DNA from: Parcubacteria group bacterium Gr01-1014_38 | GTDB taxonomy: Bacteria; Patescibacteriota; Andersenbacteria; UBA10190; CAIZMI01 | Direction of reading: 5' to 3' | Assembly (NCBI GenBank): GCA_007376145.1 | Contig: VMFP01000004.1 | Location: forward strand, 6,988-70,987 | DNA: 64,000 bases | Shown: positions 1 to 64,000 of the stretch, one piece after another | Position numbering within the stretch: the first letter of the stretch is position 1 | Layout: every line of letters starts with the position of its first letter | Program-made: the position numbers and the translations under genes | Notes under the pieces: model-generated | Seen by the model: the letters and a program-made list of their open reading frames with translations, nothing else | What the model was told of the DNA's origin: nothing | Database searches by the model: none

Positions 1-1308
1 ATAGTTGGTAACCCGCCCTTCATTCGATATCAATACCTCCCAAAGGATTTTCAGCAAAGAGCAGAGGAAGTTTTTGAAAATTTGGATTTACCATTTACGA
101 AACATGCCAACGCTTGGGTACCTTTTGTTTTAGCTTCTATGGCTCTACTGCGCCCCGGTGGTCGTCTCGCAATGGTAGTGCCAGCCGAGATTATGCATAT
201 CACGCATGCTCAACCCCTAAGGTCTTATTTAGGAAAAGAATGCCGCAGACTAGTAATCGTTGATCCGGAGGAACTTTGGTTTAGCGATACACTTCAAGGC
301 GCTGTTCTTCTTCTTGCTGAAAAAAAAGGTAGTCCCGCAGACAAAGCGGAAGGTGTTGGTATTTACCCAGTTAAGCAAAAAGAATTTCTCAATACTGATC
401 CTGAAATTATTTTCTCTGCTCCTAAATCATTAAATGGCAGAACGATCGCTGGAAAATGGACTTATGCACTCTTGGATCGCTCTGCCCGTTCTTTGTTGGA
501 TAACCTATCTAAACATCCGAATGTGCATCATTTTAAGGATATTGCAGAAGTAGATGTTGGGATTGTTACAGGTGCAAATAACTATTTTCTCGTCTCCGAT
601 GAAACTGTGGAGGAATTCGGCTTATCAAAATGGGCTCATCCTATGTTCGGACGAAGCAAGCACTGCCCTGGAGTTATTTATGACGAGTATCAACACCGAA
701 TGAATAAAGAGGAGGGCAAGCCAGCAAATTTTATTTGGTTTTCGGATGATTCTGTGAGTAGATACGTTTCCGCTCAAAAATATATAGACTACGGAGAGGA
801 ACAAAATCTTCATACACGATATAAATGCCGAGTTCGTGATCCTTGGTATTCAGTCCCCTCCGTCTACACTACGGAAATCGGGATGCTCAAAAGATCGCAC
901 GATGCGCCAAGACTCATACTCAATAAAATTGGAGCTTTTACTACTGATACGGCTTACCGAATTAGTGCTCACGGCGTGGCTAATAAGCGCCTAGTGGGAT
1001 CTTTTATTAACTCTTTAACGGCACTAAGCGCTGAACTCGAGGGACGTCATTATGGAGGTGGAGTATTAGAGTTAGTGCCGTCCGAAATTGAGAAACTACT
1101 CATCCCATTACCGGAATTAGCAGTGAATCTTACAGAACTGGACAAGGATGTTAAAACTTTACCGATGGTGGATGTTTTAGAGCAACAGGATAAGAAAATT
1201 TTAAGCAGCTTAGGGCTGACAAAATCTGAGCAGAATCTACTAGTAAATAACTGGCAAAGACTCCACGACAGACGCCAGAGGGTTTCGAGCGATTCCGAAA
1301 TCGCTTAG
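1..1308 (+). CDS. N6-adenine DNA methyltransferase (gamma-class, Eco57I/TaqI-like), 5' partial at window edge
   Basis: Reading frame is open from nt 1 and translates IVGNPPF (motif IV NPPF) followed by about 430 aa consistent with a target-recognition region. Codon usage is AT-rich relative to the rest of the window. The 3' end overlaps the convergent PLD nuclease gene by 4 nt. Confidence 0.7.
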   Translation: MVGNPPFIRYQYLPKDFQQRAEEVFENLDLPFTKHANAWVPFVLASMALLRPGGRLAMVVPAEIMHITHAQPLRSYLGKECRRLVIVDPEELWFSDTLQGAVLLLAEKKGSPADKAEGVGIYPVKQKEFLNTDPEIIFSAPKSLNGRTIAGKWTYALLDRSARSLLDNLSKHPNVHHFKDIAEVDVGIVTGANNYFLVSDETVEEFGLSKWAHPMFGRSKHCPGVIYDEYQHRMNKEEGKPANFIWFSDDSVSRYVSAQKYIDYGEEQNLHTRYKCRVRDPWYSVPSVYTTEIGMLKRSHDAPRLILNKIGAFTTDTAYRISAHGVANKRLVGSFINSLTALSAELEGRHYGGGVLELVPSEIEKLLIPLPELAVNLTELDKDVKTLPMVDVLEQQDKKILSSLGLTKSEQNLLVNNWQRLHDRRQRVSSDSEIA

Positions 1309-2477
1309 TCAATCTCCAGTACAAATCGTCCCTGATCCGCCTCATCTCTATAGAGGGACAAGGTACGTCCGATCAAATCTGGACGTGAGACGTATTCGCG
1401 TATAGGACCCCAACTCAAGCGCGTCATAGCGTTTCGTTGCTGATATGTACGACTGTTCGTATCGGTGCTATGCCTAATTTGTAGTGGAAACTCTCCGTAA
1501 TATATTCCTTTGATAATTAACTGAAAACGAGCCTCCGCTTCCTCCACGCTAACCGTTGCGCGAGGGGTCCACTGAAGGTGGGCAAAAGCTGCATCGCGAA
1601 AGTAGTGTCTGTGATCTATCGCTTCATCTAAAAGACCTTTATCTAGGTTTATAGAACCAGTTGCGTGCGTGCCTCTCTCATGAGGAATATTAAGATCTCG
1701 CTCTGTTAAGGCCTTGCTTTGCCAGACAAGCTCAAGATTGGTTGCGGCTTGGGTTTGAGGTTGTCCTTGGGGAACGTGGCCAACAGCTCGGCGGATTACT
1801 GGTTCTGATCGTGCACGCCGTGACGCACGAGATAGTGGTATAACATCAAGCCGAATGCGTGAAATCGGGTCATTGGAGGGCCTTGATGCGGTAACCGCGG
1901 GGCGTGGAGGCAGAGTTTCCGCCTCGTCGAGTAGGCGGCCACTGTTTTGTAATCTATCCAGCTCTAATGCACCTCGAATTATGAAAATATGTTCAGGATA
2001 TCTTCCGGGTAATTCGGTAAACTGCTCCTGAATTTCGCTGACGAATTCGCGATCGGATTGTTCATCTAGATTCAAATCGAGAGCCAAACTAGCCTCGATG
2101 TTATTGTTCAGCCCGCCGAGGGTTAGATTAGCACTGCCAACAAGCAAGCGTGCGTGTTGCGCACCTCTTGATAAATATAGCTTCGGATGAAAAATAACAC
2201 CCCGCGCTCCAGTATCTACAACGTAAACTGAAACTCCCAGTTCTAATAATCGAGCGAGTCCTTGGCGAGAGGTTATATCATTTCGTATGCCCGAGAAAAC
2301 TTTTGTTTTTGATGCGAAAGGGCGCAGATTATTTTCAATAAGACGTACCCCGTCTTCGTTTATAAAAGCAACACTAAGAACAATCTCCTCAATATCTGGA
2401 ATCTCAATTACGTGTCTGATAGCATCAATGTGATTCCGAGTTGTAAATCCCTGAAAAATAAAATCTTTACTCGCCAT
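1305..2477 (-). CDS. PLD/HKD-family nuclease, putative restriction endonuclease (BfiI/NgoAVII-like) with extra C-terminal domain
   Basis: HKD motif 'IFHPKLYLSRGAQHARLLVGSANLT' (HxK...GSxN). Most plausible start is the ATG at 2477..2475 (MASKDFIFQG); the track ORF extends further 5' into rpsI. AT-rich like the MTase. The start lies 9 nt downstream of the rpsI stop. Confidence 0.65.
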   Translation of the reverse strand: MASKDFIFQGFTTRNHIDAIRHVIEIPDIEEIVLSVAFINEDGVRLIENNLRPFASKTKVFSGIRNDITSRQGLARLLELGVSVYVVDTGARGVIFHPKLYLSRGAQHARLLVGSANLTLGGLNNNIEASLALDLNLDEQSDREFVSEIQEQFTELPGRYPEHIFIIRGALELDRLQNSGRLLDEAETLPPRPAVTASRPSNDPISRIRLDVIPLSRASRRARSEPVIRRAVGHVPQGQPQTQAATNLELVWQSKALTERDLNIPHERGTHATGSINLDKGLLDEAIDHRHYFRDAAFAHLQWTPRATVSVEEAEARFQLIIKGIYYGEFPLQIRHSTDTNSRTYQQRNAMTRLSWGPIREYVSRPDLIGRTLSLYRDEADQGRFVLEID

Positions 2478-2485
2478 GCTATCGT

Positions 2486-2914
2486 TTACCGCTTCTGCCA
2501 CTGTGGCGCCCGGCGGGCGCGCTTGAGTCCAGGCTTTTTGCGTTCCTTTTCTCGCGGGTCGCGGGTGAGCATGTCGGTGTCGCGCAGCGGTTTGCGGAAG
2601 CCTTCTTCCTGCTTTTCGAGCGCACGGGCGATGCCGAGCTTCACGGCACCAGCCTGCGCGTGAATCCCTCCGCCGCTTACCCGTACCGACACATCGAATT
2701 TTCCCCAACTGCCGGTGATCTCAAACGGCTGGCGGACGGGAGTTTGGAGTGCGACGATCGGGAAATACTCCTCCCACGGTCGCTGATTAATAAGGAAGGT
2801 CGTGGCGTCCTTGTCCTTGCCGCCACCCAAACTTCCTGCCGGGAGGAGACGCACCCGAGCGACGGCGGTTTTCCGTCTCCCCACGCCTTCAACGTACCGA
2901 GCTTGGTCAGGCAT
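2486..2914 (-). CDS. rpsI: 30S ribosomal protein S9
   Basis: Translation ends ...KKPGLKRARRAPQWQKR, which matches the S9 family along its full length. Confidence 0.95.
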   Translation of the reverse strand: MPDQARYVEGVGRRKTAVARVRLLPAGSLGGGKDKDATTFLINQRPWEEYFPIVALQTPVRQPFEITGSWGKFDVSVRVSGGGIHAQAGAVKLGIARALEKQEEGFRKPLRDTDMLTRDPREKERKKPGLKRARRAPQWQKR

Positions 2915-3341
2915 TGGCTCCTCCTTTCTGCGCCAGGTGTGGATGCTCCGCGCCTTGGTAGAGCTTTAAGCGAAGAATCATCCGATGGCGCAGGCGGTTC
3001 TTCGGGAGCATGTTCCAAATCGCGTCCCGCACGACGGTACGCGAGTCACGCTCGAGGCGTTTACGGAGCGAGAGAATTCGGACGGCGCCGGGCTTCCGCT
3101 GCGTGTGGCGCATATAGACTTTCGTCTCTCTTTTGGTTCCCGTGACGCGAACACGGTCGGTATTCGTGACGACCACGATGGCGCCCGTATCACGGTACGG
3201 GACCCACTGGGGATGATCTTTCCCGCGAAGGGCGATGGCAACCTCGGTCGCCAGGCGCCCGAGGACGTGTTCCTCCGCGTTGTAGAACCGCCAGGGACGG
3301 TGGGCCTCTGACGGTTGGCTCGTACGCTTGGGAGCAGTCAT
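2907..3341 (-). CDS. rplM: 50S ribosomal protein L13
   Basis: L13-like sequence (…WRFYNAEEHVLGRLATEVA…). Start chosen at ATG 3341 (MTAPKRT); the track ORF extends to 3386. Confidence 0.9.
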   Translation of the reverse strand: MTAPKRTSQPSEAHRPWRFYNAEEHVLGRLATEVAIALRGKDHPQWVPYRDTGAIVVVTNTDRVRVTGTKRETKVYMRHTQRKPGAVRILSLRKRLERDSRTVVRDAIWNMLPKNRLRHRMILRLKLYQGAEHPHLAQKGGANA

Positions 3342-3345
3342 GAGA

Positions 3346-3696
3346 TTAGACGAACTCAATGAGGACTTGCGGTGCGTGATCACCACTACGGTGCGTCGGG
3401 AGTCGCGTCATGCGCGTATAGCCGCCCGGTCGGCTCCGGTACGCGTCGGCGCGTTTCAGGAGTAGCGCTGCCGCCTGGCGATTCCCGAGTGCCGCAATGA
3501 GACGTCGCCGGGACGTCAGAGTATTTGCTTTTGCGGTGGTCACGAGCGGCTCGACAAACTGCCGCACAAACTGGGCCCGTGCCGGCGTGGTGGCAATCTT
3601 TCCGTGCGTGATGAGGGCAATGCCCAGTTTCCGCGCGAGCGCTCGGCGCTCGGCAGGCGTGCGCGACAGGGTGAATTTCGCTCGACGGTGTCTCAT
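3346..3696 (-). CDS. rplQ: 50S ribosomal protein L17
   Basis: MRHRRAKFTLSRTPAERRAL… matches the L17 family; located downstream of rpoA as in the alpha operon. Confidence 0.9.
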   Translation of the reverse strand: MRHRRAKFTLSRTPAERRALARKLGIALITHGKIATTPARAQFVRQFVEPLVTTAKANTLTSRRRLIAALGNRQAAALLLKRADAYRSRPGGYTRMTRLPTHRSGDHAPQVLIEFV

Positions 3697-4775
3697 CCGG
3701 CAGAGTGTTCCTCGCGGAGGCTCACGCCGAGTTTGGTCAGCCCGCTCTCAATCTCTTCCAAGGCCTTCTCGCCAAGCCCTGGAATGCCGAGCATCTGACT
3801 CCGCGTCTTCAACACGAGCCCAGCGACGGTTTTGATACCTTCCTTCTCCAGAAGGTTCTGAATCCGGGTCGCAATGGGGAGCTCCACCACACTGGTGAGC
3901 CTGGGATCCTTCGCGAGTTCCTCCGGCGCCCGCACCGCTCCTGCAACAGCGGTCTCCACGAGACGCGCGGGCGTTTCGATCTCGGTGAGCGGCGGCACCG
4001 ATTCTCCTGGCCCTGCGGTCACAGTCAGTCGGGGGGCGACCGGTGCCTCCTCAACTGGGAGAGCTTCCCGCCGCGTGGTGAGCCGCTCGTGGACGTCGGT
4101 TGCGAGTGCTCCGAAGTGATCCTGGAGAATGGACGCGGCAGCGGACAGGGCGTCACGCGGCGTCACCGTGCCATCGGTCCGGATCGTCATGATGAGTTTG
4201 TGGTACTCCGTGATCTGGCCGACTCGCACATTTTCCACACGGAAACTTACCCGCTCTACCGGCGTAAAAATGGCGTCCACCGCAATGGTCTCTAAGGCAC
4301 GCTCTTCGTTTTCGCGCAACTCGACCGGCACGTACCCCCGACCCTGCTCAGAGGTGAGCGTCATATCCAACGTTGCCTTGTCGTCGGTGAGGTGGGCAAT
4401 CACATGGTCCGGATTCGCGATCTCCACGTTCGCGACCTTCTCAATGTCCCCCGCGGTGACCGTCCGCGCACCGGTGGCTTTGATGCGGAGCTCTACCGGA
4501 GTGTCGGTATGCAGTTTGATCCGGATGCGCTTGATGTTGAGGAGAATGCTGACGAAATCTTCCGCCACACCGGGGAGTGTGGAGAACTCGTGCTCAATTC
4601 CCTCGCAGCGGACCGCGGTAATCGCCGCCCCGGGAAGCGAGGAGAGAAGGACGCGACGCAGTGCATTGCCAACCGTCGGTCCGTATCCAGGGAAGTACGG
4701 ACTGATTTCAAACGTTGCCTCGTTCCCTTCTTCCTTCATCAGGGTGATGGTGCTGGGGAGAAGAATTTTATCCAT
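3693..4775 (-). CDS. rpoA: DNA-directed RNA polymerase subunit alpha
   Basis: N-terminal domain (…FEISPYFPGYGPTVGNALRRVLLSSLPGAA…) and C-terminal domain (…LPIATRIQNLLEKEGIKTVAGL…) typical of RpoA. Confidence 0.95.
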   Translation of the reverse strand: MDKILLPSTITLMKEEGNEATFEISPYFPGYGPTVGNALRRVLLSSLPGAAITAVRCEGIEHEFSTLPGVAEDFVSILLNIKRIRIKLHTDTPVELRIKATGARTVTAGDIEKVANVEIANPDHVIAHLTDDKATLDMTLTSEQGRGYVPVELRENEERALETIAVDAIFTPVERVSFRVENVRVGQITEYHKLIMTIRTDGTVTPRDALSAAASILQDHFGALATDVHERLTTRREALPVEEAPVAPRLTVTAGPGESVPPLTEIETPARLVETAVAGAVRAPEELAKDPRLTSVVELPIATRIQNLLEKEGIKTVAGLVLKTRSQMLGIPGLGEKALEEIESGLTKLGVSLREEHSAG

Positions 4776-4805
4776 GGTCTACGTCAGGTTTTACGGGTAA
4801 ACGGG

Positions 4806-5429
4806 TTAGCGCGAGTAGAATTCTACGACCGCGCGGAGGTCTACCGGAATCTCGGCTGGATCTGGCCGCGGAACGTCAATGACCTTCCCCGTCCACGGAT
4901 CCTCCCGCTTCAGCCAAGAAGGAAGAGTTTTCGTCGCCGTCCGCTCCGCCAGGTTGGTGAAGATCGGCTTTCCACGCTTCGCTTCCTTAATCTGAATCAC
5001 GTCATTCACCTTCACCGGGTACGAGGGGAGGTCCACCCGCCGGCCGTTCACCGCCATGAGCCCGTGGTGGACGAGTTGGCGAGCATGGGCCTGCGAGTGT
5101 GCGAAGCCGAGGCGGTACACAATCCGATCCAAGCGGGATTCCAACCGGGTAATGAGCGCATCAGCGGTCACGCCGCGTTCTGAACGTGCCTCGCGGAAGT
5201 ACCGCTGCAATTGACGCTCGCGAATGTTGTAGATAGCGCGGAGTGCTTGCTTCTCTTTCAGCTGCGCTCCGTACTCCGTCGGTGCGCGGCGCCTCTGCCC
5301 ATGGATGCCGGGCGGGTACGGACGCTGCACAATTGGACACTTCGGCGTGAAGCATTTCTCTCCCTTGAGGAAGAGCTTCGCGCCGGCGAGGCGACAACGA
5401 GCACACACGTGATCAAAGGCAATAGCCAT
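4806..5429 (-). CDS. rpsD: 30S ribosomal protein S4
   Basis: MAIAFDHVCARCRLAGAKLFLKGEKCFTPKCP… zinc-ribbon N-terminus and S4 domain. Confidence 0.95.
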   Translation of the reverse strand: MAIAFDHVCARCRLAGAKLFLKGEKCFTPKCPIVQRPYPPGIHGQRRRAPTEYGAQLKEKQALRAIYNIRERQLQRYFREARSERGVTADALITRLESRLDRIVYRLGFAHSQAHARQLVHHGLMAVNGRRVDLPSYPVKVNDVIQIKEAKRGKPIFTNLAERTATKTLPSWLKREDPWTGKVIDVPRPDPAEIPVDLRAVVEFYSR

Positions 5430-5441
5430 GGGAAAGTCCCG

Positions 5442-5909
5442 TTACACGCGACGCCGTCTCGGCGGTCGGCACCCGTTATGAGGAATGGGAGTGTTATCGC
5501 GGATGGAGGTGAGCACAAATCCACCGTGGGCGGCGAGTGTACGCACGGCCGATTCCCGTCCGCTCCCGATCCCGCGAATCACGACGGATGCTTCCTTCAC
5601 TTGGAATGGCTCGACGCGTTTCAGGAGATCGCGAACCACCTCGTTCGCAACGTACGGAGTCGACTTGCGTGCTCCTTGGTAGCCAATGCGACCGGCGCTG
5701 CTCCACGCAATGACCTTTCCCTCCGGGTCTGCAGCCGTCACGAGGGTGTTGTTGTACGTCGATTGAATGTGAATTTTGACCGTGGGAACCCGACGCCGTC
5801 CAACCTTTTTCTTACTCTCCTTGGCCGACGGTTGCTCCGCGGACGACGCAGACATCGTTGCTTCGGTGGCGGGGGTTTCCGCAGGCATGGCTACCGCTCT
5901 TTGATGCAT
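5442..5909 (-). CDS. rpsK: 30S ribosomal protein S11
   Basis: …TPIPHNGCRPPRRRRV C-terminus and S11 core. N-terminal start is uncertain (alternative ATGs at 5888 and 5855). Confidence 0.9.
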   Translation of the reverse strand: MHQRAVAMPAETPATEATMSASSAEQPSAKESKKKVGRRRVPTVKIHIQSTYNNTLVTAADPEGKVIAWSSAGRIGYQGARKSTPYVANEVVRDLLKRVEPFQVKEASVVIRGIGSGRESAVRTLAAHGGFVLTSIRDNTPIPHNGCRPPRRRRV

Positions 5910-6301
5910 TACTTCTTTTCCGGGGATGCGCGTCGGCCCGAACCTGCCGTCCGACGGATGTTCCCACGAACGGTCCGACTGTTCGTCCGCGTCCGCTGGC
6001 CGCGGACTGGCAGTCGCCGAATGTGCCGCAACCCGCGATAGCAGTGAATGTCCTTCAACCGTCGGATATTCTCGGTGACGTCACGCCGCAGCTCTCCCTC
6101 CACCGAGATACCGCGCTCGATACTCTCGCGGATGGCGCTTGCCTCTTTCTCTGTGAGATCCCGTACCTTCACCGACGGATCCACGCCGGCCTGGGCCAGG
6201 ATTTTCCCGCTCAGGCTTCGGCCAACGCCGTACAGGCGCGCCAAAGCAATTTCGACGCGCTTCTGATCCGGGAGAATCACACCGGCAATACGGATCGCCA
6301 T
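5909..6301 (-). CDS. rpsM: 30S ribosomal protein S13
   Basis: [32 protein letters not shown]… matches the S13 family. Confidence 0.95.
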
Positions 6302-6393
6302 AGGTCTGCTCAGTACTGAGTTCCGAGTTCTCAGTGGGTTACTGAAAGACTCAAACCTCGCAACTCATGACTCAGCGCTGCACTTGGCGGACA

Positions 6394-6510
6394 TTACCCC
6401 TGCCGCTGCTTGTGCTTCGGATTTGCCGGGCACACCACGAACAAGTGGCCTCGACGGCGGACTAATTTGCACTGCGCGCACCGGCGTTTTACGGAAGCAT
6501 GAACCTTCAT
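6394..6510 (-). CDS. rpmJ: 50S ribosomal protein L36
   Basis: Not in the ORF track (38 aa). Reverse-strand translation [38 protein letters not shown] has the C-x2-C…C…H pattern of L36. Sits between infA and rpsM as expected. Confidence 0.85.
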
Positions 6511-6620
6511 GAATGGTGTTCAAGATCCAAGGTCCGTGGTCACAGGACAGCCGCAGGGAGGCGGGATAAACAACCCTCGCCCGATGCTTGGGACCGCGTA
6601 CCTCGTTCCTTGATGGGTCG

Positions 6621-6845
6621 TTAGGAGCGTGCGTCGAGACGCTGGATGATTCTCCCGCGCGTGAGATCGTAGGGGGAGAGTTCGACGGTCACCCGGTCAC
6701 CGGGAAGGACTCGAATGCGGTGCACCCGCATGCGCCCGGAGATGTGCGCCAGCACTTCGTGTCCTCCCTCCGCTTCGACTCGGAACGTCGCGTTGGGAAG
6801 ATTCTCTTTCACGACCCCAGTCAGTTGGATCGTGTCCTTCGCCAC
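6621..6845 (-). CDS. infA: translation initiation factor IF-1
   Basis: [40 protein letters not shown]… S1-like IF-1. Confidence 0.95.
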
Positions 6846-7017
6846 AACAGAACGTTCAGAACGTTAGAAACTCCTGCGGAGAAGCCCGCAGCACTTCCTG
6901 GGGTGGTACTTGGAAGTAGACCGACAGGAACATGCCCAAGTGCGTGCGGAGCAGGATCACAGACGCGTTAGGATAGAGCATACGAAAGTCGGAAAGCGCT
7001 GTCAAGAGCAACGGTGA

Positions 7018-8526
7018 TCACGGTTGGGTTGCCACGTCGATGTGGATATTCCGGCGAAGCGAGGGAATGCGCTTGATCCAGACCGGCGAGAGACGAACCT
7101 CTGCGGTGCGCACGCCGGGAATCGCGCGGAGGAACGCGGCAGCATCATCCGCGGTTCTGCCTTGGAGCCGCTCACGCAGCTCATCGAAGTTGAGACGCGG
7201 GATCAGCGGGGTTTCTGAATGGAGCGAGAACTCGGTTCTCCCGTGGTCCCAGCGCACGTCGACGACCCGAAGGTCCTCAAAGGAGCTTTTCCGGACCGGA
7301 TCTTTCTCGTTCCCGATTCGCTGCTGAAGCAGATCGGTCAGAAATGCCTGGAGCGACGCAGCATCCGCGGTGAACGCCTCGCCGCGAACCGTGGTCCGAA
7401 TTCGGAAGGACTCTGCATCGGTCCCGACGGGGGGAGAGATTTCCGCCTCGCCAACGACCACGCGAGAAAGCTCCGGGCGCGAAAAGGACACCTGCTCCTG
7501 CCTCGAATGGGGCGTGGGCGCGGTACGCGCCTCACGTTGTATGAGTTCCAGGAGTTTGCGCTCGGCGTTCTCGCGAAGTGCGGTGGTACCCCGCTCAACG
7601 TCTGTGGTCGCGAGCTGGCGCACCAGCCGGTCAGTTCCGCCGTGCAGCGGACGCACGATTTCCCCGTAGAGAAGTCGACGGGATTCTGCCGGAAGCGCGG
7701 GTATGACGAGCCGCTGCGGGTCAAGATTTGCCTTGCTGCCTCCCTCCTCCGCCCGCACGGCAACCGACGCACGGCCCAAGGCTGGAACAATGACGTCGCG
7801 CTGCGTACGCACCACCACCCCCGACGTGCCCTGGAGCCGCGTGCGTGCTTTGATCCCCTGCTGGGCCGCCGTCTGGTTCACGATGTCGACCACGCCCTCG
7901 GCACGCGCTCCTTTCTCGACGGTGGTGTGAACGGGGAATTCCTCTTCGACTGCTTCCTCGATGCGGAGGAGGCGCGCGGGGTGTGTTCCGGTATCGCGTT
8001 GAGGTTCGCGCACACTCGCATCCAGTCGCAGGGTGAGATCAGCCGCAAATGGCTCGGTCGCGAGGACGAGACGGACGCGTGCCCGCGGCACCACGAACGT
8101 CACGACGCCGGTGAGAAGCATACCAGTGAGAACTGCGAAGACCGCCAGGGTCGCACGACCCCTCGGCGTCACGATGGGAAACCGCCGCCAGGGGAGCAAA
8201 GGGAGTTCACGGGGTCCTCCGGGGAGCAGGCGCCGCCTCCGGAAACTGGAAGAACCCGCCCGCTCCCGCGGCCCACGCTGATCAGCGCTGACCGTGGCGT
8301 GCCGTACTGCACGGTCAGCGAGCTGAAAGGTAATGTCCTTTCCAAAGTCTGCAGCGGTCGCTTGGAGGAGTCGGCGGACCAGCGGATCCGCCCGCAGAAC
8401 GGGATGTTGCCGGCAGTCGATTACGACGTGCGGGGCGGGAACTCGTTGGATCTTCTCCAGGATATCCGGCAGATCATCCGAGGCGGGGATGCGTAAGACG
8501 GGTGCCGTGCTCTGACTACTTGGCAT
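7018..8526 (-). CDS. hypothetical protein with a single transmembrane helix and a large C-terminal domain (possibly PilN/PilO-like)
   Basis: Long ORF with one hydrophobic helix (LAVFAVLTGMLLTGVVTFVV). The track ORF (to 8658) overlaps the upstream gene by about 140 nt; the internal ATG at 8526 was chosen to minimise overlap, so the start is uncertain. Confidence 0.4.
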   Translation of the reverse strand: MPSSQSTAPVLRIPASDDLPDILEKIQRVPAPHVVIDCRQHPVLRADPLVRRLLQATAADFGKDITFQLADRAVRHATVSADQRGPRERAGSSSFRRRRLLPGGPRELPLLPWRRFPIVTPRGRATLAVFAVLTGMLLTGVVTFVVPRARVRLVLATEPFAADLTLRLDASVREPQRDTGTHPARLLRIEEAVEEEFPVHTTVEKGARAEGVVDIVNQTAAQQGIKARTRLQGTSGVVVRTQRDVIVPALGRASVAVRAEEGGSKANLDPQRLVIPALPAESRRLLYGEIVRPLHGGTDRLVRQLATTDVERGTTALRENAERKLLELIQREARTAPTPHSRQEQVSFSRPELSRVVVGEAEISPPVGTDAESFRIRTTVRGEAFTADAASLQAFLTDLLQQRIGNEKDPVRKSSFEDLRVVDVRWDHGRTEFSLHSETPLIPRLNFDELRERLQGRTADDAAAFLRAIPGVRTAEVRLSPVWIKRIPSLRRNIHIDVATQP

Positions 8527-9709
8527 GCCACCGCAACTGGCGTTCCTGGATGGGTTGGTATACAGCGGAAGCAGCGGGTGCATGCTCGAGTCTCCGGAGC
8601 GCAATGTCGGCAAGCTGCTCGAGGAGCGCGAAAATTGTCGCCGGGATGCGCGCGGCAATCAGGCGTGACGGATCCACCGGAGTCATCACTGGGCGCGGCA
8701 AGAGCTGAACGATGCGCGGCGCTCTCGAGAGGTACAGCGTTGGATTCCGATGGAAGAAGAGTCGGTGAAGGAGCGTCGGCCAGAACCCGGCAACCACCAG
8801 TCGCACTGGCCACTCCGAGTCCGGAAGATGCGCAAAGAAGAGTCGAACGATGGTCCGAAAGAGGGGAAAGAGCGGACGAAAGACCCGGACAAGGATCCGC
8901 ACTCCCTCCGGCGAGAGCACGCTCGCGTCAGCGCGCTCGAGCAACGTGGCCGCTTCGCGCGGTGAACAGGACAGGGCGCGCACGAGCGTTCCGACGAGAA
9001 GATCACTTCCGAGCGGCGCGGTCCGCAACATCCGCAGAATGTCGCCGTCTCGTACCACAAACGTCAGATGGGACTCTTCGCTGACAAGCAAGCCAATCGG
9101 TTCGGACGTCTTTTGGAAGATTTCGCCTAAAAACACGGGGAGGAGCACCAGGTCACAGACTGGCACATCCGGCGGCGGCAAGGATTGGAACCGCGCCGGC
9201 GTTGGCGGAACGAGAAGGGATTCACCGAAGGCCGTCGGCCCTTGGAAGAGGGTGGTGACGGTCGCTTCAAGACCGTCACCACCGCGCGCTTCCTGCCAGG
9301 GACGTACCTCTTCCCGGAAGACCGCGAGATCTTCCAGCGGGCACCCAAAAAACTCTGCAGCTTCCTCGCGGAGTTGCTCCCGCGCGTGCCAGTGGGCTTG
9401 AAGCGTCAGCTCCCGAAGGTCCAGTGCGGTTCGCCCGGTGCCGGGAAGCGCGCGACCAATCGTGACGGAACCTCCCGCCAGTGCTGGCGTCGGCACAGCC
9501 AGAACGAGCGGTTCATGTGCGTGCCAGCCGAGGAGACGTTCCAGTGGCTCTCCGAGCGCCGCACCGGATTCCCAGGGAATCGTGGCGGCAGCCAGCAGCC
9601 GATGCTGACCGTCTCGACGTTCGACCCGAAGGAGATCAAGCTCTTCTCCCCGGGTACGCCCGACGACCACGCGGTGCTCACGTTTCGTTTTCGGAGAGAA
9701 CGGGGACAT
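8516..9709 (-). CDS. hypothetical protein (possibly PilM/actin-like ATPase fold)
   Basis: 397-aa ORF whose N-terminus (VVVGRTRGEELDLLRVERRDG..HRLLAAATIP) loosely resembles PilM/FtsA-type N-termini. No firm motif was recognised. Confidence 0.45.
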   Translation of the reverse strand: MSPFSPKTKREHRVVVGRTRGEELDLLRVERRDGQHRLLAAATIPWESGAALGEPLERLLGWHAHEPLVLAVPTPALAGGSVTIGRALPGTGRTALDLRELTLQAHWHAREQLREEAAEFFGCPLEDLAVFREEVRPWQEARGGDGLEATVTTLFQGPTAFGESLLVPPTPARFQSLPPPDVPVCDLVLLPVFLGEIFQKTSEPIGLLVSEESHLTFVVRDGDILRMLRTAPLGSDLLVGTLVRALSCSPREAATLLERADASVLSPEGVRILVRVFRPLFPLFRTIVRLFFAHLPDSEWPVRLVVAGFWPTLLHRLFFHRNPTLYLSRAPRIVQLLPRPVMTPVDPSRLIAARIPATIFALLEQLADIALRRLEHAPAASAVYQPIQERQLRWHAK

Positions 9710-9747
9710 ACCAACGTTTCTCGTCTTCGCGCTGGAGCGTTAAACGT

Positions 9748-11520
9748 TCACTCAACCACCGCGCGAATGCGACGAATGCCTTGGGCCAGGCCCTCCTCTT
9801 TCGTAATGTGAAAGCGCCCGATCACCCCTGTCCGCGGGACGTGGGGACCGCCACAAATCTCTTTCGAGAAATCACCGACCGTGTACACGCTCACCTGATC
9901 GCCGTACTTCTCTTCGAAAAAACCTAATGCGCCGGCAGCTTTCGCTTCCTCCGGCGTCATGACTGCGCGCGTCACGGGAAGATCTCGGCGAATCTCCTTG
10001 TTCACGAGGTCCTCTACTTTGCGGATTTCCTCGGTGGAGAGCTTCCTCGGATGGGAGAAATCAAACCGGAGCCGCTCGGGTGTAATGTTCGACCCCTTCT
10101 GCTCGACGTGCGGCCCGAGGATGCGTCGGAGTGCCTCATGGAGGAGATGGGTGGCGGTGTGCATGCGCACCGTCCGCTCGGAGTGGTCCGTAAGACCGCC
10201 AGCAAACCGCTGGGTCATGCCCGCGCGGGAGACTTGCTGGTGCTTCTGGAACTCCTCCTCAAAACCTTTGAAGTCTACCGTCACGTCCTGGGACGCACCG
10301 AGTGACCGAAGAAGATCCGGATGAATGCCGCTCTCTTGATAAATCGCGAACGCCTCTGCCCCAGAGATCCGTGTGTCACCGCGCCCCCGTACCTGTTCGA
10401 TAAACTTCCCAGCCCGCTGTTCGATAACGATGTATTTTTGGAGCTCGCCCCAGAGCTGGGTCTCCGCTTGGCTTTTGCGCTCGAAAATCTCCGGGTAGGC
10501 CTCGCCATAAATACGCGCAAGTTCGTCAACAAACCGATTACCAATATCCAGAAGGTGATGTTCTTCTGCTCCTTGGAGACGGAGAGACCGCAAGGCACGG
10601 CGGATGAGTCGCCGGAGGACATAGCCCTGTTCGACATTGCTGGGGACGATTTCGTGCGGATCGCTCAAGACGAAGACGGCGGCGCGGAGATGATCGGCAG
10701 CAATCCGGAGATGCCTCTCATCGGCACGCGGCACGCTCCCCCGAATGAGCTCCATGAGCGGGGCGAACACGTCCGTTTCGTACACGTTTGTATGACCGCA
10801 CAGAACTGCCACCGCGCGCTCCAGCCCCATGCCGGTATCCACGTTCTTCTGTTGTAGAGGAGCGAAGGTACCGTCGGAGCGCTTCTCGTATTCCATGAAG
10901 ACATCGTTCCAAATCTCAACAAAGCGTCCGGAGTCGTCGTTCGGGCGCGTGGATGCTGGCCCTCGACCAGTATCGAAGAATATTTCCGTGTCCGGACCGC
11001 AGGGACCCGCCTTCCCGGGCGGCCCCCACCAGTTCGCGCTCTTCCCAAAGAAGAACATTCGGTCTTTAGGGATTCCGAGCCGTTCCCAGATGCGCGCGGA
11101 CTCGGTATCGCGTGGCGCGTCGGCGTCACCGGCAAAGCAGGTCACCGCGAGCTTCTCCGCTGGGAGCGAGAGCCACCGATCGGAGGTCAGAAACTCAAAA
11201 CTCATTTCAATCGCTTCCTTCTTGAAATAATCACCGAGCGACCAGTTCCCGAGCATTTCAAAGAACGTCAGGTGGAAGGCATCACCAACCTCGTCAATGT
11301 CGCCCGTCCGGAGGCACTTCTGCACGTTCGCGAGTCGCTTTCCCTGCGGATGGGGTTGTCCGAGTAGATACGGCACGAGCGGCTGCATACCGGCGGCGGT
11401 AAAAAGAACAGTGGGATCGTTCTCCGGAACCAGCGATGCGGACGGAAGAATGGCGTGCCCGCGCTCGCGGAAGAATTCCAAGAACCGTTCGCGGAGCTGC
11501 GTGCTCGTGATTGCGCACAT
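9748..11520 (-). CDS. alaS: alanine--tRNA ligase, compact form lacking the C-Ala domain
   Basis: Class II catalytic core plus editing-domain zinc motifs (HTATHLLH … CGGPHV). Ends at 590 aa. Confidence 0.95.
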   Translation of the reverse strand: MCAITSTQLRERFLEFFRERGHAILPSASLVPENDPTVLFTAAGMQPLVPYLLGQPHPQGKRLANVQKCLRTGDIDEVGDAFHLTFFEMLGNWSLGDYFKKEAIEMSFEFLTSDRWLSLPAEKLAVTCFAGDADAPRDTESARIWERLGIPKDRMFFFGKSANWWGPPGKAGPCGPDTEIFFDTGRGPASTRPNDDSGRFVEIWNDVFMEYEKRSDGTFAPLQQKNVDTGMGLERAVAVLCGHTNVYETDVFAPLMELIRGSVPRADERHLRIAADHLRAAVFVLSDPHEIVPSNVEQGYVLRRLIRRALRSLRLQGAEEHHLLDIGNRFVDELARIYGEAYPEIFERKSQAETQLWGELQKYIVIEQRAGKFIEQVRGRGDTRISGAEAFAIYQESGIHPDLLRSLGASQDVTVDFKGFEEEFQKHQQVSRAGMTQRFAGGLTDHSERTVRMHTATHLLHEALRRILGPHVEQKGSNITPERLRFDFSHPRKLSTEEIRKVEDLVNKEIRRDLPVTRAVMTPEEAKAAGALGFFEEKYGDQVSVYTVGDFSKEICGGPHVPRTGVIGRFHITKEEGLAQGIRRIRAVVE

Positions 11521-11529
11521 GGCACCGAT

Positions 11530-11889
11530 TTACCGTGACCGTTGGAACGCTTCCTCGCGTAAGGAATTGACGTCGCGCTCGAGCCGCGAGATCTTCGCTT
11601 TCTGCCCTGCGACGCGGTGCTCCAATTCTTGAAGCGCCCGCTCCCGATCCCGTTGCCGTTGCTCGAGTTGCAGCATCTCCGTTTCTTTTCGCTCCCGGTC
11701 TCGCCGGATTCGCGCAACCTCCTCCTTCCGCTGTCGCTCATCACCAAGCAGACGCGAAAGAGCTTCGCGCTCTTCCGCAAGCTCTAATTCCTTTTTCTGG
11801 TACTTCGACCGACGCTCGCGCGCGGAGGGCTTTCCCCCGCGGTCTCCAAATGGAGCTTCCTCGTCCGATCCACTCCAGACCTTTGACAT
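11530..11889 (-). CDS. coiled-coil protein (Glu/Arg-rich heptad-like region)
   Basis: ATG at 11889 (MSKVWSGSDEE…), followed by a long charged coiled-coil segment (ELELAEEREALSRLLGDERQRKEEVARIRRDRERKETEMLQLEQRQRDRERALQELEHR). Confidence 0.5.
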   Translation of the reverse strand: MSKVWSGSDEEAPFGDRGGKPSARERRSKYQKKELELAEEREALSRLLGDERQRKEEVARIRRDRERKETEMLQLEQRQRDRERALQELEHRVAGQKAKISRLERDVNSLREEAFQRSR

Positions 11890-11938
11890 GAGGCTATCGT
11901 ACAGACGCTCGTTGCGAGCGTACAGAGCGCCCGACAGC

Positions 11939-12694
11939 CTAAAAAAACTTGCGCTCTTTGGATTGCTCAATAATCGGCAGTGCTTCTTCCGCGGAATCCA
12001 CGATGGTAAACACCTCGAGATCGAATGCGTCAATGAGCGGGGGATCGTGTTCGATCATGAAGGTGCGCATCCACTCCCGGAATGGTTCCCAAAACGTCTT
12101 CCCGATGCAGATGATGGAAATTTTCTCCATCTTCTTCGTCTGGACGAGCGTAGCAATTTCCGTCATTTCGTCGAGTGTGCCGAATCCCCCGGGAAAAAAT
12201 ACGTACGCCTGCGCCGACGCAGAGAGCATGACCTTCCGGGTGAAGAAGTAATCAAACGCCATTCGTTTTCGGACGTACGGATTGCGTCGCTCTCCTTCCG
12301 GAAGATTAATGTCGATACCGACAGAGCATTCTTCGACCGTTCCTTGGCACCCCTCGAGTGCGCCTTTGTTTGCTGCCTCCATGATGCCGGGACCTCCCCC
12401 GGTGATCACCGTATACCCGCGCTCGGTCAGAAGTCGCCCGAGTTTCTCCGCCTCGTGATACCAGGGATCTCCGGCCGGAATGCGCGCGCTGCCGAAAAAC
12501 GTCACCTCCCGTTTGAGCGGAAGGAGAAAGCGGAACCCCTCCACAAACTCTCGGAGAATTTCATCCAGGTGCCACGTTTCGTCGCCCTGAAATTCGTTCG
12601 GGTCCAAGCAGATGAGCGGCCGCGGGCCTTCCTGCGGCGGAGGCGGCACGGGAGGCGGTAACGGACCGATATGTTCTTGGTCTCTCGTGCCCAT
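11939..12694 (-). CDS. LOG-family (TIGR00730) Rossmann-fold nucleotide-binding protein
   Basis: Motifs GGGPGIMEAANKGA and PGGFGTLDE are typical of the LOG / lysine-decarboxylase-like family. Confidence 0.85.
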   Translation of the reverse strand: MGTRDQEHIGPLPPPVPPPPQEGPRPLICLDPNEFQGDETWHLDEILREFVEGFRFLLPLKREVTFFGSARIPAGDPWYHEAEKLGRLLTERGYTVITGGGPGIMEAANKGALEGCQGTVEECSVGIDINLPEGERRNPYVRKRMAFDYFFTRKVMLSASAQAYVFFPGGFGTLDEMTEIATLVQTKKMEKISIICIGKTFWEPFREWMRTFMIEHDPPLIDAFDLEVFTIVDSAEEALPIIEQSKERKFF

Positions 12695-12697
12695 TGC

Positions 12698-14497
12698 TTA
12701 CACGTGGAGCCCGCCAAGCGGAGGGGGTGGCAGAGGAGGGGGCTGGACGCGCACGCGGCCTGACGCGATCGGGGATCGTCCCTGCTCCGCTCCACGCGCG
12801 CCGAGCTTGAAACGCTTGCGTTCGGCACGAACAATCGCCAAACACTCCGGGCAGTACTTTTCCTTCCCAGGAACTGGCTCAAAGGGAACCTCCGTTGCCC
12901 GTCCGCACCGATCGCAGGTGATGGGGTACGCCCGCTTCAGACGCTGCGGCTCTTCCTGTCGGAGACGATCCTCGAGACTCGCGATCTGCTGACCAGACGG
13001 CGCCACGACGGCGTTCTCCAAGGCTTCAACGGGCGGGAGCGCGCGCTCGGGCGTTCGTGTGTGTGGTCGAGGAAATTCTCGACGTTCACTGTGGTCGGAA
13101 CGTTGCTGTTCTTGGCGCCGCTCGAAGGTATAGGCGGCGGATTCTTCCTCCCCGGCTTGTCGGAAGGTCTTGGAACTCCACCGACTAATCTTCTCTTCCA
13201 CAACTTCACGGGGGCGACCATGGCGCTCTCGTGAAACCCGGATGATCTTCTCCGCTTCCCCGTACCATGGGGATCGTGAGCCGAGAGGAATCGTCATCAT
13301 GGAAAACGGCTTGCTCGCGGTCCCGTCAATCATGAGCTTGATGTAGGCATTGTACTTGTCGAGGTTCACGAGATCCGTTTCCGTAAAGTGCGGAGCGAAT
13401 TCCCGCTCGAGGAACTCCGCATCGTAGGCGCCAATTCGGAAGCACAGGGTGGTTCCCACGTTCCCGAAGACGGCGTCGCGCACTTCCTCTGACATCTGGG
13501 TAATGTACTGATGCGCCATGATGATATCCAGGCGGTACTTCCGAGCTTCGCTCAAAATAGTCGCAAACGACTCCGTGGCAAAATTCTGGAACTCGTCTAC
13601 GTACAGGTAGAAATCCTGACGCTGTTCCTCGGGAAGCTGCGCGCGGTCCATGGCGGCCAGTTGAATCTTCGTAATCATCATTGCCCCGAGGAGCGCGGCG
13701 TTGTCTTCTCCAATCTTCCCTTTTGAGAGATTCATGATGAAGACTTTTTTCTGGTCCATAATCTCCCGGAGATCAATGGTGGAGTTGGGCTGACCAATGA
13801 TGTTCCGGATGATGCTGCTCGTCAGAAACTGTCCGACTTTGTTTTGGATCGGGGCAATCGCCTCCTGGCGGAACCGCTCGTTGTACTGTGCGAATTCGTC
13901 CACCCAGAATGACTTCACAACGGGATCGCGGATGTTCGAGACAATCTCCTTCCGAAAGTCCTTGTCCACGAGAATCCGCAGGATACCGAGGAGCGTGTTC
14001 CCCGGCGAGTCCAGGAGGGCCAAAATGGTATTCCGGAGAATGTATTCGAGCCGGGGTCCCCACGAATCAGCCCAGAGCTTCTTGAAGACACCGACGAGAC
14101 CCGACGTAACGAGGTTTTTCTCCTGGGCGAAACGGGAGTCCTCCGGGCGGACCGTTTCTAGGACGTTGAAGGCGACGGGGAACTCCGCGTCTGACGGATC
14201 AAAGTAAATAACGTCGTTGATGCGGTTCGGTGATACGTAGTCGAGCATCGTGGTGGCAAAGTCCCCATGGGGATCAACAACTGCCAACCCCTCGCCGTGC
14301 TGAATATCTTGGATCGCCATGTTCTCGAGGACCGTCGTCTTTCCGGACCCAGTTTTTCCAATGACGTAGAGGTGTCGGCGGCGATCATCGCGCTTAATCC
14401 CGAATGCGCGCCGGACATTACGAAAGTTGGTTTCGCCGACAACCGTGATAAGTTCTGGTGAGACGGTAGGGCTCATGTGTGCGTTCCCAGTATACAA
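12698..14497 (-). CDS. TrwB/VirD4/TraD-like (DUF87-type) P-loop ATPase with C-terminal zinc ribbon
   Basis: Walker A VIGKTGSGKTT and Walker B-like LYVDEFQNF. C-terminal C-x2-C…C-x2-C (ITCDRCGRATEV…KYCPECL) precedes a Pro-rich tail. No N-terminal TM segment. Confidence 0.8.
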   Translation of the reverse strand: MYTGNAHMSPTVSPELITVVGETNFRNVRRAFGIKRDDRRRHLYVIGKTGSGKTTVLENMAIQDIQHGEGLAVVDPHGDFATTMLDYVSPNRINDVIYFDPSDAEFPVAFNVLETVRPEDSRFAQEKNLVTSGLVGVFKKLWADSWGPRLEYILRNTILALLDSPGNTLLGILRILVDKDFRKEIVSNIRDPVVKSFWVDEFAQYNERFRQEAIAPIQNKVGQFLTSSIIRNIIGQPNSTIDLREIMDQKKVFIMNLSKGKIGEDNAALLGAMMITKIQLAAMDRAQLPEEQRQDFYLYVDEFQNFATESFATILSEARKYRLDIIMAHQYITQMSEEVRDAVFGNVGTTLCFRIGAYDAEFLEREFAPHFTETDLVNLDKYNAYIKLMIDGTASKPFSMMTIPLGSRSPWYGEAEKIIRVSRERHGRPREVVEEKISRWSSKTFRQAGEEESAAYTFERRQEQQRSDHSERREFPRPHTRTPERALPPVEALENAVVAPSGQQIASLEDRLRQEEPQRLKRAYPITCDRCGRATEVPFEPVPGKEKYCPECLAIVRAERKRFKLGARGAEQGRSPIASGRVRVQPPPLPPPPLGGLHV

Positions 14498-14500
14498 GAG

Positions 14501-15838
14501 TTAGCCCTCCTCCAGCGGAGCAAACGGAACTTCCGGCGGCGGTTCACCTTTCTTTGCACGCGCGTGCTCAAGCGTGGGTGTCCGGACGTAACTCACCGGG
14601 AAGTGGAAAATGGTCGCGAGTTCTTCCACGTTCAAAATGTATCCCTTCTCGCGAAAGTATCGCTGCTGGTACCGCCGGAGCAAGCGGCGTTTCCGGAAGC
14701 GCTGCCGCTGCGCGCTTAAGCCATAGACGGGACGGGAGGTCGTAAACCGCCCATCGGGAAACAGGGTATTCAAGTTCTGCGACCCGAACGGCCTGAAGAT
14801 ACCAAAGATCTGTGGAATGCGGGCGCGGCGGATAAACTTCCCTTTGAGACCAATGGCCAAGGTCCGGATGATGCAGCCGTACCCCGACTTGCTCACGTTC
14901 CGCTGAATGGCGCGGACGATATCCGTCTCTCCCGGGGTAAGCCGGAGCATGCCAAGGTCCAGCGCCGAGGGTCGCTTCGCTTCCACTGCCGGTCCGGGAA
15001 GAAAGATGCCAACGACTGTTCCCAGGAACCCCAGCACCCGCTGGACTCGTGAGGGCTTTTTCTTGATGGCGCTCTCCTTGCCGGCCAGTTTCAGCGCCAG
15101 CTCCTCTCCCCTTTTTTGCCAGTCGCCGCGTGCAATGCCGGGAAGCTTGAGGCTGGGAATCTCTGGTCGAAAGAGAATCTGAATCCAGATTTCCTCACCA
15201 AGATTGAGCGCGCTCACGACTTCGGTCACCGCGGCCATCGTGTCCACAAACCGACCGTCCTCCGCAAATTCGTCTTCAAAATCTACGTAGGTTCGAAGGG
15301 GATAGGCATCGGGTTTGAGGAGAATCATCTCCGTCCCCCAAAGGTCGAAGTCTTTCCCGAGATCCGAGAGGGAGAACCGTTGAGTGTAGTCCTCCGTCTC
15401 GACAATCTCCGCGTCGGGGTACTGCGCGTACACCGCACTTTCAAAAAGTTGGCGAATGGCGGTAGGAATGCGGAAGATGAACGTGACGCCTTCGGACGTT
15501 CCGCGAATCTCCAGAGAGAACCATGCATGCATATACCCGTCGAGGTAGAGGTCGTAGAGGTCGGGAGGGCGAAATGCGCCGTGGAGAACATTGAAAACTT
15601 CCTCCATGGAGCGCGGAGTGCGCGTGTTCAGCTCCGGCACCCGCACCTGGAGAAAGGTCCACGGAAACGCCGCAAGGTACTGCCGCCGAATCGTCTCCAG
15701 GTACAGGGAAAACAGGATCATCAGGAAGAGCACGAGTCCGACAGCCGGACCGATGCGGACGAGTGCGACACCCAAAAACGCCGCGAAGTTCCCGGTGGCG
15801 TTCAGCAGAGTGGCGAGGAGAAGATCGAGGAGCGGCAT
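14501..15838 (-). CDS. membrane protein (two N-terminal TM helices), partner of the adjacent ATPase
   Basis: Hydrophobic N-terminus ([21 protein letters not shown]…[14 protein letters not shown]), then a soluble domain of about 380 aa. Separated from the ATPase gene by 4 nt. Confidence 0.6.
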
Positions 15839-15862
15839 GTTGGTGTGGAGACGGCCGAGAAG

Positions 15863-17089
15863 TTACGAAGTCGGTGACGGCCTCGGCTCTGGCGACGGCT
15901 GGCGCGGCGCAGTGCGGAGCGTCTCGGCGAGCGTATAGGTTCCGTCCGGCAGGTGGTGGAAGAACGAGCGATTTACGAGACAGAGGAGCACGGTGTTGCG
16001 CTTCACGAAGCGCTGCTTCAAGACTTCCGCGACGATCTCGGACTTCGGAAGCGGCCGGTGCGCTTCTCGGAGAAGACGGATAATCACATCCGATACGCGT
16101 CCCGGCATGAAGCCCCATTCGCGGAGGGCATAGAGCCCGCGCCCAACGAGCACAAACCGGGGGTCGCGGATGAGATCGTTGTGCACCGTTCCGGCCAATG
16201 CGCGCTTCCGATCAAACCGCATGCGATTGATCTCATCGGCGACGGTGCGAAAATGGAGCGGTTTACTCTGGGCTTTCAACACGAGGTACGCCTTATCGCC
16301 GACGCTCCGAGGGACAGCCGCCCGCCACGCACGGAGACCGAAGTCCCCGAACGGATTCCGAACAATTCTCTTGGAGACAGTGAGGAACGACCGGAGCATG
16401 GCATCGGTCACGGGAACGTCGAGGATACGCCGCAGCTCGTCAAGGTACCGGGACTCGGGAGCAAGCGCTCCTTCACGCTCCAAAATCCGTTCTCCTGCCT
16501 CCAGGACCGTTTCGAGCGACGGTCCAACTGGCGTCGAACTGTCGGGTGCCGGCTCCATCCCATTCCGCGATGTGGTGCGGGCGGTGGCGATCCAGTGCGG
16601 CCGGGTTCGCTGCGTCTCCTGCGCTTCCGAGAAATCCGGGAAGGATGACAGGAGAAAGCGTACAGCGCTCCGGTCTTTCGCTTCCCCACCCCCAAGGGAG
16701 GCGAGAAGCGTCTCTTCCGTCGTCACCCCGCCGGACGATGTACAGAGCGACAGGAGAATACGGCGTGCGCGTTCGCGCGCCGTCCCTTTCGGTGGAGAAT
16801 CGGCGCGCAGTGTGTAGAGAGCACCCGCGACGATTTGCCGGATGCGCTCACGGGAAACTCCCTCTCGTTTGCCGATGTCCACGAGAGTTTTCGGACGACC
16901 GTTTCCGAGACCGAAGCGCTCGGCAAGCATGCGCTGCGGGCGCTCCGGCAGAAGGGCAAGCAATTCCTGAATGGCAGCGCGAACGGTACCTGGTTCCAAT
17001 TCTGTGGCGAGCGGTGCCAAGGCAGCAGACACCGCATTCCCCTCCTCACTCTGAAGGCGAGTACTTCGCGTCATCACGTCTGCGGTCAC
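15863..17089 (-). CDS. sigma-70 region-4-like HTH fused to a C-terminal HARE-HTH/winged-helix-like domain
   Basis: N-terminal LPERPQRMLAERFGL…KTLVDIGKREGVSRERIRQIVAGALYTL resembles sigma region 4. C-terminal …FRTVADEINRMRFD…RFVLVGRGLYALREWG resembles HARE-HTH. Confidence 0.55.
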   Translation of the reverse strand: MTADVMTRSTRLQSEEGNAVSAALAPLATELEPGTVRAAIQELLALLPERPQRMLAERFGLGNGRPKTLVDIGKREGVSRERIRQIVAGALYTLRADSPPKGTARERARRILLSLCTSSGGVTTEETLLASLGGGEAKDRSAVRFLLSSFPDFSEAQETQRTRPHWIATARTTSRNGMEPAPDSSTPVGPSLETVLEAGERILEREGALAPESRYLDELRRILDVPVTDAMLRSFLTVSKRIVRNPFGDFGLRAWRAAVPRSVGDKAYLVLKAQSKPLHFRTVADEINRMRFDRKRALAGTVHNDLIRDPRFVLVGRGLYALREWGFMPGRVSDVIIRLLREAHRPLPKSEIVAEVLKQRFVKRNTVLLCLVNRSFFHHLPDGTYTLAETLRTAPRQPSPEPRPSPTS

Positions 17090-17131
17090 GTTTCTTTATA
17101 GGCGTCAGTATGACACAGAATGTTTCGCTAG

Positions 17132-18043
17132 TCAACCAGCGGTATCGTGTGGGAGCACCACGATTTCCTTCTCGAGGGAAATACCGAACGCTTCAAGGAC
17201 CTCTCGTTCAATCTGCTTGATGAGCGCAAGAACATCCGTCGCCGTGGCGCCACCGCGGTTCACGATAAAATTTGCGTGCTTGACCGACACCTCGGCACCA
17301 CCGATCCGACGCCCCTTGAAGCCTGCCGCCTCAATGAGTGCTCCGGCTGGACGTTCTACCGACGGGTTCTTGAAGACGGAGCCGACGCTGGGAAATTCGT
17401 AGGGCTGCTTCGCCTTTCGGGCCGCGAGGTCGTCATTCACGAGACGTTCTCCTTCCTCTGGATTACCAGCATCCAAGGAAAATGTGGCGTTCCAAATGAC
17501 GTAGCCGGCCGGTTCCCGCTTGAACGTGGAGTCGCGGTAGCCAAAGGACAGTTGTTCGCGGGGAAGAACATCCTCGTGCCAACCCTCCGGAGTCAAGCGC
17601 AGCACGCCCACCTTGGAGAGGCGGTCTTTCGTCTCCACGCCAAAGGCACCGGCATTCCCTCGGACCGCTCCGCCGATCGTTCCCGGAATGCCCGCGAGGC
17701 GCTCCAGACCCCGGAAGCTACGGCGGACGGCCTCGATGACCGCAAGGCGCGTGAGCGCACCGGCGTCCGCCGTGAGTTCTCCGGTGCCCGGAACGCTCCC
17801 GGGGGTCAGGGTCACGGATCGGCTCTCGATCCTGATGACCAGACCTGGAAACCCTTCATCCCGACAGAAGAAGTTTGCTCCCCCGCCAAGGATGAACCAC
17901 GGGAGATCGCGGTCGGCTGCCCAGTTGAGCGCAGCACGGAGCACTTCAAGATCGGCAATGCGGACGAAGTACCGCGCCTCACCCCCGACGTGGAGCGTCG
18001 AATACCGCGCAAGCGAGACGTGCTCCTGGACGTCCATCGACAT
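17132..18043 (-). CDS. murB: UDP-N-acetylenolpyruvoylglucosamine reductase
   Basis: FAD-binding MurB N-terminus (YSTLHVGGEARYFV) and MurB C-terminal domain. Confidence 0.9.
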   Translation of the reverse strand: MSMDVQEHVSLARYSTLHVGGEARYFVRIADLEVLRAALNWAADRDLPWFILGGGANFFCRDEGFPGLVIRIESRSVTLTPGSVPGTGELTADAGALTRLAVIEAVRRSFRGLERLAGIPGTIGGAVRGNAGAFGVETKDRLSKVGVLRLTPEGWHEDVLPREQLSFGYRDSTFKREPAGYVIWNATFSLDAGNPEEGERLVNDDLAARKAKQPYEFPSVGSVFKNPSVERPAGALIEAAGFKGRRIGGAEVSVKHANFIVNRGGATATDVLALIKQIEREVLEAFGISLEKEIVVLPHDTAG

Positions 18044-18108
18044 CCATGATACACAAAGTCGGGGCTGTTGTTCTTTCTCACGAGGCTTTTCCTACAAAGG
18101 AGCTCTGT

Positions 18109-18561
18109 ATGAGCGTGTACGTCATCCGCGAACCGCTGGACATTCCCACAGAAGACTCTCGGGGTTCATTCCGCTTTCACTTTGACTCAAGCGTTTGGAT
18201 CTCCCAGGAGCCCGACATACCCACGGCGATCCGAGAGCTGCTAAGAACGAATGCCGAAAAGGTGTATATTTCTGATGCGTCGGAGGCGTTCCTCTTGGCG
18301 CTGCTGACTTTCGACGGGAACGGAAAAATCCGCCGGGCACTCGGAGAGTTGACTCGTATTGCGTACGACGAGACCCTCATATTCTTACCGGAACCGAAGG
18401 ATTTCCTCATCACCGTTCGAAATGTCCTTGGCTCCAGACGGAAAATGGGGAAATCGGCGACCGTCATTGCGGCAATACTGACGCTGTACAAGGCAGACGC
18501 CGAAACGGCACTCGCGGAACTCGTCCGTGAGATTGCCCGCGCCGTTCCTCACCACGTATGA
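18109..18561 (+). CDS. hypothetical protein
   Basis: ATG at 18109 preceded by AAGGAG (18097-18102). 150 aa with no recognised domain. Confidence 0.5.
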   Translation: MSVYVIREPLDIPTEDSRGSFRFHFDSSVWISQEPDIPTAIRELLRTNAEKVYISDASEAFLLALLTFDGNGKIRRALGELTRIAYDETLIFLPEPKDFLITVRNVLGSRRKMGKSATVIAAILTLYKADAETALAELVREIARAVPHHV

Positions 18562-18634
18562 TGATTCCCGAGGCGCCGTTGGGTGCCGAAACCCCCGCAG
18601 TCTCCACTGGGGGGTTTTCCTATTTACTCGGAAG

Positions 18635-20101
18635 CTACCCGCGAACAAGCCCCCGTGCCACCGAATCAATGGTGCCGGCGCCGGTAAGCAACAACACATC
18701 GTCCGGACGCGCCTGCTGTCGGAGCAGTGCTTCAACCTCCGGAAGCGTCGCCGCATAGTGTGCCTCGGTTCCCAGCGCGCGAAGCTCGTCCACCCAGCCT
18801 CTGGTCGTGACACGAAGTGCCGCATCCTCCCGGCCCGCAACGTCGTAGACTTCGGCAAGCAGGACCGCGTCGAACAGCGCCAGGGCCTTCACGAATTCGG
18901 CGTGGAAGACAGCGGTCCGCGCCCGGTGGTGCGGCTGGAAAACCATGACCAGGCGTCGCTTTGGATACCGCTGGCGCGCGGCTTGGGCGAGCGCGCGGAG
19001 TTCCGTGGGATGGTGTGCGTAATCCGAAATGACCGGAGCCCCGTTGAGATCTCCGACTCTTTCAAATCGCCGCCAGATGCCACGGAATTGCTCGAGGGCG
19101 CGACGGACATCCTCCGGCGACACGTGAAACGGAAACGTCGCGGCAATGGCCCCTGTCGCGTTCAACACCACATGCCGGCCCGGAACCGGGAGCGCGAAGA
19201 TGCCCCAGTCTGTTCCGTGCACGGTGAGACGAAACGTTTGCCGGCCATTCTCAACTATGGGTTCAGAAGCGTGGACATCAGCGTCTCGCATATCTTCCCC
19301 AACGCCGTACGTGACGAGCTGAATTCCAGGCGGGACATGCGCGCGAAGTACGAGTGCTGCAGGATCCGCGGCGGACAACACCACGGTGCCGCCTGGGCCA
19401 ACGCGCCGGAGAAAGTCCACAAACGCCGCGGAGTACTCGGCAACCGTCGGGTAGGAATCCACGTGGTCGTGATCGAGCGAGGTCACCAGCGCGACCGTCG
19501 GCGCGAGATACAAGAAATGTCCCTGGTACTCATCGGCCTCCACGACGGCGAGGTCAGACTGCCCAAGGCGAAAATTGCCTACTGCCCGCTGCCTGTTTCC
19601 TGTTGCCTGCTCCCACTGCGGAACCAAGCTGCCGACAACCACTGTGGGATCATGTTTTGCCGCTTCCAGAATAAGCCCGGCGATGGCGGTGGTCGTGGAT
19701 TTTCCATGCGACCCGGCAATGGCCACCGTCCGCAGCGGCTTTGTCAGTTCTCCTAAGAGTTCAGCATACGAACGTTCTTGAATACCACGGGTCTGCGCAG
19801 CAGCACGAATTGGATGATCCGTCGGAACCGCATCAGAGTACATGAGCAGTCCGGTGTCGGCCGGGCAGTCCTTGACCTCGCCGATGTCCACGCGGATGCC
19901 AGTGCGGGCCAGCGCCTCCGTCACGGGAGATGCCTCGCGGTCAGTGCCCGCGACCGTCCATCCTTGTGTGTGCAGCCACTGCGCCGCCGCGGAAGCTCCA
20001 ATGCCTCCGATCCCGACGATGTAGGCGTGCCGGACTTGCTTACCCTGGTCCTGCACGGAATTCCGGTGAGCCTGTGATTGCTCCAGACGCTCGGTCCCCA
20101 T
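18635..20101 (-). CDS. murC: UDP-N-acetylmuramate--L-alanine ligase
   Basis: Mur ligase motifs (IVGIGGIG…, GSHGKSTTTA). Confidence 0.9.
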   Translation of the reverse strand: MGTERLEQSQAHRNSVQDQGKQVRHAYIVGIGGIGASAAAQWLHTQGWTVAGTDREASPVTEALARTGIRVDIGEVKDCPADTGLLMYSDAVPTDHPIRAAAQTRGIQERSYAELLGELTKPLRTVAIAGSHGKSTTTAIAGLILEAAKHDPTVVVGSLVPQWEQATGNRQRAVGNFRLGQSDLAVVEADEYQGHFLYLAPTVALVTSLDHDHVDSYPTVAEYSAAFVDFLRRVGPGGTVVLSAADPAALVLRAHVPPGIQLVTYGVGEDMRDADVHASEPIVENGRQTFRLTVHGTDWGIFALPVPGRHVVLNATGAIAATFPFHVSPEDVRRALEQFRGIWRRFERVGDLNGAPVISDYAHHPTELRALAQAARQRYPKRRLVMVFQPHHRARTAVFHAEFVKALALFDAVLLAEVYDVAGREDAALRVTTRGWVDELRALGTEAHYAATLPEVEALLRQQARPDDVLLLTGAGTIDSVARGLVRG

Positions 20102-20128
20102 GGGTGGCTGAGCGTAGCAGGAAGCTCG

Positions 20129-21313
20129 TCAGCTCGCGAGTACCTGTCGCGGCACTCGGCCGCGCGTCATTTCAACGAGGATGGTGGCAAGGTCTTCCGC
20201 GGCTGTCGGCCGGTGGAGGAGTCGCACCCGCTCGGCCATGACGTGGAGATCTTGCGGGTTCGTGAGGAGGCGCTTGATGGTCGAATAAAAGACCGACGGG
20301 GTGAGGTTACTTTCGTCGAGGACGACCGCGGCCCCCTGCTCGCGGAAGAAGTAGGCGTTTTCCCACTGGTGCTGTTGCGCCGCCTCGCGGAGGGGGATGA
20401 GTACGGACGGCTTTCCTGCGGCGGCAATTTCCGCAAGAGTCGTTCCGCCTGCCCGGCTAATGACGATATCCGCCGCGGCGAACGAGCGTGCCATGTCCTG
20501 CTCGGGAAGGAACCCGACCACGTGGTAGTCCTCGACGCCGGGAAACTGCCGAAGATCCTTCAGGGTGAAATCCCGGATCGCCGCGAGGTTCTGTTCCCCG
20601 ACTTGATGGAGGATTTGAACCTCGGGGAGGAGCCGCGTGAGGTTGGTCAGGAGGACCGTGTTGATCCGCTGGGCGCCCTGACTCCCGCCCGTGACGAAGA
20701 GCACCGGTTTCCGACCGTGCAATCCTAATCGCTGCCGGGCGACATCCGAAGATTCCAGCTGCCGAAACGCCGGGCGAAGCGGCGTGCCGACCGCGAGCGC
20801 CTTTCCCGCGGGGAACGCGTTCTCTGCTTCCCGAAACCCGACCGCAATGGCCGACGCGAAGCGGGCAAAGCGCCGGTTCACGAGGCCCGGCACGATGTCG
20901 GTTTCGTGGATGAGAATCGGAATGCGGTACACCCACGCCGCGAGCATGACGGGAACCGCACCATAGCCGCCTTTACTGAAGACCACGTCCGGCATGATGA
21001 AGAAGAGCGTCCAGAGCGCGCGGAACAGTCCGACCGGCAAGCGAAACGTGAGGTCAATGACGGTCAGCGGTGCTCCGGAGAGGTACCGTCGGATCTTCCC
21101 GGACGGGACGTGGCGGTACGGAATGCCTGCAGCCTCCAGGGCCGTCCGGTCTGTCTCGGTGACGACGCCGACGTACACGAGCTCGAGCGGAGGATCGTCC
21201 GGTTCGAAATCCGGCAGCGTGCCGCGCGCCTCCCATTCCCGTAAGACTCCGCTGATCGCAAGAAGCGGCGTCAGATGGCCCCCGCTCCCACCGCCAGTGA
21301 GAACAACCCGCAT
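20129..21313 (-). CDS. murG: undecaprenyldiphospho-muramoylpentapeptide beta-N-acetylglucosaminyltransferase
   Basis: MRVVLTGGGSGGHLTPLLA… and C-terminal GT28 domain. Confidence 0.9.
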   Translation of the reverse strand: MRVVLTGGGSGGHLTPLLAISGVLREWEARGTLPDFEPDDPPLELVYVGVVTETDRTALEAAGIPYRHVPSGKIRRYLSGAPLTVIDLTFRLPVGLFRALWTLFFIMPDVVFSKGGYGAVPVMLAAWVYRIPILIHETDIVPGLVNRRFARFASAIAVGFREAENAFPAGKALAVGTPLRPAFRQLESSDVARQRLGLHGRKPVLFVTGGSQGAQRINTVLLTNLTRLLPEVQILHQVGEQNLAAIRDFTLKDLRQFPGVEDYHVVGFLPEQDMARSFAAADIVISRAGGTTLAEIAAAGKPSVLIPLREAAQQHQWENAYFFREQGAAVVLDESNLTPSVFYSTIKRLLTNPQDLHVMAERVRLLHRPTAAEDLATILVEMTRGRVPRQVLAS

Positions 21314-21386
21314 GACGTTCAGCGTACTGCGGAGTCCTCTGCGGGTACAGCCGGGCGGAAGAAACGCGAGATTTCTTCCACCCGGA

Positions 21387-22481
21387 TTACTGATGCGCGT
21401 ACTTGGAGATGTTCAGAAGAATCCCGACTCCCGCGAGTGCGACCACCAGTGCGGATCCGCCGTAGGAGATGAGCGGGAGCGGAATGCCGGTCAGGGGAAT
21501 GAGACCGGCGTTCGCCCCCATGTGAACGACGGCCTGCACAAAAAACCAGGAGGTAATGCCCACGGCGACGAGACGCCCGAAAGGATCGGCACAGGTGCGG
21601 GCGATGCGGTACCCCCGGAGAACGATGAACGCATACAGGAGGAGAAAGAGAAGCATCCGAATGAAGCCGAGCTCTTCAGCGGCGATCGCGAAGATGGCAT
21701 CCCCGGCCGGCTCCGGAAGATAGCGGAACTTCTGTCGACTCCGTCCAATCCCGAATCCCCAAAGACCCCCCGAGCCGATCGCGAGGAGAGCCTGTTGCAC
21801 CTGGTAGCCGATACCCTTCGGGTCAGTCTCGGGGCGCAAAAAGGTAATAAGTCGGGCTACCCGGTAGGGCGCGGAGCGGACGAGAACGACGAAGAGCACG
21901 GCAGCAACCATTGCCATGCTGACCAACTGCGAGAGCGGTGCTCCTGCCGCCGCGTAGGTGAGCATCGCGGCAGCGATGATGAGGACGAGCGTTCCGATGT
22001 TGGGCTGCTTGATGAGGAGGACCGCGATGAAACCGACGACCACGACGAAGGGGAGAAGCGTCTCGCGGACGTGCCCTCGGCGCACGTCCCGTCCGGCGAG
22101 GAGCGCCGCCAGGTACAGAATGAGGGCGAGCTTGGCGAGTTCGGCGGGCTGGATCGTGACTGGCCCGAGGCGGACCCACCGCGCGGCACCGCTGGAGGCG
22201 GTTTGAAAAGGGGGAATGAACACCAACACGAGCAGGACGATCACGACGAGGAGGAAGGGAATCACAATCTTGCGGAGAAACCGGTAGGGAATGTTCATCA
22301 TGACCAAAAGCGCCCCAAGCCCCGGGAGTACGCCGAAGATGATTTGGTGTTTCGCGAACGTGTACGGGTCGCCGGTCAAGTCAATGCCCAGCACGCTACT
22401 CGCGGAGGCCAGGAGGAGAATACCGAATGCCGTGACGGCAAGAACGGCGAGGAGAAGCAGGAGGTCGGGGTGTGCGCGCAT
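21387..22481 (-). CDS. ftsW: SEDS-family cell division protein FtsW/RodA
   Basis: Ten-TM SEDS pattern (…PAELAKLALILYLA…, …GIPLPLISYGGSAL…). Confidence 0.9.
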   Translation of the reverse strand: MRAHPDLLLLLAVLAVTAFGILLLASASSVLGIDLTGDPYTFAKHQIIFGVLPGLGALLVMMNIPYRFLRKIVIPFLLVVIVLLVLVFIPPFQTASSGAARWVRLGPVTIQPAELAKLALILYLAALLAGRDVRRGHVRETLLPFVVVVGFIAVLLIKQPNIGTLVLIIAAAMLTYAAAGAPLSQLVSMAMVAAVLFVVLVRSAPYRVARLITFLRPETDPKGIGYQVQQALLAIGSGGLWGFGIGRSRQKFRYLPEPAGDAIFAIAAEELGFIRMLLFLLLYAFIVLRGYRIARTCADPFGRLVAVGITSWFFVQAVVHMGANAGLIPLTGIPLPLISYGGSALVVALAGVGILLNISKYAHQ

Positions 22482-22495
22482 GCGCGGACGTGGTC

Positions 22496-23905
22496 TTATC
22501 CTAGCGCGTGAACGGCAGCACGGAATTGATCGCCGCGGTCAAACTCGTCTCGGAAGAGCTCAAAAGACGCGGCTCCGGGAGAAAGCAGGATGACATCGCC
22601 GGGCCGGGAGACTGTCCACGCCTGCTCGACGGCAGCAGACATCGTGCGAACTGCAGGAGACTCGTTTCGCAGTGGGATGTTTCCCAGCGCCGACCGGATT
22701 TTTTCAGTTGCGGACCCTTCGAGAAAAACGATCGCACGGAGATTGTCTGCGGACTGGAGGGCTCCCGCCAGGCTGCGAAAATCGAGATTCTTATCCGTTC
22801 CTCCGGCAATGAGGACGACACGCTGTGTGGGGAAGGCGTTGAGCGCCGCGATAACCGCTTCCGGGATGGTCGCCGCCGTGTCGTTTACAAAGGTCCGGCC
22901 GCTGACCGCGCCGATAATCTCAAGTCGGTTGGGAAGCCCGCGGAACGTTCGAAGGACTTCACGGACATCGGTTGGCGAGGCTCCCATCTCCAGCGCGAGC
23001 AGGGCACCCGCCAGCAGATTTCGCTTCGAGTGTTCCCCCACTCCACACAGATCCTCCCATGGAAGAAATAACTCATCGAGCTCCGGTGTGCGCCGAAGCA
23101 CAGAGTTCCCGACACGGAATAAGCCTGTGGTGTACTCATCCGTCTGCTCGGCAACACCAAACCAGACGACCCGCGCTGCTGTCTTCTTGGCAAACTTCTG
23201 TCCCCACGGATCATCTGCGGGGAGAATTGCCACGTCGTCTGCACGCTGATGCGTCACGATGGTCTCCTTCGCGGCGACATACGCTTCGAACGAGGGGTAC
23301 CGGTTCAGGTGGTCGGGGAGTATGCAGGTGAGGAGTGCCCAGTGCGGACTCATCCCAAAGGGTTCGAGTCCTTCGAGTTGCCAGCTCGAGAGTTCCAGCA
23401 CCACGGGCGTGTCCGGACGAATGCGCTCGAGGTCCGCCAGTGGCGATCGGCCGATATTCCCAGCGATGACGGTCTCCGGCCGAGCTCGACGGAGGATCTC
23501 ACCCGCGACCGCAACGGTCGTCGATTTCCCTCGCGTCCCGGTCACGCCGGCGATCGGCGCGGGGCAGAACTGGAAGAAGAGCGTGCTGTCCATGACCACG
23601 GGGATGCCACTCTCCGCGGCGATCTTCAGGAACGGGGACTCGAGAGGTACGGCAGGATTACGGACCACGAGATCGGCAGAGCGGAAATCGTCGGGTCGGT
23701 GTTGCCCAAGTATGTACGTCACCGGAAGGTCACGGAGTTCAGCGAGAGACGCCTGCAACTCCACGTCCGATTCTTGGTCCGTGACGACGACGTGCGCTCC
23801 CTGATGGACGAGCCACTTCACGACTTCCAAGCCCCCGCCTTTGGTACCAAGCCCCATGACCAAAACCCTCTTCCCTCGCACTGCGGCGGGAGACGACGGC
23901 AACAT
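22496..23905 (-). CDS. murD: UDP-N-acetylmuramoylalanine--D-glutamate ligase
   Basis: Start ATG at 23905 overlaps the mraY stop (ATGA). Motifs KRVLVMGLG, GVTGTRGKSTT. Confidence 0.9.
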   Translation of the reverse strand: MLPSSPAAVRGKRVLVMGLGTKGGGLEVVKWLVHQGAHVVVTDQESDVELQASLAELRDLPVTYILGQHRPDDFRSADLVVRNPAVPLESPFLKIAAESGIPVVMDSTLFFQFCPAPIAGVTGTRGKSTTVAVAGEILRRARPETVIAGNIGRSPLADLERIRPDTPVVLELSSWQLEGLEPFGMSPHWALLTCILPDHLNRYPSFEAYVAAKETIVTHQRADDVAILPADDPWGQKFAKKTAARVVWFGVAEQTDEYTTGLFRVGNSVLRRTPELDELFLPWEDLCGVGEHSKRNLLAGALLALEMGASPTDVREVLRTFRGLPNRLEIIGAVSGRTFVNDTAATIPEAVIAALNAFPTQRVVLIAGGTDKNLDFRSLAGALQSADNLRAIVFLEGSATEKIRSALGNIPLRNESPAVRTMSAAVEQAWTVSRPGDVILLSPGAASFELFRDEFDRGDQFRAAVHALG

Positions 23906-24972
23906 TAGAACTTCCCTGCCCCCAGGATGCCGAGGATGGTCCCGAGCGAAGCAGACACGGCAGCGAGAATCCAAAACCGCATCGTGACTTTCGTCTCCGG
24001 CCAGCCGGTTGCTTCGAAGTGGTGATGGATCGGAGTACTCAAAAAGACTTTCTTCCCACGGAGTTTCTTGGCGGCAACCTGGATAATGACAGAGAGGGAT
24101 TCGACGACGAGTGGAAAGGCAATGATCGGGAGTACGAGCGCGGAGTTCGTGAGCATCGCCATGATGCCGAGCGTGACCCCGAGACTCATGGAGCCGGTAT
24201 CACCCATGAAGAATCGTGCGGGGTACACGTTGAACCACAAAAACGCGAGGAGTGCACCGATGATCACTGCGCAGAACGCCGCGAGGTCCGTGAGCCCTTT
24301 CGTGAACGCGATCGCGGCGTAGGCGCCGAAGCAAAAGAGGAGGATGCCGCCGGCGAGCCCGTCGAGTCCGTCGGCCTCGTTGACCGAAAACGCCGTGGCG
24401 ACGACCACGAGAATGAAGAGGGGGATGTACCACCCGCCGATGACGAAATCGCCGAACGCGGGAACATGGATGCGGTCCCAGCCGAGCTTCACGAAGAACC
24501 ACCAGGCCCCGATGCTCGCAATGGCGGCGTAGAGGAAGAGGCGGTGGCGCATCCGTAAGCCACCACCGAAGGGAGAAATGCGCCGGACATCCCAGTAGTC
24601 GTCGACGAGACCGACCACGGCAGAGGCAATGAGTGCCGCCAGCGGCAGGACGGTTTCGCGCCGCGAGAGAAACGAGAGAAAATTCAGAAGCGGAGAGCTC
24701 GTCAGCGTCGCCGAAATAAGCAACCCGAAGGCAAGAAGCCCGGTCGTCGCCCAGATCAGAACGCCGCCGCCCGTCGGCGTTCCCTCTTTCTTCTTGTGGA
24801 GACTCGCGAACACCGGAACGCCGGCCGTGCGAATGCTCTTTGCGAAGCGGTACTTGTACAGCACGTGGGAAAGGAACGGTGTACCGAGCATGGCGATGAC
24901 GAAGGCGAGCGCGCCAAGACCAACCACGCGCGCAGCATCTGCGACTAAGCCGGGATCAGAGAAGCGAATCAT
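23905..24972 (-). CDS. mraY: phospho-N-acetylmuramoyl-pentapeptide-transferase
   Basis: MraY family polytopic protein (…NEADGLDGLAGG…, …FMGDTGS…). Confidence 0.95.
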   Translation of the reverse strand: MIRFSDPGLVADAARVVGLGALAFVIAMLGTPFLSHVLYKYRFAKSIRTAGVPVFASLHKKKEGTPTGGGVLIWATTGLLAFGLLISATLTSSPLLNFLSFLSRRETVLPLAALIASAVVGLVDDYWDVRRISPFGGGLRMRHRLFLYAAIASIGAWWFFVKLGWDRIHVPAFGDFVIGGWYIPLFILVVVATAFSVNEADGLDGLAGGILLFCFGAYAAIAFTKGLTDLAAFCAVIIGALLAFLWFNVYPARFFMGDTGSMSLGVTLGIMAMLTNSALVLPIIAFPLVVESLSVIIQVAAKKLRGKKVFLSTPIHHHFEATGWPETKVTMRFWILAAVSASLGTILGILGAGKF

Positions 24973-25030
24973 ACTCGGGTGGGAACCTTACGCTTCCCCC
25001 TCCGGGATCCCCGTAGGATTCGCGCTGTAT

Positions 25031-25963
25031 TCATTGATTCGACTCCTCCGGCCACTGGTACGCCCAGAACGTCCAATTGAGAAGGTTCTCCACATCCGTG
25101 AACCGGTCGGTACTGCCGAGGATCACGGTAGCCACGAGATGCCCCTCGGACGACTCCGCCATGACGGCGAGATTCTCCCCCGCCGCTTCGGTAAAGCCGG
25201 TCTTCCCTCCGAGGATGTCGGTGCGCACTCCGAGGAGACGGTTTGTGGTGCGGAGCACGTGCGGCTGCCCCGCGCGTGAGGTAATGGTAAGCTCCTCCAT
25301 CCGCAGGAAGGGACCAATGACCGGGTCTTGCCAGGCCACCGTCAGGACTGCCGCCACGTCGGACGCGGTCGAGAAGTGCGTCACGCTGTCGAACCCGGTC
25401 GCATTCACGAAGCGCGTGCGGGTAAGACCGAGCGCACGGGCTGTTTCCTCCATGCGGTCGGCAAACGTCGCTTCATCCCCGCTGACATGTTCTGCCAGCG
25501 CCACGGCCGCATCGTTCGCGGATGTGATGAGGAGCGCCGCGAGGAGATCGCGCACGGTGAAGCGCTCGCCCGCGCGCAGCTCGGCATCTGCGCCACGGCG
25601 CCCGGCGGCGATGGCCCGCGGATGTACCGTAACCTCCGCATCGAAGTCCGCGTGCCGGAGGACCGTGAGTGCGGTAAGAATTTTCGTGAGGCTTGCGACG
25701 GACCGAATAGCCGATGGTTCCCGAGCAGCGAGGACCCGCCCCGACTCGACGTCGACCACGATGAATGATACGGCGTGGAGCACCGGACCCAACGTCTCTT
25801 GGATAGGGCGGGGGCCGTCACCGGATGTCCGGGCTGCTTCGGCGAGGAGAACGCGACCTTCGGGAGCAAATTCACTCAAGACACGCCCCGGGTCATCGAG
25901 CCGCTCTGGCGGGGGCGCATTGAGAAACAGCGCGATGATGGCGGTGAGAAGATGCGCGAGCAT
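25031..25963 (-). CDS. serine-type D-Ala-D-Ala carboxypeptidase (PBP5-like)
   Basis: SxxK (ASLTKIL), SxN (ITSAND) and KTG (GGKTGFT) motifs. Confidence 0.8.
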   Translation of the reverse strand: MLAHLLTAIIALFLNAPPPERLDDPGRVLSEFAPEGRVLLAEAARTSGDGPRPIQETLGPVLHAVSFIVVDVESGRVLAAREPSAIRSVASLTKILTALTVLRHADFDAEVTVHPRAIAAGRRGADAELRAGERFTVRDLLAALLITSANDAAVALAEHVSGDEATFADRMEETARALGLTRTRFVNATGFDSVTHFSTASDVAAVLTVAWQDPVIGPFLRMEELTITSRAGQPHVLRTTNRLLGVRTDILGGKTGFTEAAGENLAVMAESSEGHLVATVILGSTDRFTDVENLLNWTFWAYQWPEESNQ

Positions 25964-26002
25964 GATGACGACGATGCGGAAGAGGCGCCGGGTGGCGGAG
26001 GA

Positions 26003-26572
26003 CTACGTCGGGGATCCGGGAGCGGACGATCCGTCTGCCGCTTCGGTAAGCGTCGTCATACCGGCGTGCGCATGGAGCTGCGCGTAGTCGGGAAGCTCGT
26101 CCACCGCAGTCACCCCGAGATGTCGGAGGAACTCCGCGCTCACCTGGTACACGAACGAGCGCCGATCCTTCGGGTGGGGCTCACGGGTGACCAGCCCGCG
26201 GAGCGCTAAGAGTCGCAAGGTGAAGGAGGAATTCACGCCCCGGATCGCCTCAATGCCGGCGCGACTGATGGGGCCCCGGTAGGCAATGAGAGCGAGCGTT
26301 TCGGCTGCCGCTGGCGTCAGCCGCTCCCGAATGCTGTGAGTGACAAATGCCTCGACTGCTTCGTGTGCCTCGGGGACGGTCACGAGCTGAACGCCTTCGG
26401 GAGAGCGAAGGAGACGAATGCCGGTGGCCGTGGCCTCGTACCGCTTCTCGAGGGCGGTCAGCGCACCGCGAAGGCCTTCCTGCGAAACATTGAACGCGCG
26501 CGCCAGCGTGAGCAACGGCACCGGCTCGCCCGCGACAAAAAGCGCTGCTTCGAGTTGCGTCGAGAGTTCCAT
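26003..26572 (-). CDS. scpB: segregation and condensation protein B
   Basis: ScpB winged-helix tandem (LEAALFVAGEPVPL…). Confidence 0.85.
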   Translation of the reverse strand: MELSTQLEAALFVAGEPVPLLTLARAFNVSQEGLRGALTALEKRYEATATGIRLLRSPEGVQLVTVPEAHEAVEAFVTHSIRERLTPAAAETLALIAYRGPISRAGIEAIRGVNSSFTLRLLALRGLVTREPHPKDRRSFVYQVSAEFLRHLGVTAVDELPDYAQLHAHAGMTTLTEAADGSSAPGSPT

Positions 26573-26575
26573 ACC

Positions 26576-27328
26576 CTATTCCGCCTGCTCCGTCGGGCGT
26601 GTCACCAGTATATCGTGAAAGGCTTGAGGCTGCTCGACCGCCACGAGACGCTGTTTCACGAGCTCGAGAAGCGCAAGAAAGGACACGATCACGTCCAACT
26701 TTGACGTGGTGGAGGACCGCACGATCTCAAACGTGATCCGCGCGTGCTCGGTCAGCCGCTGCTGGATATCCCGGATCCGCTCTTCGATGGATACCACACG
26801 GCGGAGGACGTCCTGCGGGAGGACGTCGAGCCGCGGCAGATTCTGGAGAACGGTATCCATGGCGGCTCGGAGCGACGGGAGATCAACGTTCGACGGGGGA
26901 TAAAAGGTCACGGTGAGTCCAAGAAAACTCTCGCGCGCGTAGGAAACCAGACCTTGGTTCCACCGCTGGAGAAACGTCCGAGCGGCATCGCGAAACCTCC
27001 GGTACTCGCGCAGTTGCTCTTCCAGCGATGCGATGGATGCCTCCTCTTCTTCGCTCAAGGGAAGCTCCGGGAAAAGCTTTCGGCTCTTTAAGAGCAGGAG
27101 CGTTGCCGCCACCACGAGGAACTCGGCGAGGTGCTCGGGGGGAAGGTCGCTGACGCTGCGCAGACGCGCGAGATACTGGTCCGTTACCGAGGCGAGTGAA
27201 ATGGCGTTCACGTCGAGCTTGCCCTCCTCGATGAGGGACAACAGAAGATCAAGCGGGCCGCTGAAGCCAGGGACCGAGACGGGGTGAAGCGTGTACGGAG
27301 TTTCGGGGTCCGGGAGATCGTGTTCCAT
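26576..27328 (-). CDS. scpA: segregation and condensation protein A
   Basis: ScpA/kleisin N-terminal (FSGPLDLLLSLIEEGKLDVNAISLASVTDQYL). Confidence 0.85.
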   Translation of the reverse strand: MEHDLPDPETPYTLHPVSVPGFSGPLDLLLSLIEEGKLDVNAISLASVTDQYLARLRSVSDLPPEHLAEFLVVAATLLLLKSRKLFPELPLSEEEEASIASLEEQLREYRRFRDAARTFLQRWNQGLVSYARESFLGLTVTFYPPSNVDLPSLRAAMDTVLQNLPRLDVLPQDVLRRVVSIEERIRDIQQRLTEHARITFEIVRSSTTSKLDVIVSFLALLELVKQRLVAVEQPQAFHDILVTRPTEQAE

Positions 27329-27547
27329 ACCGAACAGGATACTGCACGTGTGGCGTGGTGACGACTCGGTACCGCATACTCGGATTGTCCCTGCGGTGGA
27401 CGCTCCGGCTCACGCGCGACGCGTTCGCCCAGGCTCCACTCGCACCGCTGCGGAGGATTCTCGAGGCCGCCTCTGGGACATCTCCTCGCCTCCGCTCCTC
27501 TCTCTAAAACCGCAGGCTCGTGAAGAGCGACAGCGGCGGAAGAACCC

Positions 27548-28363
27548 TCACGGCGCACGCCGGACGGGGGCGGCTCCCTCCCACCGGTACTTCCAGAAGT
27601 ACTTCGCTCCGGACGCGATATGGATGCGGGTGATGGGGTGAAAGAGGGCGGAAAGGCCCACCTCCTGCGCGGAGGCGCGCTTGTAGTAGTGCGCGAAACG
27701 GGCGTCCGGAACATACCAGACCTCGAAGCCTTTGTCCCAGAACCGGCGACACCAGTCCATGTCTTCGAAATAGAGAAAGAACCGTCTGTCCATTGTCCCG
27801 ACCTCCGCCATCGCAGACCGACGCACGAGCATGCAGGCTCCTAAGACCCAGTCCACGCGGCGCGCGCTCGTCCGGTCGTAGTCGCGCAACAGGACGTGCC
27901 GCAGGTGTCGGCGACCGAAGGTGAGCAACCCCAGCGGCGTCCGACGGGCGAGAATCGTGAAGGGACTGTAAAAACGAAAACAGGAATCCTGCACGCTCCC
28001 ATTCGGATTGAGAAGTTGACCGGCGAGCACCGCCGCCTGTGGATGGGAATGAGCAAACTCCAGGAGCTGGTCAATCGCCGGCTCCAGCACGATGATGTCG
28101 GGATTGAGAATGAGGAGAAACTCTCCCTGCGCAGCCTCGATCCCCGCATTCACTCCCCGGGCAAATCCGAGGTTCTCCGTCTGCGGGAGAAAACGGATGT
28201 CGGGTACTTCGGTCGCCAACAGCTCCTGACTGTCATCCGGGGAAGCATTGTCCACCACGATAACCTCATACAACGCGTGGGGTGCGCTCCGCCGAATGGA
28301 TTCCACGCACGCCTTCGCCAGCCGACCGGAGCCGTAGTTGACAATAATGATGGAGAGATCCAT
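27548..28363 (-). CDS. glycosyltransferase family 2
   Basis: MDLSIIIVNYGSGRL…VIVVDNASPDDS…, DxD region, GT-A fold. Confidence 0.85.
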   Translation of the reverse strand: MDLSIIIVNYGSGRLAKACVESIRRSAPHALYEVIVVDNASPDDSQELLATEVPDIRFLPQTENLGFARGVNAGIEAAQGEFLLILNPDIIVLEPAIDQLLEFAHSHPQAAVLAGQLLNPNGSVQDSCFRFYSPFTILARRTPLGLLTFGRRHLRHVLLRDYDRTSARRVDWVLGACMLVRRSAMAEVGTMDRRFFLYFEDMDWCRRFWDKGFEVWYVPDARFAHYYKRASAQEVGLSALFHPITRIHIASGAKYFWKYRWEGAAPVRRAP

Positions 28364-28435
28364 GATCTGCTCTGCCCTTTACCACAAGACGCCTTGCACG
28401 ACAAGCAAGGCTTCTCCCCCAAGCATGAAAGGAGA

Positions 28436-28786
28436 ATGAGCGTGTACCGGTTTTACGTTTACCGAGCCCACGAACCGCCGGATCCGGATTTCACTTATGC
28501 CTCGCTGTCGAACGTGCCCCCTGAAGAGAGAAGCGAAGATGCCGAGTACTCGTCGGTGGATATCGTTGAGATTCATGAGATCTCCAGAGACGGAAAGGTT
28601 CTCAATGCATTGATGTTTCTCAGCGAGGTCCTGTCCCAAGATCCCGAACATGAAATACTGCGCTTCCTCGAGCGGATCTTCGAGCGCGGCGTTCGCACGG
28701 GAGTTTGCCATGCCGACCGCCTTCGTGGAATTCAGTTCCAGTTTGAACGCGAGGACGCGGATGCGGATGAGGATCAGAGACCATGA
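28436..28786 (+). CDS. hypothetical small acidic protein (116 aa), opposite strand to flanking GT genes
   Basis: ATG at 28436 preceded by AAAGGAG (28428-28434). Competes with the antisense ORF 28379..28849; coding status is uncertain. Confidence 0.35.
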   Translation: MSVYRFYVYRAHEPPDPDFTYASLSNVPPEERSEDAEYSSVDIVEIHEISRDGKVLNALMFLSEVLSQDPEHEILRFLERIFERGVRTGVCHADRLRGIQFQFEREDADADEDQRP

Positions 28787-28845
28787 ACAGTCCACATCAA
28801 CGGCCTTCCCGTTAGTCCCGGGAAGGCTGTTTTCTCGCGGGTTGA

Positions 28846-29796
28846 TCACGCTCTCGAGGAGAAGGTGGCACCAGCGCGGGCGAGAAGACGAGAGCGTTTC
28901 TCACTGAACGTAGGAAGAAGCCGAATCAATTCCGGCAACGCTGGCCACAGTGTGGGCGTGAACAGCCACTGGAAACCGCGGGCGGCGCTTTCAAGGGCTA
29001 TCCACGGCGCATGGCGAATGAGCACGCGCGTCGGAACGTTTTTGATAAGGACGAGAAAGTAATTCCGCCACGAGAGTCGCGCAACAGGCGGATCCTTCGC
29101 CGTATCCACCCGTACCGTGCGGACGTGGGTTGCGCGCGCATCCTGCGCGCCCACAATCTCCCAGCCTCGAAGCCTGAGCCGCCAAGACAAATCCACGTCC
29201 TCCCGGTATGCGAAAAGATCCTCATCGAACACTTCCCCATCGAGTGCGACATCGTGAAGCGCTCGTCGGCGGAGGAACGCAGCTGCCCCGGTAAACCCCC
29301 ACGGCTGCGCCAGCGACCTTGAGGGAACTGCGGAAAGCGTCTGATCCTCGTACTGGTTCACTGCCCGGAGGCTTGGCAAGAGCCGAGTGCCATAGGAGTC
29401 GATGATCGTCGCGTCTCCCTGCTCCGTACTTCCTCCTTCCTGCTTCCTGAGTAAAAGCGGCGCCACCGCTCCAACCTGCTCAGCGGAAAACCCCTTCAAG
29501 CCCTGCTCGACAAAATCAGGAGCGAGCACCACGTCAGGGTTGAGCACAATCACAACCTCAGAATTCGGCAGTGCACGGAATCCGTCATTGTGCCCACCGC
29601 TGTACCCGCGATTTGTTGTATTGGCGACAATCCGCACGGCGGGGAACTTTTCTCGAACGAATTCGACCGAACCGTCGGTTGAAGCGTTATCAATGTAGAC
29701 GACCGGCACTGACACCGTTTGCTGGAAGCAGGACCGAAGACAGGACTCGAGGTAGTGCCGGTGGTTCCGCCCCAGAACCTGAATGTGCGCCGTCAT
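28846..29796 (-). CDS. glycosyltransferase family 2
   Basis: ATG at 29796 (MTAHIQVLGRNHR…) overlaps the upstream gene's stop (ATGA). YIDNASTDGS motif. Confidence 0.8.
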   Translation of the reverse strand: MTAHIQVLGRNHRHYLESCLRSCFQQTVSVPVVYIDNASTDGSVEFVREKFPAVRIVANTTNRGYSGGHNDGFRALPNSEVVIVLNPDVVLAPDFVEQGLKGFSAEQVGAVAPLLLRKQEGGSTEQGDATIIDSYGTRLLPSLRAVNQYEDQTLSAVPSRSLAQPWGFTGAAAFLRRRALHDVALDGEVFDEDLFAYREDVDLSWRLRLRGWEIVGAQDARATHVRTVRVDTAKDPPVARLSWRNYFLVLIKNVPTRVLIRHAPWIALESAARGFQWLFTPTLWPALPELIRLLPTFSEKRSRLLARAGATFSSRA

Positions 29797-31205
29797 GACC
29801 GACTTCGTGCCCCCGCAACAAGACCTGCAAATGTCCAAAAGTAGAGGTTGGCTGGGAACATATCCGTCACATCAAGAAAGAGCCAGAGGACTGCAAGACC
29901 ACAGACTGCCGCGGTCGCGGCCACGCCAATCGCGCGAGTTTCCGGATCGGTTGCGTGCCGGAGCGCGAGGAGTCCAAGCCTCACGAGATGCGCGGCAATC
30001 CACCCGACGATAACGAGACCGATTGCGCCTTGCTCTACCCACGTCTTCACCACGCCGTTATCCACGAACGTGCGAGCTTTCGCAACTTGGACCTCCTGCG
30101 CGCCAGCCGACACGATGTCGTACAGCGAAATCTCTGCCGTGCGCTGCAACAGCGTGGTCGTATCGCCGAGCCCTTCTCCGATAACCGCGCCGACATTCGA
30201 AATTCCCACCAGTGAACCGGCAGCAATCTCGAGACGGGTCTTGTTGCTTTGGTACGCTGGATCCGCGACGGCACGGACAAACTGCCGAACGCGCGGGACA
30301 GCGAGCACGGCACTGCCGAAGAGAACCATCGTGAGAAACGCGGCTCCCACTGCCCGGGGCGCCAAGGCCACTCGCGGCAGCACTGCCGCACTGATGAGCG
30401 CAACGGGAACGGCGATCCACGCGCTGCGCGAATACGTGAGGGTAGTCGCAACAAGGCCAGCGGCGGTGAGGATCCCTGCGCCGAGCCGGAGTCCTCGCGG
30501 CAGTCCTCGGATTCCCGTTACGGCCGCCGCGAGTGCGAGCGTGAAGACGAGGTATCCTCCGAGGTGATTCGGGTGAGCGAGCACGCTGGAGACGCGCGGA
30601 ATCCAGACCTGACGTGCGGCATCAAACCGGAGGACCATGCTGTCCGGAAACTGCAGCCGCTGAATTCCTGCGAGGAGGAGAATGAGTCCCGCGGTGCCGA
30701 GGAAAACCGTGAAAAAAGTCCGCTGCCGCTCGGTGGTGTGTATCTGCCGCGCCGCAATGACGAGAAGCGGGATATAGAGGAGGAGATCGCGGAGCCGGAG
30801 AAGTCCGAGCGCGAAGGCATCCGCGCGAACGAACGTGACGAGATCCCACGCGACAAGCGCTAGCACCGGAACCCGAAGCGCGGGGGGGAGGAGCGACCCC
30901 CCTCCGCGGAGCGACTGCAGGAAGAGTGTGAGAATCACGACATCCTTCAAGACGGTGAGGGGCCCGAGAACCACCGTTGCCTTGAGGATAAGCAGAAACG
31001 GCGCGGTGGCGATCAGCAGAAGGAACGCTGGCCATGGGTATCGCCACGTCCCAACAGCCACCCAGGCGGCGGCGAGAAATAGCAGTCCAGCTTGCGCACT
31101 AAAGAACAACCCGAGGAACAGCGCCGTGGCGCCAACCCCAAGCATCGCCAGAAGTGCCGTTCCTCCGAGCGGCTGGCGGAGTGCCACGAGGAGAGAAGCG
31201 ATCAT
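29793..31205 (-). CDS. O-antigen ligase/polymerase-like (Wzy_C) polytopic membrane protein
   Basis: Multi-TM protein with a periplasmic loop containing …TYSRSAWIAVPV…. Start ATG at 31205 overlaps the upstream stop. Confidence 0.75.
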   Translation of the reverse strand: MIASLLVALRQPLGGTALLAMLGVGATALFLGLFFSAQAGLLFLAAAWVAVGTWRYPWPAFLLLIATAPFLLILKATVVLGPLTVLKDVVILTLFLQSLRGGGSLLPPALRVPVLALVAWDLVTFVRADAFALGLLRLRDLLLYIPLLVIAARQIHTTERQRTFFTVFLGTAGLILLLAGIQRLQFPDSMVLRFDAARQVWIPRVSSVLAHPNHLGGYLVFTLALAAAVTGIRGLPRGLRLGAGILTAAGLVATTLTYSRSAWIAVPVALISAAVLPRVALAPRAVGAAFLTMVLFGSAVLAVPRVRQFVRAVADPAYQSNKTRLEIAAGSLVGISNVGAVIGEGLGDTTTLLQRTAEISLYDIVSAGAQEVQVAKARTFVDNGVVKTWVEQGAIGLVIVGWIAAHLVRLGLLALRHATDPETRAIGVAATAAVCGLAVLWLFLDVTDMFPANLYFWTFAGLVAGARSRS

Positions 31206-32101
31206 ACGCGACGGACGCTCGGCGGCTTCCGTGAAAGTGAGGCGATGAGTGCCGTACCGAGGCTCACTGGCACGAGGGTGGAAAGCCCGATTGCCGCCCA
31301 CCAGCCCTGATGTTTCCACGTGTACCGAAGGGCACTGCGCGAAAACTGCCACGCGCGCCAGAGCGGAGAGACTTGGGCGAACGACGTCGCGCGATCATGG
31401 ACAACCTCCGCAGATGGCGTAAACCACGTTTCCCAGCCGGCCAACTTTGCGCGACGACAGTAGTCCACTTCCTCGAACCAAATCCAATACCCTTCGTCGA
31501 GAAGGCCAATGACGTCAACGACGCCGCGCCGGATGGCGAAGCACGCCCCCATCACTTGGTCAACCTTGGTGTCGCGGCCGTACGGAAAGTCCGCCATTTC
31601 GTAACGGCGTATTGCTGGAAAAGAAGTTTGCAGCCGCGCAAGACGGGTGAGAAGTAAGGCGAGCACGATCGGCGTCGGGAACCGACGAACCGATCGCTGC
31701 AGACTACCATCCGTATTCAGTAATTTCCCACCGACAATGCCGGCTTTCGGGTGAGTCGCAAAGAAGTTCATGAGTGCCGAAAAACTTCCGGGTCGCGGTT
31801 CTGTATCTGGGTTGAGAAGGAGAAGAATGTCGCCGCGTGCTTGCCGAAGGGCGATGTTATTTGCGCGGGCGAAGCCGACGTTTTTCGGAAGTGAAATATG
31901 AGTAAAAGGTTGGTAACTCTCGCGTGCGTGTGTCAGTGAATTATCCCGCGAGGCATTATCCACGACGAAGACTTCGTACTTGAAGGGTACGCACGTAGCT
32001 GCTCCATCCACAACCTTGAGAGCCGCGTACGGCAGCGCATCGAGACATTTCCGGAGCAGTGGTCCGGTATTCCAATTCACGATGATGATGGACAATTTCA
32101 T
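31202..32101 (-). CDS. glycosyltransferase family 2
   Basis: MKLSIIIVNWNTGPLL…VFVVDNASRDNS. Confidence 0.85.
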   Translation of the reverse strand: MKLSIIIVNWNTGPLLRKCLDALPYAALKVVDGAATCVPFKYEVFVVDNASRDNSLTHARESYQPFTHISLPKNVGFARANNIALRQARGDILLLLNPDTEPRPGSFSALMNFFATHPKAGIVGGKLLNTDGSLQRSVRRFPTPIVLALLLTRLARLQTSFPAIRRYEMADFPYGRDTKVDQVMGACFAIRRGVVDVIGLLDEGYWIWFEEVDYCRRAKLAGWETWFTPSAEVVHDRATSFAQVSPLWRAWQFSRSALRYTWKHQGWWAAIGLSTLVPVSLGTALIASLSRKPPSVRRV

Positions 32102-33198
32102 GCGCCTGCTTTTTCAATCACCTCGGCAGTCTGTTCCGCCGCTCGGTCCCACGTGAAGTGAGACGCGCGTACGTGCCCCTTCGCAACCATGTCCTGCCGG
32201 AGTGAGGAATCGCGGAGAATACGGAGGATCGCGCTCGCCATCGCCGACGGATCCGAGGGATCAACAAGAACCGCCGCATTGCCGACAACCTCTGGAAGCG
32301 AGGAAGTGTTCGAAGTAATCACCGGCGTTCCGGCCGCCATTGCTTCTAACACTGGCATACCGAAGCCCTCCGAGAAACTCGGGAGCACAAAGGCAGCAGC
32401 CATGGAGTACAAAGCTGCAAGATCGTCACGTGGAACACGTCGGAGAAGATGAATCGAATTTCGAACGGACGACGTTTCAATCCGAGCGAGAATCTGTGTT
32501 TCTTTCCACTCCCCGCCACCCGCGAAGACGAGATGCACGGCAGGCTCCGAGCGCTTCAGTTCCTCGAACGCAGTGATGAGACCAACAATGTTTTTCCGGG
32601 GTTGGAGCGCCCCAACAAACAACACATATCGCTCAGGAAGCTGGTATCGCTCCCGAATCCCTTCCCTTTCCTCGGCATTCTGAAATTGCTCTTGCGCCAC
32701 TCCGTGATGCACCACGGTGATGTCGGTCGGGGAGCGTCCATACGTACTCACTACATCGTCCTTCGTGTACTGCGAGACGGCGATGAGCTGGGTCGCGTTT
32801 CGCACCGCGTGCCGCGTGAAAAAAAGGAGGAGTGCGCGGTTCGCAAGAGTGTATGTCGCTGGATAATGGATGAACTCGAGATCATGGACCACCGCGACCG
32901 TCTTCATCGTTCGCGGTCGTATGAGAGGCAGCATCTGAATCGGCATGAACAAGACATCCGGCCGATCGCGACGAAGTGCTGCGGCAAAGAATCGCTGCGT
33001 CCAAAACGGACTTCCCGGGACCACACGAATTTCACCTACGATCGTCACTCCACGTGGCGACGCTGGAAGATATGTCGTGACCTCGTGTCCGCGGTCGCGC
33101 AACAGGCGAGAAAGCCGCGGGAGAAGCTCTCCGGCATACACGCTCGGCCCCTCGAAGCGGTCCGCCGCGAGGTCCGAGCCATCAAGCGCAATCCGCAC
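32098..33198 (-). CDS. glycosyltransferase family 4
   Basis: GT4 C-terminal motifs (…PSFSEGFGMPVLEAMAAGTPVITS…). Likely start is GTG at 33198 (VRIALDGSDL…, the typical GT4 MRIALD start); the track's TTG at 33276 is upstream. Confidence 0.8.
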   Translation of the reverse strand: MRIALDGSDLAADRFEGPSVYAGELLPRLSRLLRDRGHEVTTYLPASPRGVTIVGEIRVVPGSPFWTQRFFAAALRRDRPDVLFMPIQMLPLIRPRTMKTVAVVHDLEFIHYPATYTLANRALLLFFTRHAVRNATQLIAVSQYTKDDVVSTYGRSPTDITVVHHGVAQEQFQNAEEREGIRERYQLPERYVLFVGALQPRKNIVGLITAFEELKRSEPAVHLVFAGGGEWKETQILARIETSSVRNSIHLLRRVPRDDLAALYSMAAAFVLPSFSEGFGMPVLEAMAAGTPVITSNTSSLPEVVGNAAVLVDPSDPSAMASAILRILRDSSLRQDMVAKGHVRASHFTWDRAAEQTAEVIEKAGA

Positions 33199-33217
33199 GC
33201 GACGCAGCCTAGGTGAG
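33179..33217. repeat. direct repeat copy 1 (GT4 start region: CCATCAAGCGCAATCCGCACGCGA-N2-NAGCCTAGGNGAG)
   Basis: 39-nt segment spanning the GT4 GTG start; it recurs at 34051-34089 (3 mismatches), and its 21-nt core recurs at 35676-35696. Confidence 0.85.
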
Positions 33218-33320
33218 TTTCTTCCTTTTGACAACGGCTCTATGTGTTGAATGGGTTGAACGGGCCGAGCAACCAATTGACAAAATCCTGTCCGGCAGAT
33301 ATACTGAAAGCACTAAACGT

Positions 33321-33356
33321 GGGGCGGATATTTCGCATGTCCGCCCCGTTTTTATT
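33321..33356 (-). terminator. rho-independent terminator immediately after the NYN stop codon (bidirectional-looking)
   Basis: GGGGCGGA-N11-TCCGCCCC stem (33321-33328 / 33340-33347), flanked by an A-tract upstream and TTTTTATTT downstream on the plus strand. Confidence 0.6.
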
Positions 33357-33987
33357 TCTTGGGCTCCTCGAACCTTAAGGCTTTTTCGAGCCGAACAAAG
33401 TCTCGGAAGTTCGCACCAGCAAATTTGCGGATCTCACGTGCAGTCCTAGAACCACGTGCGAGAATAATGATTTCCTCTCTTTCCTCACGAAGATACTTAA
33501 GGACCGGAAGGAAATCTCCGTCCCCCGAGAGAATAACGGCACGATCAAAATTTTCTTTCTCTTTCATAAGCCGGAAGGCCATATCGACGTCACAATTCGC
33601 TTTGCGTTTCGTGCTGCCGTCGTCCTGGTCGTACAACTTCACGGGTTTTAAGTAGAGCTCGTACCCGAAGCTCTGGAGCTTTCGGTAAAAGCGCACTCGC
33701 TGGAGATGTCGCCCAAGAAGGAGTAATTCCGCCTCGTTGAGTTCTTTGCCTTCGTTCTTAATACGCTCAGTGAGATAGTCTTCCAAGTCTTCAAGCGGTA
33801 CCGACTCAAACGCAAGGTAATCAAACGGAAACGTGTGAATCTCAACCCCACCAAAATACAGCGCGCGGGTTACCCCGTACTTCTTGCGCAGGTACTGCAG
33901 AAGTTTTCGATAATCAATTTTCCAACCAAGACTCTTCTCGCCTCCATAGAAGAGGTTTGATGCATCGATAAACGCAAGTGTTCTCAC
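33352..33987 (-). CDS. NYN-domain (LabA-like, PIN-fold) ribonuclease
   Basis: AFIDASNL…CDVDMA…ILSGDGDF acidic motifs of the NYN family. GTG start at 33987 overlaps the stop of the upstream short ORF (GTGA). AT-rich codon usage. Confidence 0.8.
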   Translation of the reverse strand: MRTLAFIDASNLFYGGEKSLGWKIDYRKLLQYLRKKYGVTRALYFGGVEIHTFPFDYLAFESVPLEDLEDYLTERIKNEGKELNEAELLLLGRHLQRVRFYRKLQSFGYELYLKPVKLYDQDDGSTKRKANCDVDMAFRLMKEKENFDRAVILSGDGDFLPVLKYLREEREEIIILARGSRTAREIRKFAGANFRDFVRLEKALRFEEPKK

Positions 33988-34050
33988 GCCGAGAAGTGTA
34001 ACATTGCTTTGTATTTCGCGTGTGCTATGCCCGCTTCCCTAGATTGCAAC

Positions 34051-34089
34051 CCATCAAGCGCAATCCGCACGCGAGGTAGCCTAGGCGAG
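34051..34089. repeat. direct repeat copy 2 (GT4 start region)
   Basis: Matches copy 1 at 36 of 39 nt. Its in-frame GTG opens a 28-codon ORF (VRIALDGLQSREAGIAHAKYKAMLHFSA*) that is translationally coupled to the NYN gene. Confidence 0.85.
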
Positions 34090-34208
34090 GCTTGCTCTGT
34101 TGGCAACCGACGATCTTGACGTGGGCAGTCCTGCAATATATCCTCGGCGTGGTGTTGTCCTTTCTCACGCCGCAACAAGCGCGGCATAGTTCTCACGGAG
34201 TATGTCAC

Positions 34209-35171
34209 ATGCCTGACCCAAGCACGCAGCGACCACCACACCCTCTCCTAACCCGAGAACTGCGTCTGATCCGGACCTGGAAGGAGTGGAAAAAACTCTG
34301 GGACGAGGAGGTGCATCCGGAACGCCTGCTCGGCCTTCTCCACTTCGGCTTCAATGTCACAGAGTTTGACGCAGGAGAGTGGCCTGAACGAGTTCTCCTC
34401 TACCTTTCCATCGCAGATGGACATGCGTGGGAAATCTCGAAGCCAGGAACGCAGAAATATGAAATCTCCTGGTCAACCTTCGGAAAACCCACGACATGGT
34501 CAAAGGTGCGTCAGCTGATCGCCCAAAAAGCGTTCAAGGAACTCTGTCAGCACCTCTTCAAATACACCCGGTCGCATCATGATGAAGAACCGTCCTGGCT
34601 TCAGCCACTCACCCAGAACTCCTGCCAACTCTTGGATGCGGTACTCGCGTTCTTCCTCCTGCATGACACGCTCGAACCTCAGCTACGCAATCTCCCGCGA
34701 GACGACAAGAGTCATGAGTACGGACTGACCGTCTCCTTCCTCCTCAGCCTGTGTGACTTCGGATGGAAGCTTCGCACGCTCCGCGAGTATGGAGCCGATA
34801 TAGAAGTCGCGGAGAACCTCCGACAGCGCCGTCCGCAGTTCATTCGCGTACTTGCAGGTCTCAAAAGGCTCGATCTCGTGACGACGAAGAGCATGGAACT
34901 CGACGAGGCGGACTGCGACATGCTACGGAAGATCGCACTCGGCACGGAGCTCTACCTCCCCACCGAGCCGAACTGGGGAGAGAAGCACCGGCTTCCAAAA
35001 ACGCTGGAAGAAGCGGTCGCCGGCGGATCTTCTGCAGCCAGACTCCTACTCCTGCATAAGATAAAACTCCAGGAGAAAGCCCGCTTTGCGCAGCTTCGAA
35101 AACTCGCAGCCACGCAGGAAGATGCTTCTCTACAGATCGAACGACTAAAAACTTCGCAGACAAAGTCCTAA
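34209..35171 (+). CDS. hypothetical protein (320 aa), no recognisable domain
   Basis: ATG at 34209 preceded by GGAG. The frame is open from TTG 34092, which would add a hydrophobic N-terminus. Followed by a terminator. Confidence 0.55.
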   Translation: MPDPSTQRPPHPLLTRELRLIRTWKEWKKLWDEEVHPERLLGLLHFGFNVTEFDAGEWPERVLLYLSIADGHAWEISKPGTQKYEISWSTFGKPTTWSKVRQLIAQKAFKELCQHLFKYTRSHHDEEPSWLQPLTQNSCQLLDAVLAFFLLHDTLEPQLRNLPRDDKSHEYGLTVSFLLSLCDFGWKLRTLREYGADIEVAENLRQRRPQFIRVLAGLKRLDLVTTKSMELDEADCDMLRKIALGTELYLPTEPNWGEKHRLPKTLEEAVAGGSSAARLLLLHKIKLQEKARFAQLRKLAATQEDASLQIERLKTSQTKS

Positions 35172-35194
35172 ATGGAGGCACAAATGCAAATGCT

Positions 35195-35222
35195 CCCCGC
35201 CGCAATCGCGACGGGGTTTTTT
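35195..35222 (+). terminator. rho-independent terminator of the 320-aa gene
   Basis: CCCCGCCGC-AATC-GCGACGGGG followed by TTTTTT. Confidence 0.6.
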
Positions 35223-35257
35223 CTTCTCATCGTTGCAATCCTCTGCCCCCCAAAACA

Positions 35258-35297
35258 CGAGTACAAAAGAAACCGCCGCGAGGAAATCCTCGCGGCG
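35258..35297 (-). terminator. rho-independent terminator of the 96-aa minus-strand gene
   Basis: Perfect 10-bp stem CGCCGCGAGG-AAAT-CCTCGCGGCG, with a U-tract on the minus-strand RNA (plus-strand AAAAGAAA at 35264-35271). Confidence 0.55.
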
Positions 35298-35304
35298 TGG
35301 GGGT

Positions 35305-35595
35305 TCACGATTTGGGAAGTCTGACAATACGATTCCCCGCAATCACCCATGGGCTCGGGTCGAAGCGAACAACAAACGACGGGACGGGAGGCCAGGCGCG
35401 AGCAGGATCTTCTTCGATGACTGTCCCGGCAAAGTCCTGCTCGCACTCTTTCTCAACAACATGGGCACTCACCATTCGTATTCCCTTCTCCCCGTGAGGA
35501 TAGATGGCCCCAATCACCCATCCTTCCAGGAGAAGCTCGACGATAGGGGTGCCCGGGAGCACAGAGCGCTCCGCGATTCGGAAATCAATAGGCAT
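35305..35595 (-). CDS. hypothetical protein (96 aa)
   Basis: ORF flanked by a terminator and preceded by repeat copy 3 about 80 nt upstream. Confidence 0.4.
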   Translation of the reverse strand: MPIDFRIAERSVLPGTPIVELLLEGWVIGAIYPHGEKGIRMVSAHVVEKECEQDFAGTVIEEDPARAWPPVPSFVVRFDPSPWVIAGNRIVRLPKS

Positions 35596-35675
35596 CAGTC
35601 TCTCCTTTCAGTGTCTTTCGTTCTGGGGATCGAAGGTGAAATGAACAAGCTACACAAGACGCTCAAAAATCCGAA

Positions 35676-35696
35676 CCATCAAGCGCAATCCGCACG
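35676..35696. repeat. direct repeat copy 3 (21-nt core CCATCAAGCGCAATCCGCACG)
   Basis: Exact 21-nt match to the cores of copies 1 and 2. Encodes a mini-ORF VRIALDGSDF* on the minus strand. Confidence 0.8.
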
Positions 35697-35780
35697 GGCA
35701 CACTCTACGCAGAGCAGCCGTTCCTGACAAGGCACAGGAGAAGATGAAATATTCCTTCCGGCAATTCCTCATTTCCAAGA

Positions 35781-35804
35781 AAAGTGCTTTCATATAAGAG
35801 AGCA
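35781..35804. repeat. palindromic repeat A (AAAGTGCTTTCATATAAGAGAGCA) containing the TrpR-like GTG start
   Basis: Imperfect palindrome TGCTTTCAT/AAGAGAGCA. Matches 36211-36234 at 21 of 24 nt. Confidence 0.8.
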
Positions 35805-36206
35805 GTGAGCAGAACTTACCGAAGAAAACTTGATGCACCACGCGCTCTCACACTGATTGAGCAAACGTTCCACACGGCCTCCCGTCAGAAGAATTTTCGG
35901 CGCTTTCTTACGGAGTTCTTTACCGTGAACGAGCGCGACACTTTTGCTCAACGCCTCCGTATCGCCTGGTTTCTTCATGCGGGCCACAGCTTCCGACTTA
36001 TTCAAGACGAAACGGGTGCCTCGTTTCGTACCATTACGACTCTCGACCGCTGGCTGAAAAAGCAGAATCCGCGCTACCGGCGGATCATTCCGCTCCACAG
36101 ACATAGACACCGAAAGCACGCCGCCCAACGTTTTCCAGGAGACCGGCCATTGCCCGGGAGCATCAAAGCATTCACACGGAGTCTCCTCGGCACGGATATT
36201 CTCTAA
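35784..36206 (+). CDS. TrpR/YerC-YecD-like helix-turn-helix regulator
   Basis: …NERDTFAQRLRIAWFLHAGHSFRLIQDETGASFRTITTLDRWLKK… fits the TrpR-like HTH fold. GTG start lies inside the palindromic repeat. Confidence 0.55.
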   Translation: MLSYKRAVSRTYRRKLDAPRALTLIEQTFHTASRQKNFRRFLTEFFTVNERDTFAQRLRIAWFLHAGHSFRLIQDETGASFRTITTLDRWLKKQNPRYRRIIPLHRHRHRKHAAQRFPGDRPLPGSIKAFTRSLLGTDIL

Positions 36207-36210
36207 ATTC

Positions 36211-36234
36211 AAAGTGCTCTCTTACAAGAGAGCA
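36211..36234. repeat. palindromic repeat B (AAAGTGCTCTCTTACAAGAGAGCA)
   Basis: Perfect 9-bp arms TGCTCTCTT-AC-AAGAGAGCA. Re-encodes VLSYKRA, the first 7 codons of the TrpR-like gene. Confidence 0.8.
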
Positions 36235-36274
36235 CATTCAAGTTTTCTAATTCACGCTACGACCGTCGGGATCG

Positions 36275-37069
36275 CTATTTCCACGCCAGGATGGCCCGGA
36301 CGCTTCTTTCGTCTTTGAGCTTTCCGTTTGGGCTAAGTCCGCGTAGCATCCTCGCTAGTTCCTTTTCAAATATCTTTATCCTGTCTCCGAATAACTCTCT
36401 GCGAGCAAATGATGTGGAGTAGAGATTACCAATGATCTGGTGAATGTTCCGCTCCACGCGCTGTTTATAATTGTGAGTTTCAATCTTCGAAAACGAGCAT
36501 TCCATGATGATGTCCTCAAACCGACGTGTATCAGTGGGAAACGTCCCCGTGCCCGCACGGCGCTCCTCTCCGAGATACGTCTTAACGAGTTTCACGATTC
36601 CTTGCTGCCAGTCCTTATCGCTCTTCCAGATATCCTGGCGGCTCACCACCGCAAGTCCGCCACCCGGCATGAGAAGTTCATAAACCTTTGCAAGAACCTT
36701 TTTCTTCTCCATCCAATGGAGCGCGGTGCCGATCGTCACGAGTCTGAACGAGCCAGGACGGTCTACGTACTCCTCCGCCGTGCTCTTCACCCATGAGATA
36801 TCCCTCGCGCCCGCTTTCGCGGCGCGCTGCTTCCCCTCCTCGATCATATCCGCATCGGGCTCAACTGCCACCACTTCCTCAAAGTCCCTGCACAGCAGCA
36901 CGGCGAGTTCTCCCGTTCCCGTTCCTAAGTCGAGGAGTCGGCCAGTGCCGTCCAGGGAAAATTTCTTTCTGAGCAATTCAAAGAAGCTCTGTGGATACGG
37001 TACTCGATAACGGGCATAGTACCAGGCTGCCCCTCTGAAGAGTGTCTCGTCGTATACGCTCGTGCTCAT
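36275..37069 (-). CDS. class I SAM-dependent methyltransferase
   Basis: Motif I LDLGTGTGELAV and Methyltransf_11-like core. Confidence 0.85.
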   Translation of the reverse strand: MSTSVYDETLFRGAAWYYARYRVPYPQSFFELLRKKFSLDGTGRLLDLGTGTGELAVLLCRDFEEVVAVEPDADMIEEGKQRAAKAGARDISWVKSTAEEYVDRPGSFRLVTIGTALHWMEKKKVLAKVYELLMPGGGLAVVSRQDIWKSDKDWQQGIVKLVKTYLGEERRAGTGTFPTDTRRFEDIIMECSFSKIETHNYKQRVERNIHQIIGNLYSTSFARRELFGDRIKIFEKELARMLRGLSPNGKLKDERSVRAILAWK

Positions 37070-37076
37070 ATAGGGA

Positions 37077-38279
37077 CTAATCGGAAAGAAGATGTTCCAA
37101 CACAGTTACACGCATGTCCCACGTATGGCGCTTGGATTCTGCGATGCGGGCGTCCCTGCCTTCTGCGCCGCGCTCAAGCGCTTCTTGAATGCCGCGGGCG
37201 AACGCGTCCGCAGATGACGTGAGGGTCACAAGGTGGCGGTACGGCTCCAGCGACGGGAGACCAGACGCGACGATGGGTTTTCCGGCGGCGAGAAATTCCC
37301 AAAATTTGAGGGGAAAACTCGCGCGGTTATACGGGCTGTCGCGGTACGGAATGATCGCGACGTCAAACGCGTGCACGTAGCTTGGAACTTCCTCGCGCGG
37401 TTTTGGCCCGAGAAAGTGTACGTTCGAGAGCTGGCCAAGTTTTCGAACGCTTTCCGCGCCGCCGGTTCCGGAATAGTCTACTGGACCGATGAGGACGAAG
37501 TGCCACTCGGGGTGTTCACTGGCGATCTTCTGAAGCAATTCAACATCCACCTTATAGACATCGAGGGCTCCGACGGTCCCAATGCGCGGATGCGGAATGG
37601 CTGCAATATCGCGCGGCTCATGCGCGGGCCTTCCGGAAAACGCTTCAACGTCGGCGGCGTTGGGAACGAGCTGCACATTGCGATGAATTTTTGAGAATCG
37701 TTCAAGGAGTGGCGAAGTCGTCACGGAAATTACAGCCGCGCGCGCCGCAATCGCGCTCTCTTCTTTCTCAACGAGCGCCGAGTTTCTTTCTATCCCGGCT
37801 TGGACGCGATGATCATCCACACAGTCATAGACGACGCGAGACTTCGGAAAGTCATCGAGAAATTCTGCGGCTTCGGTGTCGTAGATCAAGAGGACCGGCT
37901 CTCGAAAACCGAGCTCCCACGCGTGCAAACGGACATGCCACGCATTCCACAGAACGTGATTCAGCCGTCCGACGAAGGGGATTCGGCGTGAACCGGGGAT
38001 GAGATTTGCTTGCGCCTGCACCCAGAGATTCGGCCGCACGCGCTGCGGCGCGACCTGGCGAAGAAGCCAGTGCCAGCCTCCGCCAAGGCTACGGCCGGTC
38101 TTCGACCAGCGGCCCCCGGGATACCGAAAGAGCATCCGAAGAAGAAACAGACGCGGTTCCACGTAGAGCACGCGCCAGCCGCGTTCGGCCAAACTCGTCG
38201 CAATGTGCTGGCGATTTGTCCAGAGCGGCGCGTCATAGAGCGCGCCGGCGAAGACGATGACGTCTTTCGAGTGATTCAT
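37077..38279 (-). CDS. glycosyltransferase family 4 (GT-B)
   Basis: C-terminal GT-B signature …FDVAIIPYRDSPYNRASFPLKFWEFLAAGKPIVAS…. Confidence 0.75.
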   Translation of the reverse strand: MNHSKDVIVFAGALYDAPLWTNRQHIATSLAERGWRVLYVEPRLFLLRMLFRYPGGRWSKTGRSLGGGWHWLLRQVAPQRVRPNLWVQAQANLIPGSRRIPFVGRLNHVLWNAWHVRLHAWELGFREPVLLIYDTEAAEFLDDFPKSRVVYDCVDDHRVQAGIERNSALVEKEESAIAARAAVISVTTSPLLERFSKIHRNVQLVPNAADVEAFSGRPAHEPRDIAAIPHPRIGTVGALDVYKVDVELLQKIASEHPEWHFVLIGPVDYSGTGGAESVRKLGQLSNVHFLGPKPREEVPSYVHAFDVAIIPYRDSPYNRASFPLKFWEFLAAGKPIVASGLPSLEPYRHLVTLTSSADAFARGIQEALERGAEGRDARIAESKRHTWDMRVTVLEHLLSD

Positions 38280-39703
38280 GCGGGGGAAACGAACAACCGC
38301 CGGGCGCGGTGGATCAGCACGGGAAACGCCACGACGACAATCCAGACCGCGATGCCCGCAAAGAGCGCGGCGCGCGCAGCGAGCGGTAGCGGAACAAACG
38401 CCGTCGCCGCCCCTGCCGCGATGACCGGAAGAAGCAAGGTGCGCGGGAAGAGCGAGAGGTGCATGCGGAAGGCAGAAATCCCAATTGCAGTCGCGAGCCC
38501 AACCAGAGCGCCAAGGAGCAGTCCAAGATTCGCAGCGCCTTCGGGCATCTGCCGAAGCGTAAGCATGACTCCAAGCGTCCCAACAGCCATCACGCCAAAT
38601 CCCGCGGCACGGAAGTTCGCACGACGCGCGGGAACAAACACCGTATTCGACGCGATATCCAGAAACGCAAACGCGGCGTAGGCCCAGGTCACAGCGGGAA
38701 TGAACCGGAGTGCCCCAAGATACTGCTGACCGGCGAGGATCGGCACCAGCTCGCGCGCGAACAGCACAAGGAAGAGACCACCGAGCAGCGTCACGGCACC
38801 TACGTCCTCGAGGGTACGCACCGCGAGGCGGCGGAATGCCTCACGGCTTTGGGCAAATGCTTTACTCAAGAACGCCAGGTTCACTTCACCAAGCGCCGCG
38901 GCGAGCAGCTGAAGCTTCGACCCAAAGGTTGTTGCCGCGGTGAACAGCCCGACAACCTCGGGACTCACCCACCGCCCGAGGAGGAGAATGGGCACGCGCT
39001 GCCAGACCACGGAAAGAATGCGCGCCACGTAGGTCCATGCCCCTGTATGAAGAATGTCAGCGAGTACGCCGCGGACCTCCGCCGGTGGCGGATGCGCGAG
39101 GGTCCCGCCGAGTGCCCGCCGCAGAAATAGGGCGAGGAGTGTACTAAAGATGAGCGCCGCCAGAATGACCGCCTCAAAGAATCCGTTCAGGTCTCGCCAC
39201 CAGACGAGCCCCGCAAAGATCGGCACGTTTACGACGGCCGTGATGAGTTGGAGAGCGTACAGCGTCCCGAAGGCGCGCTGCCCGGTGTACGCGCCGCCGA
39301 GAATCCCTTGCATGCCATGGAGGATGAGAATGAGGCTCATGAGACGCACCAAGTGCGGAATCTCGGGGAATGGGTAGAGCCGCGTGCCGATCCATGTTGC
39401 TGCGAGAGCGAGGAGCACCGAAATCGGCACCGTGATCAGGAGCCGAAACCACAGCGAGACCCAGAAGACCGCAGCTTTCCGCTGCGGCGTGTCGGCCACG
39501 GCGATTTCGCGGATCGCCGCATCCACCGCGCCGACGTGCTGCGAGACGCCGACGAGCGCGCCGAGGGAGATGACAATCCCAACAATTCCGTACGCTTCGG
39601 GACCGAGGAGCCGGAGGACAATCGCGGTTTGCACGATGCCGAGCGCCGCCGTCGCCACTTTGGTGAGAACCCCCCAAATTTGGACCGTCCGAATGTCAGT
39701 CAT
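38276..39703 (-). CDS. Wzx-like oligosaccharide flippase (MOP superfamily)
   Basis: About 14 predicted TM helices; N-terminal flippase-like segment. Confidence 0.75.
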   Translation of the reverse strand: MTDIRTVQIWGVLTKVATAALGIVQTAIVLRLLGPEAYGIVGIVISLGALVGVSQHVGAVDAAIREIAVADTPQRKAAVFWVSLWFRLLITVPISVLLALAATWIGTRLYPFPEIPHLVRLMSLILILHGMQGILGGAYTGQRAFGTLYALQLITAVVNVPIFAGLVWWRDLNGFFEAVILAALIFSTLLALFLRRALGGTLAHPPPAEVRGVLADILHTGAWTYVARILSVVWQRVPILLLGRWVSPEVVGLFTAATTFGSKLQLLAAALGEVNLAFLSKAFAQSREAFRRLAVRTLEDVGAVTLLGGLFLVLFARELVPILAGQQYLGALRFIPAVTWAYAAFAFLDIASNTVFVPARRANFRAAGFGVMAVGTLGVMLTLRQMPEGAANLGLLLGALVGLATAIGISAFRMHLSLFPRTLLLPVIAAGAATAFVPLPLAARAALFAGIAVWIVVVAFPVLIHRARRLFVSPA

Positions 39704-40866
39704 CGGGTCTGCTCTGTGAGCATCGCGTGAACCATTCCTTGAAACAAGAGTGCACGGCCTTTCCAGTGAAACTCCGTATCCGCGCGAGCACGCGCGGCTG
39801 CTCCGAGCCGGGCACGCCGTGCATCGTCGGTGAGAAGTTCTCGGAGAGCTCCCGCCGTCGCGTGCGCGTCCCCGGGAGCCACGAGGATTCCAGTCTTGCC
39901 ATCGAGTACCGCTTCTGGAATGCCACCGGTCCGACTGGCCACGGCCGGCTTTCCCATGGCTGCAGCCTCAATGTACACAATACCGAAACCCTCTCGGTCG
40001 TCCGGCAGGTCGAGTGGCGTGAGTGCGAACAAGTCGGCGACGGCGAGCGCGCGGCGCACGTTGTCATCTGATGCATTCCCTAACAGGGTGACTGCATCGC
40101 GCACACCGCGCTCGTTGATACGGTGTTCAAGCGCTTCTCGTTCCGGGCCCTCACCGACGAGGAAAAGGTGCACATTCGGAACGGCACGCCGGACCTCTGC
40201 GAGCGCATCCACGATAACGTGCACGCCTTTCCGCGGCACGAGACGCGTGACCGTCGCAATGACGCGCTTTCCGTCCAGCTGGTATCGAGCGCGGAAGGCT
40301 TCGAGCTCCGGCGGGACAGCAAAGTATTCTTCCCGCACCCCGGGGTAGAGTTTGACGAGACGCTCCTCGGCGACCCCAAGAGACTTTAGCAGAGCTTTCG
40401 TTTGGTCATTGATCACGACCACGCGTCCCGCCTTCCGCAGGACACTCTGGAGCTGCTGGCATGCGTGCGGGCTGCGGACCCACGTTTGAATCTCCATTGC
40501 GTACGTGCAAACCACAAACGGAATGCCGAACTCGACTTGAAGCTTTAGCGCTGCCCGTCCTTCAAAGAGCGCTTTCCCGCAGACGACCGCTTCGATACGC
40601 TCACGACGGGCCAACTCACGCACGGCCTGCCACGCTGGTCGCCACCGTGGGTACGCCCAGGCGCGCATCGGCGCGCGGACAATCCGATAGCGTCGGTGTG
40701 CATCCCACGCGCGGTCGCCGGGCTGTGGTGCAGCCACAACAGACGACTGCTGGGGAGGCAGTGCGCCCCAAATCCCAGAGAGATATGCCTGGATGCCGCC
40801 GACCGACGGCGAAAAGGTCTCGGTCAACAGCAGTAACCGGTGCGCAAACAAAGGTGAGGGGAACAA
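39700..40866 (-). CDS. glycosyltransferase family 4
   Basis: …REGFGIVYIEAAAMGKPAVASRTGGIPEAV… GT4 motif. Confidence 0.85.
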   Translation of the reverse strand: MFPSPLFAHRLLLLTETFSPSVGGIQAYLSGIWGALPPQQSSVVAAPQPGDRAWDAHRRYRIVRAPMRAWAYPRWRPAWQAVRELARRERIEAVVCGKALFEGRAALKLQVEFGIPFVVCTYAMEIQTWVRSPHACQQLQSVLRKAGRVVVINDQTKALLKSLGVAEERLVKLYPGVREEYFAVPPELEAFRARYQLDGKRVIATVTRLVPRKGVHVIVDALAEVRRAVPNVHLFLVGEGPEREALEHRINERGVRDAVTLLGNASDDNVRRALAVADLFALTPLDLPDDREGFGIVYIEAAAMGKPAVASRTGGIPEAVLDGKTGILVAPGDAHATAGALRELLTDDARRARLGAAARARADTEFHWKGRALLFQGMVHAMLTEQTR

Positions 40867-40932
40867 CGGGCCAGAAATTCCTGCGCAGCATACCGCGATT
40901 CCCGCCCGTTGGGAAGCCTCGCGAGGATGGAA

Positions 40933-42369
40933 CTAGTACGCTTTCTCGAGCTTCGCACCGGTGAAATAGTACGTAAGAATTTTTCGGTAATCCCAGTTGT
41001 CCTTGCGGGCGAAACCGACGGCGCCACGGCCACTTAAGCCGGTCCCGTGACCGACAAGCCGACTCCCGCCATGCGGATCATCCTTTTCTTGCAAGTACGG
41101 AAATCGCTTCGACCGCCAGACCTGTTCTCCGCTTCGCGTCCTTCCATCACTCTGCGAGAAGTAGAGCGACGCGATCGGTTTTCCGTCGTAGGTGAGAATG
41201 GCCCCTTTCGTTGAAATCGTCTGTTCCCGAAAGTCGGGAACACGTGCCTCGTAGTCCAACCCCGCGTACAGCTGATCGTTCGCGGTGTTTGTAATAACAA
41301 AGCCGTTGTGCGGCTGGCGGCCACCAGCATTGAGGTGGTAGAGCACGTACGTGCGCGCAAGGATTGCCAGCGCTTTGTGGAATTCCGGCGGGGCGGCATC
41401 GGTCGTTTCCGCAAGACCCCGGACATACTCTTCTGCTCGCACCTCATTGATCGCCCAGAGACCATCTCTCCGATCACTCACGCGCACTTCCAGGGTTCCC
41501 CGATAGCGATTGTACGGCCCGGACCCCGGAACGCCGCTTGGTTTTGACGTTTGCGATGCGAGCACCAGCGGTTCACCATCCATGCCGCCGAACTTCGGCG
41601 GACTCTCCAACTCGGTCGTGAAGCCGCCCGGGCCTTTCACGATATACGCATTCCCGCCCCACGAAACCGTGACGGTCTGCTCCGGGCCGTTGAAGATTTT
41701 CTTCTTCCCTTCCGGCAAGCGGATAAAAAACTTTCCTGCCCCGCTAACGCGCACGCCCTTGCCTTTCGCTTCCAGAAGACCGATACGAACAAGGGGCCCC
41801 GACTGGTGCCCCCCAAATCCGAGACCCTCATTGAATGCGATGCGTGTCGTGGTAGCGCTCTCACCGCGCGAGGCGCGCGCACAGAATTCTTCTTTCGTTC
41901 CCGACCCAACGGAAACTCCGCTGCTCTTGTGGAAACTCAGCGCACCGACCAGCGCTTTCTCTGTCGTGAGATCCTTACAGACGACGCGGTCCGTCCAGTA
42001 GCGTTTCTCTTTGTCGTTCGGCGCTCGGCTAAACACGCCCTGAAAGAGCTGCGGAACGCGACTCGCGAGTTGGTCGGAGGTCCCCTTTCCTGACCCGCTC
42101 GTCGCTTTTCCAGCGCTCTTTGCAAACCCCATGGCGCCGCGAAGTTCGGACTCAACCGGCTTGTCCTTCCGCCGACCTTCCCAGTATGCAAGCTCATCTT
42201 TGGTTGGCGCTCGACCAAAGACCTCGCGGAAGAGTTTTGCTACATCGGTGGCGGGTGCGGCAAATGCGAGAGACGCGGACAGCGCAAATCCCGCGACCGC
42301 CACCGCACCAACACCGAGAATGCCGAGTCTCCTCCGCACGTTCAGTCGCAGTATACGCCAGTCGAGCAT
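40933..42369 (-). CDS. SpoIID/LytB-domain protein with N-terminal signal/TM
   Basis: C-terminal SpoIID/LytB region (…NRYRGTLEVRV…EVRAEEYVRGLAETTDA…FSQSDGRTRSGEQVW…). Start at ATG 42369; the track shows a TTG at 42378. Confidence 0.8.
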   Translation of the reverse strand: MLDWRILRLNVRRRLGILGVGAVAVAGFALSASLAFAAPATDVAKLFREVFGRAPTKDELAYWEGRRKDKPVESELRGAMGFAKSAGKATSGSGKGTSDQLASRVPQLFQGVFSRAPNDKEKRYWTDRVVCKDLTTEKALVGALSFHKSSGVSVGSGTKEEFCARASRGESATTTRIAFNEGLGFGGHQSGPLVRIGLLEAKGKGVRVSGAGKFFIRLPEGKKKIFNGPEQTVTVSWGGNAYIVKGPGGFTTELESPPKFGGMDGEPLVLASQTSKPSGVPGSGPYNRYRGTLEVRVSDRRDGLWAINEVRAEEYVRGLAETTDAAPPEFHKALAILARTYVLYHLNAGGRQPHNGFVITNTANDQLYAGLDYEARVPDFREQTISTKGAILTYDGKPIASLYFSQSDGRTRSGEQVWRSKRFPYLQEKDDPHGGSRLVGHGTGLSGRGAVGFARKDNWDYRKILTYYFTGAKLEKAY

Positions 42370-42461
42370 CGTGGTCAAGAAAGAAAAAAAACGCGGGGGG
42401 GTACACCACGCAATAGACAGAGAGCCCCGCAGCTGCTATCGTACGCGCGCTGCGCAGATGA

Positions 42462-42595
42462 ATCCCGTTACATGTTTACCCGCCTCCCTGTCAGGCAGGA
42501 AACGTCCAGCCGGACGTTTCCTGCCCCTGCGCACAGAAAAGGCTTCGGACACCTGAGAGTCCCCTTTACTACCAACGTAAACATGTAACGGGATG
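42462..42595 (+). promoter_or_regulatory. structured 5' leader: 18-bp perfect inverted repeat enclosing a 14-bp GC hairpin, with the right arm overlapping the GT2 start codon
   Basis: ATCCCGTTACATGTTTAC (42462-42479) pairs perfectly with GTAAACATGTAACGGGAT (42577-42594), and the ATG is at 42593. Inner hairpin 42494-42525 (GGCAGGAAACGTCC-AGCC-GGACGTTTCCTGCC). Confidence 0.5.
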
Positions 42596-43579
42596 AAGCT
42601 CGTCATTCTCATCCCCGCGTTGAACGAGGCCGCGACGATCGCGCACGTCATTCAGGAGATTCCGAAGAGCTTCCTCGACATCGCGGGTCACGAAGTCGTG
42701 GTGATTGATGATGGGTCAACAGACACGACGGTGACAGAAGCGCGCGCGGCCGGCGCCACCGTCATCTCCCACGGAGCGAATCGCGGCGTCGGCGTGGCCT
42801 TCCGCACCGGGCTCACGGAAGCGCTCAAGCGCGGTGCGGACGTCATGGTCCATGTCGATGCGGATGGGCAATTCAACCCCGCAGATATTCCCGCGCTGCT
42901 CCAACCGCTCGTTGAGCACCGCGCAGACATCACGACGTGCACGCGGTTCAAGCGCCCGGAACTGCAGCCGACCATGCCGCCGATCAAGGTGTGGGGCAAC
43001 CGCATGGTCACGCGCATCGTGAATGCTGCAACCGGACAGCGCTTCACCGACGTGTCGTGCGGCTATCGCGCACTGACCCGCGAGGCTGCACTTCGCCTCA
43101 CGCTGTTTGGCCGCTTCACCTACACGCAGGAGATGTTTCTTGACGCGGCGCAGAAAGACTTGCGCATAGTCGAAGTGCCACTCCGCGTCCGCGGAGAGCG
43201 GGAAGTGGGAAGATCCCGCGTCTACACCAATGCGTGGAACTACGCCGTGCGCAGTGCCGCCATCCTCTTTCGCGCGGTGCGTGATACCAGTCCACTGCAG
43301 GTGTTTGGATTCGTTGCAGTGATCCTTGGCGGCCTCGGGATCCTCTCCGGCGGATTCGTCTTCACCCATTGGCTCCGGACAGGGCAGACCTTCCCCTACC
43401 GCTCGATGGTGACGCTGGCATCCGTCCTCGTCCTCTTGAGCGCCTTCTTCGCGACGATCGCGCTCCTCGCCGACATGCTCCGCCGGCAGCGGAAAATCCT
43501 TGAGGAGATGCTCTACTACGCCCGCCGCGAGTTCTTCGATCGGCACCGGACTCCGCCGCCCCCGCCCGCATCCTCCTGA
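42593..43579 (+). CDS. GT2 polyprenyl-phosphate hexosyltransferase (DPM1/GtrB-like) with C-terminal TM helices
   Basis: MKLVILIPALNEAATI…VVVIDDGSTDTT… and two C-terminal TM segments. Confidence 0.85.
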   Translation: MKLVILIPALNEAATIAHVIQEIPKSFLDIAGHEVVVIDDGSTDTTVTEARAAGATVISHGANRGVGVAFRTGLTEALKRGADVMVHVDADGQFNPADIPALLQPLVEHRADITTCTRFKRPELQPTMPPIKVWGNRMVTRIVNAATGQRFTDVSCGYRALTREAALRLTLFGRFTYTQEMFLDAAQKDLRIVEVPLRVRGEREVGRSRVYTNAWNYAVRSAAILFRAVRDTSPLQVFGFVAVILGGLGILSGGFVFTHWLRTGQTFPYRSMVTLASVLVLLSAFFATIALLADMLRRQRKILEEMLYYARREFFDRHRTPPPPPASS

Positions 43580-43606
43580 CGCCTCGTTGGACCAAGTCTT
43601 GGTGCT

Positions 43607-44680
43607 GTGGCAACCCCTTCAATCCTTTTTGTCACCCGAGCTTTCCCTCCCGTGGTCGGGGGCATGGAGAACCTAAGTGCAGAGTTCGTTGCCGCAGTCA
43701 GTCGAAAAACGCGAACCCGGCTCATCGCCAATCGGCACGGGAAGAAAGCGCTGCCGTGGTTTCTGCCGTGGGCAGCGTTCCAGATGACTCGCATGGCGCC
43801 GCAGGCAGACGTGATTCACCTCGGCGATCCGCTCCTCACCCTTCTCCTCCTCGCACGCCTTGGTCTCCAGAAACCGGTCACGGTGACCGTGCACGGACTG
43901 GACGTGCTCTACCCCTCCCCGCTCTACCAAGCGCTGCTCCGCCGCTCCTTCCCGCGCGTGAGCCTCGCGTTCTGCATTAGCCACTTCGTCGAACAGCGCG
44001 TGCGGGAGCGGTTCCCAGCAGTGAAAACCACCGTTCTCTCCCCCGGGCAGAGAGGCTCGTGTGCGGTTCCCGGCGCGACGAGAGCTGGCCTCGCCCGCGC
44101 CCTTGAGCGCTCCATCCCCACCGGTCCGCTCCTCCTCGCCATTGCTCGCCTCGTGCGACGGAAGGGACTCGCCTGGTTTGTCGAACGGGTTCTCCCGCAG
44201 GTCCCGAGCGCGATGCTCCTCATTATCGGGGATGGTCCGGAAAGACAGAGAATCGCCGAGTCGGCGCGACGGGCAGGCGTGCCCGAACGGGTTCTCCTGG
44301 CGGGTACCGTCCCGCGCGAGACGCTGAACATGGCGTACACGGTTTCTGATCTCCTCGTGATGCCGAATATTCCCGTCCCTGGTGACGCGGAAGGATTTGG
44401 CCTCGTGGCGCTCGAGGCCGCATCGGCGGGGCTTCCCGTAATCGCAGCCGACCTTGAAGGTATTCCCGACGCAGTTATTCCGAATGAGACGGGTATCCTC
44501 GTCCCGCCGCAGGACGCGACCGCCTGGGTTGCAGCGCTCACGCGCCTCCTCCGGGACTCGATGACCCGCCAGCAGTTGGCGAACCGCGCCCCGAAAGCCA
44601 TCCGCGAACGCTTCTCGTGGGAACAGCGCGGAGATGTCATCCTGGAAACGTTTACGCGTCTCTCCCGCCATAGACCTTGA
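43607..44680 (+). CDS. glycosyltransferase family 4
   Basis: …AEGFGLVALEAASAGLPVIAADLEGIPDAV…. Confidence 0.85.
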   Translation: MATPSILFVTRAFPPVVGGMENLSAEFVAAVSRKTRTRLIANRHGKKALPWFLPWAAFQMTRMAPQADVIHLGDPLLTLLLLARLGLQKPVTVTVHGLDVLYPSPLYQALLRRSFPRVSLAFCISHFVEQRVRERFPAVKTTVLSPGQRGSCAVPGATRAGLARALERSIPTGPLLLAIARLVRRKGLAWFVERVLPQVPSAMLLIIGDGPERQRIAESARRAGVPERVLLAGTVPRETLNMAYTVSDLLVMPNIPVPGDAEGFGLVALEAASAGLPVIAADLEGIPDAVIPNETGILVPPQDATAWVAALTRLLRDSMTRQQLANRAPKAIRERFSWEQRGDVILETFTRLSRHRP

Positions 44681-44905
44681 CATGGTTCGTGACGAAGACA
44701 CAGACTGTGGGTGTTTGAGAGGCACTCGTTCGCTCTTTCACAAAGTTCGTTAAAGTCCCTGGAACGTGGATAAACCGTGCTGGCGAGTTTGTGCGCAGCT
44801 GGTACACCACTGTGCGCACCACCATGCGGTCTATGGTGCTCGCTGGCACGGCCTTTTCTCTTCACTCGGTGGAACCCCACCGAGTTTTTCTACTTTCACG
44901 AAATG

Positions 44906-46780
44906 TTATTCAGCGGGCGGAAGGACTCGAATGCTCACCGGCCCGGACATGAAGAGAGAAGTACCGGCCCGGGGGCAGCGGGAAGTCTCCGGCCCGCAGA
45001 AGAGGTACGCCGCTCTCGGAGGAACACTCTCTCCGCTGTGAAAAAGATTCTGGACAGCCGCGAGCACCGTATCGTCCGGTGAGAGCCAGTACTCGCTCCG
45101 AACTTGGGCCCGGCCAGTAAACGCCGGGAGGGAAAGCGGCGCAACGTCTCGGTTCTTGAACACGCTCTCTGGCGCTCGGAGAAAGATACTCTCGGAAGGA
45201 GTGTGAGCTCGAATCCAGGCGAAGGCGGCGAGTTCATCCGCGGACACGACATGCGGTGGCTTCCACACAAGGATGTCGAGCGTCCCAAGCACCGACGCGG
45301 CGACAGGAAGAAGGAGAGCAAGCACCGTGAACGCTCCACCGCCCCACAGGACTACATGCTCCGCAACAGTGTGCTCCACGTGGCGCACCTGCCGCCACCA
45401 CCAATCGGCAACCCGCTGCACGACAGGAATCACGGCTGGCCACCCGAGGAGCGCAAGGAGAAACAGGAACCTCGGCGAATTCTCCGCAATGATGTCGCGT
45501 CCCGAAAAGACCAAGGTGGCGATGCCAAGCACTGGCAGGAGAACTGCGGCTGTGAGAAGACTCGGCGCGCGGTGCAGCCAGGCCGTATCCCAGAGCGCCC
45601 AGAGCACCACGAGCGCGGGAAGTGCGGCCGTGAGGAACTGCGGGACGGCCGTGTAGGCGACGTTCACGGTTCCAAGCGCGCCGGCGCCGGGCGGAAACAG
45701 GAAAAAGAGCGCCGCGAGAATTGCCGACCCAACGAGTCCCGAAAGACGATCCCGCAGCGACCAGCCCCGATTAAAGAATTGAAGGAGGTTTGACCCGATG
45801 GCGAGCGCAATCGCCGCGGTCCCGAGCACCGCGTTGCTAAAGAGGAGCACAATTGCCAGTGTCCCGACCCCGAAACGGAGTACGCGGCGTTCAACCGTCC
45901 GCTCGCTCTGATCGCGGAGAACAAGGAGAAGAATACAAAGGAAGAAGAGCCCGGTAAGAAAGGTGTGCGACTGCGGGTAGATGAAGCCCTCCCAGGTGGA
46001 GCCAAACGCCGCAAGCAAGAGCAGCGCCGACCAGAACGGAATCTTCTCCCGCCGCAGGAAGAACTGCGTTGAGAGCACGCTCACGGCAACCGTGCCGGCG
46101 ATCACGGGAATGATGAGCCACCAGGCGACGCGCGTGATATCACCACCCGTGGTGTCGAGGAGATCGGCGAGCGCACGATGGAGCAGTGTTGGGTACTCCA
46201 GCGGCCCGTTGCCCGCAAACGGATTCTCACGGAGGAGCATCGCTCCCTCCCGTGCGCCCGAAGCGTTCGTGAGCGCAAAGAGCGTCATGGTATCGCCGTT
46301 CACAAACCCGCGCGCGTGGAATGCTTCGCGACCGTCCGGCAGTCGAACGTAGCCGTTCCTCGCGTTGACCACGGCGATGCTGACCAGCACGGGGACGAAC
46401 GCCGCGACGAAGAGGAGTTCTCCGCGCGTGATGCCGCAAAGAACGCGCGACAGCTTCGTCCGCCAGAGCACGAGTGCCGACATACCGCCAAGGAGGATGC
46501 TCAGCGCAAGAAGGCAGAGGGAAAACGGCAAGCCTCCAAACACCGGCACTGCCGCGCGGAGGAGCGCCCCAAAGAGGAGCACCCCGACGCCGAAGACCAC
46601 GCTCGTTCCCATCCAGAGGAGCACGCTCATTTCGGGGATGAGGAGAAGCGCGAGAGCGGCCCCCACGCCCAGGAGAGCGGCGGTGACGGCCACGACGGGG
46701 TATCCCGTGCCGAACGCGAAACCCGCGATCGGAAGCCCGACCCCGACCACGAGCGCGAGCACCCAGGGAGAGAACCGCAT
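44906..46780 (-). CDS. polytopic membrane protein (putative GT-C-type glycosyltransferase/polymerase)
   Basis: 624 aa with more than 12 hydrophobic helices; sits within the glycan locus. Confidence 0.55.
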   Translation of the reverse strand: MRFSPWVLALVVGVGLPIAGFAFGTGYPVVAVTAALLGVGAALALLLIPEMSVLLWMGTSVVFGVGVLLFGALLRAAVPVFGGLPFSLCLLALSILLGGMSALVLWRTKLSRVLCGITRGELLFVAAFVPVLVSIAVVNARNGYVRLPDGREAFHARGFVNGDTMTLFALTNASGAREGAMLLRENPFAGNGPLEYPTLLHRALADLLDTTGGDITRVAWWLIIPVIAGTVAVSVLSTQFFLRREKIPFWSALLLLAAFGSTWEGFIYPQSHTFLTGLFFLCILLLVLRDQSERTVERRVLRFGVGTLAIVLLFSNAVLGTAAIALAIGSNLLQFFNRGWSLRDRLSGLVGSAILAALFFLFPPGAGALGTVNVAYTAVPQFLTAALPALVVLWALWDTAWLHRAPSLLTAAVLLPVLGIATLVFSGRDIIAENSPRFLFLLALLGWPAVIPVVQRVADWWWRQVRHVEHTVAEHVVLWGGGAFTVLALLLPVAASVLGTLDILVWKPPHVVSADELAAFAWIRAHTPSESIFLRAPESVFKNRDVAPLSLPAFTGRAQVRSEYWLSPDDTVLAAVQNLFHSGESVPPRAAYLFCGPETSRCPRAGTSLFMSGPVSIRVLPPAE

Positions 46781-46797
46781 CTGCGCTCATCCTACGA

Positions 46798-47562
46798 GTG
46801 CTCCATGGTATCTTGCAAAAAAGAAACACCCATGGTTTCTTTATCCCTCCAAGTCTCCGCGTGACGGTTTCGCTGGTCATCCCCGCCTATAACGAAGAGG
46901 GACGTCTGCCGACGTTCCTGGAAGAACTCGTCACGTTTGGCCGAAAGGCACCGGGCGTATTGAGGGAAGTCCTCGTGGTGGACGATGGCTCCACGGACCG
47001 TACCGCGGCGGTCGCGCGCATGTTTGCGGACCTTCTCCCTCTCCGTGTCATCCGCGTACCCGAAAACCGCGGCAAGGGTGCAGCAGTGCGGACGGGTGTC
47101 TTCGAAAGTCACGGAGAGGTGGTGGTCTTCGGAGATGCCGACGGGGCGACCGCGCCCGCAGAACTCCCGAAGCTCCTCGCCGCGCTCGAACGGGCGCCTA
47201 TTGCGGTTGGGAACCGGTGGATGCCGGGGAGCCGCGTGGAAGGACGAGAGCCGTTTCGTGCACTCAGCGGATGGATGTACCGGACGTACGTGAGCCTCTT
47301 CGGACTCCGCGACATCGATACCATGTGCGGCTTCAAAGGGTTCCGGCGCGACGTCGCCCGGACACTCTTCGAACCGCTCCGAGAAGAACGGTGGCTCTTC
47401 GACACGGAAATCATGCTTCGTGCTCGTCGCCGCGGCTACGCCATTGCGAACGTTTCCATTCACTGGACCTCAAAGCACGGGTCGAAACTCAAGCTCCCGG
47501 CTCTGATCCGCGCCGTCTTTCAGATCCCGTTCCTCGCCGCGCGTGTTGCTTCCGAGCGGTAA
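46798..47562 (+). CDS. GT2 dolichyl/polyprenyl-phosphate glycosyltransferase-like
   Basis: …VSLVIPAYNEEGRL…VLVVDDGSTDRT… Start is uncertain (GTG near 46861 is possible). Confidence 0.8.
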   Translation: MLHGILQKRNTHGFFIPPSLRVTVSLVIPAYNEEGRLPTFLEELVTFGRKAPGVLREVLVVDDGSTDRTAAVARMFADLLPLRVIRVPENRGKGAAVRTGVFESHGEVVVFGDADGATAPAELPKLLAALERAPIAVGNRWMPGSRVEGREPFRALSGWMYRTYVSLFGLRDIDTMCGFKGFRRDVARTLFEPLREERWLFDTEIMLRARRRGYAIANVSIHWTSKHGSKLKLPALIRAVFQIPFLAARVASER

Positions 47563-47565
47563 CGT

Positions 47566-48759
47566 ATGCGCGTCCTGTTTGTCGCGGCTCTTCCCCCGGA
47601 ACGCTCAAGTATGGTGGGGCGGATTCTGCCGCTCGCGCAGGAAGTGCACGCGGCCGGTCACGCCGTGGAAATTCTCACGTTGTCCGGCGCCCGTCGCGGG
47701 CCGTACACCGAGCGTCGCGACGTCGGCGGCATACGGCTGCGAACGGTGGGTCCGGCGCTCCGCGCGACAGACGAGATTCATCCGCATCCGGTCCGCACAT
47801 TCGTACGCTTTCTGATGGGACACACCGCACTCGCACGCGCCCTCGCGACGGCGAAAGCCGATGTGGTGATTCTCGAAAAACCACAACCACAAAACACGTT
47901 CCCGGCCCTGTCGTTCGCGCAGCGCGTCTCCGTCCCCCTCGTTCTTGATCTCGATGACCTCGAGGCGGAGGCGTCGCGACTCCCCGCACTGTTCCGGTGG
48001 GCATTCGCGCGCCTGGAATCCCAAGCAGTGGAGCACGCAGCAGTGGTGACGGTCGCCTCCGCGGCCCTGGCAGAGCACGTTCGCGCGCTCCGCCCCCGCG
48101 TACGGATGGAGCTCGTGCCGACAGGCGCGCGTCTTCCGCCAACGATCCCGAACGCACACCTCCGCGAACGCCTCGGCCTCCCAGCCGACGCCAAAGTCAT
48201 TCTGTACGTTGGCAGCCTCTCGATTGCTTCGGGTCATCGTGTCGATCACCTCCTGGACGCCTTTGCGAAACTCGCTCATACGATGCCTAACGTTCATCTT
48301 GTCCTTGCGGGGAACGGGCTCGACGAACAGCGCCTCCGTGCGACCGCTCGCTCCCTTCCTCCTGCCGCAAACATTCACTTCCTTGGTCGCTTCACGCCAC
48401 CGTCGGACTTCGCGCTCGCGCACGATGCCGATCTTCTCGTGGATCCTGTCGACCGGAGCCTCACGAATCAGGCCAAATCTTCGCACCGCGTGCTCTTGGC
48501 GCTCGCCACGGGCACGCCGATCGTTGCCGGAGCTGTCGGCATCCGCCCGCTGATGCTTCCTCCCGCCCTGCATGTTACGTGCCTCTACGATCCTGATGAT
48601 CCGGACGCGCTCCGTGCGGCGCTTGCGCGCGGGCTTCACGAAAGCGTCCGTGATCACTTCCGCCTGTACACGGCGGACCGCATCCATCCCTGGACGTGGC
48701 CGGTGCTTGGGCCACGGTTTGTCCATCTTCTTCAATCCGTTGCCCGCTCGACGTCCTGA
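47566..48759 (+). CDS. glycosyltransferase family 4
   Basis: GT-B two-domain pattern; MRVLFVAALPPERSSMVGRIL…. Confidence 0.8.
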   Translation: MRVLFVAALPPERSSMVGRILPLAQEVHAAGHAVEILTLSGARRGPYTERRDVGGIRLRTVGPALRATDEIHPHPVRTFVRFLMGHTALARALATAKADVVILEKPQPQNTFPALSFAQRVSVPLVLDLDDLEAEASRLPALFRWAFARLESQAVEHAAVVTVASAALAEHVRALRPRVRMELVPTGARLPPTIPNAHLRERLGLPADAKVILYVGSLSIASGHRVDHLLDAFAKLAHTMPNVHLVLAGNGLDEQRLRATARSLPPAANIHFLGRFTPPSDFALAHDADLLVDPVDRSLTNQAKSSHRVLLALATGTPIVAGAVGIRPLMLPPALHVTCLYDPDDPDALRAALARGLHESVRDHFRLYTADRIHPWTWPVLGPRFVHLLQSVARSTS

Positions 48760-51173
48760 TGCGCATTGCCTTGACCCTCGTGGCACTCACGCTTTTCCCC
48801 GGCGTTCCGCTCGCCGTCGTCCTGCTCCGCAGTGTGCGCGATGGACTTTCCTGGCTGAGCGTGGCCGGCGTTTTGGGTCTTCTCTGGTCAGCTGCCGCCA
48901 CGGTTGGACTCACGATGCTCCACGTTCCACTCTCACCGCCGAGCGTGCTGGCGATCAATCTCATCCCCGCGCTCGTTCTCCTCACACGGCGGAGCACTCG
49001 GCGTTCGGCGGTCGGAGCCATCCGGACGCTGTCGTTTCCGCCCACCACGGTGTTCCTCGTCCTCCTGGTCGTCGGCGTGCTCCTCCTTCCGTTTCTGACG
49101 GTGCATCGCGGGCTCCCCACCGGCGATGTGCAGAAAGCCATCTTCTGGGGAACCGAGATCTTGGAATCCGCGCGTCTGCCGGACTACGCGGAGGCAACGC
49201 GGTTCAACCGTGACCCCGCAGACTTTGCCACTCCCGCACTGCACACGCTGACGGCCGCCGCGATGCGCCTGTCGGGTGATCCGCTCCGCGGTCCGACGTG
49301 GCTGGCGTTCCTCTCCGGCCTGTTCCTCGCCGGGCTGGCAGCGGCCTTCGGGAGTCTCCTTGACTACCACCACCGCCTGTCCCTTCTCCCTCCGCTCGCC
49401 TTTCTCCTCGCCGCCGCGAATGCTCGTGCTCTTCGCTACACTGCCGCGCCGGGGTACCACTACCAGAATCTTTTCGGAGAGCTCTTTCTCCTCATCAGTT
49501 TCTTCGCGCTCCTGCACGCGATCGGTGGGCGTGGGAATCAGCGCGTGGTCCTCCTCACCGCCGCCGCCGCAGGCCTTCTCCCCTTCGTCCACCAGTTCAG
49601 CGCGTTCTTCGCCATGCTCCTCTTGCCCACCATCTTCCTCATACTTCTCCTGAAGTATCGGGGGGAAGTCGCCTCACTGCTCGTCAATCGCTTCGCGAAA
49701 CGCCGCTCCCTGCTCGCGGCGGGAGCGCTGCTGGCAGCCGCTCTGGTGGCCACCCTCCTCACCAACATGGCACCGAGCGTGTTCTCTCGCCTGGTCACGC
49801 CTGCGCCGCATCTCCGTGCATCTCTCATTCTTCCCTCATCGATCCCGGAACTCCTGGGACTTCCGTTCGTCCTCCTCGGGATCGCCGGGATCATCATTGC
49901 CATCGTTCGCCTCCGTCGTCAGGATCTCGAGTGGCGGTGGTCGCTCCTCCTCATCTGGATCTTCCTCCTTGCGGCTCTGTCCCAGGGACCTCGCTGGTTC
50001 CTCGATATCCCTTCAGCACGCACGTTGTTCTACATCGTCACGCCCCTCGCGGTGCTCGCCGCGCTCGCCGTTGCGCGTGCCGTGGAGCAGATTCGGACTC
50101 TCTGGCCACGCGCGGCTTCCCTCCTGATTCCGGTTGCGCTCGCACTGGCACTCGCGCCGACGGTCGGCGTCCCCCTCAACGCGGGCCTCCAGGGTTTGGA
50201 CCAGCCGACATCCGGTACCTCGGTTCTCACCGATCAGACACACCCCCACAATGCCACCTTGACGCCGGCGATGCGTGAGCTTCTCTCCTTTCTCACTGAA
50301 CATCCACCAGCGTGCGAAGCATCACGCGCCTCCTGTCGTGACGCCATTCTCGTGGATGACTGGGGACAGCGGCGGAGCACCTGGGCGTTGCTCTCTCCCT
50401 ACCGCATGGTCATGCGAGTCGGGGCGGACATCGCCGTCAGCGCGGGAGAAGCGCATCAGAGTGCGCAGCGACGCCAGCAGTACGAAACACTCTTGGATTT
50501 TGAGAAGGTCTTCTCGCTGGGAACCTCGCCGCTGATCCGTCCTCTGTTGGAACGGCACGGGATCTCTCTTCTTCTCGGCAAGAACGGATCCTCCGCTGAT
50601 GTTTTTCGGCGCAACCCATTGCTGGAACCCATCTTCCAGACGTCGGAGGCGACGCTGTTCCGGGCAAAAATGGATGTCGCTGTGCAGCGCATGCCGGTCG
50701 ACGCGCCAGACGCCGACTTTCTGCTCGCGCCCACAACGCTCGTGAACGACATCGGGGACGCGGAAGATGCCGCCCCCCACCTCCCGCTCCCGCTCTTCGC
50801 CCCCAACAGCTCTCATCCGTTGAACATCTCGGAGCAGACCATTCGTGAAATCCGGAGTCAAGAAAGCCGTATCGGAATCAATGTCGGCCGTTTCGTGCCG
50901 GAATTCTGGGATGCCGACCGCAATCGCGTGGTGGACCGTCCGCTCCACCTTCTCCTCCGCGCGCTCTCGAACGGCGCGCGCGGACGTCTCCTCGTCGAGA
51001 ACACGGTTATCGCGACGTTCGCTCTCCCCACAACGGGAGAGCTCCGGAGTATCCGTGTCACCGTTCCGGAACGACTGCTCCGCTTCAATACCAGCGGCGA
51101 AGCCTTCCTCACCCTCGCGCTTGACCGTGGTCCACTCCGCCTTGACCTCCTGGCGGTGGGCCCTCCTCACTGA
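48759..51173 (+). CDS. large polytopic membrane protein (putative GT-C-type)
   Basis: ATG at 48759 overlaps the upstream stop (TGATG). About 800 aa with an N-terminal multi-TM region and a C-terminal soluble domain. Confidence 0.55.
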   Translation: MRIALTLVALTLFPGVPLAVVLLRSVRDGLSWLSVAGVLGLLWSAAATVGLTMLHVPLSPPSVLAINLIPALVLLTRRSTRRSAVGAIRTLSFPPTTVFLVLLVVGVLLLPFLTVHRGLPTGDVQKAIFWGTEILESARLPDYAEATRFNRDPADFATPALHTLTAAAMRLSGDPLRGPTWLAFLSGLFLAGLAAAFGSLLDYHHRLSLLPPLAFLLAAANARALRYTAAPGYHYQNLFGELFLLISFFALLHAIGGRGNQRVVLLTAAAAGLLPFVHQFSAFFAMLLLPTIFLILLLKYRGEVASLLVNRFAKRRSLLAAGALLAAALVATLLTNMAPSVFSRLVTPAPHLRASLILPSSIPELLGLPFVLLGIAGIIIAIVRLRRQDLEWRWSLLLIWIFLLAALSQGPRWFLDIPSARTLFYIVTPLAVLAALAVARAVEQIRTLWPRAASLLIPVALALALAPTVGVPLNAGLQGLDQPTSGTSVLTDQTHPHNATLTPAMRELLSFLTEHPPACEASRASCRDAILVDDWGQRRSTWALLSPYRMVMRVGADIAVSAGEAHQSAQRRQQYETLLDFEKVFSLGTSPLIRPLLERHGISLLLGKNGSSADVFRRNPLLEPIFQTSEATLFRAKMDVAVQRMPVDAPDADFLLAPTTLVNDIGDAEDAAPHLPLPLFAPNSSHPLNISEQTIREIRSQESRIGINVGRFVPEFWDADRNRVVDRPLHLLLRALSNGARGRLLVENTVIATFALPTTGELRSIRVTVPERLLRFNTSGEAFLTLALDRGPLRLDLLAVGPPH

Positions 51174-51193
51174 ACCTCATCCTGCCCTCACCC

Positions 51194-52684
51194 ATGACCT
51201 CACTCTTTACTCTCCGCCGCACGAAGCGCGTGTCCGGTGCTGCCTACCTGGCGGTATCTCAAACGATCCTGGTTGCCCTCGGGTACGTCACGCATGTGCT
51301 CGTCGGAAAGATTGGCGGACCGCCGCTGTACGGTGTCTACGGCCTCGTCCTCTCCTTGATGAGCATCATCAACATGCTTCTCTCGCTCGGAATTCCCGTC
51401 GCGGCATCGAAAGAGGTTGCAGAAGATGAAGCGAACAGCGGGGGCGTGTTTGTTTCTGCCCTGCGACTCCAACTGCTGTTTGCAGTGATACTCGGGGTGG
51501 CAACGTTTCTTCTCGCCACCCCCTTCGCAGCACTCCTCGGTGACTCGCGCCTGCATCCTCTCATTCGATTCGCGGCACTCATCTTTCCCGCGACGGCCGT
51601 GTATGCGTTGTTCTCGAACTACTTCAACGGCCTGCACGCCTTTGCCGCGCAAGCGCGCCTCACGGTCCTCTACGCCGTCGTGAAACTCGCCGGATCCGTG
51701 GGGTTTCTCTTTCTTTTCCGCTCGGTGACCGCCGCGCTTTCGGGATTTATCGCCGGAGGACTCGCGGCAACCGCAGTGGGATTCCTGCAGGCTTGGCCGA
51801 CCATTCGCGGACGTATCCAGAGAACGATCCCGCCACGCCGACTGTTTGTCTTTGCCGGGTCGTTCGTGGGGATCTCCATTGCACTCCAGATTCTCATGAG
51901 TTTGGATCTCTTCCTGGTCAAGCGCTTCCTGCAGGACAACACTCTCGTCGGCTACTACAATGCGGCGACGACCGTTGCGCGCATTCCGTACTTCATCCTC
52001 CAGGGTCTGGGCTTCGTCTTCCTGCCGAGCGTCGCCCGGCTGTTCAAGGAAGACCTCACCCGCGCCCGCACCTTCATCCGGGACGTCTTCCGCTACCTGT
52101 TCCTGTTCCTCGCGCCGATTACGGCGCTCGCGGCCACGACGAGCACAGCGCTCCTGAACCTGTTTTTCTCCGCGGAGTACAACCCGGCCGCTCGCCCACT
52201 CACGCTCTTGAGTATTGCGTTCGGATTCCTCTCCGCGTTCTATCTGCTGTCCACGATCGCCGCCGGTGCGGGGAGACCGAAGATTCCTCTGCGCATCGCC
52301 TGGACGCTCATCGTGTCGGCCGGTGCGCTCGGAACGCTCCTTATTCCTCGAGCGGGTCTCGAAGGAGCGGCGATCGCCACGCTGGCGGCGGCGGGAGCGG
52401 GCGCAGCGCTTCTGGCGATCTACATGTACCGGCAGTTCCTCCTTGCCTTCCCGCTCCAGACCTTCGTTCGTGGGACCATCGCCGTGGTCATTGCCGTCCT
52501 CCCGACCTATTTTGTGACGCCGCCAGCGATGTTCCTTCCTGTCTGGTATGCGCTTCTCTTTGCGGTGTACGCACTCACCTTGATTGCTCTCGGCGAAGTG
52601 CGCCGGGAAGATTGGATGCACCTGAAGAGTCTCCTCCCGCACGGCGGGCGACGCGGCACGACTCCGACAGAGATTGCTCACTAA
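51194..52684 (+). CDS. Wzx-like oligosaccharide flippase (MOP superfamily)
   Basis: About 14 TM helices. Confidence 0.75.
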   Translation: MTSLFTLRRTKRVSGAAYLAVSQTILVALGYVTHVLVGKIGGPPLYGVYGLVLSLMSIINMLLSLGIPVAASKEVAEDEANSGGVFVSALRLQLLFAVILGVATFLLATPFAALLGDSRLHPLIRFAALIFPATAVYALFSNYFNGLHAFAAQARLTVLYAVVKLAGSVGFLFLFRSVTAALSGFIAGGLAATAVGFLQAWPTIRGRIQRTIPPRRLFVFAGSFVGISIALQILMSLDLFLVKRFLQDNTLVGYYNAATTVARIPYFILQGLGFVFLPSVARLFKEDLTRARTFIRDVFRYLFLFLAPITALAATTSTALLNLFFSAEYNPAARPLTLLSIAFGFLSAFYLLSTIAAGAGRPKIPLRIAWTLIVSAGALGTLLIPRAGLEGAAIATLAAAGAGAALLAIYMYRQFLLAFPLQTFVRGTIAVVIAVLPTYFVTPPAMFLPVWYALLFAVYALTLIALGEVRREDWMHLKSLLPHGGRRGTTPTEIAH

Positions 52685-52692
52685 GCCCCCAC

Positions 52693-53307
52693 ATGCGCCG
52701 AACGGTCGCGGCAACTCTTCTGACGGTGGGAGGTGGACTGCTGGCATTTTTCTCAAGTGACCAGTTTCCGTCCAGGGAGTACGTGCTGAACTTTTCCGAC
52801 GAGCGTGACCTCGCCGTTCTTACCTCAATCCAAGGTATCCCCTTCTCTGTCTCGGACGGGCACGTCACCGTCACCGAACCGCTCGCACAGCTCCGCCTCC
52901 CCTTCGGAAAAACCGTTCTCGGGAAGCGACTGGTGTTCCGCGCCCGATTCCGGGCGGATGCAGCCGCCGAGGTTGCCATCGGCGTGAAGAAAGGCACGTT
53001 TTGGCTCGACTACGAGCGGCAATCGTTGTTTGCCGCCGGTTCGGAGGAGCGCGGAGCGAATGCCGACTGGATCGAAGGAGAACGACAGTTTGACTTGAGC
53101 CCCGCATATCTTGCGCCTGACGGATCGCTTGAGCTGATGTTCTTCGTGAAGTATGCGGAGGAACAGCCGCGCCTTGTGCTGGACGAACTGCGGCTCCGTG
53201 TAGAATCTAGCGCACCGAATCTCCGAACGCTCGTCCACCGAGTCCGCAGCCAGGCCGCGCGCCTCATCCGGCGACCGCCGGTGACATCGCTCATCCCAGT
53301 GCCGTGA
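52693..53307 (+). CDS. hypothetical protein with N-terminal membrane anchor (204 aa)
   Basis: ATG at 52693 (MRRTVAATLLTVGGGLLAFF…). Coupled to the next ORF by a GTGA overlap. Confidence 0.5.
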   Translation: MRRTVAATLLTVGGGLLAFFSSDQFPSREYVLNFSDERDLAVLTSIQGIPFSVSDGHVTVTEPLAQLRLPFGKTVLGKRLVFRARFRADAAAEVAIGVKKGTFWLDYERQSLFAAGSEERGANADWIEGERQFDLSPAYLAPDGSLELMFFVKYAEEQPRLVLDELRLRVESSAPNLRTLVHRVRSQAARLIRRPPVTSLIPVP

Positions 53308-53633
53308 CCCTCGACCGCCACTCAACGCTCCGCGGCATCACGCTCGGCCTGTGGGTCCTGACGGGACTCGCGTTCCTCGCCGAAGCGCTACTTCCGGGGA
53401 TCGGGAGATTTCCTCTGCTCGCACCGTGGCTCCTCGCCACATCCATCGGCTGGGTTGCCCTTATCCCGAACCGCGAAAACCTTACCCGTCTCCCCGCATC
53501 ACGCGTGCTTCTCCTCGCCGGCTTCGTGCTCGCCCTCGCCACAAGCTTCGTTCTCATCCGCGATGGCGACCGCCGCTCGCTCCTCTTCGCTGGCTTCGCT
53601 AGCCTTGCGACCCTCCTCCTACACAAAAAGTAA
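53304..53633 (+). CDS. small membrane protein (3-4 TM, 109 aa)
   Basis: GTG start overlapping the upstream stop; hydrophobic throughout. Confidence 0.4.
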   Translation: MTLDRHSTLRGITLGLWVLTGLAFLAEALLPGIGRFPLLAPWLLATSIGWVALIPNRENLTRLPASRVLLLAGFVLALATSFVLIRDGDRRSLLFAGFASLATLLLHKK

Positions 53634-53711
53634 ACGTGCCTGAGCATTTAACTAAACCAATACTGCCCGCATGAGAAAGACCTTCGACCAGGCGTCGAAG
53701 GTCTTTGGGAG

Positions 53712-53930
53712 TCACTTGCGCAGCGACTCCCGGCGTGTGTCCTTTGACGGGAACACCCATCCGCTTCCGCCACACCCAGGGCAGATCGTGGTGCCCTTAC
53801 AACGAGGGCATGCCCCGCAAAGCAATTCGCGGAAGCGTTCGTGCATGGCTCCCACGGTGCCATACGGGTACTTGCTGCATTCGCAGCGGCCAGTGCCAGA
53901 ACAACCACCGCACTGAACAGGCGCGCACAT
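53712..53930 (-). CDS. small cysteine-rich protein with CxxCxGxG (DnaJ-type zinc-finger-like) repeats
   Basis: CGGCSGTG…CGACPRCKG…CPGCGGSG. GGAGG lies 7 nt upstream of the ATG at 53930. Confidence 0.45.
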   Translation of the reverse strand: MCAPVQCGGCSGTGRCECSKYPYGTVGAMHERFRELLCGACPRCKGTTICPGCGGSGWVFPSKDTRRESLRK

Positions 53931-54092
53931 AGAGCACCTCCAGAAAATGGGAAAAGGGTATTCGACAGCAGAGAGGAACGATAACGTTCCGCTTCTGCGC
54001 CGAGCAGCGCCTTATTCCCGTAAAGGTGCTCTTGGAAAGGAGCAGGATGCGATGCTAGCACGTACTTCCCGTTCTGTCAACCTCCAGGAGAC

Positions 54093-54142
54093 AACAAGAA
54101 AAAACCCCGCACTGGATTCACTTCGGTGAATCCGCTGCGGGG
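54093..54142 (-). terminator. rho-independent terminator with UUCG tetraloop, downstream of the 54164..54577 gene
   Basis: 17-bp stem CCCCGCACTGGATTCAC-TTCG-GTGAATCCGCTGCGGGG (54105-54142). Minus-strand U-tract corresponds to plus-strand A6 at 54099-54104. Confidence 0.65.
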
Positions 54143-54163
54143 CAAAAAGGAAGATGCTGCTCG

Positions 54164-54577
54164 CTACCCGACAATCGTGCAGATTCTGACGATCCGCACG
54201 CCTCGCAGGTTGCCATCGTCTGGAAAGAAACCATATTCATGGGTGCGGTCGGTCACCAAGTGGAGGTTGCCACTCTGGATCGCGTCGAGAAGAAGTTGGC
54301 GAGCCTCGTCCTCACTAACGAAGTCACCACGCTGGCGACTGTAGTAGAGGTACAAGACGGAGGCGGGTGTATCCGTCATCGGGTTCCCGACCTTGACCTT
54401 GATCTTCATGATCTCGGGCGTGTCGTCGTTCGGCGGAAAGCCATATTCGACGAAGCGATCCGTCATGATGTCGAGGTTCTCCTCTTCTACAGCCTGGCGG
54501 ACGATACGTCGCGCCTCTTCATGAGGCACGAACTTACGTTGCTTGAGGTCGAAGTACAGGGTGTGGCGCGCTGCCAT
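54164..54577 (-). CDS. hypothetical protein with internal tandem duplication
   Basis: Two about 45-aa repeats (FVPHEEARRIVRQAVEEENLDIMTDRFVEYGFPPNDD / FVSEDEARQLLLDAIQSGNLHLVTDRTHEYGFFPDDG). GGAGG RBS; followed by a terminator. Confidence 0.55.
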   Translation of the reverse strand: MAARHTLYFDLKQRKFVPHEEARRIVRQAVEEENLDIMTDRFVEYGFPPNDDTPEIMKIKVKVGNPMTDTPASVLYLYYSRQRGDFVSEDEARQLLLDAIQSGNLHLVTDRTHEYGFFPDDGNLRGVRIVRICTIVG

Positions 54578-54989
54578 ACGTCCTCCTGAGAGAGTGTTGA
54601 GGTTTAGTTGTCCAAAGAGATAAAAATCCTAGCAGTAAACAGCCTTCCTGTCAAGGTTCGCTGAAGATACGCGTCAGACGTGATACACTAGCAAGACCTC
54701 TCTCCAATGATCGAATCGAAGTTCAGTGAATTCTTTCGGAGTCCGCTCGGCGTGCTCTCGGTGATCGGCGTGATTTTTGTCGCTGGCGTTCTCGTCTTTC
54801 TTTTTGTCGCGCGCGTCTTCCGCGGCCTGATTGAACAAGCCCCGCCGGTGCTGTACTAATTCGCAAGCCAGCCCCACTTCGCCAAAAGCTCCGCGGGGCA
54901 CAACCTCTCCCCGGAGAGGCTGTGGAAAAGTGGGGGTTGACGGCGGTTCGCAGTGCGATACGCTCAGTTCAGAACAGCTTTTTCCAACT

Positions 54990-55180
54990 TTTGGCGTTCA
55001 GTCGGAGTGAAGTGGGTGAAATTCCCACGCTGTGCCGCAACGGTAATTACCCTTAAGCAGCGTCGAAGGGTAAAAGTCCGATCTTCCTCTGAACGATTCT
55101 CGTTCTCCCGAGCAGGAGTGTCGTAAAGACAACGATTGTTGGTGCGTTGCGCCCTGTTCGAGAGAACAGGATTTTTTCTT
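54990..55180 (+). promoter_or_regulatory. cobalamin (AdoCbl) riboswitch with intrinsic-terminator expression platform
   Basis: Conserved core GGTGAAATTCC (55015-55025), then …CTGTGCCGCAACGGTAAT… and a B12-box-like AGTCCGATCTTCC. Followed by terminator CCTGTTCGAGAGAACAGG+TTTTTT (55153-55177). Gene start at 55197. Confidence 0.6.
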
Positions 55181-55196
55181 AATTGTGCGCGCACAC

Positions 55197-55736
55197 ATGC
55201 CGAGCACATTCTTCGCAAAATTCCGTCGCTTCGGGCCTGAAGCGCTCTCACTCGCCCTGCTTCTTCCGCTTGTCCTCGTCCTGGGGTTCGTCCTAACGCG
55301 GTTTCCGAAGGATAGTGTCGTCACGCCGCCTGCGCCGTCCCCAACCGGTAGCATTGTCTCTCCAGCAGCCACCCCGACCAGTTCTCCGGAAGCTTCTCCG
55401 GTATTCAAAGCTCAAACACAGATCATCACCCTCGAAATTCGTGGTCCGGAGGGGTCCGCAACCTACCGGCTACCGGCGCAGGCAGAAGCATCCGTCGCGG
55501 ACCTTCTCGTTCGCGCTTCACTAGAACAGGGGCTTCGCCTGGAAACCAAAGACTACGGAGGGTCACTCGGGATCTTTGTGAAAGCACTCAACGGCTCCCG
55601 TAATGACCCGAAGCGCAAACTGTACTGGTCCTTGTACGTCAATGGGGTGTTCTCGCAACTCGGCGCTTCCAGCGCACGGGTACGCCCCGGCGACAGCGTG
55701 ACCTGGGCGTACGAGCCGATGCACGAAGAGCAATGA
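55197..55736 (+). CDS. DUF4430-domain protein (transcobalamin/intrinsic-factor beta-domain-like, putative corrinoid-binding) with N-terminal anchor and Pro/Ser/Thr linker
   Basis: …DYGGSLGIFVKALNGSRNDPKRKLYWSLYVNGVFSQLGASSARVRPGDSVTWAYE matches the DUF4430 signature (YW.YVNG…GD.[IV].W.Y). Confidence 0.7.
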   Translation: MPSTFFAKFRRFGPEALSLALLLPLVLVLGFVLTRFPKDSVVTPPAPSPTGSIVSPAATPTSSPEASPVFKAQTQIITLEIRGPEGSATYRLPAQAEASVADLLVRASLEQGLRLETKDYGGSLGIFVKALNGSRNDPKRKLYWSLYVNGVFSQLGASSARVRPGDSVTWAYEPMHEEQ

Positions 55737-57739
55737 TCCGGCGACGGTGGCACTGGTGGGGACTCGGCTGGGGCTTCGTACTTATCGCCGCAGCGGGCGC
55801 ACTCGGGCAAGGAGCCGACGGCGTTTCTGTTTCTCTCCGCATTGAAGGAAGCACGACGACCGTGTTCGAGGGCACGGTGACCGCGACGCCCTGCACCATT
55901 ACCGATACCGCGGGGAAAGAGCACGCCCTGCCCGCAGTAGCAGCCTGTGCGCTCCAGAAAGCAGCGCAAGAGCGGAAATTCGCCACAAGCTTCCAGGATT
56001 TCGGATTCGGCTTGTTCCTGAAAAAGATTGCCGGAGACGATACGCCGCCTGATTTTTCCCGATCCTGGAACTTCTGGGTGAACGACGATCCCGCCAGCGT
56101 TGGATTGGATACCTACGCGGTGACACCGAATGACCGGATTCTCCTCGCCTTTGCTCCGTATCCCGGCGTTCCGCTGCGCGTCACGGCGCCGGAGAAAGCA
56201 ATACTCGGGACTTCTCTTCCTGTCCGGGTCGAAAAGCGCGTGGGGGACTTCGACGCGCAGTTCGTCTGGCACGGACGCTGGGAGCCCGCCGCCGGCGCAA
56301 CGCTTCACGTGGGTGACGCTGCGCATCTGGTCCCGAGCGACGGCACGGTCACCCTGACGTTTCCAGAGTCAGGATCGTTCCCACTCTCCGCCGATGGATC
56401 CGGATTCGTCCGGAGCGCTCGGAGGACACTCGCCGTGGCCGCGCCCTCGCCGAGTCCCACCCCGTCTCCTTCCCCCTCCCCGACGCCAACACCAGCACCG
56501 ACGCCAACGCCGACAGCCGCGCCAAGCCCGACGCCGAGTCCGCAACCGACACCGGTGCCCGATGTCTCTCCGGAGCAGCGGCGCGAGCGCGCTCGTTCCG
56601 CGCTCCGGTATCTGCGCAGTCAGCAGCGCGACGGAGGCGACATTGACGGCGACATCGTGACCGCGTGGAGCGCGATCGCGTTCGGGGCGAATGAAGAGCG
56701 CGGCAAGACAATTCGCAGCGATCAGTCTTCCCTTCTGGACGCGCTGACACGTGGCCGACTCATCTCCGCGACAGATATCGAGCGTCACATCCTCGCGGTC
56801 CGAGCAACCGGAGCAAATCCACGCTCGTTCAACGGCAGTGATCTCCTCCAGCTCCTGCGCCAGCGCGTTCGGAACGGACAGATCGGCGAAGAAACACTGG
56901 TGAATGACGATATCTTCGGCATTCTTGCGTTCGTTGCGGCGGGGGAACCGGCAAACGATGCAGACGTTCAGAGCGCCGTGCGCACTGTCCTTCAGTACCA
57001 GGTAGGAGATGGATCGTTCGGCGGCCTTGATTTGACCGCAGCGGCGATGCAATCCCTCCACGCGTATACCGTTCGCGGCGGAAGCCAGCAGGTAAGCACC
57101 GCCCTCGACCGGGCACGCGCGCACCTCCGCTCCCGCCAGGACCGCTTCGGCGGCTTCGGAGAAAATTCTGCGACGACTGCCTGGGCACTGCAAGCACTCG
57201 TCGCAGTTGGCGAGGATCCAGCGACCTGGCGTACCACGGATGGCGCCACGCCGTGGACAGCGCTTCTCCGATACCAAAACGCGGGCGGGGGCTTCGGGTG
57301 GAAAACACGCGAGGACGTTTCGCCGTTCATGACGGCCTATGCAGTGCCGGCACTGCTTGGTGTGCCGTGGCCTGTCACACTTCTCGGCATCGAGTCCGCT
57401 TTCGCAGCTCCGGTCTCTTCCCCGACCCCAACGCCCACGGCAGCGCCGCGGCCGCGCGTCGCGGGAACCGCTGCCGGAGCGCCATCAGCAGTCACCGCGA
57501 CGGTTGCATCGCCCGCCCCGTCTCGCGCGCTGTCGTCCATGACTAACCAGTCATCCGAGACGGCAACAGCACCGACGTCCGTGCCTACCGCTGACAGCGA
57601 AATGCTCCGCACACCTCCCGGATTTGTTCCCCTCGCCTCGGTTGACCGGCAGTTCGCGCTCACGCTGTTTGGCGCTGCGAATATCGGTGTCGGGCTTTCG
57701 GTGGCACGCATCATCAGCAAACTGCGAGGCAGCCTTTAG
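55733..57739 (+). CDS. two-domain surface protein: N-terminal DUF4430 + C-terminal prenyltransferase/terpene-cyclase-like alpha/alpha-toroid repeats, PT-rich linkers, C-terminal TM anchor
   Basis: N-terminal …FGFGLFLKKIAGDD…WNFWVNDDPASVGLDTYAVTPNDRILLAF. Repeats QQRDGGDI…, VGDGSFGG…, RQDRFGGFGENSATTAWALQAL, QNAGGGFGW. PSPTPSPSPSPTPTP linker. Terminal hydrophobic helix. Confidence 0.65.
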   Translation: MIRRRWHWWGLGWGFVLIAAAGALGQGADGVSVSLRIEGSTTTVFEGTVTATPCTITDTAGKEHALPAVAACALQKAAQERKFATSFQDFGFGLFLKKIAGDDTPPDFSRSWNFWVNDDPASVGLDTYAVTPNDRILLAFAPYPGVPLRVTAPEKAILGTSLPVRVEKRVGDFDAQFVWHGRWEPAAGATLHVGDAAHLVPSDGTVTLTFPESGSFPLSADGSGFVRSARRTLAVAAPSPSPTPSPSPSPTPTPAPTPTPTAAPSPTPSPQPTPVPDVSPEQRRERARSALRYLRSQQRDGGDIDGDIVTAWSAIAFGANEERGKTIRSDQSSLLDALTRGRLISATDIERHILAVRATGANPRSFNGSDLLQLLRQRVRNGQIGEETLVNDDIFGILAFVAAGEPANDADVQSAVRTVLQYQVGDGSFGGLDLTAAAMQSLHAYTVRGGSQQVSTALDRARAHLRSRQDRFGGFGENSATTAWALQALVAVGEDPATWRTTDGATPWTALLRYQNAGGGFGWKTREDVSPFMTAYAVPALLGVPWPVTLLGIESAFAAPVSSPTPTPTAAPRPRVAGTAAGAPSAVTATVASPAPSRALSSMTNQSSETATAPTSVPTADSEMLRTPPGFVPLASVDRQFALTLFGAANIGVGLSVARIISKLRGSL

Positions 57740-57749
57740 CCTTCTGCGC

Positions 57750-58307
57750 ATGAAGCGTATCGCCGGGGGAACAATCGTGGTGTTGAGTCTCATTCTTCTC
57801 TCGGCCGCGGCTCGGCTGTTTCCACATCCGGCAAACGTTTCACCAATCGCGGCGATTGCGCTCCTCGGGGGAGCGTCACTGCATCTTCCCTGGGCGCTTG
57901 CTGCACCTGGCGCGGCGATGCTCTTGTCAGACCTCGTGATCGGGTTCGACCGCCTTCCGATTACGCTCTCCGTGTACGGATCATTCTTCGCAAGCGTTTT
58001 CCTCGGGCGGTGGCTCCGCGGTCGGTCCAGCCCGTGGCGCACGCTCGGCACCGCGCTTGCAAGTTCCATCCTGTTTTACCTCGTCACGAATGCGGCGGTG
58101 TGGTGGTTCTCGGGACTGTACGCGCAGACCTTCGATGGCTTGATGCTTTCCTACTTCTACGCCATCCCTTTCTTCCGCCACACGCTGCTGGGCGACCTTG
58201 GGTACACCGTGGCGCTCTTCTGGGCGTACGAGTACGCTCCGCGCCTTGCCATCTTCTCATTCCGCCACCAACAGAGTCCGTCGCGTCAGCACGTGTCTGT
58301 GAGGTGA
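57750..58307 (+). CDS. small polytopic membrane protein (5-6 TM), candidate corrinoid permease / ECF S-component-like
   Basis: ATG at 57750 (MKRIAGGTIVVLSLILLSAA…). Last gene of the riboswitch-led operon. Confidence 0.5.
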   Translation: MKRIAGGTIVVLSLILLSAAARLFPHPANVSPIAAIALLGGASLHLPWALAAPGAAMLLSDLVIGFDRLPITLSVYGSFFASVFLGRWLRGRSSPWRTLGTALASSILFYLVTNAAVWWFSGLYAQTFDGLMLSYFYAIPFFRHTLLGDLGYTVALFWAYEYAPRLAIFSFRHQQSPSRQHVSVR

Positions 58308-58330
58308 AACGCTCCATCCAGGCAGACGGA

Positions 58331-59410
58331 ATGGCTGGCCTGTTCCGTTTTTTTCGCCCTGTGGTACAGTCTCCTGTCATGCATCGAACAGGGGTCGCAG
58401 ACCAACCGCTCCCATCTTCGCTTGAGCGGGTGCACCAGGGCGTTCTGCGGGTACTGCACGACGTCCGTCTGCCCTCCCGGCCGACATTTTCTGAACTCCT
58501 ACGAAAAGAATGGAGTCCCGTCCCGCCCGTTGAACTCTCCGCATCCGCGCTCCACGAGGAGGAGATGAATCGCTTGTATGAACTTCGCGCCCAGCTCCTG
58601 GACTGGACAGTGGAAACCGGTTTCCTGGGGTTCTTCGATGAGAACGCCGGCCGACGATATATTTACACGCGCCGACTCGAGGTTTTTGAGGAAGTACTTC
58701 CCGATCTCCGTGGAAAGCGTGTTCTCGAGATTGGGTGCGCGGCAGGGATCGTTGCCGCCCTTCTCGCTCCATCCTGCCAAGAGTTTATCGGCATTGACGT
58801 CACGGAAACGGCGGTGCAGTTTGCTCGTCAGCTCCACCGGGAGCTTGGCATCTTCAACAGCCGGTTTTTCGTTGCCGATGCCCACGCGCTCCCATTTCCA
58901 GACCGACGGTTTGATGTTCTCGCGAGTACGGAGACATTTGAACATCTCCTCCACCCCGCGAAGGCGCTGGAAGAATTCCACCGCGTGCTCGTGCCGGGAG
59001 GAAGTATTACCCTCACAACCACGACAGCGCTCACACCCTCCGATCTTGCCGTGAAGCTCATTCGGCTCTTTAAGCGAGATTTTTACGTTGATACCGAGGA
59101 GCAATTCGACAAAAAGGCGTACCTGGCTGCCCAGGAGAAAGGCCTCGCGGTCCCTCCAGAGGTCTTCCGACGCGTGCATCGCCGATTTGGATACGCGAAT
59201 CTCGTTCGTCTCTTCCAGCGTCAGGGATTTTCTGTTGAGCGTGCGAAAGGCGCGGTCCTCGCCTTCCCGCCCGTCTACCTTGCCGTCTATCAGTTTTTTC
59301 CGCAGTCGCTGCTCCCTGTGGTACGGTGGGGAGAAGAACTCTTAAATGAGCTGGGCATTTTCAAGCGCTTTGGCTCGGTTACGACAGGGTTTCACCTCCG
59401 GCGTCTCTAA
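58331..59410 (+). CDS. class I SAM-dependent methyltransferase
   Basis: Motif I VLEIGCAAGIVAALLA and Methyltransf_11-like core. Start is ambiguous (ATG at 58331 or 58379). Confidence 0.75.
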   Translation: MAGLFRFFRPVVQSPVMHRTGVADQPLPSSLERVHQGVLRVLHDVRLPSRPTFSELLRKEWSPVPPVELSASALHEEEMNRLYELRAQLLDWTVETGFLGFFDENAGRRYIYTRRLEVFEEVLPDLRGKRVLEIGCAAGIVAALLAPSCQEFIGIDVTETAVQFARQLHRELGIFNSRFFVADAHALPFPDRRFDVLASTETFEHLLHPAKALEEFHRVLVPGGSITLTTTTALTPSDLAVKLIRLFKRDFYVDTEEQFDKKAYLAAQEKGLAVPPEVFRRVHRRFGYANLVRLFQRQGFSVERAKGAVLAFPPVYLAVYQFFPQSLLPVVRWGEELLNELGIFKRFGSVTTGFHLRRL

Positions 59411-59462
59411 CCGCATCAAGAAGAGTCGCGAGCGACGCGGACCGCTCCGCCGCGCGCTCTTC

Positions 59463-61001
59463 ATGGTGGTGTTCCCCCACCTTGGTCTCATCGGTGTTTT
59501 GGCGGTCGCCCTCGCTGCTCGCCTGATCTACCTCCGTTGGTTCAAGACCTTCCCACCGGGCGACGTTTTCAATTTCATCACGATCGCGCAAGGAATCCCT
59601 CAAGGAATCTATTCGGCAGACGAACGACGGCTTCCGTTTTATCCCTTGCTGATCCTCATGGCGCACACGGTACTCGAATGGGAATATGCCGGACTTGTTG
59701 TCGCCGTTGCCGCATCACTCGCCGGGCTTCTGGCCCTCTATACGCTGGGGCGGACACTGGGGTTTTCGAAAACCGCGCTCGTCGCCCTTCTGCTGGTCCT
59801 TCAGACGCATCCGCAGTTGATGACCGCGACTCGGGGGTATGCGGACACGACCTTGTTCGCGCTTCTTCCCGCCACATTGCTCGCACTGTTCCGTGCACGA
59901 ACCTGGAAAGGTGTGGTACTCGTTGGCGTGCTTTGCGGCGCGATGGCGCTGACTCGCTACGAGGGTCTGGCCGCTGCCGCGGTGCTTCTTCCGCTGTGGT
60001 TTCTGTTCCCGGTGGGACGCCCACGACGGTACGCCGCAATTGCCGTCCTGGTATGGATTCTTTCGCTTACCCCATACCTGCTCATTTCCGCCGCGAATAA
60101 CCGACCTCCGTTCGGCGTAGGCTACGTCGCGGACATCGAAGGACCGGAGGGCTACGGGTCCGCGAATTTCCGAGAATTCTGGGACAGCGGACGCACGATC
60201 TGGCAGCGGAACGGGCTGTTCGGCGCGTGGAAAATTCCATACGCGATCGCACGTGAGATTGCGGAAGACCCGTTTGCAACGCCGCGCATCCTTGCGGCGC
60301 GGCTCACCGCGCCGGGGGAGCCGTTGGCGCTTTTCGCGCTCCTCGGAGCACTGGTTCTTCTCCGCCGACGATGGCCGGTTCTCCTCTTTCTCCTTGCGGC
60401 TACGGCCGCAGCGAGCGCTCCGCCCGCGTGGTTCAACCCACTAAGACGGTATGATATCGTCGTCCTTCCGCTTCTCTTCCTTCTCGCGGCGAGCGGAGTA
60501 AGCGCCATCCAGAGCCTTCTGGAACGCGGTACGGCGTTCGGCGGCAGCGCCGGAAGAGCGATACGCTGGCTTGCCGGATTCGCCTTCGCTACGGTGGCGG
60601 CAGGATTCTGGACCGCGACCTACGCAGAGGAAGTCCGAAACCGCCAACTGAAGCACAACGGACGAGAGTATGCCTACTACCAGGCGATCCACGCCGCTCG
60701 TGCGCTCCAAGGCAAGATCCTCTTTGAGCGCGCGGGGATAACCGCCGAGTTTTATTTTGGTGCACGAGGAGTGTACCTCCTCGATCAGTTTATCCGCGCT
60801 GGCGTACCGCCCCAGGAAATTCTGCCCCGACTCCGGGTCGAAGGGGTACGGTACGCGGTTGTCTCTGAATCTCACGCGAAAGCATTTCCATTCCTTGATG
60901 GTCCCTCCGTGCGGGAAGTGTCTCTCTTCGAATGGCCGCGCCCAGGAGGCGATATCAGCCGCGCAACAATTTATGAGATTCTCATTGCCGAGAACCGCTA
61001 G
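59463..61001 (+). CDS. GT-C-fold glycosyltransferase (ArnT/PMT-like) polytopic membrane protein
   Basis: Multi-TM protein with a DE-containing first loop (…IYSADERRLPFYP…). ATG at 59463. Confidence 0.55.
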   Translation: MVVFPHLGLIGVLAVALAARLIYLRWFKTFPPGDVFNFITIAQGIPQGIYSADERRLPFYPLLILMAHTVLEWEYAGLVVAVAASLAGLLALYTLGRTLGFSKTALVALLLVLQTHPQLMTATRGYADTTLFALLPATLLALFRARTWKGVVLVGVLCGAMALTRYEGLAAAAVLLPLWFLFPVGRPRRYAAIAVLVWILSLTPYLLISAANNRPPFGVGYVADIEGPEGYGSANFREFWDSGRTIWQRNGLFGAWKIPYAIAREIAEDPFATPRILAARLTAPGEPLALFALLGALVLLRRRWPVLLFLLAATAAASAPPAWFNPLRRYDIVVLPLLFLLAASGVSAIQSLLERGTAFGGSAGRAIRWLAGFAFATVAAGFWTATYAEEVRNRQLKHNGREYAYYQAIHAARALQGKILFERAGITAEFYFGARGVYLLDQFIRAGVPPQEILPRLRVEGVRYAVVSESHAKAFPFLDGPSVREVSLFEWPRPGGDISRATIYEILIAENR

Positions 61002-63486
61002 CGAACGCTTCTCGCCACAATCGTACCCCGAACACAACCGCAAATGCGAGTGGGAGCACTCCGGCGAGGAGTAGATGGAGAGGCGCGTACTGCACGCGCA
61101 GCGAAAACGGACCCTTCGATACTGGGATCGCGGAAAACATGAGATCGGCGCGGAGAACAGGAGCAGAGTTGTTGTTTATCCACGCACGGAAACCAGGATA
61201 GAAGAGTTGAGAGAGCACAATCACGCCGTCACGAGGAGCCGTGCCCGCGATGTTCCATGCGCCCGGATGCGTGGACTGGGCAACTATTTTGCTACGCTCC
61301 ACCGGCCCTTCTCGCCGAGGATACGCAGTGAAGAACGCGTTGCGCGCCGATACGCCCTCGGGCCCCGCGGGAATCGGCGGAAACGCGAAATTGGCGATAC
61401 GGGATGTTTTTGCCGACGGGTACACAAGCGCGATTTTTCGCGGATGAAAGGCAGGAATGCTACCGCCAAGCAATTCGGTAACGACGCGCTCCGCATCCGC
61501 CTCGCTCCCATCAAGCAGGACGGGGTCTGCAAAAAACGCGTATGGCGCGGCGGACGGAAGCGTGTGGATGCGCACGATACGATCCCACTCCTCCTTCCAT
61601 GCGCCGCCATTGACGGCATGCGCAAGGAAATTTCCGGAAATTTCGGAGTTGCCCGGCATTGGCTCCCACAGAATCTCTTTTTCCAGCGGAAGATCCAGGC
61701 GCCGCGTCGTGACGACGTGCGTTGCGTGCGCAAGTTCGAGCAGCGTGCGCGCGAACACGGAAAATGTTCCACTCCACTCGCTCCACACACGAGCGAACGG
61801 CACCGCAACACTTCCCGGCATACCCCAAGCGAGTTCCGGCACGCCCACAACCTCCAATCCGGCGTGCGCGATGGCATCGTCAAAGCAGGGAGAAGGCCAC
61901 CGTCCATGATCGCCGATGCAGAACACGCGTCCGACATCCCCGTAGTCGCGCATGCGCGATGCAAGATACGCAATGTGCGGAAGACGACGCATATTTTCAA
62001 ACGTTTGGGTAGGTATAGAAAACCGGAGCGTCGGCTGGACGTTCGGATCATCGCTGCGGATGCCGCGAATAATGCCGGTGACACCCCAGAGCATCTCTGC
62101 GCCAAGCAGCATGCAGATGGTTGCCGTTGTCAGCAAAGCGGGCATGCGAGAAACCGTGGTAGGCGGCGACGGAAGTCGCGATGCGACGAACCTCCGCGCC
62201 TGATGCGCCATGCGGATCACCCATGCGGTGCCGATTGCGGAAAACAGCGCGCACGAGAAGAGCATCAGCACACCAAGCACGGGCCAATTCCCGGAAGGCG
62301 CCCAAAGCGGATGCAGCCGATGCAACGGACCGTAGGCAATGCCATGCGTGGCGACGTTGGCGAGAAATACGACAAGAACAAGATGCGCGCCGGGCCGGAC
62401 GGCATGTCGGAGCGTGCGTCGTTTGAGCGCAATCACGGCTCCAAGAAGCGCGAGAACAACGACGGCATCGCCGGGACTGAATGGAACACCGAAATGCGCC
62501 ACGGGTCCCTGCCTGGAAACAAACATGCGGCCCAGATCGTTCGGAAGCAGCGTGCGGAGAAACTCGCGCGCCGTAAGATCACGATCCCGCCATCCGTAAA
62601 TGCGGCCAAGACCGAATCGTGATCCCCCGGATTGCTGCGCAAAAAACTCCGACGCGGCAAGGTGCTCGGGCGCGGCGGTAAGAAATACCGACGCGACAAT
62701 AAGCGCGCCACCCGCGCAGATGCGACCGACCATGTTCCACTGCCGACGCAGTAACGCGCCGGCACAGGCCGCAACAAGAAACCAGACGACCACAAGCGTC
62801 ATCTGCGCAAACACCGTCGGCATGCTGATCGCCATAAACGCAAGAGGAATGCCGGCTGCCAGCGCGTCGGTGAACCGCATCGTGCGCAAAAAGCGGAGAA
62901 GCAATCCCCACGCAAGCGGAATCCACGCAAACCCGAAAACATAAATCGCGTGCACTTCGGGACTCAAGCGCCGGAACACCCACGGATTCCACACGAGCGC
63001 CACGCATCCGATCAGCACAGCAACGCGAGCAATACCCAACTCGCGCAACACCAGCGCGAGCGTCGCGGCCGCAAACGAGAGATGTACGAGCAGAAGAATG
63101 TTCACGCCGATATCCATGTCGCGAAACAACAGCAGCACGGATGTGAGTGGACTGAAGTATGCCGTGTAGGGATGCGCGAGCGCGGGGAGCCCGAGACTCA
63201 AATTCGAAAGCCACAACGGCGCGTGATGGGCGCGAAGAATGCTCACCCGGTAGAGCTCGAACCACGGTTTCGTCGTGATGTGGATGACCGCCTGCTGGAA
63301 TGTCTCCGTCAACGGAGAAAACAGTATGAGCATCAAGCCCCATGTCAGCGCGCCAATCAGAAGAAAAAAGGGCCACTCACGACGAATGCGCTCGCGAAAT
63401 GGTGCAAGCGCACATGCAAGCAGTACCCACGGCACCACCACCATGATGCCGAGGAACAGCCGATCAAGAACACTCGCGATCATCAT
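60982..63486 (-). CDS. YfhO-like large membrane protein (GT-C-type)
   Basis: 834 aa: N-terminal multi-TM block, a large extracytoplasmic domain, and a terminal TM helix, which is the YfhO-like topology. Confidence 0.55.
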   Translation of the reverse strand: MMIASVLDRLFLGIMVVVPWVLLACALAPFRERIRREWPFFLLIGALTWGLMLILFSPLTETFQQAVIHITTKPWFELYRVSILRAHHAPLWLSNLSLGLPALAHPYTAYFSPLTSVLLLFRDMDIGVNILLLVHLSFAAATLALVLRELGIARVAVLIGCVALVWNPWVFRRLSPEVHAIYVFGFAWIPLAWGLLLRFLRTMRFTDALAAGIPLAFMAISMPTVFAQMTLVVVWFLVAACAGALLRRQWNMVGRICAGGALIVASVFLTAAPEHLAASEFFAQQSGGSRFGLGRIYGWRDRDLTAREFLRTLLPNDLGRMFVSRQGPVAHFGVPFSPGDAVVVLALLGAVIALKRRTLRHAVRPGAHLVLVVFLANVATHGIAYGPLHRLHPLWAPSGNWPVLGVLMLFSCALFSAIGTAWVIRMAHQARRFVASRLPSPPTTVSRMPALLTTATICMLLGAEMLWGVTGIIRGIRSDDPNVQPTLRFSIPTQTFENMRRLPHIAYLASRMRDYGDVGRVFCIGDHGRWPSPCFDDAIAHAGLEVVGVPELAWGMPGSVAVPFARVWSEWSGTFSVFARTLLELAHATHVVTTRRLDLPLEKEILWEPMPGNSEISGNFLAHAVNGGAWKEEWDRIVRIHTLPSAAPYAFFADPVLLDGSEADAERVVTELLGGSIPAFHPRKIALVYPSAKTSRIANFAFPPIPAGPEGVSARNAFFTAYPRREGPVERSKIVAQSTHPGAWNIAGTAPRDGVIVLSQLFYPGFRAWINNNSAPVLRADLMFSAIPVSKGPFSLRVQYAPLHLLLAGVLPLAFAVVFGVRLWREAFASGSRQ

Positions 63487-63491
63487 GCGCG

Positions 63492-63995
63492 CTACTGTTT
63501 CTGCCGATCCCAGTCGAGCCGTAGGACAACGGTACGTTCTTCTGTTTCCCCGTTCAGTCCGTGCCGGGCGGCGTAGACACGTTCTTCCGTAACAACACCG
63601 CGCAGACGCAGCACGTCCGCAAGCTGCTTCATCAATTCTGAGTCGTCCACAATCACCCAGACAGGCCGGCGATCGGCAAGAGAGACGGCAATCTGCTGCG
63701 GGTCAGTGTTCGGATAACCAAATTCAAGAAAAATGGCGCGGAAATTCGTGAGCGACGGGAGACGAAAGACGGCGAGCGCCATGGGATAATCTTTCCGCAA
63801 GACGACGTCGCCGGATTCTCGCGCAAGCGCCCACGTGGCCTGGTACAGAGCGTAGCCGTTCCCTTGATACGAGAACACCCGGCCAACTGCGCCCGCGTAC
63901 AATCCCGAGAATTCTTCTCGTACTAAGAGCACGAGAAGCGCGAGCGTTAGAGCCGTCGATTTTCGCATAGCGCAGTAGAGTATAGCAAAGCGCAC
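63492..63995 (-). CDS. hypothetical exported protein
   Basis: Signal-like N-terminus (MRKSTALTLALLVLLV). Confidence 0.45.
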   Translation of the reverse strand: MRFAILYCAMRKSTALTLALLVLLVREEFSGLYAGAVGRVFSYQGNGYALYQATWALARESGDVVLRKDYPMALAVFRLPSLTNFRAIFLEFGYPNTDPQQIAVSLADRRPVWVIVDDSELMKQLADVLRLRGVVTEERVYAARHGLNGETEERTVVLRLDWDRQKQ

Positions 63996-64000
63996 TCCTT

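Follow-up and report, generated by a model that had tools for sequence, protein, structure and literature searches.

A MITE-like palindromic insertion on the start codon of a Parcubacteria glycosyltransferase gene, probably co-opted as a leader hairpin

Correia elements of Neisseria (CREE/NEMIS) are non-coding sequences of about 100-155 bp that carry long terminal inverted repeats and whose presence varies from strain to strain; they insert beside or within transcription units and are transcribed together with the neighbouring gene, and the duplex of their repeats is cleaved or bound by RNase III, which changes expression of that gene (PMC2649163, PMC10969869). ERIC/IRU and other small non-autonomous transposable elements (MITEs), among them RUP, MITEAba12 and Nezha, are transcribed into stable stem-loops that can alter mRNA stability, and some MITEs have as few as 1 copy per genome, as with MITEAba12 at 1-22 copies (PMC10969869, PMC3184786, PMC2229807). 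Rickettsia palindromic elements (RPEs), of about 100-150 bp, insert in the coding part of genes without destroying them (PMC10969869). Here we describe a 133-bp palindrome placed on the start codon of a GT2 glycosyltransferase gene (hereafter GT2), found in a 64-kb stretch of Parcubacteria DNA that we call the window.

Long-range mRNA structure also underlies translational coupling, as in the MS2 coat-replicase pair, the E. coli infC-rpmI-rplT operon and the erm leader peptides. In those systems one strand of a helix holds the downstream start and the other belongs to an upstream reading frame, so that the helix keeps the start closed until that frame is translated.

Like Correia elements, the element studied here is a small non-coding palindrome bounded by terminal inverted repeats and located in a predicted transcription unit. 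Correia elements, with their 26-bp repeats and TA duplication, contain an IHF site, may give rise to promoters and reach tens to hundreds of copies per genome; the present element, by contrast, is unrelated in sequence, has 18-bp repeats and a (G)ATGAA-like duplication, was seen in one copy, lies exactly on a start codon and belongs to a Parcubacteria host, so that none of the marks of Correia membership (26-bp repeats, TA duplication, Neisseria host) is found in it. With ERIC/IRU, RUP, MITEAba12 and Nezha it shares the form of a small palindromic intergenic insertion, whereas ERIC/IRU and other MITE families have many dispersed copies, often with a known parent insertion sequence, and show no sequence similarity to it. 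By analogy, the element would work most like Correia and ERIC-type MITEs, through a terminal-repeat duplex in the transcript, as a member of neither family. Two further assignments were discarded: the arms do not fit the RYYYAAC/GTTRRRY consensus of integron attC sites, and, unlike a REP/BIME, the element is not repeated and is no short imperfect palindrome.

The 135 nt between the duplicated ATG codons are a multiple of three, which recalls the RPEs. An RPE, however, is translated in frame within the host protein, whereas here TGA at 42554 and TAA at 42578-42580, the latter in the right arm, block fusion, the corresponding spacing at the second carrier locus (L011) is 134 nt, and GT2 is rescued by the duplicated ATG. 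The coupling systems, for their part, are conserved, evolved arrangements, whereas coupling here would be the by-product of a transposon-like insertion.

The GT2 protein is identical to an NCBI entry filed under 'Parcubacteria group bacterium Gr01-1014_38', a metagenome-assembled genome of the Candidate Phyla Radiation (CPR); the source organism is an uncultured groundwater bacterium. GT2 resembles polyprenyl-phosphate sugar transferases (AglJ, PpgS, ArnC), with scores below the family cut-offs, and sits in a polysaccharide/envelope cluster: the minus strand has flippase-like and GT4 genes, a SpoIID-domain gene after them and, beyond the plus-strand pair of GT2 and a GT4 gene, a 624-aa protein without a family match. 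Feature coordinates are collected in Table 1.

Table 1. Features of the GT2 start region in the window, with the corresponding features of related loci
Feature	Coordinates	Strand	Remarks
Promoter-like TAGACA-17-TATCGT with TG extension (TAGACA-17-TGnTATCGT)	42414..42442	+	Also in L010, L011, L016, L012 and L015, and in looser form in the more distant L018 and L081
Left copy of the flanking direct repeat (G)ATGAA, putative target-site duplication	42457..42462	+	Includes the ancestral ATG, 42458-42460
Upstream open reading frame (uORF) from the duplicated ancestral ATG, 32 codons (MNPVTCLPASLSGRKRPAGRFLPLRTEKASDT)	42458..42556	+	Stop TGA 42554-42556; runs through the 5' arm and the inner hairpin
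Whole palindromic insertion	42462..42594	+	133 bp; none at nine orthologous loci; L011 counterpart 2871-3002, 132 bp, at the same nucleotide
Left terminal inverted repeat, 5' arm of the long helix, ATCCCGTTACATGTTTAC	42462..42479	+	Against L011, 17 pairs invariant and 1 compensatory (U-A to G-C)
Nested 14-bp GC-rich hairpin, 4-nt loop	42494..42525	+	No U-tract after the hairpin on either strand; in L011 13 bp, with one compensatory change (U-A to A-U)
Right terminal inverted repeat, 3' arm, GTAAACATGTAACGGGAT	42577..42594	+	Ends with the A and T of the GT2 start codon
Right copy of the direct repeat (G)ATGAA	42592..42597	+	Provides today's GT2 start codon, 42593-42595
GT2 glycosyltransferase gene	42593..43579	+	328 aa; N-terminus MKLVILIPALNE kept from this ATG in all orthologues

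An earlier note on this DNA had drawn attention to an 18-bp perfect inverted repeat with arms about 97 nt apart and to a 14-bp hairpin nested inside it, and both descriptions are confirmed. The arms ATCCCGTTACATGTTTAC and GTAAACATGTAACGGGAT are complementary at 18/18 positions with 97 nt between them, as seen in the sequence and with a repeat finder, and the GC hairpin GGCAGGAAACGTCC-AGCC-GGACGTTTCCTGCC (42494-42507 and 42512-42525) is paired at 14/14 positions around its 4-nt loop. The right arm does reach the start codon, as had been claimed, but it ends at 42594, the T of the ATG, and not at the A (42593); it spans the AT of that codon and 16 nt 5' of it, so that pairing would indeed be predicted to occlude the GT2 initiation region. 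The repeat finder also returned the direct repeat (G)ATGAA, which flanks the 133-bp element at a spacing of 135. Because this repeat overlaps the ends of the inverted repeat, the length of the target duplication is ambiguous, at 2-6 bp (GA, TGAA, ATGAA or GATGAA).

The 18-bp inverted repeat and its nested hairpin are not due to chance. With up to 3 mismatches allowed, the arm sequence has only its two sites in the 64-kb window (0.01 expected), where it forms the sole long perfect inverted repeat with arms no more than 400 nt apart; by our own estimate, a 64-kb sequence has a chance of ~4e-4 of containing any perfect 18-mer inverted repeat with arms within 400 nt. The predicted RNA fold of 42455-42610 reaches -70.7 kcal/mol, against -35.9 +/- 3.6 for shuffled sequences (z = -9.8; 0/200 shuffles as good), and contains the 18-bp perfect helix, or 23 bp when a 5-bp extension is counted. 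An identical sequence is present in ENA assembly L008 and in Logan assembly L009 of a separate run, which rules out an assembly artefact.

We compared eleven orthologous loci from related CPR/Parcubacteria, most of which share the order SpoIID (minus), GT2 (plus), GT4 (plus). Two are filled (the window and L011) and nine are empty (L010, L016, L012/13/14, L015, L017, L018, L061, L062 and L081); all of the latter read promoter-ATGAA(A/G)CTC, in the form …TATCGT-N11-19-ATGAAA/G…, with a single copy of ATGAA and no element. In the closest relative, L010 (85% GT2 protein identity), the upstream region runs straight into the gene (...TGCTATCGTacgcgcgctgcacgcacacATGAAACTCGTC). L011 (assembly SRR16971104), at 83% GT2 protein identity, carries the element at the same nucleotide as the window, both reading ATGA[ATCCCG...CGGGAT]GAAGCT. 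Its fold is of similar kind (-67.9 kcal/mol, z = -8.0), whereas the start region at the empty site of L010 has less structure than shuffled versions of itself (z = +1.1). With nine empty sites set against two filled ones, the repeat therefore marks the boundary of a discrete insertion of 133 bp (132 bp in L011). The earlier note had held that a lack of conserved pairing in orthologous leaders would refute its reading; 9/11 leaders, that of the closest relative included, have no element at all, so that judged in this way a conserved regulatory RNA fails for most orthologues. On this comparison, the element is an insertion specific to the lineage rather than a conserved riboswitch.

Terminal inverted repeats, a target-site duplication and an intact empty site together make up the anatomy of a MITE, the features of which have been reviewed (PMC10969869, PMC3184786). 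At 133 bp and with no transposase gene, the element falls within the usual size (about 50-500 bp); its terminal repeats are 18/18 perfect in L011 as in the window; the putative target (G)ATGAA is duplicated around it and present once in the empty site; and presence varies among close relatives (2 filled, 9 empty). It thus shows four of six MITE features; the other two are a parent insertion sequence and copies dispersed at unrelated loci, the property that defines a MITE, and the searches described below found neither. The best description is that of a MITE-like element which has probably been co-opted as a leader hairpin.

Searches for a second copy found none in the 64-kb window (arm with up to 3 mismatches, hairpin search, blastn-short and covariance model), none in the next 9.5 kb to its right (which brings the part of the source genome covered to ~73.5 kb) and none, with the covariance model, in about 58 kb of related loci. 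For blastn-short, both versions of the element were compared with the window and the related-locus sequence; the covariance model (R1), built from the two carriers with 31 pairs, was scanned over 122 kb and then over 22.5 kb more. Exact-arm scans returned 7 matches in GTDB species representatives and 42 in JGI metagenomes, all of them single arms, and 17 in IMG/VR, likewise single arms with one match per locus. No complementary partner arm was found within 3 kb of the GTDB and JGI matches by these scans, which used exact 16-17-mers and are blind to a diverged parent; without a partner, such arms are therefore chance or unrelated coding sequence. Three Bacteroidales matches have a 19-mer in common because they come from the same gene. 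The same exact 16-17-mer scans found no parent transposon or insertion sequence with matching terminal repeats.

A second, unrelated palindromic element occurs in relatives of the window. It is ~144 nt long and built like the 133-bp element, with a 13-bp closing stem around GC hairpins (-86.9 kcal/mol). Its position is upstream of the promoter in both L012 and L015, with the orientation reversed and the closing arms different in L015. Being polymorphic in the same intergenic region and present in both orientations, it indicates that small palindromic elements are mobile in this clade. A full-text literature search for MITEs in CPR bacteria yielded essentially none, only unrelated work, and the 133-bp element is so far a single-locus addition to the known class of small palindromic insertion elements.

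A comparison of the two carriers bears on whether the pairing has been maintained. The stems are identical at 58/62 positions, and the four differences make up two double-sided compensatory changes, one at arm position 12 (U-A in the window, G-C in L011) and one at hairpin position 11 (alignment columns 44/53; U-A to A-U), with 0 pairs broken. Outside the stems, only 30/71 interior positions (42%) are identical (Fisher p = 1e-10 against the stems). This does not exceed the identity of GT2 at 4-fold degenerate sites in the same genome pair (0.51), so the interior has drifted at about the neutral rate while both helices held. If four substitutions fell at random on the 62 stem positions, we calculate, two complementary pairs would result with p ~1e-4. 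The covariation check that the earlier note had proposed thus gave two compensatory pairs and none broken, but 113/500 shuffles reach the observed value in a control that two sequences leave powerless. Taken together, the pattern suggests, short of statistical proof, selection to keep both helices paired. In L011 the arm has lost its ACATGT core palindrome and reads ACAGGT.

The promoter boxes ahead of GT2 are common to six close loci, the window included, and have no clear match in L017, L061 and L062. The predicted transcription start lies ~11-13 nt upstream of the left arm, and no promoter-like sites were found inside the element. Where the empty alleles have recognisable promoter boxes, only 11-19 nt separate the end of the -10 box from the ATG and no Shine-Dalgarno (SD) motif is present, which should make the native mRNA leaderless or close to it. 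Across the genome, 18/22 called genes lack an SD motif, several of these having -10-like boxes 9-19 nt before the ATG in their upstream regions, and a leaderless-type GT2 start fits the SD-poor genome as a whole. GT2 itself is intact in both carriers and, judging by codon-position identities of 0.85/0.93/0.56 between them, is under purifying selection in each; it must therefore still be expressed.

The sole open reading frame in the 133-bp element is the uORF, which is in frame with GT2 up to the two stops described above. Its stop lies 36 nt upstream of the GT2 AUG in the window; in L011 the uORF is 45 codons long, with a TGA that overlaps the GT2 start codon in the sequence ATGA. Only the arm-encoded MNPVT-LPA of the uORF peptide is conserved, the end of the frame differing between the window and L011. 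N-terminally extended GT2 homologues that might contain the element as translated, in-frame sequence were sought, and none begins with MNPVT; in P0018 and P0019 the N-terminal extension is an artefact of gene calling across a normal leader without the element. Recoding of the TGA, with read-through to an extended GT2, was also rejected, as a second in-frame stop (TAA) follows in the right arm and long ORFs across the window end at TGA, in keeping with the standard code.

Did the element arrive at this nucleotide once or twice? In neighbour-joining (NJ) trees of GT2, the window, L011, L010 and L016 form an unresolved group: the protein tree joins the window and L011 weakly (38% bootstrap), and in the nucleotide tree the carriers are not sisters, which requires one gain and one loss. 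By GT4 identities, L011 falls outside the group of the window, L010 and L016. The two halves of the locus thus disagree, indicating a mosaic history. The 17-nt promoter spacer is identical at 12/17 positions between the carriers and unlike the spacers of L010 and L016. One ancient insertion with a later loss would be compatible with these data and more parsimonious than two insertions at the same nucleotide. Long palindromes are known to provoke deletion between flanking direct repeats, which is the route of loss that we postulate. Recombination was considered as the cause of the patchy distribution and set aside, since sliding-window identity revealed no GT2 5' tract in which the window is nearer L011 than L010. 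On the recombination question, the 17-nt promoter spacer was the sole hint of shared ancestry of the carriers.

The account towards which we lean slightly is that of a MITE-type insertion on the GT2 start, with a single ancient origin and one loss, whose stems have been kept by selection and whose helix gates GT2 translation. As the comparison of loci shows, the ancestral gene has a very short, SD-less leader with its -10 box 11-19 nt before the ATG, and the element landed on the first GT2 codons in an ancestor of this Parcubacteria lineage. Duplication of ATGAA left the promoter and the old ATG on the 5' side and placed a new ATG at the head of an intact GT2 frame on the 3' side. The conserved promoter would now transcribe through the element, giving the GT2 mRNA a leader of ~145 nt. 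The ends of that leader are predicted to pair, closing the 18-bp helix (23 bp with its extension) around the 14-bp hairpin and burying the GT2 AUG. Since SD sequences are rare in this genome, accessibility of the start site should decide initiation, and the helix would be expected to gate GT2.

Ribosomes that start at the retained 5'-proximal AUG could then translate the uORF and unzip the 5' arm and the inner hairpin, freeing the GT2 AUG in the 3' arm for re-initiation, which would take place at the stop/start overlap AUGA in L011 and 36 nt past the stop in the window. Were the uORF not translated, the long duplex would close and become a plausible substrate for RNase III, as for Correia elements. 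The stems would have been maintained by selection, and the present distribution would reflect one ancient insertion and one loss via direct-repeat deletion. The transcription start, the fold in vivo, uORF translation, re-initiation and RNase III cleavage are all steps that we infer. That the element has been domesticated as a translational gate, in which uORF translation unzips the helix locking the real start codon, with the duplex a possible RNase III target and the compensated helices kept by selection across a divergence that scrambled all unconstrained bases, is a tentative proposal, possible rather than probable.

The compensated stems could also be explained with no benefit to the host. 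A selfish MITE, neutral or mildly harmful, might have had two family members insert independently at a preferred target, the ATGAA just after the promoter, and the stems would then be alike owing to the needs of the transposition machinery rather than to any use of the RNA hairpin by the host. The terminal inverted repeats, the target duplication and the empty site in the closest relative, L010, are all expected of such an element; the carriers are not sisters in the GT4 and nucleotide trees, their interiors are as different as unrelated sequence would be, and the second palindromic element, found in relatives in both orientations, speaks for active mobility in the clade. Two independent insertions at the very same nucleotide are improbable, however, unless insertion is highly site-specific, and no other copy or variant turned up in the window, the related loci, the GTDB representatives, the JGI metagenomes or IMG/VR as searched. 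Vertical descent predicts an interior identity close to that of 4-fold sites, as observed (42% against 51%), and the promoter spacer adjoining the element is specifically similar between the carriers. Nor does recognition by a transposase alone account for the double, complementary substitutions, which affect the terminal repeat and the inner hairpin alike. We regard this explanation as rather unlikely.

A role at the level of DNA is less probable still. Here the arms would be binding sites of one protein, a repressor or a transposase-derived regulator, that loops 115 bp over the GT2 start; the two identical inverted sites do lie 115 bp apart, centre to centre, in the window (~11 helical turns) and 114 bp apart in L011, and the same base has changed in both L011 arms, as co-evolution with one binding protein would also bring about. 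We nevertheless consider such looping very unlikely, given that the sites are missing from nine orthologous loci, most with a similar promoter, that the ACATGT core of the arm has not survived in L011 (ACAGGT), that the nested hairpin has a compensatory change of its own for which looping has no need, and that no regulator gene accompanies the element, a nearby small Sigma70_r4 gene being present in element-free loci as well. The arms also lie inside the transcribed region, downstream of the GT2 -10 box and not between the divergent promoters at 42350-42378 and 42414-42442, which speaks against the operator pair in the divergent promoter that the earlier note had entertained. That note had also suggested a cis-regulatory RNA, and this much of its proposal stands: the element is in the predicted transcribed leader, both helices are kept with compensatory changes in L011, and a hairpin acting in cis over the start codon is plausible. 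What does not stand is a conserved sensor RNA. A dedicated sensor of GT2, whether riboswitch, thermometer or attenuator, would suit the leader position, the occluded start codon, the very non-random fold and the retention of both helices, and yet its interior, the place for an aptamer, is only 42% identical between carriers and the element is absent from most orthologous leaders. The note had recognised no riboswitch class, and the Rfam search it suggested bears this out: at E up to 10 the window gave only miRNA/snoRNA noise (E > 1), and L011, L012 and L015 gave nothing meaningful at permissive E-values. An 18-bp perfect helix in a fold of -70.7 kcal/mol is far too stable to switch by temperature or ligand. 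Neither an attenuator nor an intrinsic terminator accords with the absence of a U-tract after either hairpin, the nested one being followed by CCCTGCGC on the plus strand and TGACAGGG on the minus strand, or with the count of 0 terminator-like sites in 42200-42750. A sensor RNA of this kind is therefore hardly credible.

A conspicuous hairpin that conceals a start codon may be something other than a sensor RNA, in this case the footprint left by a small mobile palindrome. All of this concerns one locus, with a mechanism that we infer throughout. If the constraint on the stems holds, an insertion on the GT2 start that was tolerated and then kept would be a compact natural example of how a host can accommodate such an event, the target duplication regenerating the ATG and the retained 5' ATG supplying ribosomes able to open the new helix. 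Small palindromic mobile elements would then join the few known drivers of regulatory change in reduced, SD-poor CPR genomes. The affected locus is a cell-envelope glycosylation cluster, probably important for an episymbiotic lifestyle. Should the element truly act as a gate on GT2 translation, it would document how a mobile element gave rise to a cis-regulatory RNA, and would do so in a phylum for which we found essentially no MITE literature.

The GT2/GT4 locus that carries the 133-bp palindromic insertion has a mosaic history. When the window's 42593-44680 was compared with the orthologous loci L010, L011 (the only other carrier of the insertion) and L016, the GT2 part placed L011 and L016 equally close to the window. 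In the GT4 part, L016 was much closer to the window than L011 (76% versus 67% protein identity). This disagreement between the two parts suggests inter-lineage recombination within the cluster.

The 624-aa protein gene is syntenic in all close relatives, with lengths of 619-684 aa, and its product had no match in Pfam or NCBIfam. In some relatives, a small gene encoding a Sigma70_r4 (helix-turn-helix) domain lies between the GT4 and SpoIID-domain genes; it is not found in the window, where this gap is merely 66 bp (40866-40933).

In L012 (and likewise L013 and L014) and in L015, the stretch separating the SpoIID start from the GT2 promoter holds a second palindromic element, unrelated to the 133-bp element and absent from the window. 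Comparison of the L012 and L015 copies revealed interiors that are 84.5% identical but in opposite orientation, and closing arms of 12-13 bp that differ wholly in sequence while retaining their pairing. The element folds at -86.9 kcal/mol (z = -6.4) into a long closing stem enclosing GC hairpins, and a search of Rfam gave no match.

Features of the locus in the window and in relatives
Feature	Location	Strand	Remark
Sigma70_r4 gene	L010 971-1411; L012 487-891; L015 521-877		
624-aa protein gene	window 44906-46780	minus	
Second palindromic element	L012 2811-2954 (L013, L014 too); L015 2807-2948		~144 nt
SpoIID promoter-like site	window 42350-42378	minus	TTGACC-17-TATACT; kept in orthologues
GGAGGAG motif	window ~42322-42328	minus	3' of SpoIID promoter-like site
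Start-stop ORF	window 42583-42588		ATG TAA; in right arm of 133-bp element, 4 bases 5' of GT2 ATG

The minimal start-stop ORF in the right arm is probably incidental, as it is destroyed in L011 (CTG TAA). On the minus strand, the SpoIID promoter-like site is positioned downstream of the gene's called ATG (42367-42369, first base 42369), and the true start therefore probably lies further inside the called ORF. Across two sequences of the window's own genome (L080 and L008), 18 of 22 called genes lacked a Shine-Dalgarno motif within 20 nt upstream of their start codon, and several genes had a -10-like box just 9-19 nt 5' of the ATG. Together, the rarity of these motifs and the proximity of -10-like boxes to start codons suggest that leaderless or short-leader mRNAs are widespread in this CPR bacterium.

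Follow-up and report, generated by a model that had tools for sequence, protein, structure and literature searches.

The 64,000-nt stretch of Parcubacteria group bacterium Gr01-1014_38 analyzed here (the window) contains an element, at positions 54995 to 55095, that by its sequence qualifies as a predicted vitamin B12-sensing riboswitch preceding a three-gene B12-scavenging operon. It probably acts as a terminator-type cobalamin OFF switch, in which docking of a small hairpin (P13a) and a competing antiterminator control the operon. The element type is ordinary: this is a further member of an already known kind of riboswitch. Its host, a member of the candidate phyla radiation (CPR), would thus regulate B12 scavenging by riboswitch; literature searches on cobalamin riboswitches in the CPR returned nothing relevant.

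An initial annotation of the window had proposed that the first gene is preceded by a cobalamin riboswitch whose expression platform is of the terminator type, and both the match to the Rfam cobalamin clan and the conservation of the element before orthologous operons bear this out. The interval proposed at that time, 54990 to 55180, does enclose the element but is too short for the functional unit, which begins with the promoter (54937) and extends as far as a hairpin ending at 55197 (Table 1).

Table 1. Features of the leader and the downstream operon, in window coordinates
Feature	Position	Strand	Evidence or remark
Conserved box GTGGAAAAGTGGGGG	54922-54936	+	Abuts the -35 hexamer
Sigma-70-type promoter (-35 TTGACG, 54937-54942; 16-nt spacer; -10 TACGCT, 54959-54964)	54937-54964	+	Conserved position
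Cobalamin aptamer, class II architecture	54995-55095	+	RF01482 match, covariation
P1/P3 outer pairing	54995-55001 with 55089-55095	+	
P1/P3 inner pairing	55004-55006 with 55085-55087	+	
J3/4 (GUGAAG)	55007-55012	+	
P4/L4	55013-55027	+	
P5/L5	55030-55040	+	
L5 kissing-loop nucleotides (UGCCG)	55033-55037	+	Invariant in all homologues
P6 base	55041-55043 with 55078-55080	+	
P6 hairpin extension (8 bp)	55047-55054 with 55066-55073	+	
B12-box-like segment AGUCCGAUCUUCC	55075-55087	+	Alignment to RF01482 consensus
J6/3 (AUCU)	55081-55084	+	
P13a/L13a hairpin (CUCC-CGAGCA-GGAG; loop 55109-55114)	55105-55118	+	Motif conservation
Predicted antiterminator (55109-55119 with 55151-55160)	55109-55160	+	MFE folds
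Intrinsic terminator (stem 55153-55159 with 55164-55170; GAGA loop; A; U6 at 55172-55177)	55153-55177	+	Terminator scan
P13b/L13b hairpin (UGUG-CGCGCA-CACA; loop 55188-55193)	55184-55197	+	Conserved before AUG
Gene 1, membrane-anchored protein of 179 aa with a transcobalamin-like beta-grasp (DUF4430) domain	55197-55736	+	Pfam PF14478, E 6.5e-14
Gene 2, 668-aa putative surface B12 binder	55733-57739	+	PF14478 match
Gene 3, 185-aa DUF6580 membrane protein	57750-58307	+	PF20221, E 6e-42

A class II cobalamin aptamer of a divergent lineage

No Rfam family passed its gathering threshold when the whole window was searched. The best model of the cobalamin clan was RF01482, which aligned over its full length and scored 40.8 bits, short of its cut-off of 50, with an E value of 5.2e-6 in a 701-nt search, or approximately 5e-4 when extrapolated to the whole window. 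RF00174, the model named for verification in the initial annotation, gave no significant match, an outcome that by the annotation's own criterion formally speaks against its reading; it scored lower than RF01482 and under its own cut-off of 31.5, and RF01689 did not reach its cut-off either; the riboswitch assignment nevertheless stands on its homologues. We ascribe the low score to a class II aptamer of a divergent lineage rather than to the absence of a riboswitch, and membership in clan CL00101 is retained because a gathering score is a curation threshold and not a structural feature. A weak match to CRISPR-DR16 at 54815 to 54836 (E 1.5) is due to chance.

The same element lies 5' of the orthologous DUF4430/~660-aa/DUF6580 operon in 14 other distinct leaders (referred to by L numbers). 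Three of these 14 reach an Rfam cut-off, L030 that of RF01482 (57.8 bits) and L033 (47.5 bits) and L007 (43.3 bits) that of RF01689. This leaves 12 of the 15 leaders under every Rfam cobalamin gathering score, so that routine annotation overlooks the lineage, a blind spot of standard annotation that the subthreshold leaders expose. A lineage-specific covariance model found a single copy within the window, at 102.6 bits with the window belonging to its training set, and gave 78.6 bits (L037-L041) and 87.4 bits (L042, L043) for leaders outside that set. At DUF4430 loci further off, a cobalamin riboswitch at gathering score was present in only 2 of 20.

The core motifs GGTGAAATTCC (55015-55025) and CCGCAACGGTAA (55035-55046) and the B12-box-like motif AGTCCGATCTTCC (55075-55087), read by eye in the initial annotation, are all present. 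The B12-box-like segment spans J6/3 together with the 3' strands of P6 and of inner P3; within it, AAGUCCGAUC, which aligns to AAGUCAGGUCUUU of the RF01482 consensus, is unchanged or almost unchanged among the homologues. J3/4, the L4 T-loop GUGAAAUUC, L5, and the B12-box/J6/3 region show no variation among 13 homologues and line up with the Rfam consensus. P1 and P3 form a single helix with a 2x1 internal loop (55002-55003/55088).

The helices P3 to P6, on whose formation the earlier assignment had been made to depend, form and covary across the 13 homologues. Paired cells for the canonical structure amount to 86.6%, compared to 41 to 54% with slid partners, and the covariation score of 0.365, compared to 0.10 to 0.17, was reached by none of 500 shuffles. 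Double changes occur at 16 pairs, and RNAalifold reports compensatory changes at 13 of 26. The covarying pairs comprise P1/P3, one pair of P4, and all pairs of the P6 extension, while P5 and the P6 base never vary and are therefore uninformative. The four-way junction of P3 to P6 is thus borne out by base-pair covariation.

In shape, the aptamer is Cbl-IIb or RF01482-like, with a P3-P6 four-way junction, a short hairpin in P6, and no P2 arm. Cbl-IIb aptamers are set apart by a short mismatched J1/3 lacking the bulged T-loop and by a short P6 hairpin (PMC7367189), and the element has both, together with the absence of a P2 loop-stem-loop that completes the structural definition given there. With RF01482, the AdoCbl aptamer family of the Cbl-IIb architecture described in PMC7367189, it shares the four-way junction, the L4 loop GUGAAAUUC, the short P6 extension, the missing P2 arm, and a UCUU-type J6/3. 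It differs in its L5 (UGCCG instead of UCCCG), in its L13 (CG(N)GCA), and in the placement of P13, which the model aligns at 55099 to 55137 whereas the conserved P13a of the window has 4 bp at 55105 to 55118. Compared to RF01689 (AdoCbl-II or "AdoCbl-variant," the env8 HyCbl riboswitch, Cbl-IIa), the core is nearly identical to the consensus and the predicted kissing loop likewise leaves a base of L13 bulged, which has been reported for env8; however, the window has a 27-nt hairpin inserted in L6, no bulged J1/3 T-loop, and a terminator rather than a ribosome-binding site inside P13. The classical Cbl-I family RF00174, exemplified by Escherichia coli btuB, has in common with the element the clan, the core junction, and the control of B12 uptake genes, but the window element lacks the P2 loop-stem-loop and the P7-P11 extension.

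A conserved promoter upstream of the aptamer

The hexamers TTGACG and TACGCT that the initial annotation had offered as a possible promoter are confirmed, although its coordinates were one base too high (Table 1). The pattern TTGAC[GAT]-16/18 nt-TA(N3)T recurs in 13 of the 15 leaders, and in 11 of those 13 the spacer is 16 nt long and the promoter lies 41 to 45 nt 5' of GUGAAG, even though the spacer sequences have diverged. From this position, transcription is inferred to start at approximately 54970 to 54973. A generic promoter scan did not list the promoter of the window, as its -10 element matches at only three of six positions. For the same reason the promoter signal is not significant alone, and neither is that of the terminator, whose count is at shuffle level (see below). 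The GTGGAAAAGTGGGGG box next to the -35 hexamer is the same or nearly so in L005, L027, L028, L029, and L030 and partially kept in L035, and the promoter spacer diverges in relatives that share it. The box could be an UP-like element or the site of a regulator.

Proposed docking hairpin, terminator, and antiterminator

The L5 loop is one base off the published consensus UCCCG, for which functional kissing pairs have been described (PMC10327014). A candidate partner is found in the P13a hairpin, 9 nt downstream of P1. Its motif, CCGAGCAGGAG, occurs in 10 loci, with close variants in L007, L028, L008, L037, and L042. RNAduplex pairs UGCCG with CG(N)GCA through 5 bp and one bulged base, and of all 4,096 hexamers, only 19 are able to pair likewise. 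Relative to outside sequences, the lineage has a C-to-G change in L5 (against UCCCG; PMC10327014) and a G-to-C change in L13 (against the RF01482 consensus CGAGG), which together read as a compensatory pair. As neither L5 nor L13 varies within the lineage, the proposed kissing pairs show no internal covariation there and are argued from this outside comparison. P13a would have a double role, docking with L5 and supplying the antiterminator with its 5' strand. On its own, the hairpin is small (4 bp, ΔG of -3.4 kcal/mol), and a competing local hairpin at 55096 to 55119 (-6.7 kcal/mol) counts against this model.

Other candidates for the docking partner were considered. The segment GUUGCG (55146-55151), complementary to CGCAAC, was dropped for want of conservation, as it reads AUUGCG in L005 and a different segment takes its place in L028 and L029. 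The P13 aligned by RF01482 (55099-55137) contains a mismatch, has no loop complementary to L5, and carries a G-to-A change in its stem in L005, and P13a is preferred over it. A third CGAGCA in codons 2 to 4 of the first gene (55201-55206) is missing from L005 and L030 and is attributed to chance.

The stem-loop followed by U6 that the initial annotation had placed at 55153 to 55177 is present and was recovered independently by a terminator scan. It reads CCTGTTC-GAGA-GAACAGG (55153-55170), then A and T6, and folds into a 7-bp stem with four G-C pairs (ΔG of -9.7 kcal/mol). The scan found one terminator-like site in 1 kb against a shuffle mean of 1.2, which is not above chance. Counterparts with a hairpin and a U run are found in L005, L027, L028, L030, L036, L002, L007, L037, L042, and L008, and their stems have changed in sequence yet still pair. 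We know of no characterization of intrinsic termination in this phylum.

The predicted antiterminator takes up L13a and the 3' arm of P13a together with the terminator's 5' arm, and this last arm, being shared, makes it mutually exclusive with the terminator hairpin and U-tract. It is the MFE structure already for a transcript that reaches only 55163, and its state is predicted at -39.6 kcal/mol compared to -32.4 kcal/mol for P13a plus terminator, a difference of 7 kcal/mol. The best downstream partner of the P13a motif is the terminator or the sequestering hairpin in 10 of 13 loci, although at individual loci the significance of this complementarity is modest (shuffle P values from 0.000 to 0.19). 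Several observations count against the model: in L028 and L036 the best partner of the motif lies elsewhere, and in L030, L036, and L001 the MFE structure retains the terminator even with the motif free. In addition, the long hairpin predicted for the ligand-free window leader (55096-55172) reaches the U-tract through five weak pairs, so that the ligand-free fold might terminate too.

Based on these elements, the following scheme is proposed. The promoter would drive transcription of the leader, whose first ~100 nt (54995-55095) fold into the aptamer, and the P13a hexaloop CGAGCA would pair with UGCCG of L5 through 5 bp and one bulge. With a corrinoid bound, this kissing interaction would keep P13a closed, allowing the terminator to form and transcription to stop. 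In the absence of ligand, 55109 to 55119 would pair with 55151 to 55160 and block the terminator; RNA polymerase would then read through, as the antiterminator is the more stable structure and forms before the 3' arm of the terminator is made. The same switching logic, in which an L5-L13 kissing loop stabilizes P13, was proven through mutagenesis for the Priestia megaterium metE corrinoid riboswitch (PMC10327014). In the metE switch, however, the aptamer is class I, the 5-bp kissing loop (UCCCG) is contiguous, and P13 is longer and contains an internal loop, whereas the window combines a class II aptamer with a predicted bulged kissing loop and a 4-bp P13. The initial annotation included neither the P13/L13 hairpin (55105-55118) nor the antiterminator (55109-55119 with 55151-55160).

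A second hairpin at the start codon and alternative readings

The ATG of the first gene (55197-55199) follows the T run by 19 nt; no Shine-Dalgarno sequence was found upstream of it, and an in-frame GTG is located at 55185. A second hairpin with an L13-like loop, P13b, ends exactly here, the A of AUG being its last paired base. GUG-CG(C/U/A)GCA-CAC stands directly 5' of AUG in nine leaders (the window, L005, L028, L029, L030, L031, L032, L034, and L035), and L007 has a variant; changes are confined to the predicted bulged loop position, which is C, U, or A. In L032, L034, and L035, P13b is the sole P13, approximately 15 nt after P1 and without a terminator, and must therefore be the regulatory hairpin in these leaders. 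Reading GTGCGCGCAC (55185-55194) as a palindromic protein operator is less attractive than an RNA hairpin, as the relatives with CGAGCA and CGUGCA loops have lost the palindrome but kept the hairpin and the loop ends. The conservation suggests P13b as a candidate second docking site for translational control; a transcriptional module may have been inserted into a translational platform of the type that L032, L034, and L035 have.

One aptamer could accordingly be read out at two levels, with P13a setting termination and docked P13b repressing translation of the transcripts that escape, a serious possibility that we still hold to be somewhat doubtful. In the read-through fold, L13a would be buried in the antiterminator helix, which would act as a spacer closing off ~77 nt and bring P13b to within ~11 nt of the aptamer base, where docking of L5 would occlude the AUG. 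Besides the conserved motif before a start codon without a Shine-Dalgarno sequence and its role as sole P13 in three leaders, this is favored by the rarity of CGNGCA-loop hairpins (11 on the + strand of the 64-kb window, two of them in this 92-nt stretch) and by the antiterminator fold, which leaves P13b free and near the aptamer. Also in its favor, the env8 riboswitch regulates with linkers of 5 to 25 nt, its effect fading beyond ~30 nt (PMC5028336). Against it, P13b is separated from the aptamer by 88 nt in sequence, is weak (-1.9 kcal/mol), and shows no covariation, and its lack in L027, L033, L002, L006, L001, L037, and L042 indicates that the family does not require it; it could be left over from an ancestral translational platform or serve Shine-Dalgarno-independent initiation. 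Literature searches for two expression platforms yielded nothing relevant, and the literature searched held no precedent for two L13 hairpins, although such a search cannot prove absence. The c-di-GMP riboswitch Bc1 (PMC11218506) reportedly sets a precedent for control at more than one level by a single aptamer with a long platform; it belongs to another ligand class and has two terminators and no duplicated docking hairpin. If real, the duplicated docking hairpin would offer a simple, testable case of such a two-level readout. Alternatively, P13b might be the only true regulatory hairpin and the upstream hairpin with U6 a constitutive attenuator or a nonworking terminator. Translational control is typical of class II switches such as env8, three relatives carry the start-proximal hairpin alone, and both predicted states of the window leader put a hairpin beside the U-tract. 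We judge purely translational control improbable all the same: the 9 nt between P1 and P13a are the optimal spacing, conservation of the P13a motif extends to far more leaders than that of P13b, the motif finds its complement in the terminator or sequestering hairpin at 10 of 13 loci, the terminator stems vary yet retain pairing, and L033, L002, L037, L042, and L008 combine P13a and a terminator without P13b.

The termination switch would probably respond to AdoCbl, a selectivity that we infer from the aptamer architecture and from the AdoCbl-dependent ribonucleotide reductase of relatives. That the same switch senses methyl- or hydroxocobalamin in a Cbl-IIa-like manner, or is promiscuous, appears rather unlikely. 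The core GUGAAAUUC...GCAACGGUAA...AGUCCGA is close to the RF01689 consensus, the orthologues without a P6 hairpin (L033 and L007) pass the cut-off of RF01689 and not that of RF01482, secondary structure is an unreliable guide to selectivity, and no Cbl-IIb structure is known (PMC7367189). Against this, the window element shows both Cbl-IIb features, RF01482 is its top-scoring model, and the class II ribonucleotide reductase, which depends on AdoCbl, is the sole B12 enzyme seen beside an orthologous operon. The subthreshold Rfam score could also point to a chance resemblance or a decayed, nonfunctional remnant. This is extremely improbable given the covarying conservation across 15 distinct leaders with the same operon every time, junction nucleotides that are unchanged among the homologues, and a promoter and terminator that the relatives have kept.

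A putative B12-scavenging operon

The three downstream genes plausibly encode two DUF4430/transcobalamin-like B12 binders and a BtuM-like transporter. A protein of Parcubacteria group bacterium Gr01-1014_38 matches the gene 1 product with 100% identity. The gene 2 product consists of a signal/TM segment, DUF4430, a beta domain, a Pro/Thr-rich linker, an alpha/alpha-toroid domain, and a C-terminal TM anchor. Terpene-cyclase toroid models match 43 of 50 of its orthologues, and PF01122, the eukaryotic cobalamin-binding protein family, matches 9 of 50. The AF2 model of gene 2 (pLDDT of 83.7) resembles transcobalamin structures (E 3e-6 to 1e-5), in addition to terpene cyclases and complement TED domains. 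For gene 3 (AF2 pLDDT of 90.8), a fold comparison with the PDB ranks hydroxycobalamin-bound BtuM first (8ovv; TM 0.64/0.67; probability 1.0; E only 0.015) and the ECF S components FolT and RibU next, which hints at a putative BtuM-like B12 transporter of the ECF S-component type. When the three protein sequences were compared with the PDB, all matches were of low complexity or insignificant, and NCBIfam had no useful family for them.

The DUF4430, PF01122, and BtuM-fold matches, along with the neighboring ribonucleotide reductase in relatives, indicate that the element precedes B12-related genes. Three poorly annotated families, DUF4430, DUF4430 plus alpha-toroid ("transcobalamin-like"), and BtuM-like DUF6580, would thereby be tied to B12 uptake in reduced, auxotrophic CPR cells. 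No B12-dependent enzyme was found among the ten other window genes scanned; these genes are of cell-envelope, tRNA-synthetase, and type-IV-coupling-like types. In L037-L041, a gene for a class II, AdoCbl-dependent ribonucleotide reductase lies 3' of the operon.

A cobalamin riboswitch below Rfam thresholds

A three-gene B12-scavenging operon of a Parcubacterium is preceded by a bona fide class II cobalamin riboswitch, which would control it through a platform of predicted kissing loop, antiterminator and terminator. The initial annotation had called a cobalamin riboswitch with a terminator-type platform, and comparison with the leaders of related operons bears this out. The motifs it quoted were all read directly in the window, including the stem-loop with its U6 tract, where a generic scan also placed a terminator-like site.

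Features of the riboswitch and operon (window positions)
Feature	Position	Strand	Remark
Upstream box GTGGAAAAGTGGGGG	54922-54936		directly 5' of the -35 hexamer
-35 TTGACG	54937-54942	+	
-10 TACGCT	54959-54964	+	
GGTGAAATTCC	55015-55025	+	sequence read
L5 UGCCG	55033-55037		predicted partner of the P13a loop
CCGCAACGGTAA	55035-55046	+	sequence read
AGTCCGATCTTCC	55075-55087	+	sequence read
P13a YCC-CGAGCA-GGAG	55105-55118		9 nt past P1
Antiterminator	55109-55119 : 55151-55160		P13a motif with terminator 5' arm
Terminator hairpin CCTGTTC-GAGA-GAACAGG	55153-55170	+	sequence read; then A, then T6 (55172-55177)
P13b UGUG-CGCGCA-CACA	55184-55197		directly 5' of AUG; last pair takes the A of AUG
ATG of gene 1	55197-55199	+	
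Gene 1	55197-55736	+	membrane-anchored DUF4430 protein
Gene 2	55733-57739	+	DUF4430, beta domain, Pro/Thr-rich linker, alpha/alpha toroid, C-terminal TM anchor
Gene 3	57750-58307	+	DUF6580

At gathering thresholds, Rfam returned zero family matches across the whole 64-kb window. A second search of region 54700-55400 with E-value reporting gave RF01482 (AdoCbl) as the best cobalamin-clan model, matching in full at 54981-55137 (40.8 bits, cut-off 50; E = 5.2e-6). Lower scores went to RF00174, the family proposed initially as the check, and to RF01689, and both were filtered out as clan overlaps. Since the sister model was significant though RF00174 was not, comparison with relatives was needed to settle the question. 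A CRISPR-DR16 match at 54815-54836 was discarded as insignificant (15.9 bits; E = 1.5), with no repeat array nearby.

Relatives of genes 1 and 2 were gathered from genome, metagenome and Logan contigs. Every contig of sufficient length encodes a DUF4430 protein, a ~660-aa protein and a DUF6580 protein in this order, and each locus with enough 5' sequence has a cobalamin-clan match directly 5' of the operon. Locus L030 exceeds the RF01482 cut-off (57.8 bits), and L033 and L007 exceed that of RF01689 (47.5 and 43.3 bits). All remaining leaders stay below the cut-offs, at 32.5 to 44.1 bits on RF01482 or, for L028, 26.8 bits on RF00174. Standard thresholds would thus annotate just 3 of the 15 distinct leaders; the leaders of this lineage systematically slip under the Rfam cut-offs, beyond the reach of routine annotation.

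Aptamer structure and class

In an alignment of 13 leaders, the junctions and loops GUGAAG, GGGUG..A..CCC, CUGUGCCGCAACGGU.A and AGUCCG are invariant while the helices vary, with compensatory changes in 13 of the 26 pairs (RNAalifold). The canonical cobalamin fold pairs 86.6% of cells, compared to 41-54% after a shift of the partners by 1-3 columns, and its covariation score of 0.365 (0.10-0.17 when shifted) was reached by none of 500 shuffles. P1/P3, a single P4 pair and the P6 extension supply this signal; being invariant, P5 and the P6 base are uninformative either way. A lineage covariance model trained on the 13 aligned leaders finds a single copy in the window and scores 87.4 bits (L042, L043) and 78.6 bits (L037-L041) on unseen leaders, and 52.5 bits on the more distant leader L008.

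The window aptamer lacks the P2 arm, has only a 2x1 mismatch between P1 and P3, and carries an 8-bp hairpin extension on P6. These features characterize Cbl-IIb, a subclass reportedly selective for AdoCbl (PMC7367189). The L033 and L007 leaders, without the P6 hairpin, instead resemble RF01689, making the assignment to a subclass, and with it the form of ligand sensed, tentative.

Predicted kissing loop and proposed transcriptional switching

Visual alignment of the leaders uncovered a weak 4-bp hairpin, P13a (-3.4 kcal/mol), which Rfam does not model. Ten of the fetched loci contain CCGAGCAGGAG exactly, and close variants are present in L007, L028, L037, L042 and the distant L008. Its hexaloop is predicted to pair with L5 as U:A, G:C, C:G, bulged base, C:G and G:C, a manner of pairing open to 19 of the 4,096 hexamers. 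The published L5 consensus is UCCCG, whose three central bases, C-C-G, pair with L13; bulged kissing loops are found in env8 and A. halodurans cobT (PMC10327014). Compared with UCCCG and with the RF01482 L13 consensus CGAGG, this lineage has a C-to-G change in L5 and a G-to-C change in L13, a mutually compensating pair that goes beyond a routine family assignment. Both loops are invariant inside the lineage, so this outside comparison is the sole covariation-type support for the kissing loop. The distant DUF4430 locus L008 (RF00174-type match at 2755-2970, 48 bits) also has L5 UGCCG, a UCC-CGAGCA-GGA hairpin and a terminator, indicating that the variant pair reaches beyond the window's clade. 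In L030 (1300-1385) and L027 (2852-2900), an insertion of ~50-90 nt forms two extra hairpins between aptamer and P13a motif; RF01482 aligns the first of these in L030 as P13, which raises the score above the cut-off.

The P13a motif is also complementary to the terminator 5' arm. In 10 of 13 loci, its best duplex partner in the downstream leader is the terminator hairpin or, in L006 and L001, a Shine-Dalgarno-sequestering hairpin (per-locus shuffle p, 0.000 to 0.19). Terminator stems diverge among relatives with pairing kept: CCUGUUC/GAACAGG, CUCUGUUC/GAACAGAG, CUUUGUUC/GAACGGAG, CCUGUUU/GAACAGG, CUCUGC/GCAGAG and CCUGCUC/GGGCAGG. In the window, the antiterminator state is predicted to be 7 kcal/mol more stable than P13a plus terminator (-39.6 versus -32.4), and it is already the MFE for an RNA ending at 55163, ahead of the terminator 3' arm.

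This is the architecture of the P. megaterium metE switch, proven by compensatory mutagenesis, in which the kissing loop stabilizes a weaker P13 whose 3' side otherwise makes the antiterminator (PMC10327014). Because of this match, we interpret the element as a transcriptional OFF switch repressed by B12. With ligand, the kissing loop would hold P13a and the terminator would form; without ligand, the motif would pair with the terminator 5' arm. Three points qualify this scheme: P13a faces competition from an alternative local hairpin, the MFE of several relatives retains the terminator whatever the state of the motif, and a long ligand-free hairpin including the 5' linker reaches the U-tract via five weak pairs and might itself terminate.

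Terminator-like sites occur once per kb, as in shuffled sequence, and the promoter was not called by a generic promoter scan, so both signals are meaningful only in context. For the promoter, TTGAC[GAT] and TA(N3)T separated by 16-18 nt recur in 13 of 15 leaders, 11 of them with a 16-nt spacer of diverged sequence and the site 41-45 nt 5' of GUGAAG. This positional conservation supports the initially proposed promoter despite its weak -10, its coordinates having been one base too high. Despite spacer divergence, the adjoining box GTGGAAAAGYGGGG is kept in L005, L027, L028, L029, L030 and partly L035, and could act as an UP-like element or bind a regulator.

A candidate second docking hairpin at the start codon

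The docking hairpin appears from sequence to be duplicated at the start codon, again beyond routine annotation. P13b, like P13a, has a 4-bp stem and a CG(N)GCA hexaloop, and GUG-CG(C/U/A)GCA-CAC followed by AUG also occurs in L005, L028, L029, L030 and L031, with a variant in L007. The sole loop position varying among leaders is the predicted bulged base, favoring an RNA loop over the DNA palindrome present in the window. Hairpins of this type are uncommon: the window has 11 on its + strand, two of them inside the same 92 nt.

No Shine-Dalgarno precedes the gene 1 AUG in the window sequence. P13b suggests that translation of transcripts past the terminator can still be switched off, a possibility we consider tentative and somewhat doubtful; alternatively, it is left over from an ancestral translational platform. 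L032, L034 and L035 lack a terminator, and their one P13-like hairpin is of the P13b type, ~15 nt past P1, which gives them the look of ordinary class II switches acting on translation; seven other leaders lack P13b. In env8, kissing-loop regulation works with unstructured linkers of ~5-25 nt and fades past ~30 nt (PMC5028336). P13b lies 88 nt from P1 in sequence, and in the predicted read-through fold the antiterminator helix encloses 55096-55172, leaving ~11 nt. A third CGAGCA (55201-55206, codons 2-4), which could form an AUG-CCGAGCA-CAU hairpin, is absent in the closest relative, L005 (CCGAGUGAA), and in L030, and is probably due to chance.

Operon genes and neighborhood

The gene 1 protein shows 100% identity to one from Parcubacteria group bacterium Gr01-1014_38. 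DUF4430 equates to the transcobalamin-like beta-grasp clade (PMC1796856). NCBI lists gene 2 as 'peptidase domain protein', at odds with its domain make-up, the order of which is the reverse of transcobalamin's. Its orthologues matched terpene-cyclase toroid models in 43 of 50 cases and PF01122, a eukaryotic cobalamin-binding protein family, in 9 of 50. Transcobalamin structures, terpene cyclases and complement TED domains appear together, without separation, among the fold matches of its AF2 model (pLDDT 83.7).

For gene 3, the listed ORF start (57624) is too early; its ATG lies 10 nt past the gene 2 stop. The best solved-structure match of its AF2 model (pLDDT 90.8) is BtuM, a solitary ECF-type B12 transporter, with hydroxycobalamin (8ovv; TM 0.64/0.67, probability 1.0, E only 0.015), followed by ECF S components. 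The DUF6580 family is annotated merely as 'putative transport protein'. In L037-L041, a class II (AdoCbl-dependent) ribonucleotide reductase, the likely consumer of imported B12, directly follows the operon (~5327-7055, or 4088 onward in L040 and L041). B12 repression would be the expected logic for such an uptake operon.

A class I SAM-dependent methyltransferase gene with no evident B12 link adjoins the operon in most relatives, in either orientation (58010-59410 in the window). Window positions 1-2000 have a G+C content of 0.45, compared to ~0.58-0.65 in the remainder.

Follow-up and report, generated by a model that had tools for sequence, protein, structure and literature searches.

Riboswitch-Controlled Transcobalamin-Like Surface Proteins of a Parcubacterium Are Encoded with a DUF6580 Membrane Protein, a Proposed Corrinoid Transporter

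Operon Organisation

The three-gene unit described here is probably a corrinoid (vitamin B12) capture-and-import operon that is shut off by B12. It is found in a MAG of a groundwater member of the Parcubacteria (CPR) with a tiny genome, in a 64-kb stretch that was analysed in full and is referred to below as the window. Corrinoid scavenging had been proposed in a first-pass annotation made from the sequence alone, and this reading is supported by a cobalamin-class riboswitch, by the homology of a beta-grasp domain to that of transcobalamin and by a membrane protein with an S-component fold. The latter protein, a member of the DUF6580 family, is proposed to be a corrinoid transporter, which points to the family as a widespread B12 importer.

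The list of open reading frames contains three nearly abutting genes on the + strand at 55197-58307, at the positions assigned to them previously. The public annotation (P0001, 100% identity) agrees on the start of gene C.

55197-55736, + strand: gene A, 179 aa counted from the ATG (the open frame begins at GTG 55185)
55733-57739, + strand: gene B, 668 aa, with a 4 nt overlap with gene A
57750-58307, + strand: gene C, 185 aa, 10 nt beyond the stop of gene B

No ABC-ATPase-like ORF was found in the 64-kb window with a motif screen (Walker A and LSGGQ), and a search of the same window for a B12-dependent enzyme found none.

Leader RNA and Riboswitch

The 5′ leader of the operon contains the following elements:

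54937-54964, + strand: possible promoter (TTGACG, 16 nt spacer, TACGCT), about 10 nt 5′ of the aptamer; low confidence
54977-55147, + strand: cobalamin-class (AdoCbl-type) riboswitch aptamer, identified by covariance-model matches, motifs and compensatory changes
55153-55177, + strand: intrinsic terminator (expression platform), with a stem at 55153-55170 (CCTGTTC-GAGA-GAACAGG) followed by TTTTTT

The possible promoter was picked out by reading the sequence, and it scores under the threshold of the promoter scan. The presence of a cobalamin-class riboswitch and a terminator directly 5′ of the operon bears out the B12 control suggested earlier. The aptamer, at 54977-55147, sits outside the interval covered by the first-pass annotation (55197-58307). 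Its core is arranged in the order GGUGAAAUUCC, 8 nt, GCCGCAACGG, a variable hairpin, AAGUCCGAUC, the 3′ strand of P1 and the CUCCCGAGCAGGAG hairpin (55105-55118).

The cobalamin riboswitch clan of Rfam (CL00101) comprises RF00174, RF01482 and RF01689. A search of the window at gathering thresholds reported no match to this clan. In the E-value mode, AdoCbl RF01482 was matched at 54981-55137 over model positions 1-149 of 149 with an E-value of 7.4e-6 and 40.8 bits, which falls short of the curated gathering threshold of 50 bits. Covariance model R2, built from other loci with the window element and its two closest relatives excluded, gave a single match across the whole 64 kb on both strands (98.3 bits, E ~8e-24), which is far beyond chance. 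The same aptamer motifs are present upstream of all orthologous operons; the GCCGCAACGG and AGUCCG elements are invariant, and compensatory base changes occur in two aptamer stems, P1 and the second stem. The window element therefore shares with the clan a conserved core, covarying stems, a B12-related 5′ leader and an expression platform. Gathering-level Rfam matches are found in the equivalent position in related loci L083, L088 and L110 (RF01689), L093 and L094 (RF00174) and L108 (RF01482).

The position of the element was also analysed with covariance model R1. In the loci picked by protein B, 56 of the 61 matches lie within 300 nt 5′ of an SLBB or toroid gene, as do 19 of the 27 matches in the loci picked by DUF6580, and the median distance from match to gene is about 45 nt. 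All but one of the 100 R1 matches listed are on the coding strand, the exception being a weak partial match in L055.

The terminator at 55153-55177 is the only terminator-like site within 54000-59600 (5.6 kb), and a comparable hairpin with a T-run follows the conserved hairpin in L082, L084-L087 and L089-L091. An alternative antiterminator can be formed by the pairing of 55099-55116 with 55153-55170 (16 of 18 pairs), and the long alternative helix is present in the minimum-free-energy fold of the leader. From this structure we infer the direction of the switch. In the ligand-free state, 55099-55116, which includes the conserved CUCCCGAGCAGGAG hairpin, would pair with 55153-55170 as an antiterminator and the operon would be transcribed; in the B12-bound state, the CUCCCGAGCAGGAG hairpin would be held in the aptamer, the terminator (55153-55170 and U6) would form and transcription would end before the ATG at 55197.

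Surface Proteins A and B

Protein A consists of an N-terminal membrane anchor (residues ~16-34), a Pro/Thr/Ser-rich stalk (~41-68) and a DUF4430/SLBB beta-grasp (nt ~55419-55727) with the motif ...YWSLYVNG...GASS...GDSVTWAYE. Protein B, encoded on the + strand, is composed of the following parts:

Residues 2-24: signal or anchor helix (AlphaFold2 model)
Residues 31-141, nt 55823-56155: SLBB beta-grasp (Pfam DUF4430 and AlphaFold2)
Residues 146-236: beta-sandwich (AlphaFold2 model)
Residues 237-279: PT linker (sequence; disordered at 243-260 in the model)
Residues 280-547, nt 56570-57373: alpha/alpha toroid (AlphaFold2, confident fold at 280-542)
Residues 556-634: PT/Ala-rich disordered stalk (sequence; disordered at 559-634 in the model)
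Residues 636-667: C-terminal transmembrane helix (AlphaFold2 model)

The mean pLDDT of the AlphaFold2 model of protein B is 84, exceeding 90 in the folded domains, and the pTM of 0.52 makes the interdomain geometry unreliable. The PT-rich linkers and both anchors reported in the first-pass annotation are visible in the sequence, and the model contains the corresponding disordered segments and terminal helices.

The two DUF4430 assignments, also made in that annotation, hold in a profile search: both protein A (52.6 bits, E 6.5e-14) and protein B (26.9 bits, E 6.8e-6) pass the curated Pfam cut-off of 23.8 bits for PF14478. In the model of protein B, the beta-grasp helix (70-81) precedes strands 85-89 and 94-99, which form a beta-hairpin insert. 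Both proteins have a hydrophobic helix in the N-terminal region, and the homology, the hairpin insert and the secreted or surface location are those of the DUF4430/SLBB clade. The 43 full-length orthologs of protein B are 41-65% identical, with nearly invariant Cys54 and Cys72, which likely form a disulfide. A small DUF4430 gene is found at the position of gene A in loci L081-L096, which keep the gene order of the window.

A profile of 39 prokaryotic SLBB domains (A4) was run against the whole PDB. Apart from a single bacterial DUF4430 structure, it matched only animal carriers, namely intrinsic factor (7e-6), haptocorrin (1.3e-6) and the beta domain of transcobalamin (2.6e-6); entries 4kki, 5no0, 3kq4, 2pmv and 2bb6 were found with E-values of 1e-6 to 4e-5, and no unrelated PDB entry was matched. 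At the level of sequence profiles, the beta domains of these three animal carriers are homologs of DUF4430.

The model of protein B and a Foldseek search bear out the claim that the domain order of the animal proteins is reversed, the toroid lying C-terminal to DUF4430. The top Foldseek matches include terpene cyclases, complement TED domains and transcobalamin (2bb5, 4zrp and others; E ~1e-6 to 1e-5). In the window protein, the prenyltransferase and terpene-cyclase Pfam matches of the toroid are sub-threshold (E 0.03-0.04). Among the orthologs, SQHop_cyclase_C is matched in 38 of 44 and Prenyltrans in 17 of 44, and at the family level these sequence matches are real. Pfam PF01122 (Cobalamin_bind) is matched in 8 of 44 orthologs at E ≤ 0.01 (best 7.6e-6), and no match to it was obtained in window protein B at E up to 0.1. 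The toroid sequence profile searched against the PDB gave E-values of 6e-8 for terpene cyclases and 2.5 for the transcobalamin alpha domain. The link between the toroid and the latter domain is thus drawn from the fold and from the eight PF01122-matching orthologs.

Membrane Protein C and Genomic Context

Protein C belongs to Pfam DUF6580 (PF20221; E 6e-42, 144-145 bits versus a gathering cut-off of 27). It is a small membrane protein with six or seven helices (the model shows seven helical segments) and the fold of the ECF S-component superfamily. BtuM is the top structural match by two methods, with 19-24% identity, and was not found in single-sequence or profile searches of the PDB at E up to 10. 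The only PDB match of the DUF6580 sequence profile is CbrT (E 1.3e-4, about 110 residues), and weak Pfam ECF_trnsprt and ECF-ribofla_trS matches occur in some DUF6580 members. The nearest relatives of protein C are the two characterised B12-specific S-components, BtuM and CbrT; the protein is not of an unrelated family, and the earlier suggestion of a permease is supported.

Residues R22, H26, N29, D61, T113, N114, W118 and G148-D149 are invariant in DUF6580. Protein C has no cysteine, and no conserved cysteine column was found among 32 DUF6580 members. At 50% identity, the family falls into about 5,000 clusters, and its members are encoded in no fewer than 586 species genomes of CPR, Ignavibacteriota, Planctomycetota, Bacteroidota and other taxa.

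An SLBB gene is present in 37 of 80 species-level DUF6580 loci, nearly always immediately upstream. In diderm loci L021 and L027, a riboswitch is followed by genes for a TonB-dependent receptor and DUF6580, with MetH next in L027, and in Planctopirus (L049) the order is riboswitch, DUF6580 and CobT (DMB phosphoribosyltransferase). DUF6580 loci thus display the B12 regulon membership or btuB co-location typical of the BtuM family. NrdJ (TIGR02504, 567-575 bits versus a cut-off of 400) is encoded directly upstream of the riboswitch-SLBB-DUF6580 unit in about 13 loci, with at least 47% identity. An ABC-ATPase-like ORF lies within 3 kb of DUF6580 in only 1 of 102 loci. In L088, an ABC ATPase gene starts 29 nt 3′ of DUF6580.

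Proposed Mechanism and Alternative Explanations

Proteins A and B would be displayed on the surface on Pro/Thr-rich stalks, A by its N-terminal and B by its C-terminal anchor. In the manner of transcobalamin, intrinsic factor and haptocorrin, the corrinoid would be clamped by the alpha/alpha toroid on one side and, on the other, by the SLBB/DUF4430 beta-grasp, provided either by protein B itself or by A. Domain homology suggests corrinoid binding in this capture step, and the “sandwich” between the domains of protein B is proposed by analogy. The ligand would then be handed to the DUF6580 protein, which would topple, as S-components do, to bring it through the membrane; the fold and the genomic context are consistent with transport, which may proceed without an ECF ATPase module, as in BtuM, or with one encoded elsewhere, as in CbrT. 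The likely B12 consumer, judging from relatives, would be the adenosylcobalamin-dependent ribonucleotide reductase NrdJ, because NrdJ is located directly upstream of the unit in many related loci.

The same biology would otherwise apply if DUF6580 were a conventional ECF S-component using EcfT/EcfA/EcfA' encoded elsewhere (“group II”), like CbrT, which we consider rather unlikely. As a rule, the genes of group II S-components are not linked to those of their ECF module, and the weak ECF-type Pfam matches and the ATPase gene of L088 agree with this explanation. In addition, no PDB entry besides CbrT was matched at the sequence level, and CbrT by itself does not transport (PMC5997447). However, ATPase-like ORFs are missing from the window and from the vicinity of DUF6580 in all but one locus, the top structural match is the module-independent BtuM, and DUF6580 is common in diderms (Ignavibacteriota, Planctomycetota, Bacteroidota) directly 3′ of a TonB-dependent receptor, the defining niche of BtuM. 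Another ligand, either an incomplete corrinoid (cobinamide) or a lower-ligand precursor (alpha-ribazole or DMB, cf. S-component CblT), is improbable, even though B12 riboswitches govern salvage genes besides uptake genes and CobT follows DUF6580 in Planctopirus. Cobinamide is also carried by ECF-CbrT (PMC5997447). The SLBB partner, however, is homologous to a corrin-binding domain, and the partners elsewhere are BtuB-like receptors, MetH and NrdJ. To our knowledge, CPR genomes generally lack cobamide assembly enzymes, which would make a precursor useless.

It appears very improbable that protein B is merely co-transcribed and unrelated to B12 binding, acting outside the cell as an enzyme (terpene cyclase or prenyltransferase) or as a protein resembling a protease trap (alpha-2-macroglobulin/complement TED-like). 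The best profile and fold matches of the toroid are indeed squalene-hopene cyclase, drimenyl diphosphate synthase and complement C3/C4/A2M, and the public names are “peptidase domain protein” and “terpene cyclase/mutase family protein”. However, the toroid reads NDD at the class II cyclase DxDD position and has no cysteine, and therefore it can form no thioester and offers no Cys for zinc binding; moreover, the toroid shares its polypeptide with the beta domain of a B12 carrier, protein B is either secreted or anchored, and its family genes have a B12 riboswitch directly upstream in the 56 of 61 loci mentioned above. Scavenging of heme or another tetrapyrrole is the least probable explanation. 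It was proposed for the ECF operon lsa1836-1840 of Lactobacillus sakei, which encodes split transcobalamin-like proteins; docking and uptake data tie these homologous alpha-like and beta-like proteins and the ECF transporter to heme uptake (bioRxiv 10.1101/864751). The operon of the window, in contrast, is governed by a cobalamin-clan riboswitch, and B12 enzymes are neighbours in related loci.

Comparison with Known Systems

The novelty implied for the architecture in the first-pass annotation was overstated. Bacterial surface proteins in which an alpha/alpha toroid is joined to either side of an SLBB beta-grasp were described by Burroughs, Balaji, Iyer and Aravind (2007, Biol Direct, PMC1796856), who also noted paired SLBB paralogs in operons and predicted B12 scavenging in hosts without the biosynthetic pathway. 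Those proteins and the window share the signal or anchor, the SLBB-toroid fusion and the second SLBB paralog in the operon. The operons described in 2007, mainly from Firmicutes, encode CbiO-like ATPases and CbiQ-like membrane proteins, and riboswitches are not mentioned, whereas the window features a DUF6580 membrane partner, no nearby ATPase, a CPR host, an added beta-sandwich and two Pro/Thr stalks. The transcobalamin-like architecture has thus been known since 2007 in either domain order, and the new part is the link to DUF6580.

The animal carriers transcobalamin, intrinsic factor and haptocorrin (PF01122 and DUF4430; 2BB5, 2PMV, 4KKI) contain the same modules, an alpha6/alpha6 toroid and a beta-grasp, the beta domains being homologous to that of protein B at the profile level and the toroids alike at the fold level. 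The carriers are soluble, with alpha preceding beta, whereas protein B is membrane-anchored and arranged as beta, beta-sandwich, long linker and alpha. Unlike the carriers, the window encodes a separate second beta-domain protein, and its toroid sequence is nearer to terpene cyclases. Protein B was not assigned to the eukaryotic cobalamin-binding protein family, given the lack of a PF01122 match, the reversed order and the membrane anchoring.

BtuM of Thiobacillus denitrificans (PMC6072759; 6FFV, 8OVV) resembles DUF6580 in size (~20 kDa), in its six or seven helices and S-component fold, and in its B12-regulon/BtuB context with no ECF module nearby. The BtuM family is defined by invariant Cys80, a cobalt ligand needed for function (PMC6072759). 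DUF6580 lacks Cys80 and has no significant sequence match to BtuM, which, in turn, has no extracellular binding-protein partner. ECF-CbrT of Lactobacillus delbrueckii (PMC5997447; 6FNP), the sequence-profile match of DUF6580, is a B12- and cobinamide-specific S-component. It strictly requires EcfT, EcfA and EcfA', but such genes are absent near DUF6580 in 101 of 102 loci. Membership of DUF6580 in the BtuM family was rejected, as there is no Cys80 equivalent or detectable sequence homology and the similarity is structural only.

Bacteroides BtuG and BtuH have a beta-propeller and other folds unrelated to the window proteins. They follow the same logic of riboswitch-controlled, high-affinity surface B12 binders feeding a membrane transporter (PMC8941943, PMC10404256), but pass B12 to an outer-membrane TonB-dependent transporter, unlike the window system.

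Significance

The B12 membrane transporter is still unidentified for most prokaryotes (PMC6072759). Our literature search found no mention of DUF6580 and no description of B12 uptake in CPR or of its riboswitch control. We tentatively suggest that DUF6580 may be a large unrecognised family of corrinoid importers working without an ECF ATPase, in which a His/Asp site replaces the BtuM cysteine, and which is fed in cell-wall-only lineages (CPR) by tethered transcobalamin-like receptors. If true, DUF6580 would be the first “binding-protein-assisted solitary S-component” transporter and, with its receptors, a prokaryotic counterpart of the carrier-to-receptor delivery of B12 in animals, perhaps related to its ancestor. 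Among these proteins, the B12 clamp of the transcobalamin type would exist in numerous natural forms, its domains fused, split or in reversed order, and these would be useful for studies of the origin of the animal carriers and for the engineering of B12 binders.

The proposal gives DUF6580 a testable function, that of the missing B12 importer in many bacteria without BtuCDF. For the ultra-small, host-dependent CPR bacteria, which probably cannot make B12, the operon may be a route to the cofactor. It would also bear on DNA precursor synthesis, because the cofactor serves the adenosylcobalamin-dependent ribonucleotide reductase encoded beside the unit in many relatives; if the proposal is true, DUF6580 would supply the B12-dependent enzyme that these minimal organisms need in order to make DNA.

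Organization of the operon

Three plus-strand ORFs fill positions 55197-58307, confirming the gene arrangement noted in the first-pass annotation:

55197-55736 (+): gene A, 179 aa
55733-57739 (+): gene B, 668 aa, with an ATG overlapping the stop codon of gene A
57750-58307 (+): gene C, 185 aa, starting 10 nt past the stop codon of gene B

The products of genes B and C are 100% identical to proteins of the MAG Parcubacteria group bacterium Gr01-1014_38. A scan of 54000-59600 revealed a sole terminator-like hairpin (55153-55170, followed by TTTTTT), located upstream of gene A, and none between the genes, so the three genes look like a single transcript. The gene order is preserved in the two closest relatives (loci L081 and L082). 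The flanking genes have polysaccharide and glycosylation functions and are unrelated to the operon.

A SAM-methyltransferase gene following on the plus strand (approximately 58330-59410) was rejected as a conserved part of the operon, being on the opposite strand in L081 and L082. The plus-strand frame at 58010-59410 matches Methyltransf_11 (E 6e-22) and overlaps a public 226-aa minus-strand call (58499-59179) without a Pfam match; the clear domain suggests that this public call is probably on the wrong strand. Two other genes called in the public record lie just upstream of the riboswitch and encode a 50-aa hydrophobic peptide (54707-54859, plus strand) and a 137-aa protein without a Pfam match (54164-54577, minus strand). 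Elsewhere in the window, 12698-14497 (minus strand) encodes a TraG/VirD4-like type IV secretion coupling protein with a zinc-finger C-terminus; its neighbours are the cell-wall and housekeeping genes for RpoA, AlaRS, a Mur ligase and a family-4 glycosyltransferase (MraY-type family).

Cobalamin riboswitch

The Rfam search of the whole window at the gathering threshold gave zero matches. This was not taken as absence, since both the E-value mode and comparative models recover a riboswitch. In E-value mode, the full RF01482 (AdoCbl) model aligned to 54981-55137 with 40.8 bits (E 7.4e-6; threshold 50). Every orthologous locus shares the elements GGTGnnAnTCC, 8 nt, GCCGCAACGG, AAGTCCG and CTCCCGAGCAGGAG, situated 60-250 nt 5' of the small DUF4430 gene, and RNAalifold showed that P1 and the GGG/CCC stem both contain compensatory changes. 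A covariance model built from 13 loci, with the window and its two nearest relatives excluded, produced exactly one match in a search of both strands of the 64 kb, at 54977-55147 (98.3 bits, E ~8e-24). The leaders of several relatives exceed the Rfam thresholds at the same position, as AdoCbl-II (L083, L088, L110), Cobalamin (L093, L094) or AdoCbl (L108). Hence, the riboswitch upstream of gene A is genuine despite its sub-threshold Rfam score, and the B12 control suggested earlier is supported by a cobalamin-class riboswitch with a terminator.

In the minimum-free-energy fold, 55099-55116 pairs with 55153-55170 (16 of 18 pairs), competing with the conserved hairpin and the terminator. Nine further orthologs likewise have this hairpin and a T-run 3' of the aptamer. 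The hairpin of L083 and L092 abuts the start codon, and its GGAG could act as a ribosome-binding site. B12 riboswitches usually act as OFF switches; this behaviour and the leader structure make an OFF switch most likely here as well.

An additional hairpin between GCCGCAACGG and AAGUCCG is present in the window (55040-55075), L085 and L092, and missing in other leaders (L083 3225-3335, L088 259-400), which belong to the Rfam class AdoCbl-II. This peripheral element is tied to the choice between AdoCbl and MeCbl or HyCbl as ligand. The preference may therefore differ among the orthologs, with MeCbl or HyCbl possibly favoured in L083 and L088.

DUF4430 proteins

Both A and B clear the Pfam curated cut-off for DUF4430, as expected from the first reading. 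In protein A, a Pro/Thr/Ser stalk joins an N-terminal membrane helix to the DUF4430 domain. The AlphaFold2 model of protein B (pLDDT 84) starts with a hydrophobic helix, followed by a beta-grasp domain (residues 31-141) and a beta-sandwich (146-236). A disordered PT linker leads on to an alpha/alpha toroid (280-542), and a long disordered segment rich in PT/Ala separates the toroid from a C-terminal transmembrane helix. The beta-grasp features a hairpin after the helix, the hallmark of the transcobalamin-like clade. The 44 orthologs conserve Cys54 and Cys72 almost without exception, which fits a putative extracytoplasmic disulfide.

When A, B and C were searched as single sequences against the PDB, only low-complexity (PT-repeat) or chance matches resulted, and profiles were needed. 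A DUF4430/SLBB profile of 39 prokaryotic domains from the fetched loci, searched against all PDB sequences, matched haptocorrin (E 1.3e-6), the isolated transcobalamin beta domain (2.6e-6), intrinsic factor (7e-6), full-length transcobalamins (mostly 4e-5, rat 4e-4), the bacterial DUF4430 structure 3u7z and nothing else. Matches limited to B12 carriers and 3u7z are direct evidence that DUF4430 is the B12-carrier beta domain.

For the toroid, Foldseek placed transcobalamins (2v3n, 2bb5, 2bb6, 4zrp, 8ixu) among the top matches (E 2e-6 to 1e-5, 300-340 aligned columns), with equal scores for squalene-hopene cyclase, drimenyl diphosphate synthase and the TED domains of complement/alpha-2-macroglobulin. 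The toroid sequence profile matches terpene cyclases best (E 6e-8) and did not significantly reach transcobalamin in the PDB (E 2.5); sequence homology of the alpha domain is therefore not claimed for protein B. Among the 44 orthologs of B, Pfam detected SQHop_cyclase_C in 38, Prenyltrans in 17 and Cobalamin_bind (PF01122) in 8. Thus, the proposal that B carries the two modules of the animal carriers in reversed order holds at the fold level but does not imply membership of the animal carrier family. The toroid has no cysteine and carries NDD at the DxDD position of cyclases, making an enzymatic or thioester role unlikely.

The DUF6580 membrane protein

Gene C encodes a DUF6580 protein (Pfam, E 6e-42) with a confident AlphaFold2 model (pLDDT 91). 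Foldseek ranks BtuM in complex with hydroxycobalamin first (8ovv; probability 1.0, TM 0.60-0.63, 24% identity). A 32-member DUF6580 profile gave a single PDB match (6FNP, E 1.3e-4), a 182-aa chain of ECF-CbrT named 'Membrane protein' and presumably its S-component CbrT. Among proteins of this fold, BtuM and CbrT are the two whose specificity for B12 is established by experiment (PMC6072759, PMC5997447). The suggestion of a permease downstream of the DUF4430 genes is thus strengthened, and C is a predicted transporter. DUF6580 falls outside the BtuM family: the invariant cysteine by which that family is defined is missing, and no sequence match between the two is detectable. The invariant H26 and D61 of DUF6580 possibly correspond to the conserved H28 and D67 of BtuM, which is a lead only.

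As for energization, DUF6580 working alone, like BtuM, is an option that we hold tentatively; dependence on a distant ECF module, like that of CbrT, seems slightly less likely. The fold match bears on the former and the profile match on the latter. An ABC-ATPase-like ORF lies within 3 kb in only one of 102 DUF6580 loci. In that locus (L088), an ABC-type ATPase gene (3681-4625) begins 29 nt after DUF6580, a possible clue to an energizing partner in some lineages.

DUF6580 is labelled just 'putative transport protein' by NCBI. No paper mentioning it was found in the literature searched, nor anything on a cobalamin riboswitch in Patescibacteria or on B12 and RNR in CPR.

Genomic context of DUF6580

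DUF6580 is present in at least 586 species-representative genomes and comprises approximately 5,000 clusters at 50% identity (E up to 1e-10). An SLBB gene occurs in 37 of 80 fetched DUF6580 loci, nearly always immediately upstream and co-directional; eight of these loci also carry a toroid protein. A cobalamin-type riboswitch lies 5' of the SLBB-DUF6580 unit in many loci. Among 80 metagenome loci picked via protein B, 61 contain a riboswitch match (E up to 0.01), in every case on the coding strand; for 56 of the 61, an SLBB or toroid gene follows at a distance of at most 300 nt. In diderms, the order is riboswitch, TonB-dependent receptor, DUF6580 (L021, L027), followed by MetH in L027; in Planctopirus (L049), it is riboswitch, DUF6580, CobT.

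In about 13 loci, the gene for NrdJ, the AdoCbl-dependent ribonucleotide reductase, ends directly 5' of the riboswitch-SLBB-DUF6580 unit (TIGR02504, 567-575 bits; cut-off 400):

approximately 2600-5400 in each of L003, L005, L006, L010, L012, L014, L038, L041, L042, L064, L067, L073 and L076: NrdJ gene upstream of the unit

About seven further loci have a more distant RNR at this position. Some NrdJ copies are very long (1100-1600 aa), suggesting inteins. In the window, no B12-dependent enzyme was found among the 10 ORFs scanned or by BLAST with NrdJ.

Locus L005 (DATBWR010000004.1), labelled Candidatus Nanoarchaeia archaeon, combines a riboswitch above the Rfam threshold with NrdR, NrdJ, SLBB and DUF6580 genes; it is the one locus with scanned neighbours, and NrdR precedes NrdJ there. 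NrdR is a bacterial-type regulator, which makes the archaeal label doubtful; the contig is either mis-binned or carries an unusual archaeal riboswitch. An archaeal occurrence of the system was set aside on this ground.

A second cobalamin-type riboswitch is found just 3' of DUF6580 on the same strand in five loci:

L006 7126-7305
L012 7105-7233
L019 6546-6715
L030 1775-1942
L042 7075-7214

The ORF right after it (360-520 aa) lacks both a Pfam match and an obvious signal peptide. These ORFs share 40% identity between L006 and L019, and 25-30% for L042, L030 and L003:7162-8556. In L006 and L030, a 145-154 aa ORF and a TraG/VirD4-like coupling ATPase lie on the same strand within ~2 kb. The ORFs may represent an unknown B12-regulated cytoplasmic protein family.

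Proposed function and relation to known systems

The best-supported reading of the operon is a B12-repressed capture-and-import system. The riboswitch and terminator present in the leader would repress transcription. The tethered surface proteins would clamp a corrinoid between beta-grasp and toroid, as homology suggests, and import would proceed through DUF6580, judging from its fold and regulon membership. The cofactor would probably be used by NrdJ, judging from the relatives. Corrinoid scavenging, as suggested by the first-pass annotation, accords with the riboswitch, the carrier-type beta domain, the BtuM/CbrT-like fold and the B12-regulon context.

Burroughs et al. (2007) had described this beta-grasp clade in bacteria, fused to alpha/alpha toroids on either side, with paired paralogs in operons of hosts without B12 biosynthesis, and had proposed that the proteins scavenge B12 and that the animal carriers are of bacterial origin (PMC1796856). 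Those operons contain CbiO-like and CbiQ-like components, whereas here the membrane partner is DUF6580. In Lactobacillus sakei, an operon that encodes an ECF transporter together with separate alpha-like and beta-like proteins has been linked to heme (bioRxiv 10.1101/864751). Both the binding proteins and their control by a riboswitch are thus known in type, and a specialist would expect this function from a B12-riboswitch operon. The pairing of SLBB binding proteins with a distinct BtuM/CbrT-like family in CPR, together with family-wide evidence of a B12 regulon, appears to be undescribed. For DUF6580, a large family so far without an assigned function, the analysis provides a concrete, testable annotation, and for CPR bacteria it offers a plausible route of B12 supply.
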